Made by a program: the position numbers and the translations under genes
The notes under the pieces: model-generated
Databases searched by the model: none
Told to the model about the DNA's origin: nothing
The model's input: only the letters and a program-made list of their open reading frames with translations
Part shown: positions 1 through 64,000 of the stretch, piece by piece
Layout: each line of letters begins with the position of its first letter
How positions within the stretch are numbered: the first letter of the stretch is position 1
Assembly: GCA_965197475.1 (NCBI GenBank)
Contig: CBDANF010000003.1
Coordinates: forward strand, 3,968,001 to 4,032,000
From: Candidatus Poribacteria bacterium
GTDB taxonomy: Bacteria > Poribacteria > WGA-4E > WGA-3G
DNA length: 64,000 nucleotides
Direction: 5' to 3'

Positions 1-89
1 GATTTGTATCTGGTGAAATATAAATTTTATTGTAAATTTAACGCAAGTATGTTAAACTAACGGTATTCATTAAAGTTAGGAGGCGCATA

Positions 90-1160
90 ATGAAATCCCA
101 AATTTTCTATGAACCTGAATCGATGAATCTTGAAGACCGACCCGTGCCTACTCACGGTGATGCAGACCTGTTAGTGCAAGTCCGTTCAGTAGGCATTTGC
201 GGTTCGGATGTAGCTTACTATTTCGGAAATAGTTCACTTGAAACAGACGATGGCAAAGGTCCGTTAATCCTCGGTCACGAATTTACTGGTGAAGTCGTCG
301 AGGTTGGTAGCGACGCAGCGAAAACAGGTGGATTTAAAGTCGGCGACAGAGTTGTCGTCAATCCTGTCCAATCAAACCCAAATTCTTTTTGGAGTAAAAA
401 AGGGTTGTCCAACCTGTGTCCAGAAAAACGTATCTTAGGTGTAGGTGTTGATGGCGGCTTTGCGGAATACGCTGTCTCTGACTACCGTTGGACGGTAAAA
501 CTACCCGAAAACGTTACGTACGAGCAGGGGGCACTCACTGAACCTCTTGCATGCGGATTATACGCTGTTAACAATCTCAAAGCAGAAGCAGGGCAAACTG
601 CTGTTGTCTTTGGACCCGGTCCAATCGGTCTGATGATGGTACAAGTTCTTAAAAGCCGTGGCTTGAAAAACGTGCTGCTTGTTGGGACTCGCGACTATCG
701 TTTAGACTGTGGTAAAGACCTTGGTGCGGACGTAGTTGTTAACGTCAAAGATACCGACTCACCGCACTATGTTGAAGACCTCGGTGCAGCAATTCAAGAA
801 CTCAATAATGGTGAATTGGCAGACCGGGCAATTACGGCAACGAGCTCGCTTGATGCCATTCATACCGCACTTGAAGTTACGGGTAGACACGCAACCGTCG
901 TAATCTTTGGACTTCCTGGCGATAAAGATGTCATGCAAGTTCCTATCCTTGACACCATCCTCATGGATAAAACCATTAGGTTCTCATGGTTAGCACCCGA
1001 TACATGGGAAGAGGCTGTTCAACTCATTTCGAGTGGCGATGTTAACATGGACAAAATCATTAGTCACGAGTTTCCACTTGAATCACTTGTTGAAGGAATT
1101 ACAAAGGTCCGCAATCGAGAAGATAGCTGCACTAAAGGGTTGATAAAGGTATCTTCTTAA
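90..1160 (+). CDS. Zinc-dependent alcohol/polyol dehydrogenase (MDR, sorbitol dehydrogenase-like)
   Basis: GICGSD catalytic Cys, GHEFTG motif, GPGPIG nucleotide-binding motif; RBS AGGAGG upstream. Confidence 0.9.
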   Translation: MKSQIFYEPESMNLEDRPVPTHGDADLLVQVRSVGICGSDVAYYFGNSSLETDDGKGPLILGHEFTGEVVEVGSDAAKTGGFKVGDRVVVNPVQSNPNSFWSKKGLSNLCPEKRILGVGVDGGFAEYAVSDYRWTVKLPENVTYEQGALTEPLACGLYAVNNLKAEAGQTAVVFGPGPIGLMMVQVLKSRGLKNVLLVGTRDYRLDCGKDLGADVVVNVKDTDSPHYVEDLGAAIQELNNGELADRAITATSSLDAIHTALEVTGRHATVVIFGLPGDKDVMQVPILDTILMDKTIRFSWLAPDTWEEAVQLISSGDVNMDKIISHEFPLESLVEGITKVRNREDSCTKGLIKVSS

Positions 1161-1173
1161 GTCGGTATAGAAC

Positions 1174-1518
1174 ATGGGCATACCATTTTTTATTGTTTTT
1201 GCCTTATCAATCGTTTTTTTATCGCTCGGAATGACTGGGTGGGGTGACCTTGTATCGGTTGAGTGGCCTGAGCAGAACCCATCTGCTGCGACCGTCGACG
1301 AAGTAGTTGTCACCCCTTACCTCGGTTTAAAACTAAATTATCGTGCGATTGCACAGTGCTTAACTGGTTTTCTACTATTTTTGGTGAGTCTCTATGTTAT
1401 GGGGTTTTTACTCTATCTTGAAGAGCGGGAAAGCGGCAGGATTATGAAAAACGTTAAAAGTTTTGCTAAACTACGGCAGTTTCTGGAACGGCGACAGAAG
1501 AGAGGTTTATCTCAATGA
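1174..1518 (+). CDS. Small hypothetical membrane protein (2 hydrophobic segments)
   Basis: ORF lies between same-strand genes; N-terminal and central hydrophobic stretches. Confidence 0.6.
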   Translation: MGIPFFIVFALSIVFLSLGMTGWGDLVSVEWPEQNPSAATVDEVVVTPYLGLKLNYRAIAQCLTGFLLFLVSLYVMGFLLYLEERESGRIMKNVKSFAKLRQFLERRQKRGLSQ

Positions 1519-1650
1519 ATCTCTCACAACAACTTGAAATGATAAGGGACGCGATAGGTAAGCATACAGGATTGTTGCGGAAGAATCCACAGGCAAACTC
1601 GTAACAGTATGTGGCAGGTTAAAGTGTGTTAGAAAGGTTTAACCTACTTA

Positions 1651-2739
1651 ATGAAATTACAATTAAAAAATGATTTACTTCTTCGCGCATCAAGATGTCT
1701 GCCAGTAGAACGCGTGCCTGTGTGGATGATGCGGCAGGCTGGAAGGTCAGACCCTCTTTATCGGCAAATTCGAGAAAACCTTAACCTCCCGTTGGAACGC
1801 CTGTTCCGAACTTGTCCTACCCCGATGTCACATACCGATGTAGAACATGCGGTCAAAATATCGCTTCTTCCCAAGCGCATCGGTGTAGATGCCATTATTG
1901 TATATAAAGATATTCTGACACCACTTTCACCGATGGGCGCGCACTTCCGATTTTCACCCGGTCCCGTTTTAAGCCAGCCGATACGAACACAATCACAAGT
2001 AGAAGCACTTAAGCCACTAGATGAACCACCTGTACAATTAGAGTACACCGGACATGTTATTCGCACACTACGTGAAACCTTGAATGGAGAACTACCGCTG
2101 GTCGGTTTTGCTGGTGCGCCTTTAACACTTGCATTTTTCCTTATTGCGGGGGAAAGCCCAATGAAAAAAGGTGCTGGAATATCGGACAAAGCAACACCAG
2201 TTTTTGAAATGATGGAAGAAACATCAGAACTTCTGCATAATCTATTAAATAAATTGACTGCGATGACAATTGAATATTTGAATTACCAAATTAGCGAAGG
2301 TGCTCAGATTGTTCAACTGTTTGAGTCAATCGCAGATGTGTTATCGCGGGAGATGTATGAAAATTTCGCGTTTCCGTATCATCAAAGGATTTTCGCTGAA
2401 CTCAATTCAGACGCACCGGGAATTCTCTTCGCGAAAGAGTGTTCTTATGTAGATTTAATGCATCAAAGCGGTGCAGATGTGCTGAGCATCGGAAAATGCG
2501 TAGACCTCAGAAAAGCCAAAACGGAAACAGGTGGTTCAGTCGCCTTTCAGGGAAATGTTGATAACGATATCCTCCGCGACGGGACCTGTGCTGATATAAC
2601 AGAAGTTGTGCGTACTTGTTTAGAACAAGGTGGCAAGACAGGACATATCCTAAATCTTAGTCATGGACTTCATAGAGACACACCTTTTGAAAACGTAAAA
2701 CATTTCGTAAATATCGCAAAAAAACTTCAGGGTAATTGA
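1651..2739 (+). CDS. hemE: Uroporphyrinogen decarboxylase
   Basis: PVWMMRQAGR, GFAGAPLTLA, QGNVD and HILNLSHG motifs. Confidence 0.95.
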   Translation: MKLQLKNDLLLRASRCLPVERVPVWMMRQAGRSDPLYRQIRENLNLPLERLFRTCPTPMSHTDVEHAVKISLLPKRIGVDAIIVYKDILTPLSPMGAHFRFSPGPVLSQPIRTQSQVEALKPLDEPPVQLEYTGHVIRTLRETLNGELPLVGFAGAPLTLAFFLIAGESPMKKGAGISDKATPVFEMMEETSELLHNLLNKLTAMTIEYLNYQISEGAQIVQLFESIADVLSREMYENFAFPYHQRIFAELNSDAPGILFAKECSYVDLMHQSGADVLSIGKCVDLRKAKTETGGSVAFQGNVDNDILRDGTCADITEVVRTCLEQGGKTGHILNLSHGLHRDTPFENVKHFVNIAKKLQGN

Positions 2740-4196
2740 TGCAAAATATACAAGAAAATCCTTTCGCACCACGTCAGTATGGACAACTTGTTAAGGTAAC
2801 AGATCAAGTTTATCTGTTTCGTAATATCGTCAACTCCTCTATTATTATAGGGGATAACGGTGTTGCCGTAGTTGATACGCAGGTAAATCAGACGATGGGA
2901 AAACGACTCCTCAACGCAATTCGAACTATCACAGATAAACCGATATTATATGCAATTAATACACATTATCATTGGGATCATACAAATGGGAACATAATTT
3001 TTCGTCAAGAAGGGGCGACCGTTATAGCACGAGAGATGACGAAAGACTTTATGGTGAATAGGGCACCGCGTCAGGAGGCGTTTTTGCGTTCTCGCGGTTT
3101 CAGTCTTGGTGATCCTCCGTTTCTTCCACAGCAGACGTTCACCCATGAAACCGAACTTGATTTAGGCAATCAACCCTTGCACCTCATTCACTTAGGGAAA
3201 GCAGAAACTGATGACGCGAGTGCCATCAGGATTCCAGCAGAAGGGTGTATCGTTTCTGGTGACACAGTTATGACAGGAAGTTTTCCTATTTTTGGGCAAC
3301 CCGTCATGAATGAGGGGCTTATGGCAAACCACGATTGGATCAATACTATCAAAGAACTTCGCACTTATGCCCCAGAACATGTGCTACCCGGACACGGACC
3401 TTTAGCCCACGATGCTGAAATAGACCTATTGCTCAAAATTGAGTCCTATTTCCTTACAGAAGTACGGAAACGGGTTGAACAAGGCATGTCTTTGGCAGAA
3501 TTGTTAACGGACATGGAAGGCAACTTGCCGAACTGGATTCGGGATATTGCGGAAGTTTGGGGAACACCCCGTTATGCGATTCTACGTGTATATCGCGGGT
3601 TGATTGACGACCCTGAGCCGGGTTGGCAACACTTCAAACCGTCTGTTATTCCAACAGCAGGGACTAAGATTCTTAAACAACGCACACAAGAACTGAAGGA
3701 CTTTGAGGCATATCGTGAAACTGCAGAAGAAGTTGCAGAAGGCAACGACTTAGGATTAGCTATTGCTATTTTGAAATCCGCAACCGAAAAATTTTCCAAC
3801 CTACCAGAGGCATGGACAGAATATGCAGACTTACTTACACAAGCATCTCGCACCGTGTCAAGTGTGCTTGAGAAGGGGGATTTTTTCTATGAGGCAAAAA
3901 ATGCACTTAACACTGCCCTTGAAATAGACCCTGATTATGCTCCTGCACACCTTTTGCACGGAGCCAACTACATCTTCTCAGCTTTTCGGAATGGTGATGA
4001 TCCGACACCTGGTATGGGATCAATTTATAAAGCCTTAGTTAGTGGAATTCAAGGCACGCAGCTTGCACAAGCATACTTTTTCATCGGACTTGCGCATCGC
4101 ACAAATTCCAATGAAAAACTTGCACATGAAGCATTTGCACAGGCAATTGTTATTGACCCACGGTTTATGCCAGCACAAATGGCAAATATGGCATAG
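2739..4196 (+). CDS. MBL-fold metallo-hydrolase with C-terminal TPR-like repeats
   Basis: THYHWDH, SGD and PGHG motifs; TPR-like helices (ALEIDPDYAPAH, AQAYFFIGLAH); TGATG overlap with hemE stop. Confidence 0.85.
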   Translation: MQNIQENPFAPRQYGQLVKVTDQVYLFRNIVNSSIIIGDNGVAVVDTQVNQTMGKRLLNAIRTITDKPILYAINTHYHWDHTNGNIIFRQEGATVIAREMTKDFMVNRAPRQEAFLRSRGFSLGDPPFLPQQTFTHETELDLGNQPLHLIHLGKAETDDASAIRIPAEGCIVSGDTVMTGSFPIFGQPVMNEGLMANHDWINTIKELRTYAPEHVLPGHGPLAHDAEIDLLLKIESYFLTEVRKRVEQGMSLAELLTDMEGNLPNWIRDIAEVWGTPRYAILRVYRGLIDDPEPGWQHFKPSVIPTAGTKILKQRTQELKDFEAYRETAEEVAEGNDLGLAIAILKSATEKFSNLPEAWTEYADLLTQASRTVSSVLEKGDFFYEAKNALNTALEIDPDYAPAHLLHGANYIFSAFRNGDDPTPGMGSIYKALVSGIQGTQLAQAYFFIGLAHRTNSNEKLAHEAFAQAIVIDPRFMPAQMANMA

Positions 4197-4204
4197 GAGG
4201 CAAA

Positions 4205-5146
4205 ATGAAATATGATAGCGTTTTACTTGTAGCATTCGGCGGACCAACCCCCGGATGTTGTAAAAAATATGATACCGATAATTGTCCCGGTGAAGCATAC
4301 TGTTTTGTTGAAGGAATTGCCGGTGAAGATGAATCTCAAAAAGAACGTGTAAAAGACATCTCATCCCATTACATAAAATTGGGTGGATTTTCGCCATTCA
4401 ACGAATTGACTTATAAACAAGCCAAAGCATTAGAAAAGGCACTACAACACAATCTGCCATTACCTGTTTACGCAGGATTTAGGCATTGGACACCTTATTT
4501 AAAGGAAGTCATTGCTGAAATGGCAAAAAAGGGACACCGCAAAATACTCGGTATTATCATGGCACCGCACCAATCCAAAGTGAGCTGGGAATGGTACCAA
4601 CTGGCAGTTGAAAAAGGAATTGACGCAGTCGAAGGTGAGAAACCGACAATTGATTATCTTGACCCTTGGTACACGCACAACGGATATGTCGGTGCCATCG
4701 CTGAAATTATCAAAACAACGTGTGGCGATAAGTTAGAACGTGCTGAACTGGTGTTCACAGCACATGCAATTCCCCAAGTCTCAGCGGACACCTCACCTTA
4801 CTCACAACAGTTTGAAATGACCGGCGAAGCAGTTGCACAAGAGATTGGTAAAAAACGTTTCAACTTCGCATATCAGAGCGAGGTTGAAAACAGTCCAATC
4901 CCATGGACACAACCCGATATCAATGATTGGCTTAAAGCAAAGAACGCAGAAGGTGTTGACACTGTTGTTGCGTCCCCTATCGGATTCCTCTGTGACCACG
5001 TTGAGGTGCTATATGACCTTGACATAGAGGCAACGGAAACAGCGGATACTTACGGGATTGATTTTATTCGGGCAGGCACTGTCGGTGACCATCCCAAATT
5101 TATTAATATGCTTGCAGGTTTTGTCTGTGAAAAGTCTGAGAAATAG
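4205..5146 (+). CDS. hemH: Ferrochelatase (coproporphyrin/protoporphyrin)
   Basis: GGFSPFN, FTAHAIP, AYQS, WTQPD and PIGFLCDHVEVLYDLD motifs. Confidence 0.95.
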   Translation: MKYDSVLLVAFGGPTPGCCKKYDTDNCPGEAYCFVEGIAGEDESQKERVKDISSHYIKLGGFSPFNELTYKQAKALEKALQHNLPLPVYAGFRHWTPYLKEVIAEMAKKGHRKILGIIMAPHQSKVSWEWYQLAVEKGIDAVEGEKPTIDYLDPWYTHNGYVGAIAEIIKTTCGDKLERAELVFTAHAIPQVSADTSPYSQQFEMTGEAVAQEIGKKRFNFAYQSEVENSPIPWTQPDINDWLKAKNAEGVDTVVASPIGFLCDHVEVLYDLDIEATETADTYGIDFIRAGTVGDHPKFINMLAGFVCEKSEK

Positions 5147-5213
5147 GATTACGTTTTATAGTAAAGTCTATAAATTATTAATACCTTTTGGGCACGTGGC
5201 AATTTCAACGCAT

Positions 5214-5365
5214 TTTTGTGAATGTAAGAGGCGCAATGAATTGCGCGAGGACAAACGCATCAACTGAATAGAGAATGTGCAGTTGTTTTAAATTCACTAT
5301 AATTGTCCTAACCTTTTGTGAATGTAAGAGGCGCAATGAATTGCGCGAGGACAAACGCATCAACT
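5214..5365. repeat. Two exact 52-bp direct repeats (5214-5265, 5314-5365), each containing the REP-like palindrome GCGCAATGAATTGCGC
   Basis: Read directly; a related copy lies at 7987-8018. Confidence 0.9.
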
Positions 5366-5391
5366 CAGTTGGCATTCTAAGGAATACTGTG

Positions 5392-6828
5392 ATGGCACAA
5401 GAACAGAAACGTGCAATCGTTATTGGTGGTGGAATCACAGGTTTAGCTGCTGCCTATCGTCTGAAACGTGAAGCTGAAAAAAGAGGCATTCCGCTTGCGC
5501 TTACACTACTTGAAGCGAGCGATAGGATTGGTGGCGTTATTCAAACTGAACACCGAGATGGATTCGTCATTGAGCACGGTCCTGATGCATTTATCTCAAC
5601 AAAACCGTGGGCTAAAGCACTGTGCGAAGAACTCGGTATTGCCGACAAATTGATAGGCACAAATCCAAAGGTGAGGCGAAGTTTTGTCCTTCGTAACGGC
5701 AAATTAGTTCCGGTCCCCGAAGGCTTTTACATGATGGCACCGGGATCGTTCGGACCTTTCTTGAAAAGCCCTATCTTCAGTTGGCGAGGTAAATTTCGGA
5801 TAGTTTTGGATCTATTTATCTCACGCCAAAGCGATATTGATGATGAATCGGTTGCAGATTTCGTTAGACGTAGACTCGGTAACGAGGCATTTAAACGTAT
5901 GGCACAACCGATGATAGGCGGCATCTACACATCAGATGCAGAAAACCTAAGCCTGAAAGCAACGTTTCCACGATTTTTGGAAATGGAACGGGAACACGGA
6001 AGCATCATCAGGGCACTTTTAGCACAAAAACGGAAGTCTACCCAAACCAGCCGTGGGACAAGCGGACCGCGCTATAGTCTGTTTTTATCTTTTGCAACCG
6101 GGATGCAGGCGTTGGTAGACACGCTTGCTGATAATCTCTTTGGATGTATCCGTTTGCATTCTTGTGTTACTGCTATTCAGAAAAAAGAGAGTGAAATGAG
6201 TTGGCGCGTTTGCCTTAATAATGCCGAGATGTTAGAGGCGGATATGCTTTGCATCGCACTCCCTGCACCACAAACAAGCAAGGTTTTGTCAACAGTTTCA
6301 ACGCCCCTTGCCAAAAAGTTATCTGCTATTCCTTACACATCATCTGCAACGGTTAATCTGGCTTTCCGCCGTGAGGATGTCCAACACCTACTCAATGGGA
6401 TGGGGTTTGTTGTCCCCCTGACAGAGCAACTTAACCTTATTGGATGTTCGTTTAGTAGTGTTAAATTTGAAAATCGTGCTCCTGCAGATCATGTGTTGCT
6501 GCGTGCATTTGTAGGCGAAAACTCCAATAGCATTAAAGGTAACACGAAAGAAAGCACGAATCAGAAGGATATAATCTATACTGTACTTAAAGACGTAACG
6601 AAGTTGCTTGGAATTGAAGCAGAACCTATTTTTTCAATCGTTAGCCAACATTCACAGGCCATGGCACAGTATCTGGTCGGACACCAAAAACTTGTCCGTG
6701 AGATTGAAGAACTCGCAAAAGGCTTGTCCGGTCTTGCTTTAGCAGGTAATGCTTATCACGGTATCGGTATTCCAGATTGTATAAACAGTGGCGAACAAGC
6801 AGCATTAACCTTGCTTGATACGATATAG
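5392..6828 (+). CDS. hemY: Protoporphyrinogen/coproporphyrinogen oxidase (HemY type)
   Basis: IGGGITGLAAA FAD motif, EHGPDAF, AGNAYHGIGIPDCI; start set at MAQEQK because the ORF-track extension translates the repeat. Confidence 0.93.
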   Translation: MAQEQKRAIVIGGGITGLAAAYRLKREAEKRGIPLALTLLEASDRIGGVIQTEHRDGFVIEHGPDAFISTKPWAKALCEELGIADKLIGTNPKVRRSFVLRNGKLVPVPEGFYMMAPGSFGPFLKSPIFSWRGKFRIVLDLFISRQSDIDDESVADFVRRRLGNEAFKRMAQPMIGGIYTSDAENLSLKATFPRFLEMEREHGSIIRALLAQKRKSTQTSRGTSGPRYSLFLSFATGMQALVDTLADNLFGCIRLHSCVTAIQKKESEMSWRVCLNNAEMLEADMLCIALPAPQTSKVLSTVSTPLAKKLSAIPYTSSATVNLAFRREDVQHLLNGMGFVVPLTEQLNLIGCSFSSVKFENRAPADHVLLRAFVGENSNSIKGNTKESTNQKDIIYTVLKDVTKLLGIEAEPIFSIVSQHSQAMAQYLVGHQKLVREIEELAKGLSGLALAGNAYHGIGIPDCINSGEQAALTLLDTI

Positions 6829-6907
6829 AGCAAGTAGATCGGGCGGACAAAGCCCCCAACAAGAGTTGCATCAATGCCGCTTGATACAATTATATAGAGG
6901 GATAGAG

Positions 6908-7921
6908 ATGCGTTTCTTTGTAAGGCTTAGGCGATGCATTTTGGGTTTATGTGTATCTCTGTTAGGGTTATGCGTTTTAACATTATTCGGAAACCTTGTT
7001 TCTGATGTGAAAAGCGATGCGGATCAGCACAAGGAAATGTACCGCTCATTTAAAGATGGAAGATGTAAGAGTTGCCATCCGGCAATTTGGCGCGAATGGG
7101 AAAAATCTATGCACGCACAAGCATGGGTAGATGGAATTTATCAGGAAGCAGCAAAACAGATTACTGACAGAGAAAAGAGTTGTGACCCATGCCATGCCCC
7201 AGAACCTATCCTCGTGACCGGTATTGGGAAAATGCCAAAATTGCGTAACGTAGAACGTGACTCTGGCGTTTCATGTCTTGTATGTCATCTTGATACAGAT
7301 GGTGCAATGCACGGTCCGCCGGCAAGTGCCGAGACTAATTTTCATGTAAATATAACCGATCCGATTTATAAGGAACCGACAAAGCTTTGTGCTACGTGTC
7401 ATGGGCAACCGAGTGTGCCTGAACACGATCAAGTGTCCAGCTTCCTTGAGAGTAGGTTTGCTACAGAAAAGATGAGTTGTGCTACGTGCCACATGCCGGT
7501 TGTCAATCGGATACAAAGCACAGCAAGTTACGAAAGTATCAAGGGAAGGAAACATACGTGGCGAGGTAGTCGCAGTGTCGCGCAGCTTAAAAGTGCTGCG
7601 ACACTTAAGATTGAGTTTGCTGATAAGAAAGCGACTGTGATCCTTCAGAATAAGGCGGGACATCTCTTACCGGGTGGCACGTATCGTGTTATCGTTCTTG
7701 ATGTGACGCACCTTGCACCTGATGGGACACAGCATCAGAAAAAACAGGTTTTAATCTCTGAAAAGGAAGAAAACCGTCTTAACCCAGATGAGAAGCGAAC
7801 GTTTGTTTTTGATGTTAACACCGGTGATATACTCAAAGCGCGTTTGCGCTATCAACTTACGTCAAAGACACCAGAATCGGAATGGGTACCTATGGCGGAA
7901 GTAAGCGGTGTTGCACCGTGA
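6908..7921 (+). CDS. Exported pentaheme c-type cytochrome (c554/c-prime-like)
   Basis: Five CxxCH motifs (CKSCH, CDPCH, CLVCH, CATCH, CATCH); W-x-x-S-x-H-A motif; N-terminal hydrophobic segment. Confidence 0.88.
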   Translation: MRFFVRLRRCILGLCVSLLGLCVLTLFGNLVSDVKSDADQHKEMYRSFKDGRCKSCHPAIWREWEKSMHAQAWVDGIYQEAAKQITDREKSCDPCHAPEPILVTGIGKMPKLRNVERDSGVSCLVCHLDTDGAMHGPPASAETNFHVNITDPIYKEPTKLCATCHGQPSVPEHDQVSSFLESRFATEKMSCATCHMPVVNRIQSTASYESIKGRKHTWRGSRSVAQLKSAATLKIEFADKKATVILQNKAGHLLPGGTYRVIVLDVTHLAPDGTQHQKKQVLISEKEENRLNPDEKRTFVFDVNTGDILKARLRYQLTSKTPESEWVPMAEVSGVAP

Positions 7922-7986
7922 CGCTTGAGAAAACACTATCCTTTCTTCTTGTAGGAGGGGTTTTAACCCGATATAGTTGTACCGTT

Positions 7987-8018
7987 AGAGGCGCAATGAA
8001 TTGCGCGACTACAAACGC
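7987..8018. repeat. REP-like palindrome (GTAG-type on minus strand)
   Basis: agaggcgcaatgaattgcgcgactacaaacgc, same family as the 5214/5314 copies. Confidence 0.8.
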
Positions 8019-8072
8019 CGCAAATCTGAAATTGTCAACATAACAAATTTAAACTTAAGTGAATTTTTTAGG

Positions 8073-8320
8073 TTGACAATTAATTCGGTTTTTGTTAATA
8101 TGTCAATTAAATTCTGAAAATTGCTTTAGTTGCTATTGTATTATGCAGAAATATTGCGAATTTCATTTGACATGCTTTCAAAATTATGGTATTATATTAA
8201 ATACCGATTGCAATTTAATCGATGATATATAGATTAGGTGGGGAAATTTACCGAATTTCTAAAATAAAACGCCGTGTACCGATTAAAATGCTTGCTTTTT
8301 TTTGTCACTTTTGTTAAAAT
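8073..8320 (+). promoter_or_regulatory. Three tandem sigma70-like promoters with extended -10
   Basis: TTGACA(8073)-17-TAATAT; TTGACA(8167)-17-TATTAT; TTGCTT(8292)-17-TAAAAT; each has TG one base before the -10. Confidence 0.7.
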
Positions 8321-8662
8321 AGCAAACGTTCTTATATTTAAGGGCTAACTTTAAGTCAATAAAACATTATTTGTGTAATCACCCAAATCAGTTATGTAAA
8401 TCGTCCATAAGGATTTGCATGGGTCAAATACAATTCGGTGCCCAAATTATTTGCTTGTTTTTGACCTTCATTACGGATATATTTAGGACTATCCTGGGTG
8501 AATTACGTATAGGAAAAAGAAATTTAATGCTTGGTTGTAGGATGTTAGAATTGGATGGGCAAACACCTACCTCCGGTCGTTTTTGTCGTGTTCCCGCTTG
8601 CCCATCTAAAACTTCAGTATTTAGTCTCGTTTTTGCGTAGACTTAACGAGGAGGAAGAGTTA

Positions 8663-11600
8663 ATGAAAAAACGAACACTTGTTTGTTTTTTGATTTTTAC
8701 ATTGTGTGTTTTTTACAGTTCAATACCAGACACTGTGTTTGGGCAAGACGCGGATCCAACTCCTGAGGAACTCGCCCAACAGGTGTATGACGAGTACAGC
8801 GCAACGCTTACTGATGATACAGTCATTCAAGGTGATGTGACAATTCGAAGCTTGGTTATAGGAGTCCTCACATCGCTAAGCGATCCTGCGGTATTGGAGA
8901 ATCCATTACTTGATCAATTTGGAGGTTTTGAAGGAGCTTTAGATACGGTTCTTGCGAATCCGAGTCTGATAGGATTTGCATTACCGAGCTTGTCTGACCA
9001 AGATAAAGCTAATTACCAAAGTCTTTTAAGTATGGAAGCAATCCAAAAAATGCTTAAGGATTCTACTGTACGGACTTTGATCCAAAACGCAGAAGCAGTA
9101 AAGGTGCTTTTGGCTAAAATTGAGGCAGATCCGCCAGTAGATCCGCCTGATCCACCAGTAGTAGATCCAGCACCGCCGACGTTAGAAATTACAACTTCGC
9201 CCCCGGTAGCTGAGCAAAGTGGTTCGTTTAATGTTGTTTTTGCTACTACGGATGTTAACGGAGACCCGGTTACCGTAACAGGTTCTATTTCGGTGGACCC
9301 CGTTGATGCAGCGAAATATTACAGCATCCCCAGCGGAACGCTCACCGGTAGTGTGAGAGTTACGCAGGCTGCTCCCACCACGGAAATGCCTACCATTCCT
9401 GGCGCGACTGTCACATTAACGCTGACAGCTAATGACGGTACGGCGGATTCATCCCCGGCAACCTTTGTACTAACATTTGCTATAAGGGAGAAACCGCCTG
9501 ATAAACCGGTTAAACCGGTTGTCGATCCATTTGCTCCAATAGCGTCCCCGGATGGCGAGTTGCGACTTGGTGGACTTTCACTTAACAGGATTGGTGGAAG
9601 GCGATTTGTGGCGCAGCTTATTGAGCAAGCTTTACCATCTGGACTGCCTTTGGAAGGAGATGCCTTGGTAGATCCGTTGGTTGATTTCATTCTTGCACAG
9701 GTGCCACAAGGGATTCTCCCTAAAAAGCAGATTAAGAATAATTTATTCTCTCAACAGCCTCTCCCTATTTTTGCAAAGGAAGCGGCTCAGTTAGATCATG
9801 AGAACTTTGGTAATGCTATTACACCTGATTACCTTGGTGAACTTATCTATCTTAACGTGCCAAACGAGACCAAATATCTAACCCGTGATAGTTTGAACGT
9901 TTATGCACGCTATCCATCAGCTGATATTGGTGGTGTTAGGTTTAGTCTTACCGATGGAAGAACAGTTGAAGGTCAGAAGGTTACGAAAGAGGTCCTACAC
10001 GCAGATACTATCCTTTATACCTTCCGATTGGAGGAGACACTCGCTGCTACGAACTTACCGGCATGGCCCGCTTTAGGCGAAGGCGCACAGTTGTTTTCCA
10101 GCGTTGTTCTTCGGTATGCGAAAACGTTAGAAGAATTGAAGGATTTGCCCAGTGCCGAAAATATGACAGCGATTCGCCAAGAAGATGGTTCTTTTGTTTG
10201 GGAAACAAGAGATGTCCGCATCACACCTGGTAATACCTTTTACTACTTTGAAGTGGTACTCACCGAACCGGTGACATTAGAGATTTTGGACCTCCAAGCA
10301 CTTGATGAGGCATTTTCAAAGCCCGGGCAAATTGCGGTAGGAACGAAGACCCATACAATTACGGGTTGGGCGATGCCAGACCCGCGTAATATCCAATTAC
10401 GTGATCACGGGATTTTTGAGGCATTATTCACCGACGCGATTCGAACTGAAATTGGCAAAGTGGCGACTTCATCCGATGTTGTAGCCTTAGGTTTAAAAGC
10501 TGTAGGCGGTGAAGTAGTTACTGGTAAGGAAATTCAGGAAGCGATTCCCGCCCAACAATTGAGAAACCTACAGCGTCTCTTGCTGAGTAGCGTTGATGCC
10601 TTAATTACGGACCTTCAACTCACATTTGACCCGATGTTGGCTTCTGCTTTCACTTTGTATGATGTAGATCTGGAGACTGATTCAATTTGGGTTGCGAATT
10701 TTGATGGTCTTGCTGAAGAAACATATTTTTTAGAAGCACTTGCATACGATTCAGAAGGAAATCCGTTGGATCAAATTCAAGAGGATTTCACTGTTGATAC
10801 GAGTGCACCGACAGCAGGTATCAAGGTTACATCCGGTAATAACGTTAGTGCTTATGAGGACGGAGATGTCTTTGTTGTTACTGCTCCTGAACCAGGTGCT
10901 GCTACGTTGAGTATTACGGCTACGCCTGAAAAGTTGTATGAGTTAGGAGTAGACAAAGGGTATCTTATTCTCCAAATGATTAAGTTGGACGAGCATGGGA
11001 ATCCTCACCCTGAAGGTACTTGGTTGCCGTTGGGTATTGAGTCTATGATGTTAGCGTCTGATATTTGGGATGAGGTCAAAGGACAATTGGAAGGACACCC
11101 AAATCCGGATGTAGATTATCTTTCAACGCAGTCCGTGAGTGATATCTTGGGTATACTAAATCTGCTAACTCTTGATGCGATACAGAATAGTGATCAGATA
11201 CCGCTATTGGCAGGGATACTGAAATCGGCAGATGCGTTCTTTAAAACGTTTGGTATAAAACCCACTCCGGAGCAATATATAGAACTTCGGGATCTTATAG
11301 GTGCCGTAGTAGACGACATAAACCTTGTGCCGCTGATCTTTGATGAGACACAAGTGACGATGACGATACCTATTCAGGGTGAGAATATGGATCTCCTGGT
11401 TGGAGATTACGGTATTCGCGCAATGGGTATTGATAATCTCTTCAATGTTGGTTCTTACGAACCTCCTGCTATGCGTATCAAAATAGTGCCGCCAGAGTTT
11501 GACACAGCAGAGGTCACTGCTGTCAGTATTGGCGACTTTAATGATGATGGCGATCCTGTTCCTGATACTCCGCATAAAACTGGAACCATCTACTCAAATA

Positions 11601-14600
11601 CTTTGGACGATGTGACATTAACTGTCCACGTAACCGAGCGCACCGAGCATCCTGCAACTGCGATGGTGCAATACATGGATGCTAACGGTGACTGGCAGGA
11701 TATCGGTGGACTTGATCTGGCTGACACTCAAGCAGGTTCAACGCTCCCAATTAAATGGGAAAATCTCACTGCTGAGGTGTTTGACGACTTGATAATGGCT
11801 GGTGACACTGTTAGGGTTCGTGCTGAGGCAACCAACGAGCTGACCGAAGGTTTAACGCCCCCTGATGCACCGGTGGAATTTGAGATAAAGTTAGATGCTG
11901 GTCTTCATCCGCCTGAGGTGTTGGCAATTATGGTGGATCCTATGTCCATCACAAAAACCAATCCTGATAGTGGTGCACCCCAAGGTACAATCGTTATTAA
12001 CGGTTATACCCCAGAGTTAACAGGCCCAGAAACCGAATCTGTCCGATTTGAAGCTAAACGGCCCGAAGATGAAGATTGGGAAGTCATCGGCGAAACTACA
12101 GAAGGCCTGGATTTTACTGTAGAAGCTGACGACTTGGAAAACCCGATTGGTCCTCCTGACACGTACCATCAATGGTCTATTACCGTGGATACCGCTACCT
12201 TAAATGAGGGTGATGGTGATACAATCACGAAGGATAGCCCCGGTGCGCGGCAGGATTATATCTTCAATGAGATCACCAACCGATACGAGGTGGTTGACGG
12301 TTACGTGGTGGTTGACGACAACAAATACGAGGTTCGTGCTGTTGCTATTAGTATGGACAAATTAGAATGGTCTTCTGATGCCCGCACAAACTTCTCTGTT
12401 GATAACGTTGACGATGTAGCACCTCGCGGTCTTACCCACGTTAGCGTAACAAACCTTAAGGCGTTTAGTGATAGTGACAAGGTCTTTATTGACAGGCCCG
12501 TTGAAGTTGCTGAAGATGGCAGCTACACAGTTGGCGGCCTCGTTGATAGACATGATGCTGCTGTCGATTCGCCAGTAGTTACCTTCACCATCAAACCGCA
12601 AGCTCCTCTGGGAACCTACGAATTGGTGAAATTGGTAACGCCGGATTTCCCTGAAAATACAGTGAGGGTAGAGGTAACCCCAGCCGACGAAGAAGGCGTT
12701 TTTGAAGTAGCCATTTTCGATATTGGGACGCTTACTGACGACGACGAACTTGCTGACAACGACGAATACGTGAAAAACGGGCCTTATATGTTCCACGCCT
12801 TGGCTTTTGACGAATTCGGTAATGTGCAAGAAGATTTGTCTGCAACCGATGGAACGTTAATCACGGTCAATGTTGCAAACACCCGCCGTCCTGCGCCTGG
12901 TGCCTTAGCGATAACTATAGATCCCGATAAAGATATAGGTCCGAATCCGGATAGTGGTGGTTATCGTGGTGTGATCACTTTCAACGGTTATACCCCCAAT
13001 CCGACATCTGCACCGACACAGAAGATTCGGTTTGAGGTTAAACGTCCAGGTGAAGAGGAATGGACATTAGTAAGAATTGATGCCGGACAAGATAAACGCC
13101 AAGATGCTGTTGAAGTGGAATTGGAACCAATTCTTCCTGGCATTGATATTGCCAAAACGAAGGATATGGAACACCCATACCCTGTCGCTTGGCCAGAGAT
13201 GTACTACAGATGGTCTGTTGATTTTGATACCACGTTCTTGACAGATACCATCACAGCGGATAGCCCCGCCGCGCGCGATCACACTAAGGATGAGAACGCG
13301 TATATGGTGCGTGCTGCAGCGATTGATGGGGTTGAACGCTATGTAGAAGGTGTAATAGCCGATCTCTCAATAGACAATATTGACGATGTCGCACCCCTCG
13401 GTCCGACCCATATTGTCATCAACAGTATTGATGATGTTAATGCTGTTGATCCTGTCTTTATGAAGGATGACGATGGAAACTACACGGTAGGTGGCCTCGT
13501 TGATAAACATGACGATGCTGTCAATTCGCCAGTTATTACCCTGACTATCACACCAACAGCTGAGCGCAAAACCTACGACAACGTGCGGTTGATAAGCACT
13601 CTTGAAGGCACGCTCATTAGTGAGCCTATGGAGACTGTTGTAGCGACCGAGACTGCCGACGGTAGTGGTATCTTTGAAGTAACTGTTGATATCGGTACGC
13701 TGATTGACAACGAAACGTACTTGGCAAACGGACCTTATATGTTCCATGCCCTAGTTTCTGACGAAAATCATCCATTCCACCCGGAGATTGAGAACGTGCA
13801 GGAAGATATGTCCGACACTGACGGATCGAAAATCACCGTCAACGTTGCAAACAATCGTCGTCCTGCCCCTGGGGTGTTAGCGTTAACCGTAGACCCCGCA
13901 ATGGTCACGAATCCGGATAGTGAAGCACCGCAAGGTACAATTACTATCAACGGATATACTCCCGATCCGACCTCTGCACCGATGATGCAGGTTCAGTTTG
14001 AGGTTAAACGTGACACGGATGCAGAATGGATAAGTGTTGGTACTGCTGAGATGTCTGAAGCCGCTGTTGAAGCGGAATTGATGCCTATTGTTGCTGACAT
14101 TGATGCTGCCAAAGCCAAAGATATGGTACACCCGTATCCTGTTACGTGGCCCGAGGCATACCATAGATGGTCTATTGAAGTAGATACGACTACTTTAGAA
14201 GATAGCATCAATAAGGATAACCCCGGTGCACGGGATGTATCCCTTGATGATAACCCGTATATGGTACGTGCTACTGCAGTTGCGACCGATGGTGTTGAAC
14301 ACAGCGTTGAGGGTGTAACAGCCATGTTCTCCGTTGACAACGATGACGATGTCGCTCCACTCGGTCCGACGAACGTTGTCGCAACAAGCATTGACGCAGT
14401 TAACCTTGTCTTTATGGACAATGGTGACGGAACTTACACAGTTGGCGGTCTCGTTGATAAATACGACCCCGAAGTCAACTCTCCTGTAGTTACGTTCACG
14501 ATTACACCAACAGCCGTCCGTAAGACTTACGCATCGGTTAAGTTGCTAACAACTCTACCTGAAGGTGCTATTATCGGTGACATAACCGAAACTGCCGAAG

Positions 14601-17600
14601 GTAGTGGTGTCTTTACAATAACAGTTGATGTTGGCACATTAATGGATGACGATGATTTTGTCTACAATAACAGATATATTGAAGACAGCTATTTCGAAAA
14701 TCCAGAAGAATTAGTCTATAATCCAAAAGGCGAAGTCTTTACGTTCCAACTTCATGCGTTAGCGTATGACAAAGCGATGTCTTATGATGATGTCACTGCT
14801 GCTGACGCAATGTTCCTTGAATACGGAAACATTCAGGCAGATGACTACGATGGCGATGAAATCACGGTGAATGTTGAAAACACTTACCGACCCGATCCGG
14901 GTGTGATGGCAATCGGCGTTGTAAATTCGGACGGAATGGTAAATCCTGATAGTGGTGCACCGCAAGGTGAACTCACTTTCAATGTGTATACATACTATCT
15001 TACTTCACCTCCAACAGAAGGTATTCGTGTTGAGGTAAAACGACCCATTGATGATACGTGGGAACGTATTACTGGTACTGCTGTAGACCCTGTACCTGTG
15101 GATGTATCCGATGTGCCAGGTATTGGCGATTTAGCCGATATTACTGGTGGTCTTGTCGGAATTACTGAAGTTGGCACTGTGTCCGGTGAAGAATCGGAAG
15201 TGGAAATTCCCACGCGCTACATGAAATGGACGTTTATAGTGGATACACGTGAGTTGGCATTGGAAGATACCGTCACTCCAGAAAATACCATCAAACTGGA
15301 TGATACCATCAACCGAGGCGATGGTGATCCTGAACGTGACGCGGCCTTAGACGCAAACCAATATGAGGTGCGTGCATGGTCACTCACACCGAAAAATAAA
15401 AATCTGGATCAACCTGAATACCCACAACGGGATGGTGTGGAAGCGTCTTTCTCATTAGACAATAAAGATGATGTCCCACCACTCGGTCCGACGAACATCA
15501 CTGATATTGCTGATGTCGCAGGATCTATCGCTGCGAATGAAGATGGCAGCGTTACTGTCGGTGGAATCGTTGATCTTACAGTTCCTTCACCAATCGCTAT
15601 ATTTACCATTGAACCGACTGCAGATCCAATCACTTATGTTGGTGGGAAGACCGTTCTGGTTCAAACTGCTCCTGATGGAACAGTAACCGAAACCGATGGT
15701 AGCCTTGAAGTAGGAAGTATTGAAATTGATGTCGGTCTACTTGCGAATGGTACCTATATGTATCATGCACTCGTTGTTGATGAATTCGGCAATGTGCAAG
15801 TACAAGGTGAACTTGATAGACCTTCACCAGTGATCACCGTGAATATCGTAAACTTCCGAGTAAGTGATATTACGGACCTTACTGTAACGGCAGTTGATGG
15901 TGAATCACCAGACAGACACCTACTCCAAGAAACTATTGGAGAACTTCAAGGCAGGTTCCCTCTAAAAGAATCAATCGCTTTGAGTTTCAATGTTAATAGC
16001 GGTTCACTGGCAGTTGAAGAACTTATAGGTGTTCTTATTGATGGGCAACCAGTTACTTATGCTGCAGGTAGTGATGTAGAAAATGCTTTCTCACTGATGG
16101 CAAGTGAACTTTCTGCAGTAGTGGATGGATGGTATACACCGCACGGTCAGGTAACTAAACGGAACGGTTCTGTAACCTTCCCGTTAGCAACGATTAACTT
16201 GGACAACACCGGTCCAATGATCGCCATTGAAACACCCGTAGAAGGGGCTACAGTTAATGACTTGCCAACGCTTCTTGCTGGTTTCGGTGATGGTGATTTG
16301 GGTAGTGGTGTAAGTGATGGTAGTGGTGTAAGTATGAAAGATACTGCTGCCGTTTTATTAGCACGGCTCCGTCCGGAAGAAGTTGTTCAGGACGCAGTAC
16401 CTGTTGATGTTGATCAGAGCATGGTTGAGCAGGATTTAGACTCTGTTGTCTATACCCGCACAGACAGACTTGCTGGTGGGGCATATATGTTCACAATCCA
16501 GGTTTCAGATATCCTGGGGAACATCGGAGAACAGTCAGTATCGTTTGCTGTTGAAGGTATAAACCCAACGGTCGTAATTACTGCACCTGCTTCTGGACAA
16601 ACTCTCGACCACAGTACGGAAGAAATTACCGGTTTCTTTGCTGGTGGTGGGGATGTTGAGATTACGAAGTTTACCATTAACGGTGAACCTGTTGACGTAG
16701 TAGAAAGCGATAACGAATTTACGTATACGCTTCCTGAAAAAGATAAAGATGCAGATGGAGTGTTAGAGGATGGCGAATACACGGTCGCTGTTGAAGTTAC
16801 AGATGGTAGTGGTTTAACTGCTGAAACATCTCTAACCTTTACAGTAGAATTACCAGTTCCGACAGTCGCTATTCACTCACCTCATGCGGCTCAAGTATAT
16901 GACAATGGCACACCGATTATCGCTGGTGATTTCTCAGGTGCTGCTCCAATAGTAGTTACACTCTCTATTGATGGTGAAGCTGTTGAGCCAGTCGTGAACG
17001 ACAATAACCAATTCACCTACACACCGACAGAAGAATTGAGTAATGGTCCACATACGGTTGTTGCTGTAGTCACAGACGATAACGGCAGAACCGCCGAGAC
17101 ATCTACTGACTTCATGATTGATATACCGGGTCCGACAGTTATGATTCATGTGCCTGATGCAGGGCAAATGTATGATATCAGCAGACCGACTATCGTAGGT
17201 GAGTATTCAGGTGTTGCTGCGCCAGTATCACTAAGCCTCACTCTTGAGGGTGAAGTTGTTCCAGTAAACGATAAAGGTAAAGAATTCGATTATACACCTG
17301 TTGGCGCATTAGATGATGGTGAATACACGCTCGTAGCTAAAGTCACCGATGCGAATGGTAAGACTGCCGAAGCAACTGCTATCTTTACGATAAGATTACC
17401 AGTTCCGACAGTCGCTATCCACTCACCTCATGCGGCGCAAGTATATGACAATGGTACACCGATTATTGCTGGTGATTTCTCAGGTGCTGCTCCTATAGCG
17501 GTTGCACTCTCTATTGATGGTGAAGCTGTTGAAGCAGTCGTGAACGACAAAAACAACCAATTCACTTTCACACCGACAGAAGAGTTGAGTGATGGTCCAC

Positions 17601-20600
17601 ATACGGTTGTTGCTGTAGTCACAGACGCTAACGGCAGAACTGCCAAGACATCTACTGACTTCATGATTGATATACCGGGTCCGACAGTTATGATTCATGT
17701 GCCTGATGCAGGGCAAATGTATGATATCAGCAGACCTGTTATTCAAGGTGAGTATTCAGGTGTTGCTATGCCAGTGGAACTAAGTCTCACGCTTGACAGT
17801 GAAGCTGTTCCAGTAAACGATAAAGGTAAAGAATTCGATTATACACCTGTTGACGCATTAGATGATGGTAGATATACACTCGTAGCTACAGCGACTGATG
17901 CGAATGGTAAGACTGCTGAAGCAACTGCTATCTTCTCCATAAGATTGCCAGTTCCGACAGTAGTTATCCACTCACCTCATGCGGCTCAAGTATATGACAA
18001 TGGTAAACCGATTATCGCTGGTGATTTCTCAGGTGCTGAACCTATAACGGTTACACTCTCTATTGATGAAATACTTGTTGAGCCAGTCGTGAACGATAAC
18101 AACCAATTCACCTACACGCCTGCAGGAGCATTAAGTGATGGTAAGCATCAGGTTGTTGCTGAAGTCATGGACGCTAACGGCAGAACCGCCAAAACAACTA
18201 CTGACTTCACGGTTGATATACCAGGTCCGACAGTTGCGATTCTTACGCCCGCTGCGGGTCAGGAATATGAGCACGGTAAGCCGGTTGTCCGAGGTGAATT
18301 CGGAGGTGAAACTGATCTTGAGTTCACCCTCACCCTTGAAGGTGAAGTTGTCCCGGCAACAGTAGTTGATAACACATTTGATTATACGCCTGATCCATCT
18401 TTGGACGATGGTGAGTATACGCTCATTGCTAAAGTCACCGACGCTAATGGTAAGAGTATGGATGCAACTGTTATCTTCTCGGTAAAATTACCGGTTCCGA
18501 CAGTCGCAATTCTTACCCCCGCTGCGGGTCAAATACTTGACCACGGCCAACCGGTTATCACGGGTGATTTCTCAGGTGCTGATCCTATAGCGGTTACACT
18601 CTCTATTGATGGCACAGCTGTCATAGCAGATGTAAATGAAAACAATGAATTCACTTACACGCCAGCGGTTGCGCTGAGTGATGGTGAACACATGATTGCT
18701 GTTAAAGTTACGGATGCTAATGGTAGAACCGCTGAGACATCTGCTGTTTTCACGGTAGATATACCGGGTCCGTCAGTTGCGTTACATGCTGTAGAAATGT
18801 ATGATATTAGCATGCCGGTTATCACAGGTGATTTCTCAGGTGTTGCTACACCAGTATCACTAAGCCTTACGCTTGATGGTGAAACTGTTTCTGCAACAGA
18901 AAGTGAAAACACATTTGAGTTTACACCTGCTGATGCGTTAGATGATGGTGAATACACACTTGTTGCTGTAGCCACTGATGCTAACGGAAAGACAGCAAAA
19001 GCAACATCTGTTTTCACAATCAGACTACCTGTTCCGACAGCCACAATAACTACACCGGCTGCGGGTCAAGTCTATGATCACGGTATGCCTATTATTACAG
19101 GTACTTTTTCAGGTGCTGATCCTGTGAAGGTAATAGTCTCTATTGATGGTGAAGTAGTGCCGGCGGAAGTAAGTGGAAATGATTTCACTTATACACCGAC
19201 AGACGCACTGAGCCATGGTGGCTATACAGTCAAAGTTGTCGTTACAGATGCTAACGGCAATATGGAAGAAGCATCTGCTGACTTTGAAGTGGATATACCG
19301 GGTCCGTCAGTTGCGTTACATGCTGTAGAAATGTATGATATTAGCATGCCGGTTATCACAGGTGATTTCTCAGGTGTTGCTACACCAGTATCACTAAGCC
19401 TTACGCTTGATGGTGAAACTGTTTCTGCAACAGAAAGTGAAAACACATTTGAGTTTACACCTGCTGATGCGTTAGATGATGGTGAATACACACTTGTTGC
19501 TGTAGCCACTGATGCTAACGGAAAGACAGCAAAAGCAACATCTGTTTTCACAATCAGACTACCTGTTCCGACAGCCACAATAACTACACCGGCTGCGGGT
19601 CAAGTCTATGATCACGGTATGCCTATTATTACAGGTACTTTTTCAGGTGCTGATCCTGTGAAGGTAATAGTCTCTATTGATGGTGAAGTAGTGCCGGCGG
19701 AAGTAAGTGGAAATGATTTCACTTATACACCGACAGACGCACTGAGCCATGGTGGCTATACAGTCAAAGTTGTCGTTACAGATGCTAACGGCAATATGGA
19801 AGAAGCATCTGCTGACTTTGAAGTGGATATACCGGGTCCGTCAGTTGCGTTACATGCTGTAGAAATGTATGATATTAGCATGCCGGTTATCACAGGTGAT
19901 TTCTCAGGTGTTGCTACACCAGTATCACTAAGCCTTACGCTTGATGGTGAAACTGTTTCTGCAACAGAAAATGAAAACACATTTGAGTTTACACCTGCTG
20001 ATGCGTTAGATGATGGTGAATACACACTTGTTGCTGTAGCCACTGATGCTAACGGAAAGACAGCAAAAGCAACATCTGTTTTCACAATCAGACTACTTGT
20101 TCCGACAGCCACAATAACTACACCGGCTGCGGGTCAAGTCTATGATCACGGTATGCCTATTATTACAGGTACTTTTTCAGGTGCTGATCCTGTGAAGGTA
20201 ATAGTCTCTATTGATGGTGAAGTAGTGCCGGCGGAAGTAAGTGGAAATGATTTCACTTATACACCGACAGACGCACTGAGCCATGGTGGCTATACAGTCA
20301 AAGTTGTCGTTACAGATGCTAACGGCAATATGGAAGAAGCATCTGCTGACTTTGAAGTGGATATACCGGGTCCGTCAGTTGCGTTACATGCTGTAGAAAT
20401 GTATGATATTAGCATGCCGGTTATCACAGGTGATTTCTCAGGTGTTGCTACACCAGTATCACTAAGCCTTACGCTTGATGGTGAAACTGTTTCTGCAACA
20501 GAAAATGAAAACACATTTGAGTTTACACCTGCTGATGCGTTAGATGATGGTGAATACACACTTGTTGCTGTAGCCACTGATGCTAACGGAAAGACAGCAA

Positions 20601-23104
20601 AAGCAACATCTGTTTTCACAATCAGACTACCTGTTCCGACCGTATCGCTTGCTTCACCTGTAGCAGGTGACACTTATGATCATACCTTCAGTCATATCTC
20701 AGGTATGTTTACCGGTGTAGCTCCTGTTGATGTTGACCTTATGGTTGGTCCAGAAGCTATTGATGATGCTAAAGTGTCTGTAGTAGGTAACCAGTTTACT
20801 TATACATCAGATAAGTTTGATGAAGGTACACACGAGGTATCTGTAAAGATCACGGATGCGAATGGTAAAACTGCCGAGACCTCAGCAGAGTTCTCAGTAG
20901 TCTATCCTGTTCCGACCGTATCGCTTGCTTCACCTGTAGCAGGTGACACTTATGATCATACCTTCAGTCATATCTCAGGTATGTTTACCGGTGTAGCTCC
21001 TGTTGATGTTGACCTTATGGTTGGTCCAGAAGCTATTGATGATGCTAAAGTGTCTGTAGTAGGTAACCAGTTTACTTATACATCAGATAAGTTTGATGAA
21101 GGTACACACGAGGTATCTGTAAAGATCACGGATGCGAATGGTAAAACTGCCGAGACCTCAGCAGAATTCTTAGTAGTTTACCCTGAACCGACTGTCACGC
21201 TTCTATCACCTACTGCTGGCCACACTTATGACAACGGTGCTCCGATTGTCAGTGGTGAATTTACTGGCGTTGGTGATGTTACAGTGAAACTTATCGTTGA
21301 TGACAGAGAAGTTGTTCCTAATGATGGCCCAGCAGATAATGGTTTCACCTATACACCTGATGACCCCCCGTTAGGCGATGGTAAACGCACGGTTGAGGTT
21401 GAAGTGACAGATGCTAATGGTAAATCAGCAATGACTTCTGCTGAATTCATTATCAATATACCAGGACCATCAGTTGCTATCCTTTCACCAGCACCAGGCC
21501 AAACTTACGGTGATGGCAAACCGGTTATCAGAGGTGAATTTTCTGGTATGACTGATGTTGAGGTGACAACATTTACTATCAACGGTGAAGATGCTCAGGT
21601 AGAGGTAGTAGAAGATAGCAATCAATTTGTTTATGCCCCTGCTGATGCATTGAGTACTGGTGAATACCATGTATTCGTTGAAGTTACTGATGAAAACGGT
21701 AAAAGAGCGCAGGCAAATGTCGTCTTCAATGTAAAGTTGGATTCAACGCCACCTGTCATTTCAGAAGTGTCTCCATCTGGCGTGGTTAAACTCAATAAGC
21801 AGGATGTCCTTGATGAAAAATTCGGGATAACGCTCGCCGCTGTTATCACTGATGAGCAGTCTGCGATATTGAGTGTGAAGTTCAGCATATATGACTTCGG
21901 TCAAGGCTTCAGTACTAAACAACCAACAAGACCGTATATCTCCGTACCTGCTCAAAATGCTGATAAGAAGGTTGAGCTTACAGATAGCTTTAAACCAGGT
22001 ACACATATCATAAGTCTGGAAGCTACCAGTCTGGGCGGCACAAGAGCATTCAGTTGGCGATTCACACTGGAGGTTGATGAGGCTGCACCGGTAATCTCTG
22101 CAATCACTCCATCTGGCACTATTCATGCTGGACTCCCGAATATTTCGGTGAGTGCTACCGATGAATCAGGTGTAGAAACAATCTCCATCGTCGTTATGGA
22201 TAGTAATGGCGAAGAGGTGAAGGGTGAAACCAAAGATGATGATGAAGATAGAACCAACGATGGTATTACACGTTTAGACTTCCATCCTGAAACACCACTC
22301 TCTGAGGGTACTTACTCGATTGAAGTTCGAGCGATTGATACATTCGGTAATTCTTCAACGGCGAAAGGCAGCTTTTCGGTTGACTTTGATACCGCTGCGC
22401 CTATCATCACATCGTCATCACCGCAGAACGGTGCACGGTTGATGATTAAGCACAATGAAGAATCCGTAAAACCAACCATTTCAATCACTTATGGTGATGC
22501 TGAAACTGGGGTCAATGTTGATTCGATCCGTCTTGTCCTTGAATCACCGATGGTACTGGATTCTGCTACAGGTAAAGCTAAGCCAGTTACGATTAACCTC
22601 ACTGATGAACAGATGTCAGCTACTCAGGTGATTTATACACCTTCTGATGGTTTTAATAAACCGGGGTTGTATACATATACAATAGAGGTATCAGACAATG
22701 CACATCAGCAAGGTAACGTCTCTGATGAGAGTGACGGTGCTCGCGAAGCAAACACTGCTGTATATCAGTTCAGTTTCTTTGTTGAAAAAGAAGAGGGTCC
22801 GATATTGGCGAAGCCGTTTAACTTCCCAAATCCGTTTGTGACAAACACGCGTATTTCCTTCGGACTTAACCGGATGTCCACAGTCACTATTGTTATTTAT
22901 GACAGTACACTCCGCCCAGTGCGGACACTGCGGGATAACGTGGTTATGTCTGCTGGAAATTACACTGGCGAGAATGGAATCGGTTGGGACGGAAAAACCA
23001 GTAGTGGCGAAGACTTAGCTCGCGGCATCTATATCTGCCAGATCATGGTAACAGGTGGTGTTGAGCCGGAATACGTCATACTTAAGCTCGCTCTGACGCG
23101 CTAA
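8663..23104 (+). CDS. Giant (~4813 aa) acidic surface protein with Ig-like repeats and C-terminal T9SS type A / FlgD-Ig-like domain
   Basis: RBS GAGGAGG, then signal peptide MKKRTLVCFLIF...VFG; Pro-rich linkers; many Big-like repeats (LxDGxYTL..TDANGxTA); C-terminal FPNPF...IYD...VRTL...WDGK...G..LARGIY. Confidence 0.9.
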   Translation: MKKRTLVCFLIFTLCVFYSSIPDTVFGQDADPTPEELAQQVYDEYSATLTDDTVIQGDVTIRSLVIGVLTSLSDPAVLENPLLDQFGGFEGALDTVLANPSLIGFALPSLSDQDKANYQSLLSMEAIQKMLKDSTVRTLIQNAEAVKVLLAKIEADPPVDPPDPPVVDPAPPTLEITTSPPVAEQSGSFNVVFATTDVNGDPVTVTGSISVDPVDAAKYYSIPSGTLTGSVRVTQAAPTTEMPTIPGATVTLTLTANDGTADSSPATFVLTFAIREKPPDKPVKPVVDPFAPIASPDGELRLGGLSLNRIGGRRFVAQLIEQALPSGLPLEGDALVDPLVDFILAQVPQGILPKKQIKNNLFSQQPLPIFAKEAAQLDHENFGNAITPDYLGELIYLNVPNETKYLTRDSLNVYARYPSADIGGVRFSLTDGRTVEGQKVTKEVLHADTILYTFRLEETLAATNLPAWPALGEGAQLFSSVVLRYAKTLEELKDLPSAENMTAIRQEDGSFVWETRDVRITPGNTFYYFEVVLTEPVTLEILDLQALDEAFSKPGQIAVGTKTHTITGWAMPDPRNIQLRDHGIFEALFTDAIRTEIGKVATSSDVVALGLKAVGGEVVTGKEIQEAIPAQQLRNLQRLLLSSVDALITDLQLTFDPMLASAFTLYDVDLETDSIWVANFDGLAEETYFLEALAYDSEGNPLDQIQEDFTVDTSAPTAGIKVTSGNNVSAYEDGDVFVVTAPEPGAATLSITATPEKLYELGVDKGYLILQMIKLDEHGNPHPEGTWLPLGIESMMLASDIWDEVKGQLEGHPNPDVDYLSTQSVSDILGILNLLTLDAIQNSDQIPLLAGILKSADAFFKTFGIKPTPEQYIELRDLIGAVVDDINLVPLIFDETQVTMTIPIQGENMDLLVGDYGIRAMGIDNLFNVGSYEPPAMRIKIVPPEFDTAEVTAVSIGDFNDDGDPVPDTPHKTGTIYSNTLDDVTLTVHVTERTEHPATAMVQYMDANGDWQDIGGLDLADTQAGSTLPIKWENLTAEVFDDLIMAGDTVRVRAEATNELTEGLTPPDAPVEFEIKLDAGLHPPEVLAIMVDPMSITKTNPDSGAPQGTIVINGYTPELTGPETESVRFEAKRPEDEDWEVIGETTEGLDFTVEADDLENPIGPPDTYHQWSITVDTATLNEGDGDTITKDSPGARQDYIFNEITNRYEVVDGYVVVDDNKYEVRAVAISMDKLEWSSDARTNFSVDNVDDVAPRGLTHVSVTNLKAFSDSDKVFIDRPVEVAEDGSYTVGGLVDRHDAAVDSPVVTFTIKPQAPLGTYELVKLVTPDFPENTVRVEVTPADEEGVFEVAIFDIGTLTDDDELADNDEYVKNGPYMFHALAFDEFGNVQEDLSATDGTLITVNVANTRRPAPGALAITIDPDKDIGPNPDSGGYRGVITFNGYTPNPTSAPTQKIRFEVKRPGEEEWTLVRIDAGQDKRQDAVEVELEPILPGIDIAKTKDMEHPYPVAWPEMYYRWSVDFDTTFLTDTITADSPAARDHTKDENAYMVRAAAIDGVERYVEGVIADLSIDNIDDVAPLGPTHIVINSIDDVNAVDPVFMKDDDGNYTVGGLVDKHDDAVNSPVITLTITPTAERKTYDNVRLISTLEGTLISEPMETVVATETADGSGIFEVTVDIGTLIDNETYLANGPYMFHALVSDENHPFHPEIENVQEDMSDTDGSKITVNVANNRRPAPGVLALTVDPAMVTNPDSEAPQGTITINGYTPDPTSAPMMQVQFEVKRDTDAEWISVGTAEMSEAAVEAELMPIVADIDAAKAKDMVHPYPVTWPEAYHRWSIEVDTTTLEDSINKDNPGARDVSLDDNPYMVRATAVATDGVEHSVEGVTAMFSVDNDDDVAPLGPTNVVATSIDAVNLVFMDNGDGTYTVGGLVDKYDPEVNSPVVTFTITPTAVRKTYASVKLLTTLPEGAIIGDITETAEGSGVFTITVDVGTLMDDDDFVYNNRYIEDSYFENPEELVYNPKGEVFTFQLHALAYDKAMSYDDVTAADAMFLEYGNIQADDYDGDEITVNVENTYRPDPGVMAIGVVNSDGMVNPDSGAPQGELTFNVYTYYLTSPPTEGIRVEVKRPIDDTWERITGTAVDPVPVDVSDVPGIGDLADITGGLVGITEVGTVSGEESEVEIPTRYMKWTFIVDTRELALEDTVTPENTIKLDDTINRGDGDPERDAALDANQYEVRAWSLTPKNKNLDQPEYPQRDGVEASFSLDNKDDVPPLGPTNITDIADVAGSIAANEDGSVTVGGIVDLTVPSPIAIFTIEPTADPITYVGGKTVLVQTAPDGTVTETDGSLEVGSIEIDVGLLANGTYMYHALVVDEFGNVQVQGELDRPSPVITVNIVNFRVSDITDLTVTAVDGESPDRHLLQETIGELQGRFPLKESIALSFNVNSGSLAVEELIGVLIDGQPVTYAAGSDVENAFSLMASELSAVVDGWYTPHGQVTKRNGSVTFPLATINLDNTGPMIAIETPVEGATVNDLPTLLAGFGDGDLGSGVSDGSGVSMKDTAAVLLARLRPEEVVQDAVPVDVDQSMVEQDLDSVVYTRTDRLAGGAYMFTIQVSDILGNIGEQSVSFAVEGINPTVVITAPASGQTLDHSTEEITGFFAGGGDVEITKFTINGEPVDVVESDNEFTYTLPEKDKDADGVLEDGEYTVAVEVTDGSGLTAETSLTFTVELPVPTVAIHSPHAAQVYDNGTPIIAGDFSGAAPIVVTLSIDGEAVEPVVNDNNQFTYTPTEELSNGPHTVVAVVTDDNGRTAETSTDFMIDIPGPTVMIHVPDAGQMYDISRPTIVGEYSGVAAPVSLSLTLEGEVVPVNDKGKEFDYTPVGALDDGEYTLVAKVTDANGKTAEATAIFTIRLPVPTVAIHSPHAAQVYDNGTPIIAGDFSGAAPIAVALSIDGEAVEAVVNDKNNQFTFTPTEELSDGPHTVVAVVTDANGRTAKTSTDFMIDIPGPTVMIHVPDAGQMYDISRPVIQGEYSGVAMPVELSLTLDSEAVPVNDKGKEFDYTPVDALDDGRYTLVATATDANGKTAEATAIFSIRLPVPTVVIHSPHAAQVYDNGKPIIAGDFSGAEPITVTLSIDEILVEPVVNDNNQFTYTPAGALSDGKHQVVAEVMDANGRTAKTTTDFTVDIPGPTVAILTPAAGQEYEHGKPVVRGEFGGETDLEFTLTLEGEVVPATVVDNTFDYTPDPSLDDGEYTLIAKVTDANGKSMDATVIFSVKLPVPTVAILTPAAGQILDHGQPVITGDFSGADPIAVTLSIDGTAVIADVNENNEFTYTPAVALSDGEHMIAVKVTDANGRTAETSAVFTVDIPGPSVALHAVEMYDISMPVITGDFSGVATPVSLSLTLDGETVSATESENTFEFTPADALDDGEYTLVAVATDANGKTAKATSVFTIRLPVPTATITTPAAGQVYDHGMPIITGTFSGADPVKVIVSIDGEVVPAEVSGNDFTYTPTDALSHGGYTVKVVVTDANGNMEEASADFEVDIPGPSVALHAVEMYDISMPVITGDFSGVATPVSLSLTLDGETVSATESENTFEFTPADALDDGEYTLVAVATDANGKTAKATSVFTIRLPVPTATITTPAAGQVYDHGMPIITGTFSGADPVKVIVSIDGEVVPAEVSGNDFTYTPTDALSHGGYTVKVVVTDANGNMEEASADFEVDIPGPSVALHAVEMYDISMPVITGDFSGVATPVSLSLTLDGETVSATENENTFEFTPADALDDGEYTLVAVATDANGKTAKATSVFTIRLLVPTATITTPAAGQVYDHGMPIITGTFSGADPVKVIVSIDGEVVPAEVSGNDFTYTPTDALSHGGYTVKVVVTDANGNMEEASADFEVDIPGPSVALHAVEMYDISMPVITGDFSGVATPVSLSLTLDGETVSATENENTFEFTPADALDDGEYTLVAVATDANGKTAKATSVFTIRLPVPTVSLASPVAGDTYDHTFSHISGMFTGVAPVDVDLMVGPEAIDDAKVSVVGNQFTYTSDKFDEGTHEVSVKITDANGKTAETSAEFSVVYPVPTVSLASPVAGDTYDHTFSHISGMFTGVAPVDVDLMVGPEAIDDAKVSVVGNQFTYTSDKFDEGTHEVSVKITDANGKTAETSAEFLVVYPEPTVTLLSPTAGHTYDNGAPIVSGEFTGVGDVTVKLIVDDREVVPNDGPADNGFTYTPDDPPLGDGKRTVEVEVTDANGKSAMTSAEFIINIPGPSVAILSPAPGQTYGDGKPVIRGEFSGMTDVEVTTFTINGEDAQVEVVEDSNQFVYAPADALSTGEYHVFVEVTDENGKRAQANVVFNVKLDSTPPVISEVSPSGVVKLNKQDVLDEKFGITLAAVITDEQSAILSVKFSIYDFGQGFSTKQPTRPYISVPAQNADKKVELTDSFKPGTHIISLEATSLGGTRAFSWRFTLEVDEAAPVISAITPSGTIHAGLPNISVSATDESGVETISIVVMDSNGEEVKGETKDDDEDRTNDGITRLDFHPETPLSEGTYSIEVRAIDTFGNSSTAKGSFSVDFDTAAPIITSSSPQNGARLMIKHNEESVKPTISITYGDAETGVNVDSIRLVLESPMVLDSATGKAKPVTINLTDEQMSATQVIYTPSDGFNKPGLYTYTIEVSDNAHQQGNVSDESDGAREANTAVYQFSFFVEKEEGPILAKPFNFPNPFVTNTRISFGLNRMSTVTIVIYDSTLRPVRTLRDNVVMSAGNYTGENGIGWDGKTSSGEDLARGIYICQIMVTGGVEPEYVILKLALTR
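16850..18240 (+). repeat. Diverged intragenic tandem repeat, 546/549-bp period (two Ig domains per unit)
   Basis: Unit starts at 16850, 17396 and 17945 (LPVPTV.IHSPHAAQVYDNG). Confidence 0.85.
18758..20640 (+). repeat. Near-perfect intragenic tandem repeat, 534-bp unit x ~3.5
   Basis: Unit starts at 18758, 19292, 19826 and 20360; only a couple of SNPs seen (ESEN/ENEN, RLP/RLL). Confidence 0.95.
20630..21165 (+). repeat. Intragenic tandem duplication, 276-bp unit x 2
   Basis: Units start at 20630 and 20906 (PVPTVSLASPVAGDTYDH). Confidence 0.93.
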
Positions 23105-23122
23105 GTAAACAGTAGTCCACAT

Positions 23123-23153
23123 ATCGGAATTGGGTATTGTTCCCAATTCCGAT
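23123..23153 (+). promoter_or_regulatory. Intergenic perfect 12-bp stem-loop without U-tract
   Basis: ATCGGAATTGGG-tattgtt-CCCAATTCCGAT. Confidence 0.7.
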
Positions 23154-23178
23154 GGTGAGGCTACGAAGGAGGATATAA

Positions 23179-24204
23179 ATGTCTATCACAAAGCAAAAAT
23201 TGCTATGCGGTTTAATACCCGTTTTATTTCTTATCCTAGCTGTGTCGCCTGTCTGTTTTGCTGAGGGCGAGGTCAACGCTATGCCTCATTTACGTCTGGG
23301 TGCAGGTGCCCGTTCAATCGGTTTAGGCGGTGCTTTCACAGCAATTGCAGAAGATGCAACAGCCACTGTCTGGAATCCAGCAGGACTCGGTTCAGCGGCA
23401 GACCTAAGTCTCAATTTCTCTACACAGAGACTATCACTTGATAGAAGTCATAATTTCATCGCCATAACAAAAACACTTGGATCTTATGGATCTATCGGGT
23501 TAGCCGCTACAAATTTCGGTGTGTCTGATTATAATATATATGACGCATCAGGTGATTACGGTGGTAAAGCTGATTATAGTTCAAACGCTTATTCCCTCTC
23601 TTACGGTATTACCTTCGGACACTTCAATATCGGTCTAACTGGTCGAATGTTGTCGGACAATTTCGGTGTAGATAGCGTTGAAAACCAGAGTGGTTTCGGT
23701 GGCGTAGATATCGGGTTGATGGGACATGCCTTGCCTATTGATGTCAGCGAAAGAATGATGGGACAAGCACTTCACGTGCATGGCGAAGCACAAGATGGAA
23801 ATGTACACGTTCCCACATTCCATTACGGTATTGTCGCTAAATACCTCGGTGCTTCCCTTGGTGAAGCCACTGTGCCTATGGTCGTTGATGTTGGTGTAGC
23901 TTATGATCTCTATATGGGCAATGTCGTTACATTTGCAGCAGATATTGAGCAAGAGTTCGTCAACCTTGATGAGAGTGCTTTTAGCCTCCGTGGCGGTGTT
24001 GAATATACGATTTTCACTAACAGATCGACCGAATTTGCGCTACGCGCAGGCATGAGGGCATCACGTGATGTCCGTAACCTTTTTGGTGGATTTGGCGTGA
24101 ACATTGCCGGACTACAGCTTGACTACGCTATTCAAGATGGTATGGCAAGTGAAATTAATGGAGCAGGAAGCACACATTTTGTTTCCGTCTCCTATGAATT
24201 TTAG
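23179..24204 (+). CDS. PorV/PorQ-family (FadL-like) outer-membrane beta-barrel
   Basis: Signal peptide; GAGARSIGLGGAFTAIAEDATATVWNPAGL; C-terminal beta-signal SVSYEF. Confidence 0.85.
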   Translation: MSITKQKLLCGLIPVLFLILAVSPVCFAEGEVNAMPHLRLGAGARSIGLGGAFTAIAEDATATVWNPAGLGSAADLSLNFSTQRLSLDRSHNFIAITKTLGSYGSIGLAATNFGVSDYNIYDASGDYGGKADYSSNAYSLSYGITFGHFNIGLTGRMLSDNFGVDSVENQSGFGGVDIGLMGHALPIDVSERMMGQALHVHGEAQDGNVHVPTFHYGIVAKYLGASLGEATVPMVVDVGVAYDLYMGNVVTFAADIEQEFVNLDESAFSLRGGVEYTIFTNRSTEFALRAGMRASRDVRNLFGGFGVNIAGLQLDYAIQDGMASEINGAGSTHFVSVSYEF

Positions 24205-24224
24205 CACCTAACAGGAGAATACTG

Positions 24225-25088
24225 ATGAAAATGATAATATCCACGCTAAAATTAGCAATGATTCTCTATATCTGCGCTGCACTCGGTGGTGTATATGTTT
24301 TATCCGCCTCGGCGCGAATCACCCCGAAAGAGGGCAATGATGAGACTACGCTAATCACCATTGAGAAAGGTGATACCCTTTGGGATCTCTGCCAGAAACA
24401 TTTGAAAGACCCTCTCCGATGGAGAGAGCTTAGTAAATATAACGATTTTTCCGACCCTGATTGGATCTATCCTGGCGAAAAATTGCGTATCCCTGTAGCA
24501 ATGATGCCGCCGATAGTTAAAAAAGTTGAGGGTGATGTTGCAAAACTAAAGGCAGAGTTAGAGAAATTACGTGCTGAACTCGAAGAATCTGAAGCAACAC
24601 GGGAAAAATTGATGGGCGAAATTAAGGGTGTGAATGAGAGTGCTGCTACGCTCCAGAAACAAATTAAAGCACTTGAAGACAGTCTAAAATCCCAAGAAAA
24701 ACTGATTGAAACAGTCAAGAAATCTGGTACTGACGCAGCTACCGATGTGAAAAAACTTGTCAGATCTAGCAGAAATGCTATCCAAAAACAATTGGACGAA
24801 CTGAAAGGTCTCCTTGATTCTTCAAATGAGATGCACGCTGCTCTCCAAAAGGATTTAAAAGCAATGCAAGAAAGCATCAAAAGTTTTGAAGGGGACGTGA
24901 AAAATGTTTTGACACAGATTGAAACAAATCAGAAGGGTATCAGTGAACTGAAAATGATGATAGCGGATGCGAAAGGTGTGCATGAAGAGGTTTCCACAGC
25001 CAAACGCGCCCTCGTTTTTATCACAACAGTCGCAGCTGGTATCGGATGGTTTGCTATTAATGCAATCGGTGGACGTAGTGGTGAGTAA
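24225..25088 (+). CDS. LysM peptidoglycan-binding protein with long coiled coil and C-terminal TM anchor
   Basis: Signal peptide; IEKGDTLWDL...DPDWIYPGEKLRIP; heptad-rich helix; terminal ALVFITTVAAGIGWFAI. Confidence 0.85.
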   Translation: MKMIISTLKLAMILYICAALGGVYVLSASARITPKEGNDETTLITIEKGDTLWDLCQKHLKDPLRWRELSKYNDFSDPDWIYPGEKLRIPVAMMPPIVKKVEGDVAKLKAELEKLRAELEESEATREKLMGEIKGVNESAATLQKQIKALEDSLKSQEKLIETVKKSGTDAATDVKKLVRSSRNAIQKQLDELKGLLDSSNEMHAALQKDLKAMQESIKSFEGDVKNVLTQIETNQKGISELKMMIADAKGVHEEVSTAKRALVFITTVAAGIGWFAINAIGGRSGE

Positions 25089-25110
25089 CTAAATTGACAT
25101 GTTCATTTAT

Positions 25111-25149
25111 GCAGGGCAGGTGTCCATAAAACACCTCCCTGCTTTTTTT
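25111..25149 (+). terminator. Rho-independent terminator
   Basis: GCAGGG-c-AGGTGT/ACACCT-CCCTGC stem followed by T7. Confidence 0.8.
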
Positions 25150-25165
25150 ATAGCAGACAGGCAAT

Positions 25166-25777
25166 ATGCCATCACTCAATTTTAATTATCAACACCTTCT
25201 GTTTGAAAAGACAATTCAGCTCTACGGGGACAGAACCGGTGGACAAGGAAATTTTGAATTCGCCGGGTTCGCTAAACTCCATGAGATAAAAGTTGTTTTG
25301 TTACATGGGAATGCCCAAAGTCTTGAACAACCTTCCGATTGGAGACGCTTCCTTCGGTTAACCGACCTTGCACAACGCCTTAATAAGCCTATAGTTTTGT
25401 GGAACTTACCTCTTATACGGAGTGCTACAATACAACATCCTGCTTCTTTAGCTTTAGCCACTGCGATTCAGAACACAAAATTGCAATTGCTAAAACTAAC
25501 AGAGCCTATAATTACAGTCTTTGATGAAACTTACGAGTGGAGTGCCGCCATACAAGAGATAGGATGGATGGGTGGGTACGTTATATTGAAACCTGAAAAG
25601 GAAGAGTTTCCAACATTGTCGGGTTTGAAACGACAGAACCTAAAATTTGTTGGTGAACAGACAGATATTCCTAAGCAAATTTTGGAACTATTACACGAAA
25701 TATCGCAGATAAGCAGAGAAGAATTAGTTGCTAATCGATTAAAATCTTTTCACCTTCCCACAGAAAATCAACGTTAG
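25166..25777 (+). CDS. Degenerate acetyl-CoA carboxylase carboxyltransferase alpha (AccA)-like protein
   Basis: QLYGDR, AGFAKL, RRFLRLTDLAQRLNKPIV, LLKLTEPIITV and SREELVANRL are collinear with AccA; catalytic Gly motifs are absent. Confidence 0.6.
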   Translation: MPSLNFNYQHLLFEKTIQLYGDRTGGQGNFEFAGFAKLHEIKVVLLHGNAQSLEQPSDWRRFLRLTDLAQRLNKPIVLWNLPLIRSATIQHPASLALATAIQNTKLQLLKLTEPIITVFDETYEWSAAIQEIGWMGGYVILKPEKEEFPTLSGLKRQNLKFVGEQTDIPKQILELLHEISQISREELVANRLKSFHLPTENQR

Positions 25778-25844
25778 ACTAATTCACCATTCCACTGGAT
25801 AGGTAGTCTTACGTCCTACATCAAGTCCTTAAACAACCTACAAT

Positions 25845-26657
25845 CTAAAACGTTTCCCACAAGAGGTTTATTACAGAGGCAATCACAACGACAACTAATA
25901 CCACTTTAATCCATTTGTCACCCATCTTTACTGCCAAATGGCTGCCAATCCATGCTCCAGTGGCATTTCCAACGGCTAACGTTGGACCTAAAATCCAATT
26001 GACTTGTCCCTTCATAACAAAGATACCGAGTGCGATGATTGTATAAAAAAAAATTATAAACACCTTGAGCGCGTTGGTAATGACCAGATCGCCACCATCA
26101 AGAATCCGCAAGGTTGCTATAACCAGTAAGCCAACACCTGCCTGAATAAACCCTCCATAAATTCCTACAAAAAAGAGAGCAATGGTAGTGATGATTTTAT
26201 ACTGTGTCTCACTCGGGTTTATTTTTTGGTGCAGCCATTCGGTCGGATTAAACAAAGTTAAAAGGAGCATCGTAACCATGACAATAGCAAGAACTGGCTT
26301 GAATACCTCATCAGAAGTTAAAGTTGCGATGTATGCCCCTATACCCGCACCAGCAACTGCTGGGATTGTAAGATTAATAGCGTGCCGGAAATTTGAAATG
26401 CCTTTGCGGTGAAACCCTAAAATTGCACTAAAGTTTTGAAAGAGGATCGCTACCCTATTTGTTCCATTGGCTATGTTTGTCACGTTAGTGCCTGCAGGGA
26501 GGTTCGGCACATCAATAGCAAAAGGTATTATCTTCACTAAGGCAAAGAGTGTTAACATTGAACCGCCGAAAGCAATAGTGTTGACAAAACCTGCAAACAT
26601 CCCTGCGCCTATAAGCAGAATAATGTGCAAAATATCAATTTCCATCAATGTCTCCAT
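25845..26657 (-). CDS. Sulfite exporter TauE/SafE family membrane protein
   Basis: AGFVNTIAFGGS, ANGTNR, GIYGGFIQAGVG motifs. Confidence 0.88.
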   Translation of the reverse strand: METLMEIDILHIILLIGAGMFAGFVNTIAFGGSMLTLFALVKIIPFAIDVPNLPAGTNVTNIANGTNRVAILFQNFSAILGFHRKGISNFRHAINLTIPAVAGAGIGAYIATLTSDEVFKPVLAIVMVTMLLLTLFNPTEWLHQKINPSETQYKIITTIALFFVGIYGGFIQAGVGLLVIATLRILDGGDLVITNALKVFIIFFYTIIALGIFVMKGQVNWILGPTLAVGNATGAWIGSHLAVKMGDKWIKVVLVVVVIASVINLLWETF

Positions 26658-26931
26658 CTCTTTGTGGTGTTTTGCGTGAAACCTGCTGCTGATATTTGGC
26701 TATTCCAATCAATAAAAAAGCAACGAGGTTACCTAAGACAATTGCACTGATGAACCCTGTGATCGCTAAAAACCCTAAGGTCTGAAAAATGCCATCCCCA
26801 AATGGACATTGCCACTCATGGGTCAGCATCCCTATGCCAGGAATTACCGTTCCAAGTACAAATCCTATGCAGCCAGCGACACCAGCGATATTTTGATACC
26901 TTTTGAATCCTGATAGTTGAACTTCAGACAT
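26635..26931 (-). CDS. Hypothetical 2-TM membrane protein
   Basis: RBS AAGGA; two hydrophobic helices; overlaps the TauE gene start. Confidence 0.6.
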   Translation of the reverse strand: MSEVQLSGFKRYQNIAGVAGCIGFVLGTVIPGIGMLTHEWQCPFGDGIFQTLGFLAITGFISAIVLGNLVAFLLIGIAKYQQQVSRKTPQRDGDIDGN

Positions 26932-27098
26932 GTGTATCCTTTCTAAATGCTATTCGCGTAGTCAAACTGTGCAGCGCACCAAAAGTCTTCTACAGAATTG
27001 ATGCAAATTAATGTATTAAAAACTTCCGACCAATAGATACTTTACAAAAGAAGATTACCATTCCTGACACAATAAGTCAATTCATTTTCTGTTATGCA

Positions 27099-27140
27099 AA
27101 TAAAATTGGTGGTGCGTGTCTGTAAACACACACCACCAAA
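27099..27140 (-). terminator. Probable terminator downstream of the methionine synthase II gene
   Basis: TTGGTGGTGcGTGT/ACACACACCACCAA stem; T-tract on minus strand. Confidence 0.6.
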
Positions 27141-27201
27141 ACACTTGTTTAAAAAGCACTCTTATTACTTAGAAATTGTGTTCTCTTATTCCAATTTCTT
27201 A

Positions 27202-28224
27202 CTATGATGTGATGCCGAGGTATTTGTCCCTGCCCTTAACGAGTGCCTCTATTTTTCTGTCAACCACAGAACGTTGAAGCATCCAAAATCCGCAGTCCGG
27301 ATGTACCCAACCAACCCGTCCTGCACCCAACACCTGTTCCGCTTTTTCTATACTAGCTGCGACATCATCTGGTGTTTCAACAGGGTTCACTTTAACATCA
27401 ATTACGCCTATACCGAGACGGATATTTGAGGATACGTCCTTGAGTGCCTCAAGATCAGCATCTGGACGATGTTCCAACTCCAATACCAGATGGTCACACC
27501 GAAGCGTATTCAAGAAGTCAATAAGAGCTTCCCAATTCCCTTTCTGTATCACTTGTCCGCCATAGTTGCCAAAGCAGAAATGAACCGCCTTTTCTCCTTC
27601 AAACGCATCAAGGACTATATTTATCGCCTCAGCTGCACGAGGTCCGTCTTCAGGATTTCCCGGTATATTTGCTTCATCAATTTGAAGGTATGCACAATTG
27701 AGTTCTCGTACCTGAGCGGATAATACTTCTGCCAACGCGTATAACAATTCGTCAAAGTCCCCGTAATATTTATCCAGCAATGTCCGGGCAAGCATATAAG
27801 GACTTGTTACCGTAAACTTAAGATTTCTGCCAGCGACACTCACAGTCCGCTCACAATCGGAAATAAGGTTTAGTGTGCCTTCCCCTAATGCGTTTTCAAC
27901 GACCCCAGCAGGTTTCGCTCGAAACGACATCGTTTGCATCTGCCTGAACTCGTGCCATTCCTGCCGTCCTACCTCTGCCCTTACACCTGAAAGCGGATGG
28001 ATAAAATAGTCAATCATCCCATTCGTATCAGGATGATTCACATCAAAGCGATATAGTTCACCATCAGTTGGTAAGTCAATGCCATGTTGCCGCTGAGTAT
28101 CTACTACAACACGCGTTGCGTCAATCAGAGCTTGTTCCGTAGGCATTGTGTGAAGCCACGATGGAACTGGATAAGACCCCACTGTTGTTGTCAAAATGTC
28201 CAACTTTTTCGTTGGTTCTTCCAC
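27202..28224 (-). CDS. Cobalamin-independent methionine synthase II family (single-domain MetE-like)
   Basis: TTTVGSYP, TDGE, QIDE, HFCFGN and HPDCG zinc ligands; GTG start after AGGGG. Confidence 0.88.
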   Translation of the reverse strand: MEEPTKKLDILTTTVGSYPVPSWLHTMPTEQALIDATRVVVDTQRQHGIDLPTDGELYRFDVNHPDTNGMIDYFIHPLSGVRAEVGRQEWHEFRQMQTMSFRAKPAGVVENALGEGTLNLISDCERTVSVAGRNLKFTVTSPYMLARTLLDKYYGDFDELLYALAEVLSAQVRELNCAYLQIDEANIPGNPEDGPRAAEAINIVLDAFEGEKAVHFCFGNYGGQVIQKGNWEALIDFLNTLRCDHLVLELEHRPDADLEALKDVSSNIRLGIGVIDVKVNPVETPDDVAASIEKAEQVLGAGRVGWVHPDCGFWMLQRSVVDRKIEALVKGRDKYLGITS

Positions 28225-28246
28225 TTTACGGACCCCTTTTCTGAGT

Positions 28247-29251
28247 CTACTTATTTTTGAGTTCAAAGGATTCAAGCTCAAAGGTTGTTTCGACCGGAAC
28301 ATCGCCCCGGGTTTGTGTTTGCGTAAATTTAATGAGTCCTACATCTGGTGCAACCCATTTTTGGACAATAGTAGTGTCAAGAGAGAAATCTAAAACTTTC
28401 GGATCATATACCCAGTGAAATGATTCTTGAACCGCAAAAACGTTATTAAAAGTTCCCGCAGGTACAGTGATGGTTTCTTCAGAAAGCACCTCAAATTCGT
28501 CAACGCCGCTATCCAATGGAAAAAGTTCAGGGACTAATTTTGCCTCAAAATTTACCCGCCATTTCTGACCTGGGATGAGTGGGAATTGATACAGAGGGAG
28601 AAACGGAACAAACATCATTGTGTCCTCTGAGCCGGGCGTAATAGTTGTAGCATGCTGAACAATGGCAGATATTTTCCCATTTTCGTTAAAGCTGTGACCG
28701 AGATAGGAATAGTCCACAATGTTCTCCAGACCTTCCGCCGAGTTCGATTTTTGAAGAACAAAACTTTCGACAGTTTCCCCACCTTTCAATTGAATTTGTA
28801 TCGTATCTACGATTTCAAAGGTGACTTGGGTGCCTTCTGCATCGCGATATCGCCAGATATTCCCTACTGCTAACGGATAATAGTTACCTGGTCGTTCCCG
28901 CCATACTTGGATATCAAGTGTGCTGGTGGTAGACTTTTCACCATCACTAACAGTCACCTGAATATGGTATTTTCGTTCAGTTTCAGGTGCGTTCCAGATT
29001 GCGCCAGAGGCATCTCCCTCTATTTCTCCATCGGTTGCATACCAAGAATATGTCAAAATATTATTCTCAAGGTCATTAGCTATTAGCCGAATAGGTACTT
29101 GTGCTCCCGGTGCAACTATCTCCGATTCTGCTTCAAACACTGAAATCACCGGTGCCAGGTTTTTATTTAATGTTTCATCGCTGCCACAACCAATTGCAAC
29201 GGTGATTAAGAAAAAACAGAGAAAATGCCAGACACAATCTACACGTTTCAT
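28247..29251 (-). CDS. Lipoprotein with Ig/PKD-like domain and YYPLxxGNxWxY beta-domain
   Basis: Lipobox AIGC; NLAPVI...YSW...VTVSDG; ITVPAGTF...WVAPDVGLIK. Confidence 0.75.
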   Translation of the reverse strand: MKRVDCVWHFLCFFLITVAIGCGSDETLNKNLAPVISVFEAESEIVAPGAQVPIRLIANDLENNILTYSWYATDGEIEGDASGAIWNAPETERKYHIQVTVSDGEKSTTSTLDIQVWRERPGNYYPLAVGNIWRYRDAEGTQVTFEIVDTIQIQLKGGETVESFVLQKSNSAEGLENIVDYSYLGHSFNENGKISAIVQHATTITPGSEDTMMFVPFLPLYQFPLIPGQKWRVNFEAKLVPELFPLDSGVDEFEVLSEETITVPAGTFNNVFAVQESFHWVYDPKVLDFSLDTTIVQKWVAPDVGLIKFTQTQTRGDVPVETTFELESFELKNK

Positions 29252-29988
29252 GAGTCAAACTCCTTACCGCGTAACACCTCACGCGATTGCGATGTTCCGT
29301 TTCCGGTAACATTATAGGCAAATGTATTCATTAACCTATCCTTTTTTGAGACGTTAGGTGCGGAACCGTGTATTATGAGAGCGTTAAAAAAGACACCGTC
29401 TCCCGGTTCCATTTCTACAGCAACAGCATCTTCCCGTTCCTGATAGTGTCCCGGTAGGAAAACACCGAACGTTTGATGCTTACGCTCGTGCTCCTGCAGA
29501 CCCCAATTATGGCTGCCTGGTACAAACTGAATACATCCATTCTCAAGGTTTGCTTCATTGATAGCCAATTGACAATTAATCATCACAGGCTTGTTGTGAT
29601 CATTTTTCCAATAGGCATAATCTTGGTGCCATGGAATAGCTGTTCCATCACCGCCAGCCTTCGGAAGGAGTTTGCTGTGATATAACGAGATATCAGGTCC
29701 CATCGTCGCTTCCAGCACATCAAGAACCGCATTGGAACGTAGGAGTTTATTAAGTGTCGGACTTACCAACTCACTATGCATTAACTGCTTTATAAGCGGT
29801 GGATGATCGGGATCATCGTATACTTCCCACGAAATCCCTATACCGTCAGTAGGTTGTTCAGCCATACGGTTATGAATATCGTCAACTTCCACCAAAATTT
29901 GCGAGATGTCTTCTGAGGAAACAAGTCCTTTTATCAGAAGATAACCATTTGCCTCATAAAATTGTTTTTCGTTATCTGTGATTCCCAT
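29248..29988 (-). CDS. Phytanoyl-CoA dioxygenase (PhyH) family Fe/2OG oxygenase
   Basis: YEANGY, WHQD, VPGSH, IHGS. Confidence 0.9.
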   Translation of the reverse strand: MGITDNEKQFYEANGYLLIKGLVSSEDISQILVEVDDIHNRMAEQPTDGIGISWEVYDDPDHPPLIKQLMHSELVSPTLNKLLRSNAVLDVLEATMGPDISLYHSKLLPKAGGDGTAIPWHQDYAYWKNDHNKPVMINCQLAINEANLENGCIQFVPGSHNWGLQEHERKHQTFGVFLPGHYQEREDAVAVEMEPGDGVFFNALIIHGSAPNVSKKDRLMNTFAYNVTGNGTSQSREVLRGKEFDS

Positions 29989-30236
29989 GTTTAAGTCCTT
30001 TTGAAAATAAGATTTGTAGTGAATTATAAACCAAATTTTCAAAAAAAATCAAGGTACTTCAATCTAAATTTAGAAGCAGTGTTGCATTGTTGACGATATT
30101 CCAATCTAATACGACAAGTATGCAAAAAACTTAATGCCACTACTAATTTGAACTATATTTCTAAACGAATTGCAACGGAAAATAGTTTACTTCTGTTGCG
30201 AATGCTGCTACAATACCGATATATGTTTTAAATTAA

Positions 30237-30602
30237 ATGGACGACCTAATGGACTACACACTCGAAAATTGCCAAAAAGTAGTAGACGACTGGATTAATA
30301 CTCTTGGCGTGCGTTATTTTTCAGAATTAACCAATACAGCCATTCTCATGGAAGAGGTAGGCGAGTTAGCCAGGATAATGGCACGCCAATACGGTGAACA
30401 GAGTTTTAAAGAAAATGAGATGGATTTGGAATTGGCAGAGGAAATGGCAGATATTTTGTTTGTCCTCCTATGTTTGGCAAATCAAACGGGAATTCAGCTT
30501 GAAGACGCTTTCAAAGAATCAATGATAAAAAGATCCAAACGCGATAAAGAACGCCACGCCAAAAATCCGAAACTTCAAAAGGAACATGGAGATACAAAAT
30601 AA
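30237..30602 (+). CDS. MazG-like nucleotide pyrophosphohydrolase (YpjD-like)
   Basis: EEVGELAR...YGEQSFK...EEMADILFVLLCLAN. Confidence 0.9.
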   Translation: MDDLMDYTLENCQKVVDDWINTLGVRYFSELTNTAILMEEVGELARIMARQYGEQSFKENEMDLELAEEMADILFVLLCLANQTGIQLEDAFKESMIKRSKRDKERHAKNPKLQKEHGDTK

Positions 30603-33382
30603 TGTTTCGTAGATGTCTTCAGCTATTAGTGTTAAGCCTCCTTTTTGCCTTTGGTGGTTGCGCTATATTTCCAAAAACACAATCTAGTTCACCTATGATT
30701 GTTGACCCGCTGATTGAACGAAATCAGCAATGGCGCGAACACACAAAGACAGGTAATACCGCCCTACAACAAGGTCATCTACGAGATGCGCTTACTGCAT
30801 ATCAAGCCGCTATAAAAGTTCGTCCGAATTCAAGCGGAATACAGTATAAAATCGCCGAGATTTACTTCCAACTTGAAGAATATGAAAAAGCAAGAGACGC
30901 ATTTGTAGCTTTCTTGGCACTTGAGCCAAACCACATCTCCGCGCTTAACTACGGAGGATACATTTTTGAAAAACTGAGGGATTACGGAAATGCGGCGCAA
31001 TATTATGAACGAGTTCTGAGCATCTCTGAAGATGAACTTTATGCGTTAAATCATCTCGGTTTAGCGTATAAACAGTTAAACCGAGATGATGACGCTGAGT
31101 CTGTACTTCGCAGAGCATTGGCTCTCGATCCAAAATGTGAACGTCCAGAATCCGAAAATTTGCATAATTACTTGGGATTAATTTATTTGGAGCGAGGCGA
31201 AGTCGGTGAAGCAATCGCAGAACTACGTGAATCAATTCGGTTGTTTCCGCATGATGTGTGGGCAAGGCAACAACTTGCTTCAATATATGAGGACCACCAA
31301 CGTTATTTTGAAGCACAACTGCAATATCAGCAGCTTTTACAAATTGCCCCTGACAATCTATTTGCTGTGTCAAGGTTGCAAGCATTGGCACAATTGAACC
31401 CTACGCAGGTTGAGATTGCAACAGTTTCTCCCGTTCCCATTCTCAATCCTGACGTTTCCCAAATTATCGAAAATGCGCCTACCTCAAGTGACTATCCGGA
31501 CGCTGATGTCATTATTTTATTCAACCATTTCAGCCATGATGTTTTGCCGACTGGACAGTCGCGTTACACTACGCATCAAGTTGTGAAACTTTTAACTGAA
31601 AGAGGAATACAGAAATACGGGGATATCGCTATTCCATACCAACCGAATTCGCAAAATATTGAGGTTAACATTGCGCGGACGATCGCACCTGATGACACGG
31701 TGCATCTGCCACCCGATGAAGCATTCAACAATGTAACACCACCTGGGTTATTATCTCGGAATCTTTATTCCGATATGATGTGGCGTGTAATTTCTATGGT
31801 AGGGTTAGCACCGGGGGTCTGTATTGAATACCAGGTGACACTTGAAGATAAATTTGAACGTGTGACTGGCAGCGAAACTTGGATTACGGGTGGATTTAAC
31901 TTTCAATCCTCAGAAGCAACGCTTGAAACAACTTATGCGCTCAGGATGCCACAAGATTGGTACCTCCAATGGAAAGTTGAAAACTTTGAGATTGAACCAG
32001 AGGTATCATACCAAGAAAATGGAATTGTTTTATATATTTGGCGATCCGGCAAAATGCCAGCACTGAAGTTAGAAGACGGTATGCCCCATGTCAACGACAT
32101 CGCAGCGCGGTTAAGTTATTCCTCAATTCCATCTTGGGATGATGTATACAAGTGGTATAAAAACCTCGCAAAAGGACGCTACGCGCCTGACCAGCACTTA
32201 CAGGAAACTGTTGAAAAACTCACAGAAAATCTAACTACTGACGAGGCGATGATTCGGACTATTTACCATTATGTCGCAAAACACATCCGCTACGTTGGTA
32301 TTGAACTTGGACAGAGCGCATATCAGCCTTCGCCTGCTGCCGAAGTTCTCAAAAAGCAATATGGAGATTGCAAGGATAAAACGACCCTTCTCATTTCAAT
32401 GCTTGACCTTGTCGGTATAAAAGCGTATCCGGTTATGCTTAGCACCTCACCATATCAGAGAGTTGATACTGCTTTGCCATCCCTAAGTCAGTTTAACCAT
32501 ATGATCGCCGCTATTCCTGCGGGTAATGACAACTATATATGGTTGGATGCAACATCCGAAACCTGTAGTTATGGTAATTTGCCCTATATTGACCAAGGGC
32601 GAGTAGGATTTTTCATAGGCGATATGCGTGGCACTTTTGTTGATATACCTGTTTATCCGGCAGAGTCTAACAAACTCGTGTCAACAACGGAATTGTGGTT
32701 AAGTAGAAAAGGGGATGTACATGGAGAAATTCGAATCCACATGACTGGTCAATACAACTTGGATGCTCGTTGGACATATAAGCAGATTCTCCCTACTGAA
32801 TGGAAAAATACGCTTGCTGCAGAACTGAGCCAGCAAATTCCGAACATTCATGTGGATTCTGTCAACATCTCCGAGTTAGGCGATCTTGACTTACCGGTCG
32901 AAATAGCACTCAAGTTCCATGTTGAAAATTATGCAATTCATTTAAATAAACAAATACTCCTGCCGTTGCCAATTGATGAGTTTGCGGACTATGCAGAAAT
33001 TGTTGCCGCATCAGAACGGACGTATCCACTTGACCTAAGTTATCCCATGAAACTTGAGAAAATAATTCAGATTCACTTGCCAGATGGATGGACTGCTGTG
33101 TTACCACCTGATTTTCAACAAACCACAAGTTTTGCAGCAATGGAAAGGCGGTACACCCAACATGGAGGCTTAGTTAGTTATTTCCTTAGTTTTACATTAA
33201 AACAACGGGCGATCCCTGTCAAGGCTTACGCAGATGCAAAACAATTATTTAATCGACTTGCAAGTGAGGACGGTAGCCGCTTACTACTGAATACGGGAAG
33301 TAGTAGTGCTTCCTCCTCAACCCATCGCAAAACTCTTGGTGATCGGAGTACAAATTTAGAGCAGTCCAAAACGAGAAAATAA
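30602..33382 (+). CDS. Lipoprotein with TPR repeats, DUF3857 and transglutaminase-like domain
   Basis: Lipobox FGGC; several TPRs; IRYVGIELG; GDCKDK (Cys), FNH (His), WLD (Asp) triad. Confidence 0.88.
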   Translation: MFRRCLQLLVLSLLFAFGGCAIFPKTQSSSPMIVDPLIERNQQWREHTKTGNTALQQGHLRDALTAYQAAIKVRPNSSGIQYKIAEIYFQLEEYEKARDAFVAFLALEPNHISALNYGGYIFEKLRDYGNAAQYYERVLSISEDELYALNHLGLAYKQLNRDDDAESVLRRALALDPKCERPESENLHNYLGLIYLERGEVGEAIAELRESIRLFPHDVWARQQLASIYEDHQRYFEAQLQYQQLLQIAPDNLFAVSRLQALAQLNPTQVEIATVSPVPILNPDVSQIIENAPTSSDYPDADVIILFNHFSHDVLPTGQSRYTTHQVVKLLTERGIQKYGDIAIPYQPNSQNIEVNIARTIAPDDTVHLPPDEAFNNVTPPGLLSRNLYSDMMWRVISMVGLAPGVCIEYQVTLEDKFERVTGSETWITGGFNFQSSEATLETTYALRMPQDWYLQWKVENFEIEPEVSYQENGIVLYIWRSGKMPALKLEDGMPHVNDIAARLSYSSIPSWDDVYKWYKNLAKGRYAPDQHLQETVEKLTENLTTDEAMIRTIYHYVAKHIRYVGIELGQSAYQPSPAAEVLKKQYGDCKDKTTLLISMLDLVGIKAYPVMLSTSPYQRVDTALPSLSQFNHMIAAIPAGNDNYIWLDATSETCSYGNLPYIDQGRVGFFIGDMRGTFVDIPVYPAESNKLVSTTELWLSRKGDVHGEIRIHMTGQYNLDARWTYKQILPTEWKNTLAAELSQQIPNIHVDSVNISELGDLDLPVEIALKFHVENYAIHLNKQILLPLPIDEFADYAEIVAASERTYPLDLSYPMKLEKIIQIHLPDGWTAVLPPDFQQTTSFAAMERRYTQHGGLVSYFLSFTLKQRAIPVKAYADAKQLFNRLASEDGSRLLLNTGSSSASSSTHRKTLGDRSTNLEQSKTRK

Positions 33383-33506
33383 ATATTAAAGATGCATACG
33401 GCAATTCTATCACTGACGATGCCAGAAAGCATGTTGAATTCGGCAATCTTTTTATAACAAATCCAGAAATATGTTGATAATTACTTTCAAAAGAGGTGTC
33501 TATTTT

Positions 33507-35111
33507 ATGAGTGAAAACAAAAACCCTAATATAGTTCTTATTTTGAATGATGATATGGGCTTTTCAGACTTAGGGTGCTATGGCGGAGAAGTTCATACTC
33601 CGAATTTAGACCGACTCGCCGCGGGTGGACTTCGGTTCACACAGTTCTATAATACCGCAAGGTGTTGTCCTTCTCGTGCTTCAATGCTTACCGGCCTTCA
33701 CCCACATCAAACCGGTGTAGGGCACATGATGGGCGACGACGGCTTGGATGGTTATCGCGGCGACCTAAATGACCGCTGTATCACAATTGCAGATGCCGTC
33801 CGTTCAGAAGGCTACGGCACTTATATGAGCGGTAAATGGCATATTTCTCGACACACCGGTCCAGACGGTCCCAAACATAGTTGGCCGTGTCAACGTGGTT
33901 TTGATGAATACTATGGAATTATTACGGGTGCAGCCAACTTTTGGAAACCAAACACCTTAACACGAGATAACACGCGGCTTGATAGTGACGAACTTCCAGA
34001 AGGGTATTTCTTTACAGATGCCGTCAGTGATGAGGCGGTGAAATTTATTCAGAATCACCACGATAAGAAAGCTGATAGTCCGTTCTTCACTTACGCGGCA
34101 TATACGGCACCACACTGGCCCCTACATGCACACGAAGAGGACATCGCAGCATACAATGGACGTTTCGCTGCAGGATGGGATGAACTGCGAGAAGAGCGGT
34201 TATCACGGATGCGCGAGATGAAGATTTTGGATGAACCATGGCAACTGACTGCTCGTGATCCGTCACAACGACCGTGGAGTGAGGCACAATATAAGGAGTG
34301 GAACCAACGTCGAATGGAGGTCTATGCTGCCCAAATCACACGCATGGACGCAGGCATTGGACGAATCATTAACACGCTTGAAGAAACAGGACAATTAGAC
34401 AATACGCTGATCCTGTTTTTAGCCGATAACGGCGGTTGTGCGGAAGAACTCGGTGGTCCGCCCGCGAAACGTGATGGCGGTTCACTCATCAGCACGCAGA
34501 CTACCTCTGATGGAAAACCTGTTTATCGTGGTAACGATCCGAGCATTATGCCCGGGCCTGAAACTACCTATCAGAGTTATGGAGTTCCATGGGCAAATCT
34601 GTCTAATACACCGTTCCGTTTATACAAGCATTGGGTGCATGAGGGTGGAATCGCGACTCCGCTGATCGCCCACTGGCCCGATGCTATAAAATCGGCAGGT
34701 GAACTACGCCATCAACCAGGACAACTTCCTGATATGATGGCAACGTGCCTGGAGGTCTCCGGGGCAAGTTACCCTGAAGAACACGATGGTAAGCCGATTT
34801 TGCCTTTAGAAGGAACAAGTTTAGTCCCGATTTTTGATGATAAAGATAACGGTAAAGATGTCCTTCTTTGGGAACATGAAGGCAATTGTGCTGTGCGTCA
34901 AGGGGATTGGAAACTTGTTTGTAGATTCCCTGGAGATTGGGAACTCTATGATTTGCAAGCAGAACGCACAGAAATCGACAATATCGCTGACAAGCATCCG
35001 GAAAAGGTGAAGGAGTTGGATGGTCTGTATCAAGACTGGGCGAACCGCTGCTTTATCTATCCTTGGGATAAACTCGGAGAACATCGTAGGCAACGTCGGC
35101 AACAAAGATAG
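33507..35111 (+). CDS. Arylsulfatase (Cys-type formylglycine)
   Basis: DDMGFSD, CCPSRASMLTG, GKWH, HEGGIATP. Confidence 0.93.
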   Translation: MSENKNPNIVLILNDDMGFSDLGCYGGEVHTPNLDRLAAGGLRFTQFYNTARCCPSRASMLTGLHPHQTGVGHMMGDDGLDGYRGDLNDRCITIADAVRSEGYGTYMSGKWHISRHTGPDGPKHSWPCQRGFDEYYGIITGAANFWKPNTLTRDNTRLDSDELPEGYFFTDAVSDEAVKFIQNHHDKKADSPFFTYAAYTAPHWPLHAHEEDIAAYNGRFAAGWDELREERLSRMREMKILDEPWQLTARDPSQRPWSEAQYKEWNQRRMEVYAAQITRMDAGIGRIINTLEETGQLDNTLILFLADNGGCAEELGGPPAKRDGGSLISTQTTSDGKPVYRGNDPSIMPGPETTYQSYGVPWANLSNTPFRLYKHWVHEGGIATPLIAHWPDAIKSAGELRHQPGQLPDMMATCLEVSGASYPEEHDGKPILPLEGTSLVPIFDDKDNGKDVLLWEHEGNCAVRQGDWKLVCRFPGDWELYDLQAERTEIDNIADKHPEKVKELDGLYQDWANRCFIYPWDKLGEHRRQRRQQR

Positions 35112-35297
35112 GATATTTGTGCAATAGCAAGTTTTGGAAACAACACAATCGGAAGAAACAGGTGGATATGAAAACGCAATAAGTAATTTTGGGCTTGAAA
35201 ACCCTTTAAAAAACGCCTGAAAATTAGTTTGAAAAAAGTGTCATGAACCCTTATATTTATTGATTTTTCTTAATTTCACTTGTCAAAAAATGGTATA

Positions 35298-35385
35298 ATA
35301 CCAAATTAACGGGATTAGTCTTTTTTTGGGGTAGACAGCGTGCTTACAAAGCGCGACTACAAGTTGAATCAAGTTAATTTGGTAT
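35298..35385. repeat. 88-bp MITE-like unit with 13-bp perfect terminal inverted repeats enclosing a REP-like hairpin
   Basis: ATACCAAATTAAC...GTTAATTTGGTAT; inner gacagcgtgcttacaaagcgcgactac. Confidence 0.7.
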
Positions 35386-35400
35386 AAGAGGTAAAATCTT

Positions 35401-36160
35401 ATGAATTTTGCATTTGTATCTATGGAATATCAAGAGCTCGGATTCCCACTGAAAAATGAAAATGCGTTGGTGATATTAAATGAGGACAACCAACCTTCAT
35501 ACGTAGCACACGAGGGAGTGTTTAAACAACTTGGCAAATGGTTTCTACAGGGTTTGAAAGACGCAAAGAAATAATCAATAACCCTGAATACGCAGAATTA
35601 CTTAGTGACCCTAAATACAGGGATTTACATTTCCGACCTGACGCATGTGCAAAAATAATTAGCGGTTCTCAACATAGTAATCTACATTTAAACTACGAGT
35701 CATGGCAGGCGAGCACATCTTTTAGTGAAAACGTGGAATTATACAAGCCTATATCCGTTTCCCCATTTGAGAACCCTCAACAAAAATTAGTATTTGCCGA
35801 TATTACGGTATATGCTGGTGATATGTATAAACTAATCCCGGTAATTATGCAAGCAAAGAACCAGTCCGTAACAAATCTGCTCTCGTATGCATTAACGCAG
35901 AATCTAAAATCATTTTTGTCGCACAAGCCCGTAAATTTAGAAAAGTATCTCCCGAAGAACTTGTTTTGCATAAACTTCCCCAAACCGAAGATAACCTTGC
36001 ATATAAAACATACTCATTCACCAAAAATATTGAATTTGACCACCTTAATTGGTCATGGAGAATACCATCAAAAATGTATAACCCATTTCAAAAACCTAAA
36101 GTATGTCCTTAAAATCCAAGTCCAAAACTACTTATTGCGTATGAAAATATCCCTCCGTTT
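35401..36160 (+). pseudogene. AT-rich hypothetical gene, probably frameshifted (short ORF from 35401 overlaps ORF 35538)
   Basis: RBS GAGG before ATG 35401; second frame open from 35538 and running into the convergent gene; no family recognised. Confidence 0.3.
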
Positions 36161-36166
36161 CTTTTG

Positions 36167-37264
36167 TTATGCACTGCATGCAAGCATTTTTAAGCAGACT
36201 GGGTTTGGCACTTCTGCAATATTACCTGTTTCAGTCAGTTTACCGGTATCCGCATCAACCGCAAACGTGGCAATCGAATTTGTTGATTGATTGGCAGCCA
36301 AAAGGAAAGTGCCGGCAGGATTCAAACCGAAGTTGCGTGGTGTTTGTCCTTGCGTCGATTCACAGTCAATGTAAGTAAGCATTCCAGTTTCTTCATCAAT
36401 TGAGCAGATGACTATACTATCATGCCCACGATTAGACCCGTATAGAAATTTTCCGGAAGGATGGACGTGAACATCAGCACAGTGGCTGGTACCATCAAAG
36501 TCTTCGGGTAGCGTTGAAATTGTTTGAATTTCAGTGAGTGTTCCCGTGCTTGCGTCATACTGAAATGCGGTGAAAGTAGAATCCAATTCATTAATCACAT
36601 ACACGTATTTACCGTTTGGATGAAAATCAAGGTGGCGTGGACCTGCACCCGGATGTACTTGAGCCCACGGCTGTGTGTTAGGAATGAGTTTTCCATCTTC
36701 CAGATTCAGCTGATAGATAAGGATTTTATCAAGTCCGAGGTCAGGTGCAAAGGCGAAACGATTGTCGGAATCAATCATAATAGCATGTGCATGGGGTTCA
36801 GATTGACGTCTCGGATTGACGCTGGAGCCGCTGTGTTGAACGAAATCAGATGCTTCACCGAGTCTTCCATCTTTCCCAATAGGTAACGCAGCAACACTTC
36901 CTCCACCGTAATTTGCCACAAGCAGATATTTGCCCGTAGCATCTACACTTACGTGACAAGGTGCTCCGCCACCCGTAGCTCGCTGGTTAAGGAAACTGAT
37001 CTCTCCCGTACTCCGATGGATGTAAAATGCTGTGACTGCCCCGCTTGCTTTACCATTAAATTCACCGATCTCATTTACTGAGTAAAGATAACGACCACTT
37101 GGATGAATATCCAAAAACGAAGGATTTTCTACGCCTGTTATCTTACTGGAATATTCTAATGCACCGGTCTCACTATCTAAGCGATAGACGTAGATTCCTT
37201 CGCTATCTCCATGTGTATAGGTGCCAATGTATACATAATAGTCTTGATTTTTTTCTTGAGCCAT
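36167..37264 (-). CDS. pgl: Lactonase family beta-propeller (6-phosphogluconolactonase type)
   Basis: YIGTYT, NPSFL, VANYGGGS, GAGPRH, SNRGHDSI, TPRNF. Confidence 0.88.
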   Translation of the reverse strand: MAQEKNQDYYVYIGTYTHGDSEGIYVYRLDSETGALEYSSKITGVENPSFLDIHPSGRYLYSVNEIGEFNGKASGAVTAFYIHRSTGEISFLNQRATGGGAPCHVSVDATGKYLLVANYGGGSVAALPIGKDGRLGEASDFVQHSGSSVNPRRQSEPHAHAIMIDSDNRFAFAPDLGLDKILIYQLNLEDGKLIPNTQPWAQVHPGAGPRHLDFHPNGKYVYVINELDSTFTAFQYDASTGTLTEIQTISTLPEDFDGTSHCADVHVHPSGKFLYGSNRGHDSIVICSIDEETGMLTYIDCESTQGQTPRNFGLNPAGTFLLAANQSTNSIATFAVDADTGKLTETGNIAEVPNPVCLKMLACSA

Positions 37265-37292
37265 TGTTAATCTTCTCCTTATTGGGTAGCAC

Positions 37293-37380
37293 TATGGTAA
37301 ACTATAATTACTTAACACGATTGACAGCGCGCTTACAAAGCTCGCCTACAAGGAATTGTATATGTTTTAGATTTACTATA
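37293..37380. repeat. MITE-like unit (TATRGTAAA ends) enclosing a REP-like hairpin
   Basis: tatggtaaacta...tagatttactata; inner gacagcgcgcttacaaagctcgcctac similar to the 35334 copy. Confidence 0.6.
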
Positions 37381-37387
37381 ATTCTAT

Positions 37388-39022
37388 TTATGAAACTGTG
37401 ACGTTTAAGGATTTCTCATCACTCTCTTTGTACCCTATCCGAATTGCTTTTGCCCGCACGGTTGTTTGACCTTTCGGCAAACGCAAAGGCTCGGTATACA
37501 ACTGCCATTGAACGTCTTCACCCTGTTCTGTTGTATACGCAATTGATGCGCCTTGCGTAGAACAGTGGAGTTGCAAAAGCAGAGGTGCTTCCCACTTGCC
37601 AGCCTCATTAGCAGGCTCCCTACCGGGATGAGATGTGTTAATTGGAATAAAGATTGGGGACGCTGTTTGTGGTTGCACCCCGTTAGGGTACCACTTTGCC
37701 ACCATCTGTTCTTCAGATATATCTCCCATATCCCCAAATTCAGATTGCCACTGCGCCAACGCTCCACGCATCCGCTCAAGCACATTTGCATGTGCTGCAT
37801 TCTGCGCCAAGTTATTAAGTTCAAATTTGTCATTTTCAACATCATAGAGCTCTTCTGTTGGACGTGGTGATTGGAACATGACCAATTGGTCTCCCTCTAA
37901 TTTGCCTTCAGCATACAGTCGCCACATCTCCTGCATCACAGGGTGTCGGTTTCGGTAAGGAACCCAGAGAAGATACGGTTTTTCCGGATAGTAATTGCGG
38001 ATGTATTTATACTTTTTGTCGCGTACAGCACGTATCATGTCGTAGGATTCATCGTAACGGTCGCGCGTTGCGAAGATATAGTCACGTTCTTCTGTTTCTG
38101 GGCCGAGGAAGGTTTTTCCTTGAAGATGTTGCGGTGCTTGTACACCACATAACGACAGCACAGTTGGTCCGAGGTCAATCAAACTCACCAATTGATCACT
38201 TTCAGTTCCTGGACTAATTTGTCCGTGCCATCGTACAATCAACGGAATGCGTATCCCTGCATCGTAGGGCCATCGTTTTCCACGGGGGAGTCCTTCACCG
38301 TGGTCGCTCCAGAGAAAAACGATCGTATTTTCTGCGAGTCCATCTTCTTCCAACTGTCCTAACAACTTACCCACACGCGCATCGGCTGTGGCAAGGTTAT
38401 CATACTGTCGGGCGAGTGCGGCACGTGCTTTGGGGGTGTCTGGAAGATACGGCGGTAATTTCACATCATCTGGGTTAGTTTTCAAAGGTCTATCGTTTCG
38501 TTCCCACATACCGCTTTCATGCGTAACTGTAGGGTTAAAAACTGAAAAGAAGGACTGTCCTTCCTTGCGATTTCGCCAGTGTGCTTTATTACTGCTGTCA
38601 TCCCATGCAGTAACCGGTGGTGTAAACTGATAATCGGTTTTGCTATTGTTAGTGCAGTAGTAGCCAGTACCTCTCAAGTATTCCGTAAAGGTTTTGACGT
38701 AGGGTGGCGGAACAGCAGAATACGGCGTTGGCCTGTATGGCATATTGCGCGTATGCGTCGTTCGCATGTGGTGTGTTCCAATAGAGGTTTGATACATACC
38801 GGTGATGATAGCGGAACGACTGGGCGCACAGACACCCGCCGTTGAAAAGGCATTTGGAAACCGACATCCGCCAGCAGCGAGTCGGTCAATATTTGGGGTG
38901 CAAGCGATTGGGTCTCCATAGCAACCAAATCTGGGGGTTGTATCCTCTAAAGAGATCCAGAGAATATTCGGACGAAGATCTGAATACGGAATTTGATCGG
39001 TGATCAAGTTTGGTGGGGACAT
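37388..39022 (-). CDS. Sulfatase with C-terminal chitobiase/FN3-associated-like domain
   Basis: CAPSRSAIITG, SDHG, GKRWPYD; C-terminal STQGASIAYT...LYTEPL...KAIRIGYK. Confidence 0.92.
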   Translation of the reverse strand: MSPPNLITDQIPYSDLRPNILWISLEDTTPRFGCYGDPIACTPNIDRLAAGGCRFPNAFSTAGVCAPSRSAIITGMYQTSIGTHHMRTTHTRNMPYRPTPYSAVPPPYVKTFTEYLRGTGYYCTNNSKTDYQFTPPVTAWDDSSNKAHWRNRKEGQSFFSVFNPTVTHESGMWERNDRPLKTNPDDVKLPPYLPDTPKARAALARQYDNLATADARVGKLLGQLEEDGLAENTIVFLWSDHGEGLPRGKRWPYDAGIRIPLIVRWHGQISPGTESDQLVSLIDLGPTVLSLCGVQAPQHLQGKTFLGPETEERDYIFATRDRYDESYDMIRAVRDKKYKYIRNYYPEKPYLLWVPYRNRHPVMQEMWRLYAEGKLEGDQLVMFQSPRPTEELYDVENDKFELNNLAQNAAHANVLERMRGALAQWQSEFGDMGDISEEQMVAKWYPNGVQPQTASPIFIPINTSHPGREPANEAGKWEAPLLLQLHCSTQGASIAYTTEQGEDVQWQLYTEPLRLPKGQTTVRAKAIRIGYKESDEKSLNVTVS

Positions 39023-39177
39023 ATAATTTCCTTTTTCGAGAATGTGGAAGTTAATACAGAAAATATCTGGGAAACAGTAATACCAATATACTCTAATCAG
39101 AGATTTAAGTCAACCCTAATCGTTGAAACATCAAGGTATATTGAATTGTCATTGTCTCCTAAAGCTCTAATCAAGTA

Positions 39178-40014
39178 TTACGAGTTCCAACAACCCTCTG
39201 TATACGCCTCACGATCAAATAACTTCTGACGTTCCGGAGTGGCACGTTCTATCCATTCCGAAGGGATTTCTTGGGTGTAACGATGCGGCGGGCCCGCCTC
39301 TTTGAAGATGTCTATGTTGAAAATACGGTAAAGCTGCGGGGAATCCACAGACTTCGCTTCCACTCCGTGGAAGATGCGAGCGTCGATGTAGACCATACTT
39401 CCTGGCGGCAATTCAAGCCGTTTCTCTTCCAATGTGCGTCCAGCCTCTATGTCAAACTCGCCTGTGAGCATCCGATCCGGTGTTGCCTCTTTCGTCGGCG
39501 CGACCTTGTGGCTACCCGGTATAACTTTTAGATTCCGATCACCGCGTGTGAAGCCGTTCGGATAGTACAGTATCTGGATGTAGTAGTTATCACGTTCTGC
39601 AAGGTTGACCGGGTTCTCATGCTTCCAATGGTGATGGTCCTGATGAAATTGAATTGGCCCGATTCCACGGGGTGCGATGTTGAGTGCAGAGTGACAGAAG
39701 TGGTACGCGTCGCCGATGGTTGCCCGTATCAGTGCTGTAATAAAGGGATCGTCAATAAGTCTATCGCTATATTCACCGCGATCGTTCCATGGACGGATGA
39801 AATAGGCGCGCTCCTGTTCATCACCGTTATTCAATGTTTCAATATACTGACGCGTAGGTTCAAAACGTTGTGTTATTTCCTCAATTAAGCCTTCTCTTCC
39901 ATCGTCAGTGAAAACATCTGGGTAAGCGATGTACCCATCGTTATGAAATGAATCAATCTCTTCCTGTGAGGGGCCTGATAAGCGGAAGAGTGAATCAAGT
40001 TTGGTTGTTTCCAT
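39178..40014 (-). CDS. PhyH-family Fe/2OG dioxygenase
   Basis: FHNDGY, FHQD, IPGSH, IFHG. Confidence 0.85.
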   Translation of the reverse strand: METTKLDSLFRLSGPSQEEIDSFHNDGYIAYPDVFTDDGREGLIEEITQRFEPTRQYIETLNNGDEQERAYFIRPWNDRGEYSDRLIDDPFITALIRATIGDAYHFCHSALNIAPRGIGPIQFHQDHHHWKHENPVNLAERDNYYIQILYYPNGFTRGDRNLKVIPGSHKVAPTKEATPDRMLTGEFDIEAGRTLEEKRLELPPGSMVYIDARIFHGVEAKSVDSPQLYRIFNIDIFKEAGPPHRYTQEIPSEWIERATPERQKLFDREAYTEGCWNS

Positions 40015-40168
40015 AGTGTTATTCCTATCATTATTGTGGAGCGCGGGTACGCCTGCTGATTTAGTTTGACGTATAATCTCTTTAAGAGTACAATTTTATT
40101 ATTCTTTGATAATATGTGCAATAAAAATTTCAGACTAACACGTAATTTTGATAGCAAGAGAAGAAACA

Positions 40169-40384
40169 TTGCAAAATCTTGACCGCATAACGTTTGATCC
40201 AAATGTAATGGGTGGCAAAGCATGTATCCGAGGCATGCGGGTTACCGTCGGAACAGTTGTTGGATTGATTGCCTCTGGTTATTCCAATGCTGATATTCTG
40301 AATGCTTATCCCTATTTGGAAGAAGAAGATATCTGTCAATCTCTCTCCTATGCCGCATGGCGAGTTACGGACTCTACTCTTTAA
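40169..40384 (+). CDS. DUF433 family antitoxin-like protein (orphan)
   Basis: RITFDPNVMGGKACIRGMRVTV...AYPYLEEEDI; TTG start. Confidence 0.85.
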   Translation: MQNLDRITFDPNVMGGKACIRGMRVTVGTVVGLIASGYSNADILNAYPYLEEEDICQSLSYAAWRVTDSTL

Positions 40385-40403
40385 ATCTGAGGATTTGTAA
40401 CCT

Positions 40404-41876
40404 TTACATTCTGCTGTGACCTTCCTGTTTAAACCTGTCCAACAATACCGTTAATCGTTGCACAATTTCGGGACGACTTGACCACAGATTTTCAGTTTCA
40501 CCTGGGTCATCAAAAATATGATATAACTGCCCTGGAGTCCCTGGTTTAGGACCTCCATCGCGGGGTGGAGGCCATCCGCCCGATCCCTGTGTGCCTAAAA
40601 CCAATTTCCACTCGCCGTGCCGTATAGAAAAAACGCCGGTACTGGAATGATGTACAATAGCCTCTCGTAGCGGTTTTTCTGTCTCTTCACCTAACAGTGC
40701 GGACAAAATATTACAACTGTCCTGTCCAGCATCGTCGGGGACATCCGATCCTACGATCGCTGCAGATGTTGCCATCAGATCTGTTAAGCAGACCAATTCA
40801 TCCGTTGCCGTATTAGGTTGAATGACACCCGGCCAGCGCGCAATAAACGGTTCGCGATGTCCGCCTTCCCAGATGTGTGCTTTGTATCCGCGCCAGTCTC
40901 CGCAAGATTTGTGGTCATAGAGATTATATGGCATCGGACTGTTGCCACCCCGAATTCGGTCGCCAGGCAGTGCGCCGTTGTCGCTTGTAACAAAAATCAA
41001 AGTCTCGTCGGTTTTACCTGTACGATCTAACGCTTCCATTATTTCACCCACCATCCAATCTACTAACCAGACCAGATCGCCGCGCGGTCCAGCATCGCTC
41101 TGCCCGCGGGCAAATTCTGGCACAACCTCGACGACACACGGTTCATGCGGTGCCGAGGGTGTCAGATAAAGAAAGAACGGTTCATCCGAATCGGCTTGTG
41201 CGTCAATATATTCAACAGCCTTTTGTGCAATCATCGGGTCGGCATCTTTATGCTGCCAACTCGGGGCAGTCATCCCTGGTCGACCTGTAAAATCTGGCAC
41301 TCCACGGTATTCACTTGGAATTTCAACAAAAGCGTCATTTTCAATAAAACCGTAAGGGGGTTGGCACGTTGGGCAGCCTGAGGTGCCATAGAAATAGTCA
41401 AAACCGATATCAATTGGACCGCTTGTCAATGGTGCGTTGAAATTTATATGTTCCTCTAATTCTCGTTTGGCATTCCCCCAAGGCAGCGGCGCATCGAAAT
41501 CGTAATCGTATCCCGGTTTTGTCGAAAATCCGAGTCCTAAATGCCATTTACCGACACATGCGGTGTTGTAACCTGTATCTTTCAGCAAACCAGCAACTGT
41601 TAGTCTTTCTGATTCGATTAAAGGGGGTTCGTATCCGTAAAGCACACCACGTTTTAGACGACTCCGCCAGCAATATCTGCCTGTTAAGACACCATATCGC
41701 GTCGGCGTGCAAACAGCAGAAGGGGAATGTGCATCTGTGAAGCGAATTCCTTCCTGCGCAAGTTGATCCATATTAGGGGTGGGAATTTTTGAGTCCGGGT
41801 TATAGCATCCGACATCGCCATAGCCCATATCATCTGCCATAATAAATACAATATTCGGTAATTTTTGATTGTCCAT
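40404..41876 (-). CDS. Arylsulfatase
   Basis: ADDMGYGD, CTPTRYGVLTG, GKWHLG, WEGGHR. Confidence 0.93.
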   Translation of the reverse strand: MDNQKLPNIVFIMADDMGYGDVGCYNPDSKIPTPNMDQLAQEGIRFTDAHSPSAVCTPTRYGVLTGRYCWRSRLKRGVLYGYEPPLIESERLTVAGLLKDTGYNTACVGKWHLGLGFSTKPGYDYDFDAPLPWGNAKRELEEHINFNAPLTSGPIDIGFDYFYGTSGCPTCQPPYGFIENDAFVEIPSEYRGVPDFTGRPGMTAPSWQHKDADPMIAQKAVEYIDAQADSDEPFFLYLTPSAPHEPCVVEVVPEFARGQSDAGPRGDLVWLVDWMVGEIMEALDRTGKTDETLIFVTSDNGALPGDRIRGGNSPMPYNLYDHKSCGDWRGYKAHIWEGGHREPFIARWPGVIQPNTATDELVCLTDLMATSAAIVGSDVPDDAGQDSCNILSALLGEETEKPLREAIVHHSSTGVFSIRHGEWKLVLGTQGSGGWPPPRDGGPKPGTPGQLYHIFDDPGETENLWSSRPEIVQRLTVLLDRFKQEGHSRM

Positions 41877-41914
41877 ATTATACACCAAGAGAGAATAGCA
41901 GTTACAAAATCCTC

Positions 41915-43039
41915 CTATTGTAATTTCGCCTTTAATTCCGAGAGTTCTTTGTCAATTGATTCGTCTTCCGCGTAATTCGCAAATTCACGATGCAATTTGA
42001 TGTCTTTGAATTCAATATCTACTTCGGACGCTGCTTTTGCTAAAGCTGCAGCTTCAGTTACATTTTGTCCCATTTTCTTAAGAATCTCAAAAGCTTCACT
42101 ATCTTGGAACTCTGTCAACGTTTGGTGCAGATGTTCGTGTGCGTCAACGTTTCTGTGTTGTGCAATGACAACATCCCTTTCCCTCTGTGTTTCCTGAGTT
42201 TTCTGTTGCAGTGTTTCAAGGAGTGTTGTGAGATGTGCGACTGTCTGTTTCTGTTCTTCCCACTGCGTTTTATATTGAGTTGCAAGTTGTCTGTATTCAT
42301 TTCTTTGTGTGAGGTCTTCCCGCGCAAGGTCTTCACGTCCAGCCTTGAGTGAGATAATTGCGCGTTCCTCACACCGTTCGGCTTGGACAACAGCACCCTC
42401 ATGAGCGTTTTGAAACTGTTTCTCTATTCCTATAGAAGCATCAACCTTATGTTTTGCTTCTGAAAACCGATTTGTGATCTCAAGGATTACATCCTCTAAA
42501 ACCTTTTCAAGGTCCTTTTCTTCATCTTCCTTTTCAGATTCGACCTCAGATTCCGTTTCAGACACCATTTCGACGAGTATTGAATCTAATTTGATAACAA
42601 CTGTCTCGGCGAGTTTATCACCCATCCGCTGTTTTTCTTTCCCCAACGCGAATAACCAGTCAATAGGCTGAAATATCGCTGAAAAACGACGGATGAACGC
42701 ATCTTTAAAGTTCGCAGGTTTTCCATCTTTCAAACGGACTATCCGTAAAGATAAGAGTTTCTTTCCAAATCCAGCCCCATTTTTGACACCGTCCATAAAA
42801 AATATGCCAAATATCCACAAGGCAGCACTTAAAAAGACCATTGTGCTTATTGTTAAACCATCTACAAACCGATAGTGTAGACCAACAACATTGTCAAGAA
42901 AATTCGCTTCTAAAAAACCGCCAAGAAACACAATACCTTGGCAAAAACCCAAGAAACCTATATCAAGTAAAAACGCACCTAACCTCGCCCATCGAGATGC
43001 CAATTTAAACTTTTTTCCTGCGACCCTAACAATAGACAT
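41915..43039 (-). CDS. RDD domain-PspA/IM30 fusion protein (copy 2)
   Basis: LASRWARLGAFLLD, GFGKKLLSLRIV, QRMGDKLAETVV (RDD), then PspA core (AGREDLAR, IDKELSELKAKL); RBS GGAG. Confidence 0.88.
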   Translation of the reverse strand: MSIVRVAGKKFKLASRWARLGAFLLDIGFLGFCQGIVFLGGFLEANFLDNVVGLHYRFVDGLTISTMVFLSAALWIFGIFFMDGVKNGAGFGKKLLSLRIVRLKDGKPANFKDAFIRRFSAIFQPIDWLFALGKEKQRMGDKLAETVVIKLDSILVEMVSETESEVESEKEDEEKDLEKVLEDVILEITNRFSEAKHKVDASIGIEKQFQNAHEGAVVQAERCEERAIISLKAGREDLAREDLTQRNEYRQLATQYKTQWEEQKQTVAHLTTLLETLQQKTQETQRERDVVIAQHRNVDAHEHLHQTLTEFQDSEAFEILKKMGQNVTEAAALAKAASEVDIEFKDIKLHREFANYAEDESIDKELSELKAKLQ

Positions 43040-43252
43040 TATTGCAACTCCTCCCATCTTATAAGAGTTTGCTGCTTCAAAAAAGATAGTTAAAAGATTG
43101 TTGTTGGAATATCCGTTTTTGTACTGCCCCACTCAAAATTGTGTTGAGTTTAGAGCATGCTCGGATAGCCTTAAATAGGGTTCTTGATCTGAATACAAGT
43201 TTGTAGAAAACTGAAGGGAATAGACTTGATAGTTTTCAAGGGTTGTCTGCGT

Positions 43253-44316
43253 TTACTGTAATTTCGCTTTTAATTCTGCGAGATCGTTGTCAATTGATGC
43301 TTCTTCAGCATAACCAGCAAATTCTCTGTTTAACTTTGTATCTCTAAGATCGATATCTACTTCAGATGCTGCTCTTGCTAACGTGGCGGCTTCACTGGCA
43401 TTTTGTTCCATTTTATTGAGAATTTCAAACGCTGTCCCATCTTGCATTTCTGTTAATGTTTCCTGAAGATGCTGGTGTGCATCAACATTTCTGTGTTGTG
43501 CGATGACAATATCTCTTTTTCTTTCTGCTTCCTCAGTCTTCTTTTGGAGCGTTTCAAGCAGAGTCGTGAGGTCAGCTACGACCTGTTTCTGTTCATCCCA
43601 CTGTGTTTTGTAGCGGTTTGCAAGTTGCCGATATTCGTTGCGTTGTGCGATATCCTCGCGTGCCAAGTCTTCTCTCCCTGCCTGTATCGCTATAGTTGCC
43701 CGTTCCTCACACCTTTCCGCTTGCACAACGGCACCTTCATAAGCGTTCTGAAACTGCTTTTCAATTCCAATAGACGCATCAACCTTTTGTTTTGCCTCTG
43801 ACAGCCGGTTTGTCATTTCAAGGATTGCATTCTCTAAAACCTTTTCGGGGTCTTTTACTGCTTCGGCTGCGATTTCTTCAAGATAAGGTTCATATTTCAC
43901 GACAACCGTCTCCGCGAATTTATCACCCATTCGCTGCCTTTTGCCACCGAGTGCAAAGAGCAGATCAAACGGCTGGAAAAAACCTGTGACTCGACGAATG
44001 AAAGAATCCTTAAAGGAACACGGTTTGCCATCTCTCAACCGAATAACCTGTAATGATAGTACCCTTTTGCCAAATCCTTGTCCGTTTTTGAATCCATCCA
44101 TGAAAAGTAGTCCGGCACTCCATAGTACTATACTTAGCAACATCATAAACGGAAGGGTCATAACAGCATTTCGGGGCATTAATAGCAATCCCCAATAAAT
44201 GAGACTAAAATGGAAGAGCAAAAAGAGGTGACAATTAGATCAAAGAAGAGCGCGAACATCCGAGCCGCTCGGGACGCTAATTTGAATTTTTTTCCTGCAA
44301 TTTCAAATGGTTCCAT
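43253..44316 (-). CDS. RDD domain-PspA/IM30 fusion protein (copy 1), apparently frameshifted near 44220
   Basis: ATG 44316 gives MEPFEIAGKKFKLASRAARMFALFFD, homologous to the copy 2 N-terminus; one extra base in the A5 run 44220-44224 would join it to the 43253-44221 ORF. Confidence 0.82.
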
Positions 44317-44467
44317 CGTGGACAAACCCCTTTTTGTCGAGAAAACCCATCCGTTGTTGAATTATGCCAAACTGACATCATCACCACCAAGACAGGTTTT
44401 CTTCGTCTTCAACTTATAACTTAATAATAGAGTCTCCAAAGTTAAAAAGGATAGCCAAATTTGGTGG

Positions 44468-45532
44468 TTACAACGTCGGTACTGTTACTGCTACTTCGCG
44501 TCCACCAGCCTCTGAAGAATCAATGACTCCCTGAATGATCACATTCGTAAGCAACACACCATAAGGATCAATCGGGGAAGGTTTGCCTTCACGGACTGCA
44601 TCAATAAATGCGCTATCCTCTTCATGGAATACACTTACTGATTCAAACTCAGTGAACGTTTCGTCGTGTATTTTGCCATCCTTGTCGCCATAGACGCGAA
44701 CTCCATCTTGCGGACCGCGGACTTCGCCGATACCGATTCGCAACCCCGCTTTTTTACCGAGAAAAATTGTGCCGCCCAGAGAATCCATATTCATGCACCA
44801 ACACGTCTTAAAGACCATGCGTGCGCCGTTGTCAAAAACTACCCAACCCACACCGAAGTCTTCCACTTCTGTCTCTCTAAGTGCGGGATTCCATGTGTTA
44901 TGTAGGCTAAGGTAGTTAGATGTAATACCAGAGACAGCAATAGGTTTGGGATGCCCCATTAAATAGAGTGCGGTATCCAATGCGTAAACACCGATGTCTG
45001 CAGACGCACCTAAACCGGCAGTTGCTTTACGGATAAAACTTCCACCGGGATTTCCGCGCCGCCGGTCTGCCACGGTTTCAACATAGTAGATGTCGCCAAG
45101 TGTGCCCGCGTCCACAACCTCTTTCGCTTTGATGACTTGTGGCGAATAACGAAGTTTGAGACCGATCCTCAGAATCTTATCGTTTTCTACTGAAGCGCGC
45201 CACATAGCAGTTGCCGCGTCCAACGTTGCCTCCATCGGCTTTTCACAGAAAACGTGTTTGCCCGCGTTTAATGCTGCAACGGTAGGTGCAGAATGCACAC
45301 CTGTAGGGGTACACACATACACTGCCTCAATCTCGTCCATTTTGAGCATTTCGTTGTAATCCGTAAATGTGTTTTTGATTTCCCACCGTTCTTTCGCTCG
45401 TTCCAAATTTCCCGGAACCAGATCAGCAGCTGCGATAATCTCAGCACCTTTAATTTCTGCAAGCGTTCCACAATGTGCCTGCGCAATACCGCCCGCACCA
45501 ATTAAACCTAATTTGACTGTTCTCATAGTCAT
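44468..45532 (-). CDS. Gfo/Idh/MocA family oxidoreductase
   Basis: IGAGGIA, VCTPTGVH, AGKHVFCEKP. Confidence 0.92.
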   Translation of the reverse strand: MTMRTVKLGLIGAGGIAQAHCGTLAEIKGAEIIAAADLVPGNLERAKERWEIKNTFTDYNEMLKMDEIEAVYVCTPTGVHSAPTVAALNAGKHVFCEKPMEATLDAATAMWRASVENDKILRIGLKLRYSPQVIKAKEVVDAGTLGDIYYVETVADRRRGNPGGSFIRKATAGLGASADIGVYALDTALYLMGHPKPIAVSGITSNYLSLHNTWNPALRETEVEDFGVGWVVFDNGARMVFKTCWCMNMDSLGGTIFLGKKAGLRIGIGEVRGPQDGVRVYGDKDGKIHDETFTEFESVSVFHEEDSAFIDAVREGKPSPIDPYGVLLTNVIIQGVIDSSEAGGREVAVTVPTL

Positions 45533-45604
45533 CTCCTCATCACAGATTTGTTCTATAGATTTTATCTTATTTTTCCGTTAGAAGTCAAGTGAATTTCTGC
45601 TTTG

Positions 45605-46661
45605 GGGTGTGTAAAGTTTTTGGCATAAAAATGAATTGAGTGGGGTCTTGCGAAGTATTTATAAAAATGGTATCCTTACCTAATAAACTATATACTCATA
45701 TAGGAGAGGGTACCAATGTTTAGTATATCATCAGAAAGTTGTGAAGTCAATGAACATAGAGAAGAAACGACCCAGTTTGTAAGAGAAGTAGAGGATTTTG
45801 TGTCAGACCTCACTTCACAAGAGTGTGTATCATTAGAAGATACCGAAGTGCTTGTCTCAGAAAAAGTCCGTTTGTGGGAACAGAGGCTTTAGAGATGTGT
45901 GTCTCTCAAAAGGCATCTGAGAAAGTGAGTGAACCTGTTGAATGTCCACAGTGTCAACAAGCGTGTCGTCCGTTGCGTCCAAGAGTTCGGTATATGACGA
46001 CGCTATGTGGTGTTATCCGTGTAGAGCGTTGGGTGTATTGTTGTGATCGTGGACATACCTATGTGCCGTGGGAGGCCAACCAGAAGTTGAAGGGCAAATA
46101 CACGCATCGTGTGGCAGAAGCAATGTGTCGTCTGGCAGCACTTCTTGACTTTAGAGAAGCTGCTTCGGAGTTGTCTCGTCAGGGATAGAAGTCCGCCATA
46201 CGACGTTACAACAGAAAGTGGGTGAATGGTCTCAAAAGTTGAGCGTTTGTGAACAGGTGGAAACACAAAAACTTGAGGTCAATCAGCGATGGTATGTGAG
46301 TTGTGATGGCTGTCGGACGAACTCACCGGATGGTTGGAAAGAAGTAAAAGTTGGTTGTATTTACAGGGATTATCCGCAACAGGGTTCGGATGCGACACTG
46401 AGTGTGAGGATGCCAAGTATCCGTTATGTTGCAACTCGTCCTGATGCGGCGCATTTTGGTAAGGAGTTGTTGCGTTAGCAACGCACAGCGGTATCTATCA
46501 AGAAGCTATAGATACCCAAGAAGTTGTCTTTATCGGGATGGTGCTGCGTGGATTTGGAACTTATCATTGGCGGTGTTTGTTGAAGAATAATGATTTGGGA
46601 CGGATATTGGTATCCAGACACAGAAGCCGCGTAATCTTCATGCCAAAAACTTTACATACCC
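45605..46661 (+). mobile_element. Decayed, internally deleted ISKra4/ISLre2 (UPF0236)-like insertion sequence
   Basis: 22-bp TIR GGGTRTGTAAAGTTTTTGGCAT at 45605-45626 and 46640-46661; fragments CPQC, VSCDG, WKEVKVG, IG/DGAAWIWN in shifting frames. Confidence 0.82.
45716..46634 (+). pseudogene. Transposase pseudogene
   Basis: Several frameshifts and stops; jumps from WIWN straight to a C-terminal WDGYW...EAA* tail. Confidence 0.8.
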
Positions 46662-46773
46662 AAATGAGAGTCTGTGCTTGACTTTTTCAATCGCATGTGG
46701 TATTACTGTTGTGATTGCTCATGGAATTTCAAACAGGTAGAAGACAAACCACGTTAATAACTTTGGAAGCATC

Positions 46774-48363
46774 ATGAAAATAAGTCAATTGTTTATTGGA
46801 TATTTTACTTTTATTGTGCTGTTAGTGATACATCTTCTGCCGGTTTGGGGTTTTAAGTATTTTCCAACTCAGGATGGGGCAAGCCATATCTACAACGCGT
46901 ATGTCCTGAAGGAGTACCACAAGCACGAAAACTATAGATTGCGCGAAGTCTACGAACTGAACCCTACCCTCTTCCCTAACTGGATGTCCCACGCGCTTAT
47001 GGTCGTACTGATGTACGTCTTCCCGCCGATTGTTTGTGAAAAGATTGTGCTTACGTTCTGCATCGGTCTTTTACCGTTGTCTCTCTTCTATTTCCTGAAC
47101 GGTGTACAGAAGAAAAACATAGTTTTCGGGTTGGTTGGGTTTATCTATGCCTACAACTACCTGCTTCACATGGGATTCTACAACTTTGTTCTCAGTATGT
47201 CCCTGTTTTTCTTCACGATGGGTTATTGGTGGCGAGTCAGGGATAAATTGCGTTGGACAAACATTGCGGTCATATACATATTGCTGTTGGCGACTTACTT
47301 CACCCACTACCACTCCTATGCGTTGCTCATCATATCACTGACATTCTTTGTGCTTTTCTCATCGGTTTACGATGTCTTACGCGAGGTATGGGGCTATAAG
47401 AAAACAACACATCCACCGATGCATCGCTTTAAGGATGGGATGATAAAACTCAAACCTACACTGATTTTCATCGTTGTGCTAATCCCTGCTTACTATATCA
47501 TGCTATCCTACTACCTCTACCTTGTTAACACGCACGGGCATGGTGGGGACCATAGAGGGTTTGAATGGCTTATAAACTACTTCTTCTCTATGAAATCTCT
47601 GGTCGCGTTTCGGGACGATCATGTGCTCATCGGACGGATGTTGTTGGCACTTTTTGGGATCGCCTTTGTTCTCACAGTTATCAGCAGAGTCCGGGGCTAT
47701 CAAAAGGAATTGGACACATCCGACGAACGACTCTGGACGCGCATTGTAACCCAAACAGACGGATTTCTGGCCTTGGCAATCCTCGTCACAGCGATGTATT
47801 TCATATCGCCTTGGTCGGGCTTCAGCGGGGGTTGGATAAACGACCGTTTTCACCTATACATATTCCTGATATTGCTTCCGTTCTTCGCTATCAACCTCCA
47901 TCGGCACATCAATTACGGAATGGCGGGTGTTATCATCGTGCTATCCTTATGGCATCTCAGTTACAATGTGCACACTTACACGATGCTGAATCAGGATATC
48001 GCTAACGCGCTGTCATTGGAAGGAATGGATGAGAAACACACAATTCTCACGAGTGAACCGGGTGAATGGGGTGGTTTATCTGATTCACTCGGTTTTGAAC
48101 CGAAGTATGTTGAACCTTTTGGACACATTGAATGCTTGCTTGCTGTGAAAAAGGGGATTGCCTATCTCGACAACTATGAGGCCAATACAGATCATTTTCC
48201 GTTGCGGTATAAGCGAAAGGATTTGCCTGCTGACTTCGTTATCGTATGGCAAACAGAGTACGATGATGTCGCTGGTTTGGAGCAAGAGTACGACCTCATT
48301 GATTCCAACGACTACAATCGTCTCTATCGCCGCAAGCGCACCTTACCGGATACGCAACTGTGA
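46774..48363 (+). CDS. Polytopic membrane protein, possibly GT-C glycosyltransferase-like
   Basis: About 12 TM segments; PTQDGASHIYNA after TM1; MGFYNF; NDRF; NYEA. Confidence 0.65.
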   Translation: MKISQLFIGYFTFIVLLVIHLLPVWGFKYFPTQDGASHIYNAYVLKEYHKHENYRLREVYELNPTLFPNWMSHALMVVLMYVFPPIVCEKIVLTFCIGLLPLSLFYFLNGVQKKNIVFGLVGFIYAYNYLLHMGFYNFVLSMSLFFFTMGYWWRVRDKLRWTNIAVIYILLLATYFTHYHSYALLIISLTFFVLFSSVYDVLREVWGYKKTTHPPMHRFKDGMIKLKPTLIFIVVLIPAYYIMLSYYLYLVNTHGHGGDHRGFEWLINYFFSMKSLVAFRDDHVLIGRMLLALFGIAFVLTVISRVRGYQKELDTSDERLWTRIVTQTDGFLALAILVTAMYFISPWSGFSGGWINDRFHLYIFLILLPFFAINLHRHINYGMAGVIIVLSLWHLSYNVHTYTMLNQDIANALSLEGMDEKHTILTSEPGEWGGLSDSLGFEPKYVEPFGHIECLLAVKKGIAYLDNYEANTDHFPLRYKRKDLPADFVIVWQTEYDDVAGLEQEYDLIDSNDYNRLYRRKRTLPDTQL

Positions 48364-48881
48364 GCGGAACAGTTGGTATCGCATTTGATATGCAACCTCG
48401 CGATGCACAAACGGCACCCGGATTTATCCCTGTGTATACGGATACAGTTTTCACCGATGGAAAATACGGTTGGCTGACGCAGTCAGCAAGGGACGATTTC
48501 AAAAGTGAATTAGAGGTTCCACAGATGTACCGTGACAGTATTTTGGGAGAGGAAGATGGTGTTTTTCAGGTAGCACTTCCTAATGGAGAGTATGAGGTTA
48601 GATGCTATTTCAGAGCGAGTGAATCTGAACCTTTAGAGATAAACCTAATTGCGAATGATGAAAAGAAGATTCAGCGATTGCAGATTCCTGCTGGAAGTTA
48701 TAGGATTAACAGCCGTTATACTATCGCAATTACTGATGAACAATTAACTCAGGTGATATATACTCATGGAAAAGGAAAATACAAAAGGTGGGGTTGGTGT
48801 AGTTGTACCATACTATGTATTGATGGTGATATGCGCTTCAATCTACCTGAAAAACCCATGAACGATGATTCTAACGAATAA
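48360..48881 (+). CDS. Galactose-binding-like beta-sandwich domain protein, possibly the split C-terminus of the upstream gene
   Basis: AFDM...GFIPV...YGW...FQVALPNGEYEV; GTGA overlap and no signal peptide. Confidence 0.55.
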   Translation: MSGTVGIAFDMQPRDAQTAPGFIPVYTDTVFTDGKYGWLTQSARDDFKSELEVPQMYRDSILGEEDGVFQVALPNGEYEVRCYFRASESEPLEINLIANDEKKIQRLQIPAGSYRINSRYTIAITDEQLTQVIYTHGKGKYKRWGWCSCTILCIDGDMRFNLPEKPMNDDSNE

Positions 48882-48896
48882 GAAAAGGAGACATGA

Positions 48897-50516
48897 ATGG
48901 CAAACTTTCAAGAAATTGGTTGGAAAGCAAGTAGCAACGTAGGTGTCGTTGCGGCTGGAGGTGCAAAGGCAGTCGCAGCAGGGATTGAGATTTTAGAAGC
49001 AGGTGGAAACGCTGCTGATGCAGCTGCAGGAACGATTCTTGCGCTCAACGTCACAGACCACGGTGCGTGTTCGATCGGGGGTGAGGTGCCACTTCTTATT
49101 TTTGATGCCGAAAAGCAGGAAGTGAAATCACTCTCCGGACAGGGGCGTGCCCCGCTTTCACAAAGTGCTATCGATTGGTATATGGAGAACGGTATTCCAA
49201 ACGGCGACATCAAAATGGCACCTGTGCCATCGGTTGTTGATCTCTGCACGACCACGCTTAAACAGTACGGGACCATGACGTTTGAGGAAATCGTAGCACC
49301 CACACTGGCACTGCTTGATGCTGGAAAGGCGGAGTGGCACTCTAAATTGGCGGTTACCCTACGGCGAATGGTTGATGAGGAACACAAAACATCTGGGAGT
49401 CGTGAGCAGAAAGTGCAAGCGGCAAGCGATCGGTTTTATGGACGGAACGGTGTTCATAGGGACATTGCTGATGAATTAGAGGCATTTTACATTGAAAAGA
49501 GTGGATTTCTTCGTAAGAGGGACCTTGCTGCCCATGTTACACTAATTGAAGAGCCGGTAACGGTGGAGTATCAAGGTTATACAGTGTGCAAGTGTGGTCC
49601 GTGGACACAAGGTCCCTATCTTTGTCAAGCACTGCGTCTGTTGGAAGGTTTTGATCTCAAAGACATGGGACACTTCTCTGCAGATTACGTGCATGTGGTC
49701 ACTGAAGCACTCAAGTTGGCAATGGCAGACCGAGATGAATATTACGCGGATCCAGAATTTGTAGATGTCCCTATGTCTAAGCTACTTTCCGATGCATACA
49801 CCGAGATTCGCAGACCGCTAATTGATATGAAAAAAGCATCACACGAGGCACGACCAGGTGACGTAGAAAATATGAAACCGCTAAAATCAGATGGTGTATT
49901 CCGCCCCGGTGTCGGTGGGACAACAACTTGTGTAGTTGCTGATAGGTGGGGTAATGTCGTTTCTGCTACACCGAGTGCGAACGTCTATCACGCAGGAGGT
50001 ACAGGCACCACAGGTGTCAGTTACGGTAATCGCTTGCGGAGCCTCAATACGACTCCCGGACATCCGAACTGTATTGAGCCTGGGAAGCGTCCGAGAATTA
50101 CGCTTACGCCTACATTGGTTCTAAAGGATGGCGCGCCTATTTTAGCAATCAGTGTTGCAGGTGGTGATCTGCAAGACCAAGCAACAATGAATCTGCTGCT
50201 CAATTTTGTTGAGTTTGGTTTGAAACCTGAAGAGGCTGTGACAGCACCGCGTTTTGCCACTGCACATCGCCAAGATTCGTTTGATCCAAATCCTAATCGT
50301 GAGCAGACGTTTAAGGGTCCAGGTTCGTTGACTATCAGTGATAGTGTGAGCGAGAACGTTCAGGAAGAACTTGCAGGGCGCGGTCATCAGGTTAAAGCAC
50401 AATCCTCTCCAATCGCTGTGCCTGTTATGCTCTATGTTGATCAAGATAGTGGGATATACTATGCTGCGGGTGACCCTGCTGCTCAAAGGCATGCTGCGGG
50501 TTTAGATGAAGAGTGA
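48897..50516 (+). CDS. ggt: Gamma-glutamyltransferase family protein
   Basis: GGNAADAA, GTTTCVVADRWGNVVSATPS (nucleophilic Thr), PGKRPRITL, GGDLQDQ. Confidence 0.9.
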   Translation: MANFQEIGWKASSNVGVVAAGGAKAVAAGIEILEAGGNAADAAAGTILALNVTDHGACSIGGEVPLLIFDAEKQEVKSLSGQGRAPLSQSAIDWYMENGIPNGDIKMAPVPSVVDLCTTTLKQYGTMTFEEIVAPTLALLDAGKAEWHSKLAVTLRRMVDEEHKTSGSREQKVQAASDRFYGRNGVHRDIADELEAFYIEKSGFLRKRDLAAHVTLIEEPVTVEYQGYTVCKCGPWTQGPYLCQALRLLEGFDLKDMGHFSADYVHVVTEALKLAMADRDEYYADPEFVDVPMSKLLSDAYTEIRRPLIDMKKASHEARPGDVENMKPLKSDGVFRPGVGGTTTCVVADRWGNVVSATPSANVYHAGGTGTTGVSYGNRLRSLNTTPGHPNCIEPGKRPRITLTPTLVLKDGAPILAISVAGGDLQDQATMNLLLNFVEFGLKPEEAVTAPRFATAHRQDSFDPNPNREQTFKGPGSLTISDSVSENVQEELAGRGHQVKAQSSPIAVPVMLYVDQDSGIYYAAGDPAAQRHAAGLDEE

Positions 50517-50535
50517 AGGAATTCAGTTAGAAAGA

Positions 50536-50616
50536 TTACGGATGTTGAGGCTGAATCAATGCCGTGAGAAAATCCTCATGGGCAACATCTTCAACAAATA
50601 GATTGATATTACGCAT
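50536..50616 (-). pseudogene. 26-codon stub of a TOPRIM-like/DUF4276-type partner of the ATPase
   Basis: ATG overlaps the ATPase 3' end; MRNINLFVEDVAHEDFLTALIQPQHP*. Confidence 0.55.
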
Positions 50617-51931
50617 CAAAGTCCCCTCTCAAAATACGTTCAGAAGGGGACAAAGCATCTTCGTCGTCCAATGCTACCTCAGTATCTGATTTCCTCCATA
50701 GTGGTCCTGTATCCATCATCTTTAACGACTCAATTTTTGTGTTGCCGTTGACTTTGCGACAAACGTATAAAGATTCGTAAGGTACGAGGTCAGGCAAAAG
50801 TGATGAATGTGTTGTTACAATGAATTGGATATCTTGGAGAATCATACGAGTTTCCAAAAAGCGAGCAATGCGACGAATTCTGCGAGGGTGAATCCCATTT
50901 TCAGGTTCTTCAAATCCTATCAACGCTGGAGACTCTTCGGAACCAACGAGTGCTAAAAGTCCTAAAATTCGGAGTGTACCCTCGGATAAGACGCGGGCAG
51001 AAATGCGCTTTTCACCTTCACGAAGATCCAATTCAACTTCACCTAATTCATTGACACTAACATTAATTCCCGTTATAGATGGAATCATGGTATGGAGAGA
51101 TTTCTCAACAGATTCAAATTGACGCTTATTACGAGCTTGCAAGGTATTGAGAAAGGCTGCGAGATCCTCTCCCATTGGTCCAATATCGTGAACCGCCCTG
51201 ACCGGATTTGGGAGTCGCATCTGTTCTCTTGGCTCAAGGTAGAAAGTAAGCCAGTTCGCCAACTCTTGCTGCATTGCAGTCAAATGAGGATAGTGAGGTG
51301 GATAGTGCGACCTCGAAAGGATACTATAATCAAGATAACGTTCATAGTAAAGCGGATGCGACTGTCCCTCCATCCGCAAATGCAACCGATTCTGCCTTCG
51401 CTCTAAAAAAGCCTTCCTGTTTCGTTTTGGTTGCCCTTCGGTACTGAGTGCCGCGAGATATTCATCTGCCACACGTAAAAATCCTTGCTTTGGAAGCATT
51501 TCAATCTCAATCCGATATCGCAGATAATTCTCATTCACGGGCAGCCGCCGGTCTGAAACAGGTTTATTTACACTTTTTGTGTCCTTTATCGTTGTTTCCC
51601 TTATTTCTTGGATTCGCTTATTGATGCTTTCAATAACATCTGTAGAAAGTAGAACATCTACCTCTATACTAAACGACACTTTTTCCTTTTTCAGGAGACT
51701 CTTAATGCCCTCATCTCCAAAAGTGAACGATTCCAGCGGATGGCCTCGGTAGGGTGGGTCGAATGCTTCTTCCAAGGTCTGACAGGTCGCCATCCGAGAC
51801 AGAAGTTGCAAGGCATCAAGGAAATTGCTCTTTCCTGAGGCGTTAGGACCAACCAGCACAGAAAGAGGTTCGAGATTTAGTTCAAGATCCGCAAGTGATT
51901 TGTAACCTTGAATTTTGATTCGCTTCAGCAT
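50609..51931 (-). CDS. ABC-type AAA_21/AAA_15 ATPase (defence/TA-associated family)
   Basis: IQGYKSL, GPNASGKSN Walker A, LSEGT signature, FEEPENGIHP Walker B, TTHS. Confidence 0.9.
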   Translation of the reverse strand: MLKRIKIQGYKSLADLELNLEPLSVLVGPNASGKSNFLDALQLLSRMATCQTLEEAFDPPYRGHPLESFTFGDEGIKSLLKKEKVSFSIEVDVLLSTDVIESINKRIQEIRETTIKDTKSVNKPVSDRRLPVNENYLRYRIEIEMLPKQGFLRVADEYLAALSTEGQPKRNRKAFLERRQNRLHLRMEGQSHPLYYERYLDYSILSRSHYPPHYPHLTAMQQELANWLTFYLEPREQMRLPNPVRAVHDIGPMGEDLAAFLNTLQARNKRQFESVEKSLHTMIPSITGINVSVNELGEVELDLREGEKRISARVLSEGTLRILGLLALVGSEESPALIGFEEPENGIHPRRIRRIARFLETRMILQDIQFIVTTHSSLLPDLVPYESLYVCRKVNGNTKIESLKMMDTGPLWRKSDTEVALDDEDALSPSERILRGDFDA

Positions 51932-51947
51932 GGTAGCGTCCCTCCGT

Positions 51948-52745
51948 TCAATACCCTAAATCCCGAAGGTATTCTCGATTCACCTTTGCAGCTTCAGCAA
52001 GCGGACGCGGTGGATACGGACGGTCAAGTTCAATCGAAACCCATCCATCATAGCCGACAGATTCAAGTCCTTCAAGAACTGCTTTGACATCAAGCCCAAG
52101 GTTTCCTGCACCCAGTTCAGCAAAACGCGCTTTCTCGCCAAAACGTTGCGTTCGGTAATCCCAAGTTTCCGGGTCATCCGCGTGACAGTCTTTGAGGTGG
52201 ACATGTCCAATTCGATTACGCAAAAGTTCGCTATCAAAAACTTTCATAGGGTCGCTCCCAGCTGCAAGCATGTGTCCTGTATCAAACAGCAGCCAGAGAC
52301 TCGGTGCTACAGCCAAGAGACGTTCTGCATCCTCAACCGTCTCAATCAATGTGCCGAGATGTGCATGATGGAAGCCTTTGATATGGTGTGCATAGCAAAA
52401 CGCGAGGATGTCATCTAATGTACGGGCGGCGTTCTCAAAATCCGCATCACTTGGATTCGCACCACCCCACGAGCTCCGACCTAACACTGGAACTTCGGCA
52501 GCATTATTACCAAGCGTGATATTAAATCTTATCCTGTCAAGTCCTGCACCGCCCGCGTTGACGATGTGCAGTCCTAAACTACGTGCAAGTGTTGCCATTT
52601 CAACAAGTCTGTCTGTTCCCTCAATAGGAACACTTTCAACCCCTTCCCAACCGGCATCTGCGACTTCTCGCAACACTTTTTCTGGATTTTCTTGCTGTTC
52701 ACCACCAAACTGTATGAGATGACATGCGAATCTCAATTTGCTCAT
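51948..52745 (-). CDS. Sugar phosphate isomerase/epimerase (IolE-like TIM barrel)
   Basis: HHAHLGT, FDTGH, HVHLKD, ELGAG, SIELD. Confidence 0.88.
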   Translation of the reverse strand: MSKLRFACHLIQFGGEQQENPEKVLREVADAGWEGVESVPIEGTDRLVEMATLARSLGLHIVNAGGAGLDRIRFNITLGNNAAEVPVLGRSSWGGANPSDADFENAARTLDDILAFCYAHHIKGFHHAHLGTLIETVEDAERLLAVAPSLWLLFDTGHMLAAGSDPMKVFDSELLRNRIGHVHLKDCHADDPETWDYRTQRFGEKARFAELGAGNLGLDVKAVLEGLESVGYDGWVSIELDRPYPPRPLAEAAKVNREYLRDLGY

Positions 52746-52757
52746 CAATATGCCTCC

Positions 52758-52887
52758 TTATACTATCCTACCGAAAACGTAATTTTTCCCGACAACTTCC
52801 GCATACTTTCTCAATGTCGAAAGCGTAACATTTTCAGCTCGGTATCTCTCGCCTTACGTTTTCAATATACTGTTTTAAATCGCTCAT
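52758..52887 (-). pseudogene. Internally deleted XRE-type HTH antitoxin remnant
   Basis: MSDLKQYIE/KRKARDTE joined across frameshifts to AENVTLSTLRKYAEVVGK; central HTH missing. Confidence 0.45.
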
Positions 52888-52969
52888 TGTGTTTTCCATC
52901 TACCGATGAGATCTATCTTTTTGTTACTTTGAGCTTCGCTCTGGCGCGAGAAATATTAAAATTGGACGC

Positions 52970-53698
52970 TTATCTCTCAGCCTTTTTTAGCATACCCCAA
53001 GTCGTCGCAGATTTGCCCAATGGTGATACACTTAAGACCTGATTCATATCCTGCTGAATCTCAGCTTCTGTCAGGGCACGGTTGTAGATGACAAATTCAT
53101 CAAGCATTCCCTTATAAGGCCATGCACCATCCAAGCGATTGCCAAACCAATGGTCTGCGTTAGAAGTAGGAATTTCACCCTCCAGTTTATGGGTCTGATC
53201 AAGCTTGCCGTTAATATAAAACCGAAGTTCCTTATTGAACTCGTAAACAGCAGCGACATGTGACCATTTATTGAGCGGAATACTGCTTTTTGCGCTGTTC
53301 CATGTTTTCCCACCAGCACCGCCGCTGCCAATCCATACTGAAGGTTTACCTTGATGGATACTCAGATAATACGTATGAGGATTCTCCTGCCCGCGCACAT
53401 TGCGAAAATCACCGACACTCTCTGGGTATACCCATACTTCCATAGTCAAACTCTTGGTAATCGCCAGGCTATTAGACGCTTTGACCGCGACAACCCCTTG
53501 CTGAACCTGTTCATTAAAAAACACCGCTGATTGGATCTTTCCATTTTGCATCCATTGGACATCACCTTCAAGCGTGCCATCATTTCCATTGCCACTCAGG
53601 TCTTCTACATCTTTTCCCTTTCCCTCATCAAACGAAAGATAAAGGACCATTGCGTCGTCCTTAATAGCATCGCTCACAAGGTGAAATGAAAAAATAAA
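52970..53698 (-). CDS. LamG-like jellyroll protein whose native 5' end is displaced by IS1595
   Basis: LYLSFDEGKG, WSHVAAVY, YINGKL, GMLDEFVIYNRAL; C-terminal VSPLGKSATTWGMLKK; frame stays open into the IS up to GTG 53761. Confidence 0.8.
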   Translation of the reverse strand, partial: FIFSFHLVSDAIKDDAMVLYLSFDEGKGKDVEDLSGNGNDGTLEGDVQWMQNGKIQSAVFFNEQVQQGVVAVKASNSLAITKSLTMEVWVYPESVGDFRNVRGQENPHTYYLSIHQGKPSVWIGSGGAGGKTWNSAKSSIPLNKWSHVAAVYEFNKELRFYINGKLDQTHKLEGEIPTSNADHWFGNRLDGAWPYKGMLDEFVIYNRALTEAEIQQDMNQVLSVSPLGKSATTWGMLKKAER

Positions 53699-53917
53699 CG
53701 CAATGAGTAGTTTTGGACTTGAGAAAAATTTTAAAAAATCGCTATAAAGCCTTGTGTCCACTGGGTTTATATGGTATAATATAGATAAGAAAATAGGGGG
53801 TTGGTAGCCCCCTAAATGAACACAAAAAGCGAGTTGCTTTTTGACGGTTCTAATCTTATCTGGTATTATATCAGAAATCCGTCAGAAAAAGCAACTCCTA
53901 TTTCAAGGAGTTATCTG

Positions 53918-54799
53918 ATGGATTTGTTGAAGGTGATGGAGCGTTTTCCCGATCAAGAGAGTTGTATTTCGCATTTAGAGAAGATTCGGTGGCGAGGTAA
54001 ACCTGTGTGTCCGCATTGTGAAAGCGATCATATAGGAGAACGGACAGAAACAGAAATCGGTCGTATCGGTCGTTGGAACTGCCACGAGTGCCAAGTGAGT
54101 TTCAAGGTGACGTGCAGGTCGGTGTTTCACGGGACAAAGATAGCGTTACAGAAGTGGTTTTTGGCTATTTCGTTGATAACGAATGCGAAGAAAAGTTTGT
54201 CAAGTCATCAACTTGCGCGCGATTTAGACTTGAATCAAAAGACAGCATGGTATATCATGACTCGTATCCGTGCTGAAATGGCAAAGAAAGGTAACGTGCT
54301 ACTACAAGGCATCATAGAGGCAGATGAAACTTACATCGGGGGTAAACCTCGTAAGCCTAATAAGAAGGAAGACCACGTGCCTGCCAAGCGTGGACGTGGA
54401 ACAGAGAAAGACGCTATTATCGGGGCAGTACAGCGGGGCGGGAAAGTTGTAGCACAACTCGCTAAAGATTTGACAGGACGGACTATTTTAGACTTTATCC
54501 GAAGAGTCGTCAAAGTTGAGGATTCGGAGTTGATGACCGATGAGTATAAGGCGTATCTCGCTATCGGCAAGGAGATGAAACACCATATCATAGATCATCA
54601 AACGCAATTTGTTGAGGGTGATGTCCACACAAACACAATTGAGGGGTTTTGGAGTCTACTCAAACGAGCTTGGTATGGAAGTCATCACCACTACTGGACT
54701 AAATATACGCCCCTGTATGTAGCAGAGGCGTGCTATAAATACAACTATAGGAGCATTGACAGTATCTTTGATAAGTTTGTTAATGAAAGTATGCGATGA
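53918..54799 (+). CDS. IS1595 family (ISXO2-like) DDE transposase
   Basis: CPHC/CHEC Zn ribbon; EADETYIGG, MTDEY, HTNTIEGFWSLLKR. Confidence 0.95.
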   Translation: MDLLKVMERFPDQESCISHLEKIRWRGKPVCPHCESDHIGERTETEIGRIGRWNCHECQVSFKVTCRSVFHGTKIALQKWFLAISLITNAKKSLSSHQLARDLDLNQKTAWYIMTRIRAEMAKKGNVLLQGIIEADETYIGGKPRKPNKKEDHVPAKRGRGTEKDAIIGAVQRGGKVVAQLAKDLTGRTILDFIRRVVKVEDSELMTDEYKAYLAIGKEMKHHIIDHQTQFVEGDVHTNTIEGFWSLLKRAWYGSHHHYWTKYTPLYVAEACYKYNYRSIDSIFDKFVNESMR

Positions 54800-54808
54800 T
54801 GGACACAA

Positions 54809-55081
54809 CTAAAGGTATGCCTTATCAATCTTGTTCTTTTTGTCATCAGGATTTGAGGGAAAATGCTGTGGAAGTTCAAAAGTTGGCTTTCCATCTTTCA
54901 GAGCATCGATCATGTCAAGAGCAAATTCCAACCTCTCATTGTCCGTGTCAAAAGGTTTCTGAATCACTACGCGAAAATTTGTATCAAGTTTTACAAGGGC
55001 GAGTTCTACAAAACTCTCTGTATGTAAGGCTAAAAGTGAAAAATCAACAGGATCGGAAGGCGGCTTGAATATTACCCACAT
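54809..55081 (-). CDS. IS passenger, hypothetical protein
   Basis: RBS AAGGAG before ATG; 90 aa; inside the TIRs. Confidence 0.6.
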   Translation of the reverse strand: MWVIFKPPSDPVDFSLLALHTESFVELALVKLDTNFRVVIQKPFDTDNERLEFALDMIDALKDGKPTFELPQHFPSNPDDKKNKIDKAYL

Positions 55082-55137
55082 GGGTTTAGTCTCCTTTGGG
55101 GTTAGAGGGGACAGAGTCCCCTCGTTGGTTGGAATTG

Positions 55138-55527
55138 CTAATACCCGTATGGAGAATCAGCAGCTGAAATTAAAATTATCCAAAGTCCCACCATAGTGCC
55201 AGTTCCAATAACACATCCTATTGTAGCATGTGTTATTTGGTCGTTTTTCACAAGTTTTTGATAAATGCTTGTGTAATAAGCAACATATTCTGGTGATTTT
55301 CCAAGCAATTTTTCTGGTAGTACCGTTGGTGTGACAACATACGCAATTAACATACCGGTAACACCAAGTAGACAACCAACAGTTCCCCATATTTGAGTGT
55401 TTGCAAGTGTTGCATCACGTCGTGCATCAAATATTGCTTGCGCAGCATCACTTGTTTGTTGTGCAAGTGTGAGATATGGCGTAGTGAATAACATCACAAC
55501 CATTATAAACGACAAAGTTTTCATCAA
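55138..55527 (-). CDS. IS passenger, exported/membrane hypothetical protein
   Basis: RBS AAGGA; signal peptide plus two Gly/Cys-rich hydrophobic segments (GCLLG, GCVIG). Confidence 0.7.
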   Translation of the reverse strand: MMKTLSFIMVVMLFTTPYLTLAQQTSDAAQAIFDARRDATLANTQIWGTVGCLLGVTGMLIAYVVTPTVLPEKLLGKSPEYVAYYTSIYQKLVKNDQITHATIGCVIGTGTMVGLWIILISAADSPYGY

Positions 55528-55594
55528 TGTTCCTTTTGTGAGGTAAAATGTGTATGTAGGGGATCAAAAGACCCCCTACATGTTTGCAAGCGGA

Positions 55595-55726
55595 TTATTT
55601 ACACCGCTTGTGAGGTTTGACAGTTTCTTTCACCGTTGTGGCGGGACGGCGTTTGTCCGTGCCTTTGGGAAGGAACCGTCCATCTTTGGCATCGCGTACA
55701 CGCGTGCCAGTGGCTTTTTTAGCCAT
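55595..55726 (-). CDS. IS passenger, 43-aa basic protein (RDAKxGRF...RRPATTV.E)
   Basis: RBS GAGGT; followed by hairpin TGTAGGGG/CCCCTACA. Confidence 0.6.
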   Translation of the reverse strand: MAKKATGTRVRDAKDGRFLPKGTDKRRPATTVKETVKPHKRCK

Positions 55727-55918
55727 AGTATACCTCACTTTGCTTGAGATAAATTGGTGCATAGCGTATTTCCAGTGCGTTATGCACTGTTCAAGCATAT
55801 AAAATTGATACGTTAAACGGGTATCGTTCGTAGGTTCGTTTACACCTTTCTATGGGTGAGGGCAGGACACAACACAAGGAGTGTTGCGATAGAAATCCTG
55901 CCCAACGAACTTGAGAAT

Positions 55919-55948
55919 AGTATAACATGGAAAGAATTTGAGTGTCAA
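55919..55948 (-). promoter_or_regulatory. Inward-facing sigma70-like promoter at the IS right end
   Basis: TTGACA-18-TATACT with extended TG on minus strand. Confidence 0.6.
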
Positions 55949-56088
55949 GTGAAAAATTTGAGAAAAAATTTCAAGTCCAAAACTACTCATTGCGTATTTT
56001 TATAATTCACCATAGTAGGTGGTATAGCACATTAAATTATACAATTTCTATAACCTGAATTTCCAAAAAATGTTGTAGTTGTCCTGAA

Positions 56089-58521
56089 TTAAAATTCAAT
56101 CGTCAAGCCGAAATAGGGTAGCCGCGGAAGTTGATCAGTTTCTCCAATTTCATTCTCTTCAATTGTGAATTCCTCACCTTGTATCTCAAATGTTCCCGCT
56201 TCCTGAATAAACGTGATTTTATTTTTACGGTTGTATACATTTAGTATCTCAATGAAACCACCTATCTTCATTCCCATAAAGTCCCATTTTTTGCTAATCC
56301 TGAAATCTAATTTGTGATACGGTGCTAGTTTCGCACTCAAAGCTCGATCGAAACCTGCAAAGAGTGGGTTTAACCCGCGCGTCACTGGGTCTTGAATCAG
56401 TATAAATGTACTGATAGGTGCCTCAGATGTTCCGCTTAGATATTGCCACTTCGCGCCGATTTCGAAATCAAGACTGAAGTTATAGTTTGCCACAATGCTA
56501 ACGATGTGTGTATTATCAAAAAGATAAGGTTGATATGCAATGTCAGGATTTTCGCGCCGTTCTGCGTGCGTGTATGCATAAGATATCCACCCGAAGAACT
56601 TATCAGGAACACGATGGCGCAAGAACGTCTCTACACCGCCAACATACGAAGCACCATGATTGAGGAAATTTGACACCTCATCCTCGGTAATCAATTTCTG
56701 CATGTCTTTGTAATATGTAGCAAACTTCAATTCTGTTTGAGATGAGAGTTCATGTTCTATCTCCATGATATAGTGGCGCGCAAGACTGGATTTTAACGTT
56801 GTGTTCCCATTCTCTGATAATAGCTGAGAGAGTTGTGGACTCTGTTCATAATGTCCGTAAGCGAATCGAAGGTTAGAACCGATTGGAAGTGTGATACTTA
56901 CGCTCCCGCGTGGTTGAATGGAAACCTGCTCTATCAAATCAAGATAATCAAGCCGAACACCGAGCGCGACTGAAAGTGCAGGCAGAGGGTCGTATCGTGT
57001 TTGTAGATAGCCTTCAGCACGTTGTAAATCGTGTCCGAATTCATAGTCTCTTATATCAGTCGTGCGTACCCGCGCATTTCCATCATCGTCAAACTCTACC
57101 TTCTCTGGATCTGTTCGCAATAATTCTTGTAGTCTCTCTTCATCTGGAACTTCATCTTCAAATGCGGGAAAACTTGCATGTTCAGTACTATTTGCAGGAC
57201 TAAAAGCAAAGAGAAATCCCGGTTCAAGATGAAGTGTAGGTGTAAACCTATAAGACAGGTCTTCGCGGAGTGTATAGACAGGGACATTAACCTTTAATAG
57301 GTATTCAGCGGATTCTGTGGATCTTGAGATCAGCTCACCGTTTTCATCTCTATAGGTAGTTTCTGAGATGGTCGCATTAAAGTCTATATCGAGAAAGTTA
57401 AGTGATCGGGTAAGCGATAAATGTGAAGTGAGATTATCGGTGAAGTTTGAACGGAGATGGAATCCTTGCCCGTTGAATCCGTTTTTGAAAAAGGCAGAAG
57501 AAGTGAATGGCTGTGATTCCATTTCATCATCTCCTATCTGTAATTCCGCACTTGTTTCTTCAGATTCAAAATGAAAATGGTCTGTTGCCGCAAATGCATT
57601 AACTGTGAGATGATGTTTTTCAGTAAGCGGATAGGCAAACTTTAACTGATAATCAGAAAAATAGGGAAACTGCTGTTCTGATCCACTCTGCCTTTCAGCA
57701 ATAGGTCCAATGATAAGATCTAAGTAACTTCGTCGTCCGGAGACAGATAGATATCCCTTATCGCCGATTTTTCCTTCCAGTAACCCTTCAGAATACCAAA
57801 TATTGAGGTTGAATTTCCCATCAAACTTGTCATCAATACTGTCGCGTGCATGGATGTCAATCACGGATTGCGAATCTAAACCAAATTGCGCTCCGTATCC
57901 ACCTGCATAAATGTCAATTGTATCAATCGTTTCTGAACTGATGGTTGAAAGCAAACCGCCCCAATGGAACGGGTATCCGAGAGGTGTTCTGTCAAGATAG
58001 TAGAGATTAGATCCAGGTTCACTACCACGGATATAAAGCACACCAAAAAAATCGTTTGGAATGCCGATACTTGGGAGTGTTGTCAACCCCTTTAGTGCAT
58101 CGGTGCCTGCACCAGCGATCCGTAGAAGTTCGCTGCCGCGGATATCCTTACGGCTCACCGTTGGTGGAACGCGCTCCCCTTCAACGACGACTGTTTCTAA
58201 CTCAAATACTTCACCGAGGGACATTTTTGCTTGCGTGGTATGCCCTGCGGTTACCTCAACGGAGGTTCTTGTAGGCGTGGTAAAAGAGGGATGTGTGATT
58301 GTGAGGGTGTATGTGCCGGGCGCAACACCTGTGAACCAGACTTTTCCGTCTGTATCACTCTTTTGGCGTTCATCCGTTTCAAGGATGTGGACTTCTGCAC
58401 CTGCAAGTGGTTTTCCTGTATCTTTATTATAGACGGTGCCTTCAATAGTGCCTGTTTGTGCAAAAAGCGGCAAAGATGTGATAGTCAACAAAAATAGAAT
58501 TAGAAGAAAAAAATTTTTCAT
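56089..58521 (-). CDS. TonB-dependent receptor with N-terminal carboxypeptidase-regulatory-like domain
   Basis: Signal peptide; GTIEGTV; LETVVVEG; plug LYIRGS; GGYGAQFG; NVYNRKN; terminal Phe. Confidence 0.92.
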   Translation of the reverse strand: MKNFFLLILFLLTITSLPLFAQTGTIEGTVYNKDTGKPLAGAEVHILETDERQKSDTDGKVWFTGVAPGTYTLTITHPSFTTPTRTSVEVTAGHTTQAKMSLGEVFELETVVVEGERVPPTVSRKDIRGSELLRIAGAGTDALKGLTTLPSIGIPNDFFGVLYIRGSEPGSNLYYLDRTPLGYPFHWGGLLSTISSETIDTIDIYAGGYGAQFGLDSQSVIDIHARDSIDDKFDGKFNLNIWYSEGLLEGKIGDKGYLSVSGRRSYLDLIIGPIAERQSGSEQQFPYFSDYQLKFAYPLTEKHHLTVNAFAATDHFHFESEETSAELQIGDDEMESQPFTSSAFFKNGFNGQGFHLRSNFTDNLTSHLSLTRSLNFLDIDFNATISETTYRDENGELISRSTESAEYLLKVNVPVYTLREDLSYRFTPTLHLEPGFLFAFSPANSTEHASFPAFEDEVPDEERLQELLRTDPEKVEFDDDGNARVRTTDIRDYEFGHDLQRAEGYLQTRYDPLPALSVALGVRLDYLDLIEQVSIQPRGSVSITLPIGSNLRFAYGHYEQSPQLSQLLSENGNTTLKSSLARHYIMEIEHELSSQTELKFATYYKDMQKLITEDEVSNFLNHGASYVGGVETFLRHRVPDKFFGWISYAYTHAERRENPDIAYQPYLFDNTHIVSIVANYNFSLDFEIGAKWQYLSGTSEAPISTFILIQDPVTRGLNPLFAGFDRALSAKLAPYHKLDFRISKKWDFMGMKIGGFIEILNVYNRKNKITFIQEAGTFEIQGEEFTIEENEIGETDQLPRLPYFGLTIEF

Positions 58522-59144
58522 TATAGCGCGATGACTCCTGTTCTGGTGTGTTATGCACTATAAGACGTATAATTTAGATTTTTGTTGACTTTAAATTGGA
58601 TTTTCTGGAATGGGAAAGAATAGTTATACAGATGTGAACACTTCGTTGGTTCAGTTATTTTTGGCATGTATAAATAACTGACTGATATTTCTTACAATCG
58701 TCTGGTCCCTAATGATAATCACTTCAAAAAGGGTATAACATCATGAAAATGCGTTTTGACTTTATAAATTTACTTGATTTTTATCGCATGATCTATCATC
58801 CTAAATAGATATTGAAATCTGTAGAGATTTGATAAATACCAGATAAATTGCAAACTAAGCTGCACGCTCAATCGACCAATGGCGATCTGTGCTTGAACAA
58901 CAACAACACCCGGCATGTCCATCTGTGTCAACATCTGATTGACTTCGGCAAGTGTGAAGATCGAAACTGTGGAAGGACTAATGCCACACCCTTACAATAA
59001 GATAGGTGCGCAAACTTTACTACAACCTTACATCCTACGTGCGTATTTCCTTGCAATTATTTCTATATTAGGGTATCTTGTGGGTTACAAAATGTAAATT
59101 ACACAATAATTTACAACCGATTTTTATACCCTTCGGAGACTCAC

Positions 59145-60374
59145 ATGTCCAACCAGTTAGCGATTTCTGGCGGTACGCCTGTACGAAACACACAAACCCA
59201 CCCGTGGTCTTCCTGGCCGATACGGACATCTGATGAATGGGAATTGCAGATTGAGCCGTTGCTTCGTGATGTCTATATGAGTGGTAACGAAGGATTAGGT
59301 GGCACAATGATACCACGTTTTTGTGAGCAATATGCTGTATATTCTGGCACAAATTACGCCCTCTTTATGCCACACGGGACAGATTCTATCAGTGCAGCGT
59401 TAGCTGGTGCGCTTGACCTTGATGGGTTCAGCGATGGCGGAGAAGTCATCGTTCCAAACTATACGTTTGTAGCGACAGCAAGTGCTGTTTTGGAACGTAG
59501 ATGTACCGTCGCGTTTGTGGATATTTGCCCTAATACGTTTACGATTGATCCCGAAGCGGTAGCGGCTGCGATTCGATCAGAAACTTGTGCAATTCTCCCT
59601 GTCCACCTTGGTGGGCATCCTGCAGATATGGGAGCGTTACAAGAAATTGCCAAACATCATAAGCTTAAAATTATTGAAGATTGCGCGCAGGCACACGGTG
59701 CAGAATACCAAACAGAAAAGGTCGGCAGTCTCGGTGATGTGGGTGCATTTAGTTTTCAATCGTCGAAAAATCTTACTTCTGGTGAAGGTGGCATGGTTAC
59801 GACAGACGACAAAGATATCCACGACCGTGTTTGTGCCTTCATGAATGTGGGACGTGCGCCCGGCGGTGCAAGATGGGAATACCCGCGACTCGGATGGAAC
59901 TACCGTCCATCTGAATATCTCGCAGCAATCTTACTAGTGCGCTTAGAACTCCTTGAGGCGCAAACCGACCTTCGCAATCGAAATGCAACGTATCTCTCAA
60001 ATTCGTTGAAAATGATTTCTGGTATCACACCACCAAAACTTGCAGCCTGGGTTACAAAACATGGGTACCACCTTTACTGTATGAAGTATGATTCCGAAGG
60101 CTTCGGCGGAAAATCGAGACAGGAATTCGTCAATGCCCTATCTGCAGAAGGGATACCGTGTTCAATCGGTTACCGTTCTCCTTTATCTCAGGAACTGGGA
60201 ATGGCACACGTCGCTGATAAATACCCACACCTTATAAGGTCATTACCATGTCCAAATGCAGAATTAGTTTGTGATCAGAGTGTGTGGCTTTTCCAAAATC
60301 TTCTCCTTGGATCAGAATCAGACATGGATCAGATTGTGGAGGCTATCACCAAAATTAGTATGGCGTGGAACTAA
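59145..60374 (+). CDS. DegT/DnrJ/EryC1/StrS PLP-dependent aminotransferase
   Basis: YTFVATA, PVHLGG, EDCAQAHG, FSFQSSKNLTSGEGG. Confidence 0.93.
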   Translation: MSNQLAISGGTPVRNTQTHPWSSWPIRTSDEWELQIEPLLRDVYMSGNEGLGGTMIPRFCEQYAVYSGTNYALFMPHGTDSISAALAGALDLDGFSDGGEVIVPNYTFVATASAVLERRCTVAFVDICPNTFTIDPEAVAAAIRSETCAILPVHLGGHPADMGALQEIAKHHKLKIIEDCAQAHGAEYQTEKVGSLGDVGAFSFQSSKNLTSGEGGMVTTDDKDIHDRVCAFMNVGRAPGGARWEYPRLGWNYRPSEYLAAILLVRLELLEAQTDLRNRNATYLSNSLKMISGITPPKLAAWVTKHGYHLYCMKYDSEGFGGKSRQEFVNALSAEGIPCSIGYRSPLSQELGMAHVADKYPHLIRSLPCPNAELVCDQSVWLFQNLLLGSESDMDQIVEAITKISMAWN

Positions 60375-60383
60375 TCTTCAATT

Positions 60384-60465
60384 TATAGTAAATTCCGAAA
60401 ATATGTGAACACTCCATTGTAGGCACGGTTTCAAACCACGCCTACCGCAGTGTGTAAATATAGAA
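60384..60465. repeat. MITE-like left end plus REP-like hairpin GTAGGCACGGTTTCAAACCACGCCTAC
   Basis: tatagtaaattcc end similar to 5157 and 37380; GTAGGC/GCCTAC palindrome. Confidence 0.6.
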
Positions 60466-60544
60466 TAAATTGACATTAGATTCAAAATTTGCTATGCTCT
60501 TTATCTTATGATACCAAATCAACTTGATTAAACATCTTCTGATA

Positions 60545-60695
60545 CAAAGTTGGATAGCGACATGCCTCACTTAGTACGGACTGCTATGACTACTGTGCAC
60601 TTCATCTTTTACAGCAACTGCGGTTATAATGTTGTTGATTCGACATACGACTACGTCAAAGACATCTCTGAAACACAACCCCCGAGTAGTAATAC
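60545..60695 (+). pseudogene. 3' remnant of a third GNAT paralog
   Basis: KVG*RHASLSTDCYDYCALHLYSNCGYNVVDSTYDYVKDISE matches the C-termini of both downstream GNATs. Confidence 0.8.
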
Positions 60696-60733
60696 TAACC
60701 GTTCCTACTGCCCGTAAAAAAACAGACAAATAG

Positions 60734-61657
60734 ATGAAAATTGTCCAATATACGCCTGATATTCTTACACCTCTAACTCAATTTTACAATCGCTTAACCG
60801 CCGATGTGCCGCATTGCTACCCCGTAAAAGGGGAGGAATTCGCTACTGCGATGCGTGGAGTTACTATTTGTAAAGACAATAAAAAGCAGAGGGAACATGA
60901 GTCTGAAACAGCTTTCGTGACGATAGCTGATGGTACTGTGGAAGCGTTTATTCACGTTTGTCTAAGTCCGATTGAAGAAAACGGAGAAGAGAATATAGGT
61001 ATTATTCGGTTCTTAGGTTACGAACGCGGTGCGCGGCATGCTGGACAAGCCGTACTTGAAAAGGCGGAGACCTATCTGAAAACGTTTAACGTAACCAGAA
61101 TTTTCGCTTTCCGATCTGGTTTTGAATATCGTTTTTATCATCTTGAACACGCTAATCTATCGGATGCCCTTGATCAAGTTCATGCCCTCCTTGGATTCAA
61201 CGGATACCACCGTCTTCAGCGTTGGATCTTTTTAGACTGGGAAAACTACAATGTTAAACCGATACCATCACCTATACCGATAAAACTTTCTGTTGACTGG
61301 GTACAAGGACGTGGACAACGTCCAGACTGCATCGTAAAAGTCTACCGAGAGAATGAACAGATTGGTGAATGTTGTTCTGTCTCTGGCGGTGAGTTTTCAT
61401 CCCATCCTGATGCACAAAATTGGCTTCATACTATTTGGATCGAAATTGAAAATAAATATCAAGGGAAAGGTTTAGGTCGATATCTGCTTAACTACACGCT
61501 TCAAGAGATGCATAAGGTCGGATATCGGCACGCACAAATTAGCACGAGTTGGGATAATTATCGCGCCCTTCTCTTTTATAGCAACTGCGGTTATCGTGTT
61601 GTTGATAGGACTTATGAGTATGAAAAAGTCCTATTTGAAACTCCAACGCACGTGTAG
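60734..61657 (+). CDS. GNAT family N-acetyltransferase (two-domain)
   Basis: YQGKGLGRYLL, NYRALLFYSNCGY. Confidence 0.85.
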   Translation: MKIVQYTPDILTPLTQFYNRLTADVPHCYPVKGEEFATAMRGVTICKDNKKQREHESETAFVTIADGTVEAFIHVCLSPIEENGEENIGIIRFLGYERGARHAGQAVLEKAETYLKTFNVTRIFAFRSGFEYRFYHLEHANLSDALDQVHALLGFNGYHRLQRWIFLDWENYNVKPIPSPIPIKLSVDWVQGRGQRPDCIVKVYRENEQIGECCSVSGGEFSSHPDAQNWLHTIWIEIENKYQGKGLGRYLLNYTLQEMHKVGYRHAQISTSWDNYRALLFYSNCGYRVVDRTYEYEKVLFETPTHV

Positions 61658-61782
61658 AAATGCGCGATTCAAATGATTAGCACAACTTTAAGCGCAGCAT
61701 CTTATTCCCTGTTTCTGCAGTGGAAATAATGATGGAACAATTCTACTGTGGGATGCTCCATAAAAAGAGATAGAAAAAATTG

Positions 61783-62712
61783 ATGGAAATTTTTCAATAT
61801 ACACCCGGTTTTCTTGTTCCTTTAACGCAATTTTATAATCGCCTAACCGCCGACGTGCCGCATTGCTACCCCGTAAAGCAGGCAGAATTGGCTGCTGAGA
61901 TGAACGGTACTACTGGGCAAATCAAAATACCGATGATGTCCTTGATTCCGAAACTGCGTTTGTCGCAATGCAAAATGGTGTGGTGCTGGCGTTTATTCAC
62001 GTTGGTCATCATCGGTATGGAAAAAACGATGAAGTGCACGAAGGTGTTATTCGGTTTTTTGGGTTACGAACGCGGTGCGCGACATGCGGGACAAACCTTG
62101 CTTGAAAAAGCAGAAGCCTATCTGAATACGTTTAACGTACCTAAAATTATCGCTTTCTGTTCGCACGCTCGCTGCTATCGCTATGATTTTTATCATTTTA
62201 TGCACGCCAAACTTTCGATTACCCTTGATCATGTTCATGCCCTTCTTGGACACAACGGTTACCGTCCCCGCTATTGTCAAGTCTTCTTAGATTGGGAAAA
62301 CTACGCTGTCACACCAATACCTTCAAGACTGCCGGTAACACTATCTGTAGATTGGAAACAGGGACGTGGACAACGTCCAAACTGCACTGTGCGTGCCCAC
62401 CAAGAAGGTGAAAGGTTTGGTATCTGTTTGTCTGTCTGCGGTGGTGAGTTTTCAAGCCACGCCGATGCACAAGACTGGGTTTATACGGAATAGCTTAGTG
62501 TTGAAGATAGGTTTCAGGGAAAAGGTTTGGGGAAATACTTGCTTCAGTACTCACTTCAAGAGATGCACAAGGTCGGATACCGACACGCCTCACTTAGTAC
62601 TGAATGTTATGAATACCTTCCAATTCTTTTTTATAGCAACTGTGGATATCGAGTTGTAGATTGGACATACGATTATTTCAAAGATGTCTGCGAACCATCA
62701 ACGCAAAAGTAG
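61783..62712 (+). pseudogene. GNAT paralog pseudogene
   Basis: Collinear with the 60734 gene; compensating frameshifts near 61918 and 62058; TAG at 62491 where the paralog has TGG. Confidence 0.82.
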
Positions 62713-63059
62713 TCCAGGAAGTACGGCATATCATCCTCTATTTGTCTGCGTAATATGCCGCACCTCAATTGAAATGGAAACTACCAAATGAATGCTATCT
62801 TCGCAAACAGTTGGTTGACAGTCTCCTTTGCATCTTGATCACCGTAAACGAGATACAGAACGAAGTCTTCGCTGAACATGTATTTAAAGACAGCATTGAG
62901 ATTTGGCTTATGGTGTTTTGTCGAACGCAGCCTGAATGTAATCCATTTTTCAGTGCCTATTTCAACGTTTGCACTCGCTCGCAGAGAAAACTCACGGGTT
63001 TTGTTTCCATCCGGAAATGTCATAGCCGTCAATTTAGTGTGCTATATGCACTTAACATT

Positions 63060-63420
63060 GTAGGGCGGGTCCTGTGCCCGCCAAGCAGCACCAGCGGTGC
63101 GAAAGGTGTATAGAACATGCAACACTACCAAAAAACAAGTACCAGCGGGTGCGAAAGGTGAATCTCATACCTATGTCCCTTCATCAAGACAGATACACCT
63201 GTCGCCCTCTGGGGAAACCATACACATCCATAAAAAACGGATATATATTTTTAAATTGACTCCTATGGGTAGAACAACGTGAAACCCAACACGCTTTCAG
63301 GTTCGCGGCGGTTAATTGTTAGGTTTCGCTATACCTATCCATACAATAGGTGCTGAAACGCATAATTCCTGTGAATACTTGGTAACAGCAGATTGTTTTT
63401 TACCGCTCTACCTAACCTAC
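63060..63420. repeat. Cluster of degenerate REP-like and short direct repeats
   Basis: gtagggcgggtcctgtgcccgcc; accagcgg(g)tgcgaaaggtg twice; gggtagaac..gaaacccaac, gttaggtttcgct, gctctacctaacctac. Confidence 0.5.
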
Positions 63421-63648
63421 AAATACACTCGAATTCTTATTTCGAACTCCTGTTATTGTTAGGTTTCTGAAAAAATCTGGCACTAAAAACAAAATGGCTG
63501 AAGAAAATCTCATTTTGATGAAATGTTCAGCCAATTTTAACTTAGCACCAGATTATCCTGAGTTGTCTTCTTATATTTTGAATCACAGAGTGTTGAGATT
63601 TTTAGTAAGTATTCACAAATTGAGGAATACGTTTCGTGTTCTGCAACT

Positions 63649-64000
63649 TTAGGGATGATTAACTGAAGTATCAACGTTCACTTCCTGCAGAACCGCAGCT
63701 GCTTTCTTCGCTAAATCGGTTGTAGGATCACGTTTGATGACTCGGTTTAAATGAAGCACTGCGCGATCGTCGCCATTCCTTGCCAAGTCCAATGCCTCCG
63801 CAAACCCCTTGTTTCCGTAGCTGAAATCTCTCGGTATAACGGTGAGGTCAAGGTCTTTCCAGTAATATTTGAGTTCGTCAGAGTTCCAGTTCTCGTAAAC
63901 ATTGTCCCACTGCAACGAGTTGAAGATGTTCAGATGCGGCTCAAGCATGTGTTCTGCAATTGGGTCATCAACTGCCTGATAGCGATTGTCAAGCGACACA
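63649..64000 (-). CDS. 3' end of an unknown protein continuing beyond the window
   Basis: Frame open to the window edge; TPR-like terminal helices. Confidence 0.55.
   Translation of the reverse strand, partial: VSLDNRYQAVDDPIAEHMLEPHLNIFNSLQWDNVYENWNSDELKYYWKDLDLTVIPRDFSYGNKGFAEALDLARNGDDRAVLHLNRVIKRDPTTDLAKKAAAVLQEVNVDTSVNHP

Follow-up and report, generated by a model that had tools for sequence, protein, structure and literature searches.

Two adjacent genes in a genome of sponge-associated Poribacteria encode fusions of an N-terminal RDD transmembrane domain to the core of the bacterial ESCRT-III-like protein PspA, an architecture of this known family for which we found no description in print. 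The genes lie in tandem on the minus strand of a 64,000-nucleotide stretch of DNA, analysed here as a whole (hereafter the window), and their products are 67% identical across 313 aa. We consider it probable, though well short of certain, that the pair encodes an integral-membrane PspA forming a self-anchored polymer at the inner membrane. Literature searches on PspA with RDD, on the RDD family with ESCRT-III and on Poribacteria with phage shock returned nothing relevant; the tables or web application of PMC11237479 may list the architecture.

The downstream gene (copy 2, 41915..43039, minus strand) is an open frame of 374 aa plus stop that matches protein P0001 at 100%. It carries both RDD (PF06271, 49.2 bits) and PspA_IM30 (PF04012, 76.5 bits). 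The upstream gene (copy 1, 43253..44316, minus strand) scores 34.0 bits for RDD, a partial match covering profile positions 22-136, and 91.2 bits for PspA_IM30. Both copies are thus above both Pfam gathering cut-offs (24.1 bits for RDD, 33.9 bits for PspA_IM30). The preliminary description of this locus had announced two adjacent RDD-PspA paralogues, and the domain content of each copy agrees with it; the exception is that copy 1 is not one frame, owing to a 2-nt insertion described below. In copy 2, the RDD module (residues 1-150, 42590..43039, minus strand), delimited by its Pfam match, AF2 models and hydropathy, consists of an N-terminal β-hairpin, two TM helices and a small cytoplasmic α/β part whose last residues are GDKLAETVVIK. 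It is followed on the same strand by an acidic linker (residues 151-172, 42524..42589), recognized by its pLDDT, μH and charge, and by the PspA/ESCRT-III core (residues 173-374, 41918..42523), which begins at KDLEKVL and comprises α1-α5 according to Pfam, the alignment to Vipp1 and Foldseek.

In these proteins the RDD domain and the linker occupy the place of helix α0. In both copies the PspA_IM30 match leaves out the beginning of the profile, setting in at position 15-18 of 220, and phmmer aligned residues 173-373 of copy 2 to residues 20-216 of Synechocystis Vipp1 (E 8.8e-13); α0 is therefore without a counterpart in the fusions. The junction between the two parts falls at a (K/A)(E)DPEK motif, carried by copy 1 as AVKDPEKVLENAILEM. 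The 18 residues ahead of the motif have a μH of 0.15 and a net charge of -9 in copy 2, and the equivalent residues of 68 fusion proteins have a median μH of 0.17 and a median net charge of -4. For the N-terminal 18-mers of canonical PspAs from other families of the phylum, the corresponding values are 0.41-0.70 and 0 to +3. What stands at the α0 position in the fusions is an acidic, non-amphipathic linker of variable length (9-156 residues), short in proteins of the copy 1 type (about 13 residues). According to an annotated reference in a 2025 review, helix H0 is the membrane anchor and is required for tubulation. At the other end of the protein, the C-terminal extension of Vipp1 (α6) is absent, the alignment ending at residue 373 of 374 in the query and at residue 216 of 266 in Vipp1. 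Against the NCBIfam equivalogs of proteobacterial PspA and firmicute LiaH, P0001 scored 49.4 bits (TIGR02977) and 45.6 bits (NF045984), far below the respective cut-offs of 242.95 and 380, and Snf7 (PF03357) was not among the Pfam matches at E <= 0.01 for either copy.

The AF2 model of full-length copy 2, of moderate confidence (pLDDT 71.5, pTM 0.37), contains helices at residues 165-232, 236-294, 298-312, 315-339 and 345-373, and the low pLDDT of the linker (< 50 for residues 153-171) predicts disorder. When this predicted model was submitted to Foldseek, all top 15 PDB matches were Vipp1 or PspA; the hairpin of E. coli PspA (4whe) superposes on it with an rmsd of 2.4 over 118 columns, and weaker matches were found to CHMP1B (E 0.07) and to an Asgard ESCRT-IIIB (E 0.1). 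A complex prediction that paired the PspA core of copy 2 with that of copy 1 gave a score of 0.01 and a mark of 0.32, and counts neither way on co-assembly. The RDD-only AF2 model (pLDDT 83.5) shows two long helices, which the full-length model has as well. Its best match among 48,161 PDB representatives (7t92_A) had a Z of 8.9, within the chance range for helical models, so no solved relative of the RDD model was identified.

Hydropathy places the hydrophobic segments of copy 2 at residues 23-44 and 62-86. In the 71 of 98 sequences with exactly two such segments, the N-tail has a median of 5 K+R, the loop between TM1 and TM2 a median of 1 and the stretch from TM2 to the GDK motif a median of 12. 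This charge distribution predicts an N-in/C-in orientation of RDD, with the PspA part in the cytoplasm. Residues R20, D27, D84 and D128 are invariant in 27 sequences and D142 is nearly so (numbering of alignment A5, which is that of P0001 +1); in our own reading, these aspartates would include the ones that gave the family its name. The juxtamembrane motifs are also invariant or nearly invariant; it is here and at R/D/D that the N-terminal half shows its highest conservation. All together, these results bear out what the preliminary description had read from the letters: an N-terminal RDD transmembrane domain joined at an (A/K)EDPEK-like motif to a full PspA core from which helix 0 is missing. 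The analysis adds that RDD has two TM helices, predicted N-in/C-in, and that the core comprises α1-α5 (Pfam, AF2 model, Foldseek and phmmer). The C-terminal half matches PspA_IM30 with a predicted hairpin fold.

Copy 1 has no single open frame: its ATG at 44316 and its stop at 43253 span 1064 nt, a length not divisible by 3; an intact allele would give 353 aa. The frame opened by the ATG (44179..44316, minus strand) encodes 45 aa with the first TM helix (MEPFEIAGKKFKLASRAAR...) and ends at a TAA whose last base is also the first of the ATG that opens the next frame (TAATG). This main frame (43253..44179, minus strand; 308 aa plus stop, P0085), with Pfam matches to RDD (partial) and PspA_IM30, contains the second TM helix, the remainder of RDD, a short linker and the PspA core. 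The core (43256..43855, minus strand), which begins at KDPEKVL and takes up the rest of the protein, shares 40-44% identity with canonical PspA from the phylum's other families. In a DNA alignment, four orthologues read GG where the window reads GGGG (44190..44193, minus strand), and copy 1 orthologues of 354-356 aa are intact. A contig from run X2, which derives from a different sample and from a near-identical strain (5 other differences from the window over 735 nt), lacks the 2 nt at 44190, which restores the 353-aa frame. Compared with the orthologues and the X2 allele, the window thus bears a 2-nt insertion that splits the RDD domain of copy 1 in this genome. The contigs of runs X1 and X3 are identical to the window at this G-run; both runs come from one sample, maybe the assembly's own source, and are not independent. 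Long-read homopolymer error was considered as the source of the frameshift and dropped, since the X1 and X3 contigs reproduce the insertion exactly.

Split copies, in the form of two neighbouring partial frames, are present at 4 of the 56 related loci (L008, L014, L026 and L056). The disruption of copy 1 implies that a complete upstream paralogue is dispensable here or that the split form still works. As judged from its frames, copy 1 would in this genome be made in two pieces, a peptide of 45 aa with the first helix and a PspA of 308 aa with a single anchor. Two small contigs in a sponge metatranscriptome run (X5) match copy 1 exactly (43709-43924 and 43989-44183); this RNA library may contain DNA, so the contigs are no proof that copy 1 is transcribed.

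The pair is flanked by a Gfo/Idh/MocA oxidoreductase gene (44468..45532, minus strand), 151 nt upstream of copy 1, and by a sulfatase gene (40404..41888, minus strand), 26 nt downstream of copy 2, both assigned by Pfam. This setting recurs: Gfo/Idh/MocA homologues lie upstream of the array in 52 of the 56 related loci, at a median distance of 199 nt, and a sulfatase cluster lies beside it in 55. The preliminary description had remarked on the lack of an adjacent psp partner, and Pfam searches of the neighbours indeed returned Gfo/Idh/MocA, sulfatase and PhyH and no psp partner gene. Moreover, PspB/C/F or Lia partners adjoin the array neither at the window locus nor at the related loci, and a PspC domain (PF04024) was not found in this genome, which is 92.7% complete. 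The flanking genes being catabolic, the context lends no support to any particular function. A promoter and terminator scan of 41500-45800 gave 9 and 5 sites, respectively, against shuffle means of 7.4 and 4.0.

Full-length fusions occur in 104 of the 111 genomes of the Poribacteria family to which the window belongs, many of them single-contig assemblies, and four to five genomes of its genus are without any. Orthologues share 70-80% protein identity, and the PspA core is strongly conserved across about 100 species. In five genomes sampled from four other families of the phylum, 12 of 15 matches covered the PspA part only, three covered RDD only and none covered both. The PspA-only matches are open frames of 221-276 aa, and the translated ones start with an α0 of the MGIFDR...AEDPEK type; separate RDD matches were found in two of these five genomes. 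Forty genomes of the window's genus were then searched with a canonical PspA of another family of the phylum. This gave 61 strong matches (36-45% identity), all lying in frames of 260-411 aa and all beginning at residue 11-22 of the query, and 32 further matches of a divergent type (22-30% identity). Five complete genomes from two other genera of the family repeated this pattern, and no close canonical PspA was present in the 45 fusion-family genomes searched. By these homology searches, the fusion has replaced canonical PspA in one Poribacteria family. A third, soluble PspA-like gene is present in this genome, so the fusions need not perform all PspA function. Between the 1.5-kb flanks of the fusion array and those of canonical PspA in other families, the only shared neighbour is one distant Gfo-family ORF (30% identity).

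Arrays contain one to four paralogues, and 38 of the 56 related loci have two to four fusion copies on the same strand. The paralogue clades are retained across species, those with the window copies having SH-aLRT values of 100 and 95. In addition, there are single chains in which two or four RDD repeats precede one PspA core.

An evolutionary and functional scenario may be suggested from these data. Within one Poribacteria family, a PspA gene and an RDD gene, once separate, would have fused; the fusion would have displaced the canonical PspA and later given rise, by duplication, to the tandem paralogues, which probably act jointly. In its product, an acidic linker of 9-30 residues leads from the RDD hairpin to the complete core. 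Because the join falls exactly at the canonical α0 site, each subunit would be fixed for good to the inner membrane, on its cytoplasmic side, through that end of the core which in canonical PspA is in contact with lipid. Its most likely function would be that of PspA, to polymerise on the membrane and stabilise or remodel it, with a built-in anchor, maybe also a bilayer sensor, in place of recruitment via α0 or partner proteins. Polymerisation, membrane repair, co-assembly of the paralogues and a sensor role of RDD are what we infer. RDD appears to be more than a stake: its conserved residues and the multi-RDD chains point in this direction, as does a passage of an eLife 2025 article, which describes a conserved intramembrane binding site of RDD facing the cytoplasm. 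By our own reasoning, closed rings or rods of the kind known for PspA and Vipp1 could be harder to form when every subunit carries a membrane anchor.

The same features may be read differently. RDD could be the working part, a membrane module that binds ions or ligands and serves, for instance, to exchange cations for protons or to regulate a membrane enzyme, and the PspA coiled coil a regulatory or scaffold domain that forms no ESCRT-III-type polymer. Conservation in the N-terminal half peaks at the hallmark residues of RDD and in the juxtamembrane motifs, and some chains contain 2-4 RDD repeats. One RDD protein is reported to be a Na+(Li+,K+)/H+ antiporter (PMC5996927), and the RDD protein SppI of B. 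subtilis is reported to inhibit the SppA protease (PMC7568657). However, the PspA core is complete and strongly conserved, and its ancestor is the canonical PspA of the lineage, whose place it has taken; this fits the retention of PspA function better than its reuse as a regulatory tail; we therefore regard a working RDD with a PspA accessory as unlikely.

Still less probable is that the anchor stores an inactive PspA until stress-induced cleavage of the disordered acidic linker frees a soluble core without α0. Known systems do keep PspA or LiaH at membrane partners, and the predicted disorder and variable length of the linker would suit such a release. The freed core, however, would be devoid of the helix that the reference in the 2025 review cited above gives as the membrane anchor and as needed for tubulation; in addition, neither a protease site nor a protease gene is linked to the array, and linkers of the copy 1 type are short. 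It is very hard to credit that the two genes are in decay or have no function, or that the fusion is an artefact of annotation or assembly: the frameshift of copy 1 and the four loci with split copies could be taken as signs of it, but the fusion frame is continuous in nearly all genomes of the family, often on a single contig, the orthologues remain similar in protein sequence and a near-identical strain has an intact copy 1 allele.

We thus retain the self-anchored, integral-membrane PspA as the preferred reading. In current models of PspA and Vipp1, α0 is both the membrane anchor and the driver of tubulation; here, one bacterial family has swapped it for a two-helix domain. This constitutes a natural experiment on whether an ESCRT-III-type core can work with every subunit covalently fixed in the bilayer, on the polymer geometries that covalent anchoring permits and on recruitment and sensing inside the subunit itself. 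The RDD domain, widespread and poorly understood, also gains a concrete and testable partner. Since the fusion proteins are small (about 350-375 aa) and heterologously expressible, these questions are experimentally accessible even though Poribacteria are uncultured. A bolder version, which we hold to be doubtful, is a Psp system in one polypeptide: RDD would sense the cytoplasmic leaflet through its intramembrane site and gate polymerisation of the core in cis, and the paralogues, together with the chains of 2-4 RDD, would form an obligate mixed polymer with the RDD hairpins in a membrane-embedded array. If true, bacteria would have their own equivalent of an ESCRT-III with specialised subunits, the subunits here being integral membrane proteins.

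Among known systems, the fusions are closest to PspA, Vipp1 (IM30) and LiaH, with which they share the complete α1-α5 core and the (A/K)EDPEK motif that opens α1. They derive from the canonical PspA of their own phylum, at the 36-45% identity given above, and they differ in having the two-TM RDD domain and the acidic linker instead of an amphipathic α0 and, as compared with Vipp1, in ending without its C-terminal extension. The resemblance to eukaryotic and archaeal ESCRT-III (Snf7/CHMP, CdvB) is more remote. Eukaryotic ESCRT-III subunits are specialised, and the Poribacteria arrays likewise set several specialised paralogues side by side; the hairpin core is weakly similar in predicted fold, but there is no Snf7 Pfam match and the fold matches are far weaker than those to PspA and Vipp1.

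PspBC and LiaI anchor PspA-type proteins at the membrane; in the PspBC-PspA and LiaI-LiaH systems, as in the fusions, it is a component embedded in the bilayer that keeps the PspA-type effector there. Unlike in these systems, anchor and effector are here one polypeptide, and RDD is unrelated to PspB, PspC and LiaI. With other RDD proteins (SppI/YteJ of B. subtilis, the RDD protein of Halobacillus andaensis, VanZ-RDD) the fusions have in common the two TM helices and the conserved R, D and D. SppI and the VanZ fusions are reported to join RDD as well to a functional part that faces the cytoplasm, whereas the partner in the Poribacteria fusions is a PspA core. A LemA preprint was considered as a precedent and set aside, LemA being a different family. 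A parallel in architecture is P0196, a single metagenomic protein in which an integral membrane domain, PspC (residues 3-59), is likewise set on a PspA core without α0, starting at profile position 20. P0196 is a singleton, both domains being found together in 1 of the 42 relatives retrieved, whereas the Poribacteria fusion is a conserved family spread over many species.

In this window of a Candidatus Poribacteria genome (G000:C3:3968001-4032000), two paralogous genes lie in tandem on the minus strand: the downstream copy 2 (374 aa, the same sequence as protein P0001) extends from an ATG at 43039 to a stop at 41915, and the upstream copy 1 occupies 43253-44316. They share 67% identity across 313 residues. 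Each joins an RDD domain to a PspA_IM30 core, as the preliminary description had it: RDD (PF06271) and PspA_IM30 (PF04012) scored 49.2 and 76.5 bits in copy 2 and 34.0 and 91.2 bits in copy 1, all four matches exceeding the curated Pfam cut-offs (24.1 and 33.9 bits, respectively). The junction indeed falls at an (A/K)EDPEK-like motif, found as AVKDPEKVLENAILEM in copy 1 and as KDLEKVLEDVILE at the equivalent site of copy 2. The NCBIfam PspA and LiaH models were matched from model position 21-27 with scores far under their cut-offs, so that the equivalog level was not reached for either.

One feature had been overlooked: no one open frame spans copy 1. The frame opened by the ATG at 44316 ends after 45 residues, MEPFEIAGKKFKLASRAARMFALFFDLIVTSFCSSILVSFIGDCY; the remainder (P0085, 308 aa) starts from an ATG at 44179, on the same minus strand and in another frame. 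The window carries GGGG at 44190-44193, as against GG in four orthologous genes (loci L005, L009, L013 and L060). Contigs from the Logan assemblies of sequencing runs X1 and X3 were identical to the window over 44088-44480. The contig of run X2, from a different sample, lacked 2 nt at 44190, which restores a 353-aa frame, and elsewhere showed 5 differences from the window over 735 nt. The reads thus reproduce the insertion, which varies between near-identical strains, but the agreement of X1 and X3 is not independent, since the sample that they share may be the source of the genome assembly. The 45-aa frame's stop shares bases with the ATG that opens the 308-aa frame (TAATG), so the two pieces could be made by coupled translation. 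Judging by where its charges lie, the 308-aa product would keep an anchor in the second transmembrane helix and have a cytoplasmic PspA part. Elsewhere among Poribacteria assemblies, family copies at L008, L014, L026 and L056 are likewise divided between two adjacent frames, through either real frameshifts or assembly errors.

The C-terminal half was expected to fold as an ESCRT-III hairpin of the PspA_IM30 type, and structure prediction agreed with the Pfam matches. An AlphaFold2 model of copy 2 (22-sequence alignment, mean pLDDT 71.5, pTM 0.37) showed an N-terminal beta-hairpin (residues 3-13), long helices at 16-51 and 56-81, a small alpha/beta region reaching residue 150, a low-confidence stretch (153-171) and, in the C-terminal half, helices at 165-232, 236-294, 298-312, 315-339 and 345-373. 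Foldseek's top 15 matches in the PDB comprised only Vipp1 and PspA structures, led by 9eom (E 1.1e-05) and followed by CHMP1B, Asgard ESCRT-IIIB and Snf7 at E 0.07 or weaker, and the E. coli PspA hairpin 4whe superposed on the model with an rmsd of 2.4 over 118 columns. A model of the RDD part alone (27 sequences, pLDDT 83.5, pTM 0.67) contained the same elements as the copy 2 model and found no convincing relative among solved structures.

The absence of the amphipathic helix alpha0 (helix 0) was likewise borne out. The PspA_IM30 profile (220 positions) is entered at position 15 by copy 2 and 18 by copy 1, and residues 173-373 of P0001 aligned with residues 20-216 of Synechocystis Vipp1 (E 8.8e-13, search of solved structures). 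In other families of the phylum, canonical PspAs begin with MGIFDRVSRVFKSNVNAALDKAEDPEK or similar; over the 18 residues ahead of their motif, the hydrophobic moment is 0.41-0.70 and the net charge lies between 0 and +3. The equivalent 18 residues had a median moment of 0.17 and a median net charge of -4 in 68 fusion proteins (copy 2, 0.15 and -9; copy 1, 0.29 and -3). Judged by sequence, the fusions are truly without alpha0. From a TVVV motif to the start of the core, the linker measures a median of 16 residues (range 9-156, 63 sequences). Exactly two hydrophobic segments precede the GDK motif in 71 of 98 family sequences; in those 71, the N-tail of 19 residues has a median of 5 K+R, the TM1-TM2 loop a median of 1, and the 56 residues past TM2 a median of 12. 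By the positive-inside rule, this pattern predicts that both ends of the RDD hairpin, hence the PspA core, are cytoplasmic.

How widely does the fusion occur? A word-indexed search gave 580 relatives; the 120 listed among them were all fusion-family proteins, two of them N-truncated fragments with PF04012 alone, and every named one came from Poribacteria. An exhaustive search of 50%-identity representatives yielded only 25 at E <= 1e-30, and under that level came ordinary PspAs of ~30% identity, aligned from their own residue 20-23. The ESM Atlas contains one 115-member cluster in which every member carries both families and Poribacteria is the commonest phylum. Among the matches listed from species-representative genomes, the named full-length ones were all Poribacteria MAGs, and those from other phyla spanned one half of the protein only. 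Phylum-wide, 155 of 176 genomes matched at E <= 1e-30, with 104 of 111 in the window's own family. In five genomes from four other families, 12 of 15 matches covered model positions 163-366 only (frames of 221-276 aa), 3 covered the RDD part only and none covered both. The remaining non-family genomes probably also have no joint match, to judge from E-values of 1e-32 to 1e-53, those within the family being mostly 1e-130 to 1e-179.

A search of the 40 genomes of the window's genus, with a canonical PspA that has alpha0 and belongs to a different family in the phylum (L080) as query, gave 93 matches spread over 36 genomes. Of these, 61 were strong (E <= 2.5e-30, 36-45% identity); since all of them start at query residue 11-22, within open frames of 260-411 aa, they are the fusions. 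A divergent PspA-like gene accounts for the remaining 32, which have 22-30% identity and frames of 223-277 aa. Five complete genomes from two other genera of the family showed the same pattern. On this gene content, the fusion has taken the canonical PspA gene's place. Identity to canonical PspA is higher for copy 1 (40-44%) than for copy 2 (36-39%). The window genome also contains one further stand-alone RDD gene, and its divergent PspA-like gene is a 222-aa ORF at L003.

This third, soluble PspA-like gene (G000:C3:4061183-4061812, L003:1483-2151) lies ~29 kb past the window end and matches PF04012 at 56 bits, with a polar, alpha0-like start. Its stop and the start of a 252-aa ORF overlap by 4 nt; by eye, this ORF shows Walker-A and ABC-signature-like motifs. 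Relatives of the PspA-like gene at 22-30% identity are found in most genomes of the genus. A metagenomic protein of 274 aa (P0196), a singleton in the search, joins a PspC domain to an alpha0-less PspA core, an independent membrane-anchored PspA. Other PspA cores among the representatives carry odd N-terminal partners (adenylate kinase, CesT_Tir, HigB-like toxin, alpha-2-macroglobulin; P0246, P0262, P0154, P0206 and P0157), some of which may be gene-calling or assembly artefacts.

Across 56 related loci, the family genes of an array always share one strand; 17 loci have one copy, 27 two, 10 three and 1 four, and in one there is just a fragment, at the end of a contig. Paralogue clades held together across species in a rapid maximum-likelihood tree (99 sequences): copy 2 belongs to a 25-member clade of downstream-most copies (SH-aLRT 100) and copy 1 to one of 9 members, 8 of them second-position copies (SH-aLRT 95). 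The duplication is thus older than the species, with both copies retained. Module repeats also occur, as RDD-RDD-PspA (P0122, P0124), as a doubled RDD-PspA-RDD-PspA chain (P0127) and, in genome G155, as an 879-aa protein in which four RDD repeats precede one PspA core, encoded by the first gene of a four-gene array (L093, G155:C1:39500-46500, 4028-6667, minus strand). Only 4 long cluster representatives were found, and 2 of 878-879 aa in the protein collection. The recurrence of RDD modules within a chain suggests side-by-side packing as their normal arrangement. A conserved ORF of ~100-125 aa with no Pfam match sits within the array, before the last copy, at L051:7599-7904 and seven other loci, and is absent from the window.

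Nothing resembling a psp or lia partner was seen in the flanks of the array, and no PspC domain in the window genome, in line with the earlier claim that no psp partner is adjacent. The neighbors are instead a Gfo/Idh/MocA gene upstream (52 of 56 loci, median distance 199 nt), sulfatase genes, mostly downstream (55 loci), and a PhyH gene downstream (46 loci), with two more upstream clusters that by eye are zinc alcohol dehydrogenase-like and ThuA-like. In the window, 26 nt separate copy 2 from the start of the sulfatase gene, and 151 nt lie between the stop of the oxidoreductase gene and copy 1; co-transcription of the array with its flanks is possible. Between the sulfatase and PhyH genes, a 78-aa DUF433 ORF lies on the opposite strand (40148-40384, plus), and 15 related loci have an ORF of ~125-170 aa at a similar place downstream of the array. 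Two adjoining plus-strand ORFs with no Pfam match, the first Cys-rich (45823-46188 and 46218-46478), look like one gene split in two; they have the oxidoreductase gene on one side and, on the other, a 529-aa multi-TM protein that likewise has no Pfam match (46774-48363).

Some members already bear the NCBI label 'PspA/IM30 family protein', so the sequences are public. Literature searches on PspA with RDD, 'RDD family' with ESCRT-III, and Poribacteria with 'phage shock' gave nothing relevant; by term search, RDD and Poribacteria go unmentioned in the main text of a comparative study of PSP systems (PMC11237479), as do the terms 'transmembrane', 'fused' and 'RDD' in a 2025 review of bacterial ESCRT-III (PMC7619361). 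As far as searched, the RDD-PspA architecture itself is undescribed in print. For RDD, the respective papers call its role unknown and report a conserved intramembrane site facing the cytoplasm (eLife 2025), and describe SppI as an RDD protein, citing antiporter activity for a Halobacillus RDD protein (mSphere). All functions of the fusion are putative, but we consider it the most likely reading, with moderate confidence, that it is a self-anchored PspA-type ESCRT-III subunit replacing the peripheral form in one Poribacteria family, of interest to those studying the RDD domain or the mechanics of PspA/Vipp1. Among known systems, >98% of PspA homologues are single-domain, with NlpC/P60 and PspAA fusions named, according to PMC11237479; and helix H0 is the membrane anchor, required for tubulation, according to an annotated reference in PMC7619361.
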